Virus record (IMG/VR): IMGVR_UViG_2663763232_000012
Source of the DNA: a virus
Lineage: Duplodnaviria; Heunggongvirae; Uroviricota; Caudoviricetes
Strand: one strand, 5' to 3'
Length of the DNA stretch: 5,560 nt
In this document: in pieces, positions 1 to 5,560 of the stretch
Layout: each line of letters opens with the position of its first letter
How positions within the stretch are numbered: position 1 is the stretch's first letter
Notes under the pieces: generated by a model
Told to the model about the DNA's origin: nothing
What the model saw: the letters and a program-made list of their open reading frames with translations, nothing else
The model's database searches: none
Position numbers and translations under genes: made by a program

Positions 1-205
1 TAAGGCCTTTGAATAAGACAAAAGGCTGCCTCATCGCTAACTTTGCAACAGTGCCCTTTAAAGCACGTTTTAATCCAGGTCGGCCTGTCCTTATTCCGCT
101 TAATTTATCTTCAAATATTTGTTCACATCCTGCACAAACAAGAGCGTTTCGTTGCAGGTCTGTATTCTGGTCATTTGTTGATACCCTTACATAGCCAATC
201 AGCAC
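1..205 (-). pseudogene. pin: Gin/Pin-family serine DNA invertase, 5' fragment only (about 51 native codons); frame then runs into unrelated sequence and off the window
   Basis: Minus-strand GTG at 205 with GGGAG 7 nt upstream. Translation MLIGYVRVSTNDQNTDLQRNALVCAGCEQIFEDKLSGIRTGRPGLKRALK matches the Gin/Pin/Hin N-terminus including the catalytic Ser motif (recalled). From fwd position about 55 leftward the translation (GTVAKLAMRQPFVLFKGL) lacks the conserved GDTLVVWKLDRLGRS block in any frame. Confidence 0.7.
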
Positions 206-259
206 GCTGAATCTCCCGTCCAAAAGCACAAATCATGCCATGCAGGCCAGAAACCGCCA

Positions 260-285
260 TTATCTAAAACCTCGGTTTACAGGAA
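260..285. other. gix/pix-type invertase crossover site (26 bp)
   Basis: TTATCTAAAACCTCGGTTTACAGGAA differs at one position from the Mu gix site TTATCCAAAACCTCGGTTTACAGGAA (recalled). It sits between the divergent invertase start and the tail-fibre variable cassette, as in the Mu G / P1 C / e14 P segments. Confidence 0.65.
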
Positions 286-1272
286 ACGGTAAACAGGGCC
301 AGGAACGCCGTGCAAAAGAATGGCGATACCTTGTCCGGTGGGCTTACTTTTGAAAACGACTCAATCCTTGCCTGGATTAGAAATACTGACTGGGCAAAGA
401 TTGGTTTTAAAAATAATGCCGACAGCGACACTGATTCATACATGTGGTTTGAAACAGGCGACAACGGCAATGAATATTTCAAATGGAGAAGCCGCCAGAG
501 CACCACAACAAAAGACCTGATGACTCTTAAATGGGATGCTTTGTCTGTCCTTGTTAAAGCCCTTTTCAGCAGTGAAGTAAAAATATCGACAGTCAATGCA
601 CTGAGGATATTTAATTCATCTTTTGGTGCTATTTTTCGTCGTTCTGAAGAATGCCTGCATATCATCCCTACACGAGAGAATGAGGGAGAAAATGGTGATA
701 TAGGGCCACTACGCCCCTTTACGCTTAATCTCAGAACTGGTCGGATAAGCATGGGGCATGGTCTTGATGTTACAGGGGATATATTTGCAAACCGTTTTGC
801 AATTAACAGTAGTACCGGCATGTGGATTCATATGCGTGACCAGAATGTTATTTTGGGACGCAATGCGGTATCCACCGATGGTGCGCAGGCATTACTTCGT
901 CAGGACCACGCTGATCGCAAATTTATGATTGGTGGACTGGGGAATAAGCAATTTGGCATCTACATGATTAATAACTCAAGGACAGCCAATGGCACCGATG
1001 GTCAGGCGTACATGGACAACAATGGCAACTGGCTTTGCGGTGCGCAAGTTATTCCCGGCAATTATGGTAATTTTGACTCACGTTATGTGAGAGATGTCCG
1101 ACTTGGTACACGTGTTGTTCAGACTATGCAAAAAGGCGTGATGTATGAGAAATCAGGTCATGCAATTACGGGGCTTGGCATTATCGGTGCAGTTGATGGC
1201 GATGATCCGGCAGTATTCAGACCAATACAAAAATACATCAATGGCACATGGTATAACGTCGTACAGGTGTAA
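268..1272 (+). CDS. Tail fibre protein, C-terminal variable (receptor-binding) cassette; 5'-partial and promoterless silent copy of an invertible segment
   Basis: Open frame from the TAA at 265-267 to the TAA at 1270-1272; the GTG at 310 is probably not a real start. Ends match side-tail-fibre C-terminal regions (DWAKIGFKNNADSDTDSYMWFETGDNGNEYFKWRSRQSTTTKDLMTLKWDAL ... NFDSRYVRDVRLGTRVVQ ... DGDDPAVFRPIQKYINGTWYNVVQV) with a divergent middle. The frame enters through the inner half of the gix site and is followed by a tfa gene. Confidence 0.8.
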   Translation, partial: NLGLQETVNRARNAVQKNGDTLSGGLTFENDSILAWIRNTDWAKIGFKNNADSDTDSYMWFETGDNGNEYFKWRSRQSTTTKDLMTLKWDALSVLVKALFSSEVKISTVNALRIFNSSFGAIFRRSEECLHIIPTRENEGENGDIGPLRPFTLNLRTGRISMGHGLDVTGDIFANRFAINSSTGMWIHMRDQNVILGRNAVSTDGAQALLRQDHADRKFMIGGLGNKQFGIYMINNSRTANGTDGQAYMDNNGNWLCGAQVIPGNYGNFDSRYVRDVRLGTRVVQTMQKGVMYEKSGHAITGLGIIGAVDGDDPAVFRPIQKYINGTWYNVVQV

Positions 1273-1275
1273 TTT

Positions 1276-1803
1276 ATGCAGCATTTAAAAAATATTAAGT
1301 CTGGAAATCCAAAAACAAAAGAACAATATCAGCTAACAAAGAATTTTGATGTTATCTGGTTATGGTCCGAAGACGGAAAAAACTGGTATGAGGAAGTGAA
1401 AAACTTTCAGCCAGACACAATAAAGATTGTTTACGATGCAAATAATATTATTGTCGCCATCACCAAAGATGCCTCCACGCTTAACCCTGAAGGTTATAGC
1501 GTCGTTGAGGTTCCAGATATTACAGCCAACCGCTGCGCTGATGATTCCAGTAAGTGGATGTTTAGGGACGGAGCTGTGGTTAAACGGATTTATACGGCAG
1601 ACGAGCAACAACAACAGGCCGAATCACAAAAGGCCGCATTGCTTTCCGAAGCTGAATCAGTCATCCAACCGCTGGAACGCGCTGTCAGGCTGAATATGGC
1701 AACAGACGAGGAACGCACACGACTGGAAGCATGGGAACGCTACAGTGTTCTGGTCAGCCGTGTGGATACGGCAAATCCTGAATGGCCACAAAAACCAGAG
1801 TAA
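1276..1803 (+). CDS. tfa: Tail fibre assembly protein (Mu U / Tfa family)
   Basis: 175 aa; AGGTG SD 7 nt upstream of the ATG. N-terminus [48 protein letters not shown] and C-terminus [33 protein letters not shown] are typical of U/Tfa chaperones (recalled); lies directly after the tail-fibre cassette. Confidence 0.85.
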
Positions 1804-1825
1804 AAATTAAGGCCCGATACCGGGC
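1802..1825 (-). terminator. Weak candidate intrinsic terminator for the minus-strand transcript
   Basis: Hairpin GCCCG-ATAC-CGGGC (1812-1825) is followed on the minus strand by CTTAATTTTT (rc of 1802-1811). The stem is only 5 bp and overlaps the last codons of the ParB-like ORF. Confidence 0.2.
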
Positions 1826-2238
1826 AAAACATCCGTCAACAGTTCATCAATTTCTGTCGGGCCGAAGCCTGTCAGGGAGACATCAAAATCAGCATTGATT
1901 AGGTCCGACAGCTCCATCCGCAACAGATCTTCATCCCAGCCAGCATTCATCGGTAGGCGATTATCTGCCAGGCGGTACGCCTTTTTCTGCTCATCCGTCA
2001 GGCCAGACAGAACAATGACCGGAACAGAATCCATTTTGAGCATTTCAGCCGCCATAACACGACCGTGACCCGCAATAATTTCGCCCTTTTCGTCAATCAG
2101 CACCGGATTAGTCCAGCCGAATTGCTTAATACTTTCTACCAGTTGTGCCACCTGCTCAGTACTGTGCGTCCTGGCGTTGTGCGCATACGGTGACAATTCT
2201 TGTAATGGGCGATAGACTATCTTTAATTTCTCGCTCAT
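1807..2238 (-). CDS. ParB-like nuclease-domain protein (ParB/Srx fold), standalone 143 aa; possibly the N-terminal remnant of a ParB-methyltransferase fusion
   Basis: MSEKLKIVYRPLQELSPYAHNARTHSTEQVAQLVESIKQFGWTNPVLIDEKGEIIAGHGRVMAAEMLKMDSVPVIVLSGLTDEQKKAYRLADNRLPMNAGWDEDLL shows the ParB N-terminal-domain pattern (YxPLxxL..Y..NxRxH, GHGR motif, following AxxxADN segment). The GFGPTEIDELL tail resembles the linker before the catalytic domain in ParB-MTase fusions. The ORF ends 3 bp from the convergent tfa stop. Confidence 0.75.
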   Translation of the reverse strand: MSEKLKIVYRPLQELSPYAHNARTHSTEQVAQLVESIKQFGWTNPVLIDEKGEIIAGHGRVMAAEMLKMDSVPVIVLSGLTDEQKKAYRLADNRLPMNAGWDEDLLRMELSDLINADFDVSLTGFGPTEIDELLTDVLPGIGP

Positions 2239-2250
2239 ACAGCCTTGCTT

Positions 2251-2289
2251 TATGAATAAAACGCACCCCAGCAGCCAGTGCTACTGGGG
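2251..2289 (-). terminator. Candidate rho-independent terminator between trkG and the ParB-like ORF
   Basis: Inverted repeat CCCCAGCAG / CTACTGGGG (2266-2274 / 2281-2289, one mismatch, 6-nt loop) followed on the minus strand by TGCGTTTTATTC, placed 88 bp after the trkG stop and before the ParB-like start. Confidence 0.3.
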
Positions 2290-2375
2290 GCGGAGGTGTT
2301 GCTGGTAAAGTTAGGTATTGGATCAATGAGTGAGTCAATATAATATTAAACTCACAATTATAAATCAGCCATATA

Positions 2376-3833
2376 TTAGGAGCGCCAAAAAAAACCTGAA
2401 AACAATATAATAACAGGATAAATTTCAAGGCGACCAAGAATCATAGCTATGCACATTAAATATTTTGCAATGTCATTAAGCACTCCGAATGACGATGCAG
2501 TAGCCCCAAAACCTAATCCCATATTATTAATACATGCAGCCACTGTTGCAAATGATGTAAGAAAATCATATCCCATACCATTTAACACCAGTATAAAAAA
2601 CACCGTGAAGAGAGTATAAAGAAAAAAGAAACTCCATACAGACCTCATTACACGATCTGTAACTATCTTCCCTCCTACATTTACACTCAACAACGCTCTG
2701 GGATGAGAAAGCTGATTTATCTCGTGTTTGCTTTGTTTGAAAAGTATAAGAAATCGAAGTGACTTAATTCCACCACAAGTTGAACCTATACATCCCCCAA
2801 AGAAACTTGACGACAGCAAAAACACTATCGTGTGCGTGGGCCAGTTTGCATAATCCTGCGTAGCTAAACCATTATCAGTGAGCATGGAGCTGGCAAGAAA
2901 AAACGAATGAATAAAACTTCCATGCAAGTCATACATACCTATATGCCAGACCTGGAAAGAGGTAACAATGATCACCCCTAAGGCTATTAACAGAAAGAAA
3001 CGAAGTTCAATATCTCTGATTAAAGGTTTTATCGTTTTCCTGCTAATAACAATATACCAAAGAGTGAAGTTGAAAGCCGATAGCAGGGAAAAAGAACCAG
3101 CCACCAGCTCAACCAAATAGTTATTAAAATATCCGATACTCTCGCTATGAGTTGAGAAACCACCAAGCGAAACTGTGGAAATCCCGTGACAAATAGCATC
3201 AAACAAAGGCATTCCTGCAAGTCTATAACAGACAATACAAGCAATACCTAATAAAGAATAAGTTATCCACAGTGTCCGTGACGTATCGGCCAGGCGGGGA
3301 GTGAGTTTGTCATCCTTAAATGGCCCCGGCATTTCTGACTGATAAAGCTTTGTACCACCAATACCCAATAATGGCAATACAGCAACCGCCAGAACAATAA
3401 CTCCTAAACCACCTATAAAATTTAACTGTGACCGATAGTACAAATATGCCCGAGGTAATGAACTAACATCATCAATTACAGTTGCTCCTGTTGTTGTTAT
3501 TCCAGAAACCCCTTCAAACAGAGCATCAATGAACGTTAAATTAAGTTCTGAGTCAATCCATAAAGGGAATGCACTAATAACAGAAAACAAAATCCAAAAC
3601 ATTACAATTATAATAAACCCATCACGGGTACGTAATTGAATGCCAGATTTCTTAGTTGTATACCACGCTCCGCCACCAATGCAAAAAAATATAACGAAAG
3701 TTATAAAGAAAACGAACAGGCTTTTTTCTTTATAAAACAATGCTACAACCATTGGTGGCAACATTGAAAGACTATAGAGCCAAACCAGGAACCCACACAT
3801 ATGAGTAACAACTCTTACATGAGATGTATTCAT
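2376..3833 (-). CDS. trkG: TrkH/TrkG-family potassium uptake membrane protein (prophage-borne trkG-like)
   Basis: Polytopic hydrophobic protein with TrkH-family motifs (GITTTGATVIDD selectivity-filter-like segment, GGFSTH, NNMGLGFG, GRLEI). ATG at 3833 gives 485 aa (MNTSHVRVV...), the length I recall for E. coli Rac TrkG; an in-frame TTG at 3851 with AGGTGG 6 nt upstream gives 491 aa. Visibly AT-rich relative to its neighbours. Confidence 0.85.
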   Translation of the reverse strand: MNTSHVRVVTHMCGFLVWLYSLSMLPPMVVALFYKEKSLFVFFITFVIFFCIGGGAWYTTKKSGIQLRTRDGFIIIVMFWILFSVISAFPLWIDSELNLTFIDALFEGVSGITTTGATVIDDVSSLPRAYLYYRSQLNFIGGLGVIVLAVAVLPLLGIGGTKLYQSEMPGPFKDDKLTPRLADTSRTLWITYSLLGIACIVCYRLAGMPLFDAICHGISTVSLGGFSTHSESIGYFNNYLVELVAGSFSLLSAFNFTLWYIVISRKTIKPLIRDIELRFFLLIALGVIIVTSFQVWHIGMYDLHGSFIHSFFLASSMLTDNGLATQDYANWPTHTIVFLLSSSFFGGCIGSTCGGIKSLRFLILFKQSKHEINQLSHPRALLSVNVGGKIVTDRVMRSVWSFFFLYTLFTVFFILVLNGMGYDFLTSFATVAACINNMGLGFGATASSFGVLNDIAKYLMCIAMILGRLEIYPVIILFSGFFWRS

Positions 3834-3878
3834 ATCTAAATATTCTTTCAATTATAACCACCTTGCTGCAATATTATG

Positions 3879-3884
3879 ATTATA
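3879..3884 (-). promoter_or_regulatory. Candidate -10 hexamer for trkG transcription
   Basis: Perfect TATAAT on the minus strand (fwd ATTATA 3879-3884) about 28 nt upstream of the TTG/SD; no convincing -35 at 17-bp spacing (TAAGAG at best). Confidence 0.2.
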
Positions 3885-3970
3885 CTGTATAAAATTTAAC
3901 TCCTCTTAGATCTTACTTCACTGTTCCTTATGAAACAATCATCAAAATGAATCATATTGTAGTTAAGATT

Positions 3971-4435
3971 TTACTTTAAACACTGCTCGGTTATGTATTG
4001 CTGAGCACCTTCAAGTTGGGCCTGCATCATTACCAGTCGTTCCCGGAGGGTGAAATAATCCCGTTCAGCGGTGTCTGCCAGTCGGGGGGAGGCTGCATTA
4101 TCCACGCCGGAGGCGGTGGTGGCTTCACGCACTGACTGACAGACTGCTTTGATGTGCAACCGACGACGACCAGCGGCAACATCATCACGCAGAGCATCAT
4201 TTTCAGCTTTCGCATCAGCTAACTCCTTCGTGTATTTTGCATCGAGCGCAGCAACATCACGCTGACGCATCTGCATGTCAGTAATTGCCGCGTTCGCCAG
4301 CTTCAGTTCTCTGGCATTTTTGTCGCGCTGGGCTTTGTAGGTAATGGCGTTATCACGGTAATGATTAACAGCCCATGACAGGCAGACGATGATGCAGATA
4401 ACCAGAGCGGAGATAATCGCGGTTACCCTGCTCAT
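3971..4435 (-). CDS. Rz: Rz i-spanin (inner-membrane spanin), lambda-like
   Basis: [134 protein letters not shown]... is near-identical to lambda Rz (recalled). The ATG at 4435 overlaps the endolysin stop as ATGA; the track ORF extends 4 codons further to a GTG. Confidence 0.9.
4030..4215 (-). CDS. Rz1: Rz1 o-spanin (outer-membrane lipoprotein), embedded in the +1 frame of Rz
   Basis: [57 protein letters not shown]... carries a lipobox (VVGC) and the proline-rich segment, near-identical to lambda Rz1 (recalled), and lies wholly inside Rz. Confidence 0.85.
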
Positions 4436-4656
4436 TGTTGCCCCCACAAACAGACCTCACGCTCAATCTCACGACGAGTCATCAGGCCTTTCCATTGCTT
4501 ACCGCCAGCGTATGCCCAGCGACGTAGCTGGTCACATGCGCCCTTGATATCGCCCTGGTTTATTTTGCGAAGAAGAGTAGATGTTCTGAAATTGCCTGCG
4601 CCCACGTTATAGACGAACGAGTAAAGAGCGCCGCGCGTTGTTTCCGGTAGGTGCGA
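4432..4656 (-). pseudogene. R: SAR-type endolysin (GH24 lysozyme, phage 21 R-like), 5'-truncated; only about the C-terminal 73 codons remain
   Basis: The minus-strand frame ending at the TGA (4434-4432) translates to ...[72 protein letters not shown], matching the C-terminus of R21-type lysozymes (recalled). An in-frame stop lies at 4659-4657, and no frame upstream encodes the N-terminal SAR or catalytic region. Confidence 0.75.
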
Positions 4657-4774
4657 TCACTTTCGTCTACTCCGTTACAAAGCGAGGCTGGGTATTTCCC
4701 GGCCTTTCTGTTATCAGAAATCCCCTGAAAGCACAGCGGCTGGCTGAGGAGATAAATAATAAACGGGGGGCTGT

Positions 4775-4966
4775 ATGCACAAAGCATCTCCTGTTGAGTT
4801 AAGAACGTGTATCGAGATGGCACATAGCCTCGCTCAAATTGGAGTCAGGTTTGTGCCAATACCAGTAGAAACAGACGAAGAATTTCATACGTTAGCCGCA
4901 TCCCTTTCACAAAAGCTGGAAATGATGGTGGCGAAAGCAGAAGCAGATGAGAGAGACCAGGTATGA
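4775..4966 (+). CDS. Hypothetical small protein (63 aa), resembling lambda exo-xis-region small ORFs
   Basis: ATG with a G-rich SD (GGGGGG) 4 nt upstream. Hydrophilic, protein-like composition (MHKASPVELRTCIEMAHSLAQIGVRFVPIPVETDEEFHTLAASLSQKLEMMVAKAEADERDQV). Its stop overlaps the next start as ATGA. Confidence 0.5.
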   Translation: MHKASPVELRTCIEMAHSLAQIGVRFVPIPVETDEEFHTLAASLSQKLEMMVAKAEADERDQV

Positions 4967-5046
4967 CAACCACTGAATGCATTTTTCTGGCAGCGGGCTT
5001 CATATTCTGTGTGCTTATGCTTGCCGACATGGGGCTTGTTCAATGA
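4963..5046 (+). CDS. Candidate 27-aa hydrophobic peptide (MTTTECIFLAAGFIFCVLMLADMGLVQ), translationally coupled on both sides
   Basis: Not in the supplied ORF track (too short). The ATG at 4963 overlaps the upstream stop (ATGA) and its TGA at 5044-5046 overlaps the next ATG (ATGA). One predicted transmembrane helix; purine-rich GAGAGA 8-13 nt upstream. Confidence 0.35.
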   Translation: MTTTECIFLAAGFIFCVLMLADMGLVQ

Positions 5047-5258
5047 CACCTCAGCAAGAAAACGCCCTTCGCAGCATTGCCCGTCAGGCTAATTCTGAAA
5101 TCAAAAAAGCCAGACAGCAGTTTCCGGATAAAAACGTCGATGACATTTGCCGTAGCGTACTGAAGAAGCACCGCGAAACGGTAACGCTGATGGGATTCAC
5201 ACCGACTCATTTAAGCCTGGCAATCGGCATGTTAAACGGCGTCTTTAAGGAACGATGA
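5043..5258 (+). CDS. Hypothetical small protein (71 aa from the ATG at 5043; the track ORF starts at 4977)
   Basis: MTPQQENALRSIARQANSEIKKARQQFPDKNVDDICRSVLKKHRETVTLMGFTPTHLSLAIGMLNGVFKER is hydrophilic and protein-like. The 5043 start has GGGG about 10 nt upstream and ATGA coupling; the 4977 start has no SD, and its first 22 codons overlap the hydrophobic peptide ORF. Confidence 0.5.
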   Translation: MTPQQENALRSIARQANSEIKKARQQFPDKNVDDICRSVLKKHRETVTLMGFTPTHLSLAIGMLNGVFKER

Positions 5259-5278
5259 ACATGAAAAGCAAAATTATC

Positions 5279-5303
5279 AGGGAGCTACAGGCTCCTTTTT
5301 TAT
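5279..5303 (+). terminator. Candidate rho-independent terminator after the small-gene triad
   Basis: Hairpin GGAGC-TACAG-GCTCC (5281-5295), extendable by A-U and G-U pairs, followed directly by TTTTTTATT, 23 bp downstream of the 5258 stop. Confidence 0.4.
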
Positions 5304-5356
5304 TGCTCGCATTTACCCCCAAGCGTATTAACCAACAATTCAGGGATTAATGGAAG

Positions 5357-5542
5357 ATGGCAGACATCATTGATTCAGCATCAGAAATTGAAGAATTACA
5401 GCGCAACACAGCAATAAAAATGCGCCGCCTGAACCACCAGGCTGTATCTGCCACTCATTGTTGTGAGTGTGGCGATCCCATAGATGAGCTAAGACGCCTG
5501 GCTGAACCGCCCCGGGTTTCCTGGAGAGTGTTTTATCTGTGA
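5357..5542 (+). CDS. TraR/DksA-family C4 zinc-finger protein (lambda Orf73-like), apparently frameshifted before the second CxxC
   Basis: ...ATHCCECGDPIDELRR matches the TraR pattern CxxCGNPIPEARR (recalled). In frame the ORF ends RLAEPPRVSWRVFYL* with no second CxxC; the alternative frame after the run CCGCCCCGGG (5509-5518) reads GFPGECFICELRLPD... (FPG plus CxxC) and runs to the window edge. Confidence 0.55.
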   Translation: MADIIDSASEIEELQRNTAIKMRRLNHQAVSATHCCECGDPIDELRRLAEPPRVSWRVFYL

Positions 5543-5560
5543 ACTCAGGCTGCCAGATCA

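Follow-up and report, generated by a model that had tools for sequence, protein, structure and literature searches.

The first 1,825 positions of the window (the whole stretch of DNA analysed here, 5,560 nucleotides of the virus record IMGVR_UViG_2663763232_000012) very probably hold the fossil of a tail-fibre host-range switch of the Mu/P2 type (Gin/Pin family), one that decayed stepwise within a fragment of Rac/lambdoid prophage. Such a switch is a known system; here it has been inactivated several times over and has a known insertion sequence at its edge, a case of ordinary genome decay. At the DNA level, positions 53–297 are collinear with Mu gixR-gin (91.9%) and positions 260–1825 with Mu gixL-Sv-U (80.6%), and this collinear series of invertase 5′ end, gix, Sv and U marks descent from a Mu-type G segment. 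The order invertase, gix, Sv, U corresponds to the Mu layout in which Sv-U is silent.

Functional switches of the Gin, Hin, Pin and Cin kind use a serine recombinase of about 190 amino acids, with a catalytic domain, an E-helix and a C-terminal helix–turn–helix, two 26-bp crossover sites in inverted orientation around a segment, and a Fis-dependent enhancer in cis in the 5′ part of the invertase gene, and they join a constant 5′ part of a gene alternately to two variable cassettes. What we find instead is an invertase gene cut by IS26 after codon 50, a single crossover site (in the window and in the 29.5-kb locus scanned in Escherichia coli S43) and one cassette, of the Sv-U type, with Rac DNA taking over from 1818–1825; the constant part of the tail fibre was found nowhere in the fragment. 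Nothing here can invert, because there is no recombinase, partner site or expressed fibre gene.

The invertase stub (56–205, minus strand) begins with a GTG at 205–203 and retains 50 of 193 codons. Its minus-strand translation, from 205 to 56, is VLIGYVRVSTNDQNTDLQRNALVCAGCEQIFEDKLSGIRTGRPGLKRALK, which in protein alignment is identical to residues 1–50 of Mu Gin at 48 of 50 positions (96% aa). The Pfam Resolvase profile (PF00239) matches with E=5.8e-12 over profile positions 2–57 of 145 alone. Missing from the stub are the remainder of the catalytic domain, the E-helix and the whole DNA-binding domain, and PGAP annotates it as 'recombinase family protein, incomplete, missing C-terminus'. The first-pass annotation had described about 51 intact codons that include the catalytic serine region; the early cut and the serine (Ser9, present in the stub translation) stand, and the count is corrected to exactly 50 codons from the GTG start. 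Past codon 50, the frame enters the end of IS26 with its 14-bp terminal inverted repeat (GGCACTGTTGCAAAGTTAGCG...), and the resulting 103-codon chimeric open reading frame runs through 53 codons of IS26 antisense to a stop and cannot encode a recombinase. Between the start codon and gix lies a leader (206–259, minus strand) that aligns as the homologue of the Mu gixR-gin spacer. A scan of positions 1–420 found neither a sigma-70 consensus promoter nor a terminator, and an Rfam search returned no match.

Leftward of about position 55, the first-pass annotation had noted unrelated sequence; that position is exact, and the sequence is the terminal 55 bp of IS26 (1–55, plus strand). The break falls precisely at 55|56, with the gene directly adjoining the IS26 inverted repeat. 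The transposase gene points at the stub and ends in a stop codon at 1–3, and positions 42–55 (TTTGCAACAGTGCC) are the reverse complement of the 14-bp IS26 repeat GGCACTGTTGCAAA. By this repeat, a length of 820 bp and a single transposase gene, the element is IS26, with 55 bp of it in the window. In S43, the end of a complete 820-bp IS26 (L001 11236–12055) is identical to the window sequence; RefSeq lists it as 'IS6-like element IS26 family transposase', and the end of its coding sequence corresponds to window base 3. Complete 820-bp copies sit at the identical junction in S43, in AH04 and in an Enterobacter kobei plasmid, and the 55-bp IS26 end by itself is found at thousands of plasmid places.

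Because the left end of the window lies 55 bp inside IS26 and its right end 58 bp inside an IS3-family element, as is typical of contigs broken at repeats, the 55|56 junction could in principle be an assembly artefact, with the invertase gene continuing on another contig. We give this next to no chance, since the identical junction recurs in four complete E. coli chromosomes (S43, AH04, AH02 and CT01) and in the complete E. kobei plasmid, and the IS26 inverted repeat abuts the gene to the base. No exact IS26–invertase junction was found among GTDB species representatives (0 matches).

What lies beyond IS26 varies from carrier to carrier. In S43, its left neighbours are IncHI-type transfer genes and a tnpA fragment of the Tn3 family; on that side, AH04 has unrelated genes and the E. 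kobei plasmid pMCR10_SCLZS19 has a nucleotidyltransferase/DUF86 pair. Other junctions are nested in the same DNA: in E. coli plasmids of roughly 300 kb, IS26 lies at 96|97 in the opposite orientation, in a Klebsiella quasipneumoniae IncA plasmid it lies at 138|139, and a Citrobacter plasmid carries the end of Tn5403 at position 1008|1009 of the fragment. Varied left partners together with nested junctions are the pattern that IS26 cointegrates, adjacent deletion and IS26–IS26 recombination leave. Whereas a simple IS26 insertion produces an 8-bp target-site duplication, none surrounds the element in S43 or AH04, where the flanks differ (in S43, TTGCTGAA and CTTTAAAG). This lack fits an origin by cointegrate formation, deletion or recombination and is no argument against the identity of IS26.

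Alongside these junctions, we note that the three IS26 positions (55|56, 96|97 and 138|139) fall inside 83 bp of the stub (window 56–138). The 0H26 plasmid and S43 have the same Tn3-family tnpA fragment on the far side of IS26, but the plasmid carries the element in inverted orientation and with shorter flanks on either side (839 bp and 41 bp). The shared tnpA fragment, inverted element and shortened flanks suggest a local IS26 rearrangement rather than independent arrivals. On the S43 chromosome, at 162–224 kb (L001 1–11235, L006), tens of kilobases of IncHI-type plasmid genes lie to the left of IS26, including trhI, trhN, trhU, trhW, parA/parB and parM along with more copies of IS26, a chromosomally integrated plasmid segment.

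A simpler account would have IS26 insert into an intact, working invertase gene whose remainder lies just past the element. The stub, with 96% amino acid identity to Mu Gin and 50 codons free of internal damage, and the intact gix would sit well with it, but alleles free of IS26 already contradict it. These alleles, 99.6–100% identical, occur in 027_SK3 and FORC_031 (both in the lambda attachment region, ybhB-ybhC) and in PK8568 (in Rac). In them, the gene continues past codon 50 as RLQKGDALVVWKLD and then stops at codon 65, a TGA in place of the CGC (Arg) of Mu; the product is a 64-aa 'recombinase family protein' (WP_001378636.1) that ends in ...KLD. Invertase-like sequence persists to about codon 78 and is then fused to the last roughly 30 codons of a tfa gene. 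The IS26-free alleles had also already lost the constant part of the fibre and the partner gix. In S43, moreover, a probe for the remainder of the invertase gene is absent from the 62 kb upstream, where the tnpA fragment and IncHI-type genes lie instead, and the target-site duplication is missing. Simple insertion is therefore very improbable.

Of 215 genomes that cover at least 80% of window 1–330, four have the IS26 junction. IS26 is not what killed the switch: more than 200 E. coli genomes carry an allele that lacks IS26 and is already a 64-codon stub. On these alleles, IS26 would thus be the third or a later lesion. In the Rac prophage of PK8568 (L005 5148–6153), a full-length pinR lies about 100 bp past the tfa part of the fused, dead Gin-type stub, so that one intact and one dead invertase gene stand side by side in a single prophage. 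Beside the pinR of K-12, we saw no sequence resembling gix.

The gix site occupies positions 260–285 and reads TTATCTAAAACC-TC-GGTTTACAGGAA, with its outer half (260–271) on the side of the invertase and its inner half (274–285) on the side of the cassette. The window sequence TTATCTAAAACCTCGGTTTACAGGAA agrees at 25 of 26 positions with TTATCCAAAACCTCGGTTTACAGGAA, the sequence of both Mu gix sites; as had been annotated, the sole mismatch, T265, gives a TAA at 265–267 in the outer half-site. Such a match has a chance expectation of 0.00 (200 shuffles). The further claim of a single site lacking an inverted partner is borne out: the window has no second gix on either strand at up to three mismatches, and no further 12-bp half-site at up to one mismatch beyond the site's own halves, the only two-mismatch half-site match being an isolated one at 2314. 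Nor does the 29.5-kb S43 locus contain a second gix at up to seven mismatches.

We considered T265, with its TAA, as a disabling mutation and rejected it. The invertase-proximal site of phage P88 is identical to the window gix (26/26), and in P88 the invertase gene is full-length and another site lies within the tail-fibre gene. Gin and Hin exchange strands at the central dinucleotide; the outer half-site accordingly remains on the side of the invertase gene and never enters the fibre frame, which makes the TAA irrelevant. The related phage 520873 has TTATTTAAAACC at the corresponding half-site, so these positions vary naturally. Judged by sequence, gix and the putative enhancer DNA next to it are intact leftovers of the switch.

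From gix, a variable C-terminal tail-fibre cassette (271–1272, plus strand) stays open to its stop codon and has no start codon of its own. It shares 70% amino acid identity with residues 170–504 of Mu S (Sv; E=1e-167), matches Pfam Gp34_trimer and is annotated by PGAP as 'phage tail protein, missing N-terminus'. We also tried the Mu S′ type, to which similarity is weak and confined to the ends; hence the assignment to Sv. Behind the cassette lies an intact tail-fibre assembly chaperone gene, a Mu U homologue (1276–1803, plus strand; Pfam Caudo_TAP, E=4.8e-37), with 93% amino acid identity to Mu U and 56% to U′. The cassette had been described as frozen in the silent orientation. Silent it is, with Sv-U adjoining the invertase gene, but 'frozen' understates its condition: the cassette is orphaned, because the N-terminal part of the fibre, the partner site and all tail genes have been deleted.

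Mu-G-segment-like DNA ends, and Rac-type ynaK-trkG DNA begins, at a deletion junction with an 8-bp overlap, TACCGGGC (1818–1825). K-12 Rac ynaK-trkG-rzpR matches window 1985–4415 at 99.3%. E. coli PK8568, which carries the module inside Rac, matches window 53–1825 and 1818–4649, and between the two matches it has 823 extra bp with an inverted U′ fragment, convergent with U just as U′ is in Mu. This convergent fragment implies an ancestor whose invertible segment held two cassettes.

Comparison with other genomes documents each of the lesions (the deletions, the stop codon and fusion, and the IS26 joint); we infer their order and the exact IS26 mechanism, taking the order from present-day alleles rather than from a phylogeny. 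The original order would have been the constant fibre part, gix, cassette A with its chaperone, an inverted cassette B with its chaperone, gix and the invertase gene. A first deletion, from just downstream of ynaK, would have taken every head and tail gene along with the constant part of the fibre, the distal gix and the greater part of the Sc-proximal cassette, and a further deletion of 823 bp at the 8-bp microhomology would have followed in the window's lineage, leaving the invertase-proximal Sv-U cassette and one gix. In a second step, the invertase gene would have gained the TGA at codon 65 and been fused near codon 78 to the 3′ end of tfa. Third, an IS26 event in the window's lineage, perhaps a cointegrate, an adjacent deletion or an IS26–IS26 recombination but not a simple insertion, would have replaced everything past codon 50. 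IS26 activity of this kind also ties the fragment to plasmid DNA, and the fragment is now found on plasmids of several genera.

The first-pass annotation had suggested that the retained fragment may still carry enhancer DNA, which is reasonable by analogy. The hin enhancer is 65 bp long with a Fis site at either end, lies about 100 bp from the nearest hix and can act over kilobase distances (PMC3798978), and the gin coding region contains Fis sites (PMC3378877). Placing the centre of gix at 272/273 and applying the hin geometry puts a Fis-dependent recombinational enhancer, by positional homology to those of hin and gin, at about 118–184, well within the retained 56–205. The window is 100% identical in alignment to nucleotides 1–112 of the Mu gin coding sequence, so a putative Fis enhancer appears to be kept in the 5′ part of the stub. 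The interval is approximate, because the 15-bp Fis cores that we guessed are spaced 49 bp apart, not 48 bp, and for published gin enhancer coordinates the literature yielded only general statements. A further possibility, and a long shot, is that this putatively Fis-bent, AT-rich stretch is a preferred target of IS26, an idea raised by the three different IS26 junctions within 83 bp.

Could the orphan gix and putative enhancer nevertheless be used in trans, by a Gin/Pin/Cin-type invertase encoded on another prophage or plasmid that pairs this site with a distant gix and so gives large inversions, deletions or fused replicons? P88, whose site is identical, looks like a complete system, the enhancer-bearing DNA is identical to that of Mu, E. 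coli genomes hold up to nine homologous places each and the hin enhancer has the long reach described above. Against this, the S43 chromosome has one place homologous to window 56–300 (blastn, E<=1e-5, a search that a lone 26-bp site would escape), so that chromosome holds no further pairing of gix with a close Gin-type 5′ end. Among the roughly 20 near-identical copies retrieved, we saw no variant with the cassette turned round, and wild-type invertases are limited to inverted sites on one supercoiled molecule (PMC3798978). We consider such use in trans to be very unlikely. By much the same measure, it is a long shot that the orphan gix and putative Fis enhancer form a live recombination substrate on the IncHI2, IncA and IncF plasmids of several genera to which IS26 has moved them; if they did, a resident Gin-family invertase (of Mu, P1, a P2-like phage or e14) could pair this gix with its own site and fuse or rearrange replicons.

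Beyond the relic, the remnant is a mosaic of two prophages. Its ParB-like ynaK reading frame (1807–2238, minus strand) crosses the junction at 1818–1825 and encodes 143 aa, compared with 87 aa in K-12; its stop lies 3 bp from the tfa stop, and annotators are split on whether ynaK is intact. A lysozyme gene of the rrrD type (about 4432–4650) is truncated at its N terminus, with a join near 4650 to early-left genes of lambda type (DUF1317, DUF1382 and, past the window, xis and int). The entire remnant occupies the lambda attachment region, between ybhB and ybhC, in S43 and 027_SK3, although its trkG-ynaK part is Rac-like. At the right edge, positions 5503–5560 are an IS3-family terminus (TGAACCGCCCCGGG...), annotated as IS1203-like in matching genomes, which interrupts a TraR/DksA-family gene starting at 5357; matches to close relatives stop at 5502 because all of them are without this insertion. 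Both window ends (1–55 and 5503–5560) stop 55–58 bp into insertion sequences, which suggests that the window is a whole short-read contig broken at repeats.

The prophage fragment 56–5502 (trkG, ynaK, Rz/Rz1, xis, int) is also present, 100% identical, on plasmids of several genera (L007, L011, L012, L013), the hosts being E. coli, Enterobacter kobei, E. roggenkampii, Klebsiella michiganensis, K. quasipneumoniae and Citrobacter freundii. Among these plasmids, those that were typed belong to IncA and IncFIB/IncFII, and one is named pMCR10_SCLZS19.

That the stub is an incomplete recombinase beside IS26 is already marked in RefSeq. The region is a textbook case of the stepwise decay of a prophage phase-variation module, with IS26 creating and reshuffling its boundaries. 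Its value is modest and practical: the 55|56, 96|97 and 138|139 junctions are lineage markers for the trkG-carrying prophage fragment, and the fragment so marked moves between E. coli chromosomes and multi-host resistance plasmids.

Set against known systems, the IS26 boundary resembles IS26 boundary formation generally, with the same repeat, the same 820 bp and no duplication, and its sole particularity is that the target is an invertase pseudogene. The e14 P-segment with PinE and the Rac PinR of K-12 are likewise tail-fibre inversion modules of cryptic prophages in the same species, and the flanking ynaK-trkG-rzpR DNA is that of K-12 Rac, at the 99.3% identity given above. We rejected both e14 pix/pinE and K-12 Rac pinR as the source, as too divergent from a stub that is of the Gin type and not of the PinE/PinR type: e14 pinE reaches 78% nucleotide identity over 146 bp, the e14 crossover site is CTCTCGAAAACCTTGGTTTGGGAGAA and K-12 Rac pinR gives no DNA match to the stub. 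The relic is also close to the Mu G segment and Gin, found also in D108, SfMu and P2-like Xuanwuvirus such as P88. The invertase 5′ end is 92% identical to that of Mu in nucleotides and 96% in amino acids, gix agrees at 25/26 positions with Mu and 26/26 with P88, the Mu spacing from gix to the start codon is kept, Sv-U is an orthologous cassette and the layout of invertase gene, gix, fibre C terminus and chaperone is the same. Unlike Mu, the relic has 50 of 193 invertase codons, one gix rather than two, one cassette rather than two and no constant S part, and it is surrounded by the debris of a Rac/lambdoid prophage, not by a Mu or P2 genome.

Follow-up and report, generated by a model that had tools for sequence, protein, structure and literature searches.

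The window analysed here, the whole stretch of 5,560 nucleotides in virus record IMGVR_UViG_2663763232_000012 (Caudoviricetes), is E. coli DNA from a heavily eroded lambdoid prophage of the Rac type. Closed E. coli genomes such as those of S43 and AH04 are 100% identical to it over 5.5 kb, and at least 80% of the window is present in 24 genomes. The annotated gene order in AH04 runs from IS26 through a truncated pin recombinase gene, a C-terminal tail-fibre fragment, the tail-fibre assembly gene tfa and a 'ynaK' pseudogene to trkG, the Rz lysis gene, a partial lysozyme gene and lambda-like early-left genes with xis and int. The open reading frame under study (1807..2238, minus strand) starts with ATG, encodes 143 amino acids, and is identified as a ynaK remnant by Pfam, PHROGs and PGAP. 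It is convergent with a tfa gene of the U' type (1276..1803, plus strand; Pfam Caudo_TAP, E 5e-37), which belongs to an invertible segment with the same layout as the homologous Mu-like G segment in locus L011. On the other side lies trkG (2376..3833, minus strand; Pfam TrkH, E 9e-144), a low-GC cargo gene, or moron, delimited by its GC profile and PGAP coordinates, which occupies a slot between the lysis genes (Rz) and ynaK and has its own terminator. It has been reported that in other prophages this slot holds the LT-IIc enterotoxin operon beside a parB-like gene (PMC3252337). Several features of this arrangement had been pointed out in a preliminary description of the DNA, and are borne out by the coordinates and profiles: three bases separate the stop codon of the ORF (1807-1809) from the convergent stop codon of tfa (1801-1803); GC content is about 0.49-0.51 over the ORF vs 0.32-0.42 over trkG; and between the two genes there is an intrinsic-terminator-like hairpin with a 10-bp stem (7 G-C pairs) followed by the T-tract TGCGTTTTAT (2256..2289, minus strand), downstream of trkG and about 20 nt upstream of the ribosome-binding site of the ORF. 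A terminator scan of the window, which placed it at 2289..2266 on the minus strand, gave 6 terminator-like sites vs 2.2 expected from shuffles.

Traces of other rearrangements are visible towards both ends of the window. Its start falls inside IS26, the terminal inverted repeat of which (GGCACTGTTGCAAA) lies at 42-55 on the minus strand, and this element truncates the pin-type recombinase gene (56-205, minus strand). The tail-fibre variable segment has at its start, at 260-285, an inversion site of the pix/gix type, TTATCTAAAACCTCGGTTTACAGGAA. At about 4432-4650 there is a second rearrangement junction, where a lysozyme (rrrD) fragment without its N-terminus abuts lambda-like early-left genes on the opposite strand (DUF1317, DUF1382 and a TraR/DksA-family gene).

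The 143-aa product was predicted to contain a ParB/Srx N-terminal domain with a GHGR motif, and this is confirmed by profile search, in which residues 23-90 (1969..2172, minus strand) match ParB_N (PF02195) significantly, scoring 30.7 bits where the gathering score is 26.3 (E 3.4e-7). Of 102 relatives, 97 match ParB_N as well. The GHGR motif within this match (residues 57-60, window 2059-2070) lines up in profile alignment with the GERR box of Noc and ParB, retaining the glycine and the last arginine, with histidine in place of glutamate and glycine in place of the first arginine. The LTGF and EIDELL motifs that had been read as following the domain are likewise present, at residues 121-134 (SLTGFGPTEIDELL), and in the AlphaFold model they are part of a helical extension of the N-terminal module (approximately residues 102-134; 1837..1935, minus strand) in which G123 and F124 are nearly invariant among the 102 relatives. 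This model of the 143-aa product (pLDDT 92.6) has a complete ParB/Srx-fold module in which residues 1-134 are ordered, helices spanning 102-114, 119-122 and 126-134, and only the last 8 residues are disordered. Foldseek comparison returns ParB (6sdk), Noc (7nfu, TM-score 0.72), KorB N-domains and sulfiredoxin, with E about 1e-6 for the CTP-binding proteins. The module is widespread, being matched by 37,490 cluster representatives at E <= 0.001, and homology regularly spans residues 3-140, ahead of variable C-terminal parts. The retained part is exactly one complete structural module, and as such residual activity is possible.

Phage records annotate this protein as a 'chromosome (plasmid) partitioning protein', and its fold is nearest to those of ParB and Noc, as would be expected of a partition-type, centromere-binding ParB or of a 'ParB-like nuclease' acting on DNA alone. 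With the CTP-switch proteins ParB, Noc and KorB it does share the fold of the N-terminal domain and a G-x-x-R box at the same position, but YnaK has GHGR and not GERR, has no HTH domain and is encoded in the context of a phage late operon, where ynaK sits beside the terminase genes. The partition-specific model TIGR00180 (parB_part) scores 39.8 against a cut-off of 58.45, neither the remnant nor the intact protein has an HTH DNA-binding domain or a ParB C-terminal dimerisation domain, and no parA is annotated nearby in either the window locus or the intact phage. A role in partition, or as an autonomous nuclease, is therefore very improbable.

The ORF is a truncated gene, a deletion remnant of a Rac-type ynaK, as the preliminary description had supposed of its truncation. 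The same reading frame encodes 262 aa in strain T28R and 263 aa in phage vB_EcoS-666R9 (URC10144.1), and both proteins are identical to the product of the window ORF up to ...TDVLPG, after which they continue with TGN(K/E)EEPYTTKIDTPVYEPSGGKPD.... The best PHROGs match of the ORF is phrog_620, 'ParB-like partition protein', and of the 217 positions of this profile the ORF covers 3-141 (E 4e-71) and the intact protein 3-217 (E 1e-90), which makes the ORF only part of a protein of this family. Over residues 1-140 its identity to intact Rac-type YnaK is 98-100%, and Rz, trkG and the terminator are alike upstream; the difference lies in the linker and the helical module of about 100 aa with which intact YnaK continues, and in the TAGT, terS and terL genes that follow it, all of which are absent in the window. 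No homologue with a native length of about 140 aa, which would have spoken for a naturally short protein, was found among close relatives, and two metagenomic relatives of 140 aa and 133 aa, at about 60% identity, may themselves be fragments. The trkG-ynaK locus is present in 1,590 of 5,426 complete E. coli genomes, and in 914 of these genomes the match covers at least 80% of a query consisting of ynaK and the first part of the downstream gene. Comparison with the Rac prophage of E. coli K-12 gives the same picture, since K-12 has this gene (ynaK, b1365, 87 aa) at the corresponding position downstream of trkG, 99.5% identical in the shared DNA and likewise a deletion remnant. The K-12 gene is cut even shorter, at about codon 85 and so inside ParB_N, and runs on across its junction into ydaY, a fragment of the tail assembly chaperone gene. 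In the window copy all 140 codons of the module survive, and the junction is with the tfa terminator. PGAP calls the gene in the window a ynaK pseudogene (L001), and in closed genomes its label for the first 258 nt is 'ynaK, ParB/Srx family N-terminal domain-containing protein, incomplete, missing C-terminus'. As such the ORF is already known as an annotated pseudogene fragment, the remnant is an ordinary one, and in itself it changes little. In-frame internal deletions of ynaK between short direct repeats, such as DEDLL...DELL, are found in other ynaK alleles (P0026, P0043, P0065, P0079, P0081 and P0085), and show that erosion of the gene is ongoing even where both ends survive.

The preliminary description went further in taking the ORF for a probable truncated ParB-methyltransferase. 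The truncation and the retained ParB/Srx N-module stand, but the part that was lost is no methyltransferase, since the full-length copies of 262-263 aa have only ParB_N in Pfam and no methyltransferase domain. The N-module, including the LTGF...EID helices, is common to phage ParB-methyltransferase fusions (phrog_498; Vibrio phage X29, Psychrobacter phage pOW20-A), with 50-55% identity over residues 3-140. Phage matches at this level of identity are annotated as methyltransferases or methylases, phrog_498 ('DNA methyltransferase') scores 176 bits with the window ORF, and 13 of the 102 sampled relatives (50-68% identity), a minority, contain N6_N4_Mtase. Fusions of this kind are confined to more distant relatives, at 50-60% identity. 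However, phrog_620 scores 240 bits, the N6_N4_Mtase domain that follows the module in the fusions is absent from the close relatives of the ORF, and all near-identical (97-100%) full-length copies are 262-263 aa long with a C-terminal module that is not a methyltransferase. In addition, the precursor-like prophage L079, which is discussed below, has the TAGT-partner module at the deleted position. That the ORF is the N-terminal stump of a ParB-methyltransferase fusion from which the catalytic domain was deleted is thus hardly credible.

The part that is missing can be described from the intact phages, in which the gene order is lysis genes, trkG, ynaK, TAGT, terS, terL, and head and tail genes. 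Intact YnaK is composed of the N-terminal ParB/Srx module (residues 1 to approximately 137), a disordered linker (approximately 140-165) and a C-terminal helical module. The C-terminal 123 aa have no Pfam or NCBIfam match, and the structure model of this region, a disordered linker with a confident helical core, has no match in the PDB at E < 1. The C-terminal module, in the 120 aa that the window ORF lacks, has about 90 homologues at 42-70% identity, most of which are stand-alone proteins of 127-145 aa without a ParB domain. This stand-alone family is unnamed, its members are about 133 aa long, and its homology to intact YnaK begins near residue 146 (C-terminal module and stand-alone loci: L007 21323-21691, L012 4001-5246 and L015 4001-5274). 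In both marine-phage neighbourhoods that were examined the stand-alone gene is directly upstream of a TAGT (PF20691) glycosyltransferase gene, overlapping it in one, and no ParB gene is called nearby in these two neighbourhoods. In intact Rac-type phages TAGT is the next gene after ynaK (Pfam E 1e-34; phrog_842), followed by terS and terL. Homology of the C-terminal module to stand-alone TAGT-linked proteins suggests a fusion, and from these sequence relationships intact YnaK appears to be a ParB CTPase-fold module joined to a protein family that travels with TAGT.

It has been shown that thymine dioxygenases of phages (5mYOX) require as activators ParB-like proteins in which a nucleotide-binding domain is followed by an unstructured segment and a C-terminal domain, and that neither the N- nor the C-terminal domain of these activators is dispensable (PMC13229309; bioRxiv 10.1101/2025.08.14.668559). 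Phage DNA glycosyltransferase genes have also been reported to have ParB genes as neighbours (10.1101/2023.12.21.572611). Intact YnaK is like the 5mYOX activators in its domain layout, with an unstructured segment of about 30-50 aa and no DNA-binding domain, in the histidine that replaces the catalytic glutamate of the GERR box, and in that both adjoin DNA-hypermodification enzymes. There is also an invariant asparagine where a change of Q52 to N is described (PMC13229309). The neighbour of YnaK is, in contrast, a TAGT glycosyltransferase and not a dioxygenase, and the C-terminal module of YnaK is akin to the TAGT-linked family. No 5mYOX gene is annotated in intact Rac-type phages, and so a role as activator is something that we infer from the analogy. 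By this reasoning the probable task of intact YnaK is to direct the glycosyltransferase encoded next to it, TAGT, to its position on phage DNA or to activate it there. A fusion of ParB to a TAGT partner would extend the idea of a ParB-like activator of a DNA-modifying enzyme from dioxygenases to glycosyltransferases, and suggests that Rac-type coliphages may modify their DNA.

The event that produced the remnant could be reconstructed from L079 (IMGVR_UViG_2534681704_000006), which is 100% identical to the window from Rz through nt 421 of ynaK and has the tfa/tail-fibre segment 10 kb further downstream, in the same orientation as in the window. In silico removal of 10,021 bp from L079, with ends at ...GCCCGGTA / CAGG and ...GGCCCGCTA / TCGGGCC (cut at the slash) between two TAs, yields window positions 310-4348 with 1 mismatch in 4,039 nt. 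The deletion of the downstream domain together with the head and tail genes that had been suggested is thereby reproduced, and it extends to the packaging genes as well. Junction comparison and the in silico deletion place the junction at a TA dinucleotide (1818..1819). To the right of it, to 2238 and beyond, the sequence is that of ynaK-trkG, and to the left it is that of the terminator and tfa. Codons 1-140 of the ORF accordingly derive from ynaK, codon 141 lies across the junction, and codons 142-143 and the stop codon are supplied by the tfa terminator sequence; the upstream genomic context (Rz, trkG) is conserved, and the deletion has put tfa in place of the downstream context. The right-hand partner belongs to a bidirectional terminator, of which it is the loop, situated where the U and U' tail-fibre assembly genes converge. 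A hairpin, GCCCGGTATCGGGC (1812..1825), is formed at the junction, as seen in a fold scan and from the partner context in L011 and L079, with one arm from ynaK and the other from the bidirectional U/U' terminator, and on the minus strand it continues into CTTAATTTTT. L079 is itself deleted from terL into a minor-head gene, and decay was therefore stepwise. In the sequence of events that we propose, the precursor prophage had already been damaged when 10,021 bp were lost between the TA at nt 420-421 of ynaK and the TA in the U/U' terminator loop. With them went the linker, the C-terminal module, TAGT, the terminase genes and the remaining head and tail genes, and the leftover is predicted to encode a complete and well-folded N-module with three foreign terminal residues.

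The position of this cut in ynaK is shared with many other prophages. The 240 retrieved relatives fall into 80 distinct ynaK junction types, 38 of which have their junction at codons 140-142, at the same TA (window 1818-1819; L007 21322-21323), while the next commonest positions are represented by 5 and 4 types. A scan of IMG/VR anchored at the gene start, and so independent of this hotspot, gave 21 distinct breakpoints in ynaK, with 7 of the 21 at nt 420/421. At the DNA level, six independent junction types share ...TTTTGCCCGGTA and then diverge, their partners being the tfa terminator, sitA, a coat gene, terL and two tail-fibre sites. Partner sites lie from 0.36 to more than 14 kb downstream, and the mapped ones all have the same orientation; there is one inversion-type case. 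A TA sits precisely at the crossover point of the intact partner in 17 of the 18 contexts that were inferred and in each of the 10 that could be read directly, with little further homology. The sequence A(C/T)CGGG, which repeats CCCGGT in inverted orientation, is over-represented in the right flanks of the partners, with a near-perfect match in 4 of 18 partners vs 2.5% of all TA sites. Prophage decay at the ynaK locus is non-random, and between a third and a half of the independent deletion types in which the virion genes are lost, and trkG and the lysis genes kept, go back to one dinucleotide. Recurrent donor positions elsewhere in ynaK are nt 26, with three partners, and nt 563, with two.

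The hotspot falls at the joint between the two protein modules of YnaK, and it could be argued that the remnant is a domesticated, functional stand-alone ParB module, with a role for example in stress or antibiotic tolerance or in DNA or nucleotide binding, such that selection keeps the N-module and favours a cut at the module boundary. The cut does leave a complete, confidently modelled module, and dozens of independent truncations stop at the same codon. In a library screen, six antibiotics had MICs 3-6 fold higher when the even shorter K-12 YnaK (87 aa) was overexpressed (PMC12924614), and orphan ParB-CTPase-fold proteins are reported to be common on mobile elements, in work cited in PMC13229309. 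However, the truncations share one exact nucleotide position as their endpoint instead of a zone, which speaks for a mechanism and against selection as the cause, and the tails that have been fused to the module are arbitrary and often out-of-frame sequence. In other lineages, including K-12 and B strains, the cut is inside the module, at codons 9, 77, 85 and 92, and in-frame internal deletions of the N-module are also found. Variant sites in the N-module of intact copies comprise 7 synonymous and 17 non-synonymous ones, the latter including changes in GHGR, as compared with 2 and 5 in truncated copies, although these sites are too few to inform a test of selection. The remnant is also preceded by a terminator and has no promoter. 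We consider domestication an unlikely explanation.

Expression of the remnant, and what its product may still do, are best considered in this light of a deletion remnant. No promoter for the ORF scores above background in a scan of the window, and neither the late-gene activator Q nor a holin is annotated in the remnant prophage; read-through from the trkG promoter into the remnant is possible. The window copy is unlike the 5mYOX activators in that the C-terminal module is wholly absent, and since those activators need both domains the 143-aa product is most likely without that function. Because it has lost the C-terminal module, TAGT, a late promoter and any annotated Q, and because it sits behind the trkG terminator, the product is most likely a decaying, non-functional relic. 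It may at most keep nucleotide binding, or have an incidental effect when overexpressed. Taken together, this account of the ORF as a deletion remnant of ynaK, left when the virion genes were lost, is highly probable; within it, the role of intact YnaK with TAGT outlined above is a probable one, and the present product is most likely a relic.

The cause of the hotspot is a separate matter. Junctions elsewhere in ynaK have ordinary microhomologies of 1-7 nt, of any sequence. This suggests that the TA is the terminal dinucleotide of a DNA end that is fixed. We tentatively suggest, as one possibility that falls short of being the probable one, that the hotspot TA may be a sequence-specific site of breakage or strand transfer, from which a fixed end is rejoined to TAs downstream. 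Candidate activities would be the pac cut of a headful terminase, a nick that a phage protein introduces in or close to the gene encoding it, or a pseudo-site of a recombinase or transposase. The terminase is of the headful type, TerL having Terminase_6N/6C and TerS resembling those of F116 and Bcep22, and a pac cut may be one such cause. If a specific break of this kind is indeed made, the hotspot would repeatedly convert active Rac-type phages into defective remnants that carry trkG, and an enzyme making it would explain, in a way open to testing in E. coli, how prophages come to be domesticated repeatedly. Since the hotspot is exactly at the joint between the ParB module and a variable C-terminal module, the same process could also drive domain swapping in the family. 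We found no paper on the hotspot, on a Rac-type pac site or on YnaK function beyond the MIC screen, and both the nucleotide-exact recurrent deletion endpoint and the fusion of ParB to a TAGT partner are worth following up.

A number of other causes were considered and rejected. The deleted side of the intact hotspot flank has 9 bp (TACAGGAAA) in common with the pix half-site (window 260-285), where they are the outer 9 bp. A pseudo-site for a Pin/Gin-type invertase was dismissed, as the invertase, which would cleave 12 bp in from the outer end, would cut at GC and not at the observed TA, and the pix core is TC. A composite element around trkG was rejected, there being no inverted hotspot motif (TACCGG/TACCGGG) in L007 11029-21747, which includes trkG, and so was IS-mediated adjacent deletion, as there is no IS element at any junction. 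A general TA-specific enzyme of the IS630/Tc1 type does not accord with the any-sequence microhomologies at junctions outside the hotspot, and there is no preference for CTAG. Headful cutting of an oversized genome is unlikely, since the size distribution of the deletions, 0.36 to more than 14 kb, has no peak and is weighted towards short ones. With a fold z-score of -0.8, the DNA around the hotspot has no significant local secondary structure either.

Some distal endpoints also lie close together or recur. Those of the K-12 ynaK-ydaY junction and of an independent hotspot junction (P0058 type) are about 26 bp apart, at L007 approximately 32722 and 32748, in the ydaY or tail assembly chaperone gene, where they flank a short hairpin, GCGATA...TATCGC. 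One acceptor site, in the 8-bp palindrome GGTTAACC (L007 26795; L079 5835), has been taken by several donors, namely the ynaK hotspot in the P0004 and L067 types and a terL donor in L079.

Follow-up and report, generated by a model that had tools for sequence, protein, structure and literature searches.

The window analysed here, the whole 5,560-nucleotide stretch of Caudoviricetes record IMGVR_UViG_2663763232_000012, contains a 0.9-kb fragment whose small genes lie on the plus strand. Judged from its sequence, this region is the exo–xis block of lambdoid phages, and positions 4775–5258 are 98% identical to lambda J02459 30712–31196. The fragment begins with a 5′-truncated orf60a (4638–4802; Pfam DUF1317, E = 2.7e-32, profile positions 10–60 of 60), which on its left is joined by a deletion to a lysozyme (rrrD) remnant on the opposite strand. 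PGAP annotates the same junction in pECO-cbb3, and the junction is uncommon, being found in 31 E. coli records that include several plasmids. The flank to its left comprises the lysozyme remnant, Rz/Rz1, trkG and tail-fibre genes. The 3′ end of orf60a overlaps by 28 nt the start of ORF-A (4775–4966, 63 amino acids), which is orf63 (Pfam DUF1382, E = 7.9e-32; PHROG 292), is 98% identical to lambda c31005..31196 and terminates at a TGA at 4964–4966. A 27-codon open reading frame follows (4963–5046; MTTTECIFLAAGFIFCVLMLADMGLVQ), hereafter referred to as pep27, which has ATGA overlaps at both ends and equals lambda NC_001416 complement(30925..31008). ORF-C (5043–5258), a 71-residue small helical protein matching PHROG 303 at profile positions 23–93, is the authentic orf61-type gene; it runs from an ATG at 5043 to a stop codon at 5256–5258, and an alternative in-frame ATG at 4977 would lengthen it to 93 residues.

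Downstream, orf31 (5255–5350, 31 amino acids, annotated in mEp332, 434B and SfI) overlaps the ORF-C stop with its ATG or GTG, and a 7-codon ORF (5350–5373) overlaps the orf31 TAA with its ATG. A terminator-like hairpin with a T-run lies on the plus strand within orf31 (5279–5297), and a terminator between orf61 and orf73 has been predicted previously (PMC4195576). The last gene of the fragment, orf73 (5357–5502), encodes a TraR/DksA-type zinc finger (NCBIfam TIGR02419, E = 8.6e-9; Pfam zf-dskA_traR) and is truncated after codon 48, its similarity to uninterrupted copies stopping at 5502. It is interrupted by the end of an IS3-family (IS1203/IS629-like) element (5503–5560), which matches 2655 plasmid records annotated as IS3-like element IS1203 family transposase. 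A scan of both strands between 4400 and 5560, a weak negative test, found no sigma-70-like promoter site. The exo–xis block in the window thus appears to be a promoter-less remnant, bounded by the truncated orf60a on the left and by the insertion in orf73 on the right, and this copy may be silent because it has no promoter-like site upstream and is truncated at both sides. Intact prophages have the order exo, DUF1317, DUF1382, a gap that corresponds to the pep27 site, the 71-residue ORF, TraR, ea22 and, further on, xis and int. With pep27 included, we propose the order exo, orf60a, orf63, pep27, orf61/ORF-C, orf31, orf73, ea22.

The initial annotation had described three small ORFs joined by ATGA stop/start overlaps, and its coordinates proved exact, with junctions at 4963–4966 and 5043–5046. 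The chain extends beyond ORF-C, through an ATGA in the window and a GTGA in many relatives, to orf31 and then to the 7-codon ORF. If both pep27 and orf31 are taken as genes, no untranslated stretch is left in the block; dropping pep27 opens a gap of 76 nt. The start junction of pep27, ATGACA, is unchanged in all 185 sequences from a first sample of 200 loci, and the pep27 stop overlaps an ATG in 164 of them and a GTG in 20, with one exception. In a larger set of 287 sequences, the ORF-C start codon is GTG in 44 and ATG otherwise. The predicted pairing with the anti-Shine–Dalgarno (anti-SD) sequence is modest for pep27 in the window (−5.6 kcal/mol; GAGAGAGA), weak for ORF-C (−4.7 kcal/mol) and weakest for the 4977 start (−3.8 kcal/mol). 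Translational coupling of orf63, pep27 and ORF-C is plausible in view of these invariant overlaps, and the overlap at the pep27 start is retained even where a different gene lies upstream. The fixed stoichiometry that the initial annotation also suggested does not follow from the overlaps alone.

The description of pep27 as a single-helix hydrophobic peptide was borne out by its Kyte–Doolittle profile, which is that of one membrane helix. The hydrophobic core, CIFLAAGFIFCVLMLADMGLV, spans 21 residues with a mean hydropathy of 2.33–2.42, and the best 19-residue mean (2.33) ranks third among the 90 ORFs of the window, behind only Rz and TrkG. When the spacer was shuffled, about 30% of the shuffles kept the frame open, and only 0.36% of these open shuffles reached the hydrophobicity of pep27. 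The peptide falls within the size range of small single-pass proteins (up to about 50 residues, with one segment of membrane-spanning length). Its charged residues are E5 and D22 only, and the absence of Lys and Arg is unusual for membrane anchors; correspondingly, the helix is not flanked by a positive-inside charge bias. Searches of Pfam, NCBIfam and PADLOC returned no family for pep27, and PHROGs gave chance-level matches only (E = 0.68); in particular, none of these four collections linked it to a Kil, toxin or defence family. Rfam, a weak negative test, gave no family at E ≤ 1 in the region. A reading of the region as an RNA element was rejected, given a fold z-score of +1.67 (it folds worse than its shuffles) and the lack of an Rfam match. 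Taken together, pep27 is most likely a translationally coupled small membrane peptide.

AlphaFold2 places helices in ORF-C at residues 25–48, 54–71 and 76–86 (93-residue numbering), and in the 93-residue form the pLDDT is 44–53 at residues 1–20 and 74–92 elsewhere. A published modelling study used residues 24–93 only and termed the lambda Orf61 ‘truncated’ (PMC8614690); the pLDDT drop over the extension agrees with that choice of residue 24 as the beginning of the model. In some genomes PGAP names ORF-C ‘ZapA’. We discarded this assignment, as the Pfam ZapA score is 16.1 bits against a cut-off of 23.8, and a Foldseek search of the PDB gave nothing at E < 2 and no ZapA, so that neither a ZapA nor a homeodomain fold is indicated.

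The peptide had been called unannotated. This holds for RefSeq/PGAP and for the phage records that we examined, but not for public protein sets, in which the exact peptide occurs as a ‘hypothetical protein’ (UniRef A0A0A2SGE8_ECOLX, called on 981 contigs) and has a UniProt entry marked "uncharacterized". Given this entry, the ORF is already present in databases, yet it is uncharacterised and absent from the working gene map. Two 428-residue members of the pep27 cluster are unrelated glycosyltransferases, and two apparent earlier annotations, a ‘putative membrane protein’ in 434B and a remark on a ‘transmembrane domain’ in ST2-8624, concern ORF-C instead. A literature search found no occurrence of the pep27 sequence, and the accessible text of a 2026 preprint on small proteins of uropathogenic E. 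coli (UPEC) holds nothing relevant to it. Seven ORFs are listed between exo and xis (PMC3824215, PMC9239242), and a review reports that ribosome profiling of lambda adds peptides of 7 and 31 amino acids in the block and names no 27-residue one (PMC8614690); pep27 is on none of the lists. The two profiled peptides, as described there, fit the 7-codon ORF at 5350–5373 and orf31. Ribosome footprints on pep27 would have been assigned to the overlapping annotated orf61, since lambda orf61 (30839..31024) contains pep27 nested out of frame. Published Δorf61 alleles replace annotated orf61 or its Phi24B counterpart, vb_24B_7c (PMC6213356). As pep27 lies inside lambda orf61 and mostly inside vb_24B_7c, their coordinates suggest that these alleles also delete all or most of pep27.

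Of 5426 complete E. coli genomes, 3145 contain a match to the stretch that carries pep27 (window positions 4950–5060), and its copies in E. coli number roughly 4300. By tblastn against phages, the peptide is at least 92.6% identical in 175 of the 176 matching phage records, including lambda, 434, 933W, VT2-Sakai and Phi24B, and lambda NC_001416 encodes it without change. The module is restricted to Escherichia and Shigella phages at an identity of at least 90%. The tblastn search of phages gave no distant relatives of pep27, a protein search with ORF-C gave E. coli relatives only, and a scan of genome contigs gave Escherichia only, together with lambda-DNA contamination in unrelated species. 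Three apparently divergent homologues were discarded, two as indel-ridden assemblies (L086 and L087) and one as a deletion-junction artefact (P0023).

The left limit of homology to the window falls into three recurrent types. In the full-block type (249 loci), it extends across the whole block. In the dam type (26 loci), it starts precisely at the A of the pep27 ATG; in the 16 of these 26 loci whose junction was read, the gene upstream terminates in ...GGGAGGCTGCATGA, as does the dam methylase of PhiR30_1. This junction keeps the ATGA overlap and adds a strong Shine–Dalgarno (SD) sequence to pep27 (−10.3 kcal/mol). In the SfI type (19 loci), homology starts at 5061 and pep27 is absent: an unrelated 250-residue gene ends 8 nt before ORF-C, which begins MTIEHNNALRS and has its own TGAGG SD. 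Because dam-type homology resumes exactly at the pep27 ATG, pep27 appears to travel with ORF-C and to head the shared module; because the SfI-type ORF-C occurs without it, pep27 is not obligatory for ORF-C.

As no deep homologues exist, we used population variation to assess the frame. The sample comprised 353 loci from IMG/VR, metagenomes, phage records and E. coli genomes, of which 287 ungapped sequences spanning pep27, representing 32 haplotypes, formed the set for pN/pS. The comparison of synonymous with non-synonymous change that the initial annotation had proposed revealed purifying selection specific to the pep27 frame, with a pN/pS of 0.31 (14 synonymous variants over 18.3 sites and 15 non-synonymous variants over 62.7 sites; binomial P = 0.002 for the synonymous excess), against 0.48–1.0 in the other frames of the same DNA. 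Of the 29 variants, 15 are at codon position 3. The remaining two sense frames gave 0.79 and 0.82, neither significant, and the three antisense frames gave 0.49, 0.48 and 1.00 (P = 0.05 or higher). Among the neighbours, the values were 0.30 for ORF-C (P = 7e-6, same set), 0.49 for orf63 (P = 0.025) and 0.38 for orf31 (P = 0.019). Synonymous alleles of pep27 reach 118 of 287 sequences, whereas no non-synonymous allele exceeds 8 of 287 (Mann–Whitney P = 1.5e-4). The replacements are mainly conservative (F to L, A to V, G to V and V to I), with a few radical singletons (I14K, C16R and C16Y). A smaller first sample gave the same picture, and the test is limited to 29 variants because the family is young and narrow.

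The initial annotation had also held that its reading would fail if homologous regions broke the 27-codon frame while conserving the flanking ORFs. Small indels occur in 36 of about 350 loci, several in orf63 and many in ORF-C, and just one lies within pep27; this sole frameshift is in a contig of 1.3× coverage that carries a second indel elsewhere. The most divergent allele, at 89.7% DNA identity, is intact and encodes MTTTECIFLAAGFIFCVLMLSGMGLVQ. Natural variation, with selection acting on the amino-acid sequence, indicates that pep27 is a genuine protein-coding gene, albeit one so far recognized from sequence.

These observations lead us to favour, with a probability of roughly 65%, a reading in which pep27 is a real small protein, made by reinitiation after orf63 or dam, that passes ribosomes on to ORF-C, resides in the inner membrane and acts on a membrane protein early in phage development. 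[quoted passage not shown] In an intact phage, ribosomes on the early pL transcript that terminate at the orf63 TGA would reinitiate on the overlapping ATG to produce the 27-residue peptide, and those terminating at the pep27 stop would in turn reinitiate on the ATG or GTG of ORF-C. The helix, some 21 residues long in a peptide that has two acidic residues but lacks basic ones, would most likely partition into the inner membrane, where it may contact a host or phage membrane protein helix-to-helix and so tune the early choice between lysis and lysogeny.

Several other readings of the locus were weighed. Were ORF-C to start at 4977 (93 residues), or at the ATG of lambda orf61 (4947), pep27 would be an out-of-frame shadow of a longer gene. 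Deposited annotations do use these starts: the 93-residue form, the ‘Orf61’ of Stx-phage records, appears in older GenBank entries (Stx1_p100 of an Stx1 phage and vb_24B_7c of Phi24B), PHROG 303 aligns over all 93 residues, as expected because its members were called that way, and AlphaFold2 offers a short, low-confidence helix at residues 8–17. However, the 22 residues that the 4977 start adds (4977–5042, plus strand, out of frame across pep27) evolve neutrally in their own frame (pN/pS 0.82), have the weakest SD and the low pLDDT given above, and are missing in the SfI type, where ORF-C begins at the 71-residue ATG directly after another gene; PGAP likewise selects the 71-residue form. A TGA shuts the 4947 frame in the window, as it does in 182 of 287 relatives, and the 61-residue lambda orf61 arises from a single additional A (within the run 5103–5108), a +1 frameshift, combined with the upstream ATG inside orf63. 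Our rejection of the 4977 start upholds the doubt that the initial annotation had cast on it, and the SfI mosaic boundary places the true start of ORF-C at the 71-residue ATG. Both the 93-residue start and the 61-residue lambda orf61 are, as these data have it, mis-annotations, and we regard a genuine long form as highly improbable. Even less credible, to the point of being nearly negligible, is the proposal that the constrained gene is a 61-residue ORF on the minus strand (4845–5030), whose wobble positions are shared with pep27. The frame concerned (−1) has a pN/pS of 0.48 at P = 0.05, yet this exceeds the sense-frame value and is the by-product expected of shared wobble positions; the frame is closed by stops in all sequences, opposes the pL transcript, shows no promoter-like site on either strand and has no family match.

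A further alternative is that the 76-nt spacer between orf63 and ORF-C is untranslated, its open frame and overlaps being accidental. The share of shuffles that stay open, the lack of a Pfam, NCBIfam, PHROG or PADLOC family, and the absence of a 27-residue peptide from the review of lambda ribosome profiling (PMC8614690) would all suit such an accident, and conservation by descent is to be expected because all the sequences are closely related. Against it stand the clustering of variants in the third codon position of this frame, the frame-specific synonymous excess (P = 0.002), the skew in allele frequencies (P = 1.5e-4), the near-absence of indels in pep27 while both neighbours carry them, and a mosaic breakpoint exactly at its ATG; we consider a chance ORF to be quite improbable. 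Alternatively, the 27 codons might be translated solely to carry ribosomes from orf63 to ORF-C, the peptide itself having no function. This proposal draws on the overlaps at both ends, the invariance of the start junction, the weak SD of ORF-C (−4.7 kcal/mol) and the SfI-type ORF-C, which manages without pep27 where it has its own TGAGG. But a relay needs only an open frame, and pep27 is constrained to the same degree as ORF-C (pN/pS 0.31 versus 0.30); rather than varying freely, the peptide has only rare non-synonymous alleles, and its hydrophobicity goes beyond what composition provides (0.36% of open shuffles). We therefore judge a mere relay to be unlikely, and prefer the reading in which the pep27 peptide itself is functional.

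If pep27 is a functional small protein, it matters chiefly because lambda itself carries it and published orf61 experiments would have to be read differently. The exo–xis block of lambda and Stx phages affects lysogenization, prophage induction and host survival, and its gene-by-gene dissection has relied on an annotation that omits pep27 and draws orf61 incorrectly. The Δorf61 mutants of lambda and Phi24B would then be double mutants, and the profiled ‘expression of orf61’ might partly be that of pep27. Annotated lambda orf61 may be largely a pseudogene shadow, as its ORF-C frame is broken by the extra A. As a tentative and rather doubtful extension, pep27, and not ‘Orf61’, might be the active product to which some published phenotypes of orf61 deletions and frameshifts are due, as a membrane-acting early factor that binds a host inner-membrane protein; were this so, it would shift the lysis–lysogeny balance or host physiology and would add one more functional gene to the most closely studied of phages. 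Over half of the complete E. coli genomes carry a match to the pep27 stretch. For the induction biology of Stx phages, a further early product that acts at the membrane could be important. More generally, an annotation that makes one gene too long can hide a small gene beside it, model genomes included.

Among known systems, pep27 can be compared first with its neighbours. It belongs to the same operon and the same overlapping chain as the other small exo–xis ORFs (orf60a, orf63, orf61, orf73 and the 7- and 31-residue peptides), equals them in its distribution over lambda and Stx phages and is under selection of similar strength; it differs from them as the sole strongly hydrophobic product, the others being soluble proteins that are helical or contain a zinc finger. 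Lambda Kil, Rac KilR and Qin DicB resemble it in deriving from the same kind of pL operon and in their early, non-essential, host-directed character, but none of them is a membrane helix, and no relation to pep27 in sequence was found. Type I toxins (Hok, Ldr, TisB, Ibs and DinQ) are likewise short hydrophobic peptides, some of them prophage-borne. Pep27 differs from these in that no promoter of its own, antisense RNA or structured leader was found: it starts inside the preceding stop codon, in a region with a fold z-score of +1.67, and the searches for an antisense RNA gene with its own promoter, which are weak negative tests, gave none. If translated, it is an internal cistron of a polycistronic early operon.

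KdpF, AcrZ, MgtS and PmrR are small single-helix proteins of the E. coli inner membrane that bind larger membrane complexes. Pep27 has no sequence similarity to them, is phage-encoded and has a membrane location that is predicted, but it likewise comprises fewer than 50 residues, contains one hydrophobic helix of bilayer length and is encoded in an operon with overlapping codons. KdpF is not known to contain basic residues, which are absent from pep27 as well. Pep27 most likely belongs with the small phage-encoded membrane peptides.

The sequence of ORF-C (window 5043-5258, 71 amino acids) contains a run of six adenines (A6) at positions 5103-5108, a length shared by most of its relatives, whereas the reference lambda sequence (loci L083/L239) has seven (A7). 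The additional adenine shifts the ORF-C reading frame, so that the annotated 61-amino-acid lambda orf61 is truncated and begins with an N-terminus that is not conserved. Approximately 25 loci carry the A7 allele, and many of these represent lambda itself. The same lambda-type frameshift is present in all of the genome contig matches from Shewanella, Pseudomonas, Bradyrhizobium, Kitasatospora, Paenibacillus and other assemblies that carry the block (L216-L229); some of these contigs are about 48.4 kb long and many have low coverage, and the occurrence of the block in these assemblies looks like contamination with lambda DNA rather than biology.

The ORF-C protein is named 'cell division protein ZapA' by the PGAP annotation pipeline in many genomes, a name based on a similarity that falls below threshold (Pfam score of 16.1 bits against a cut-off of 23.8). 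A comparison of the AlphaFold2 model of ORF-C with the PDB returned no significant neighbour. In one genome (locus L088), ORF-C carries an insertion sequence similar to the IS3-family element of the window. Disrupted copies of pep27, the 27-codon ORF at 4963-5046, are very few; among them is that of E. coli O111:H8 7-15 45A (L236, locus positions 714-863), in which codon 12 holds a deletion junction that joins the frame to an unrelated partial gene.

The block is interrupted at both ends in the window. On the right, the end of the IS3-family (IS1203/IS629-like) element, from 5502/5503 to 5560, interrupts the TraR-type orf73 after codon 48. On the left, a deletion junction at approximately 4605-4640 places a minus-strand remnant of the lysozyme gene rrrD back-to-back with the 5′-truncated orf60a. 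Just 31 E. coli records share this junction, and some of them are large plasmids (pECO-cbb3, for example). The left part of the window, from 310 to 4447, is a Rac-like prophage remnant. It retains the C-terminal part of a tail-fibre gene and a gene for tail-fibre assembly, together with trkG, a gene with a ParB-N domain, and Rz, within which Rz1 is nested.

Downstream, the 31-amino-acid orf31 (5255-5350) starts in an overlap with the ORF-C stop codon (ATGA/GTGA) and is under mild purifying selection (pN/pS of 0.38), and a 7-codon ORF encoding MEDGRHH (5350-5373) starts on the orf31 TAA. One variant in alignment A3 (P0011) lacks the ORF-C stop codon and encodes an in-frame ORF-C-orf31 fusion (…VFKERGNMKSKIIRE…). 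Within orf31 lies a terminator-like hairpin and T-run (5279-5297), and a terminator between orf61 and orf73 has been predicted in the literature (PMC4195576). According to a review, ribosome profiling of lambda revealed peptides of 31 and 7 amino acids (PMC8614690), and the window ORFs at 5255-5350 and 5350-5373 fit these two lambda peptides.
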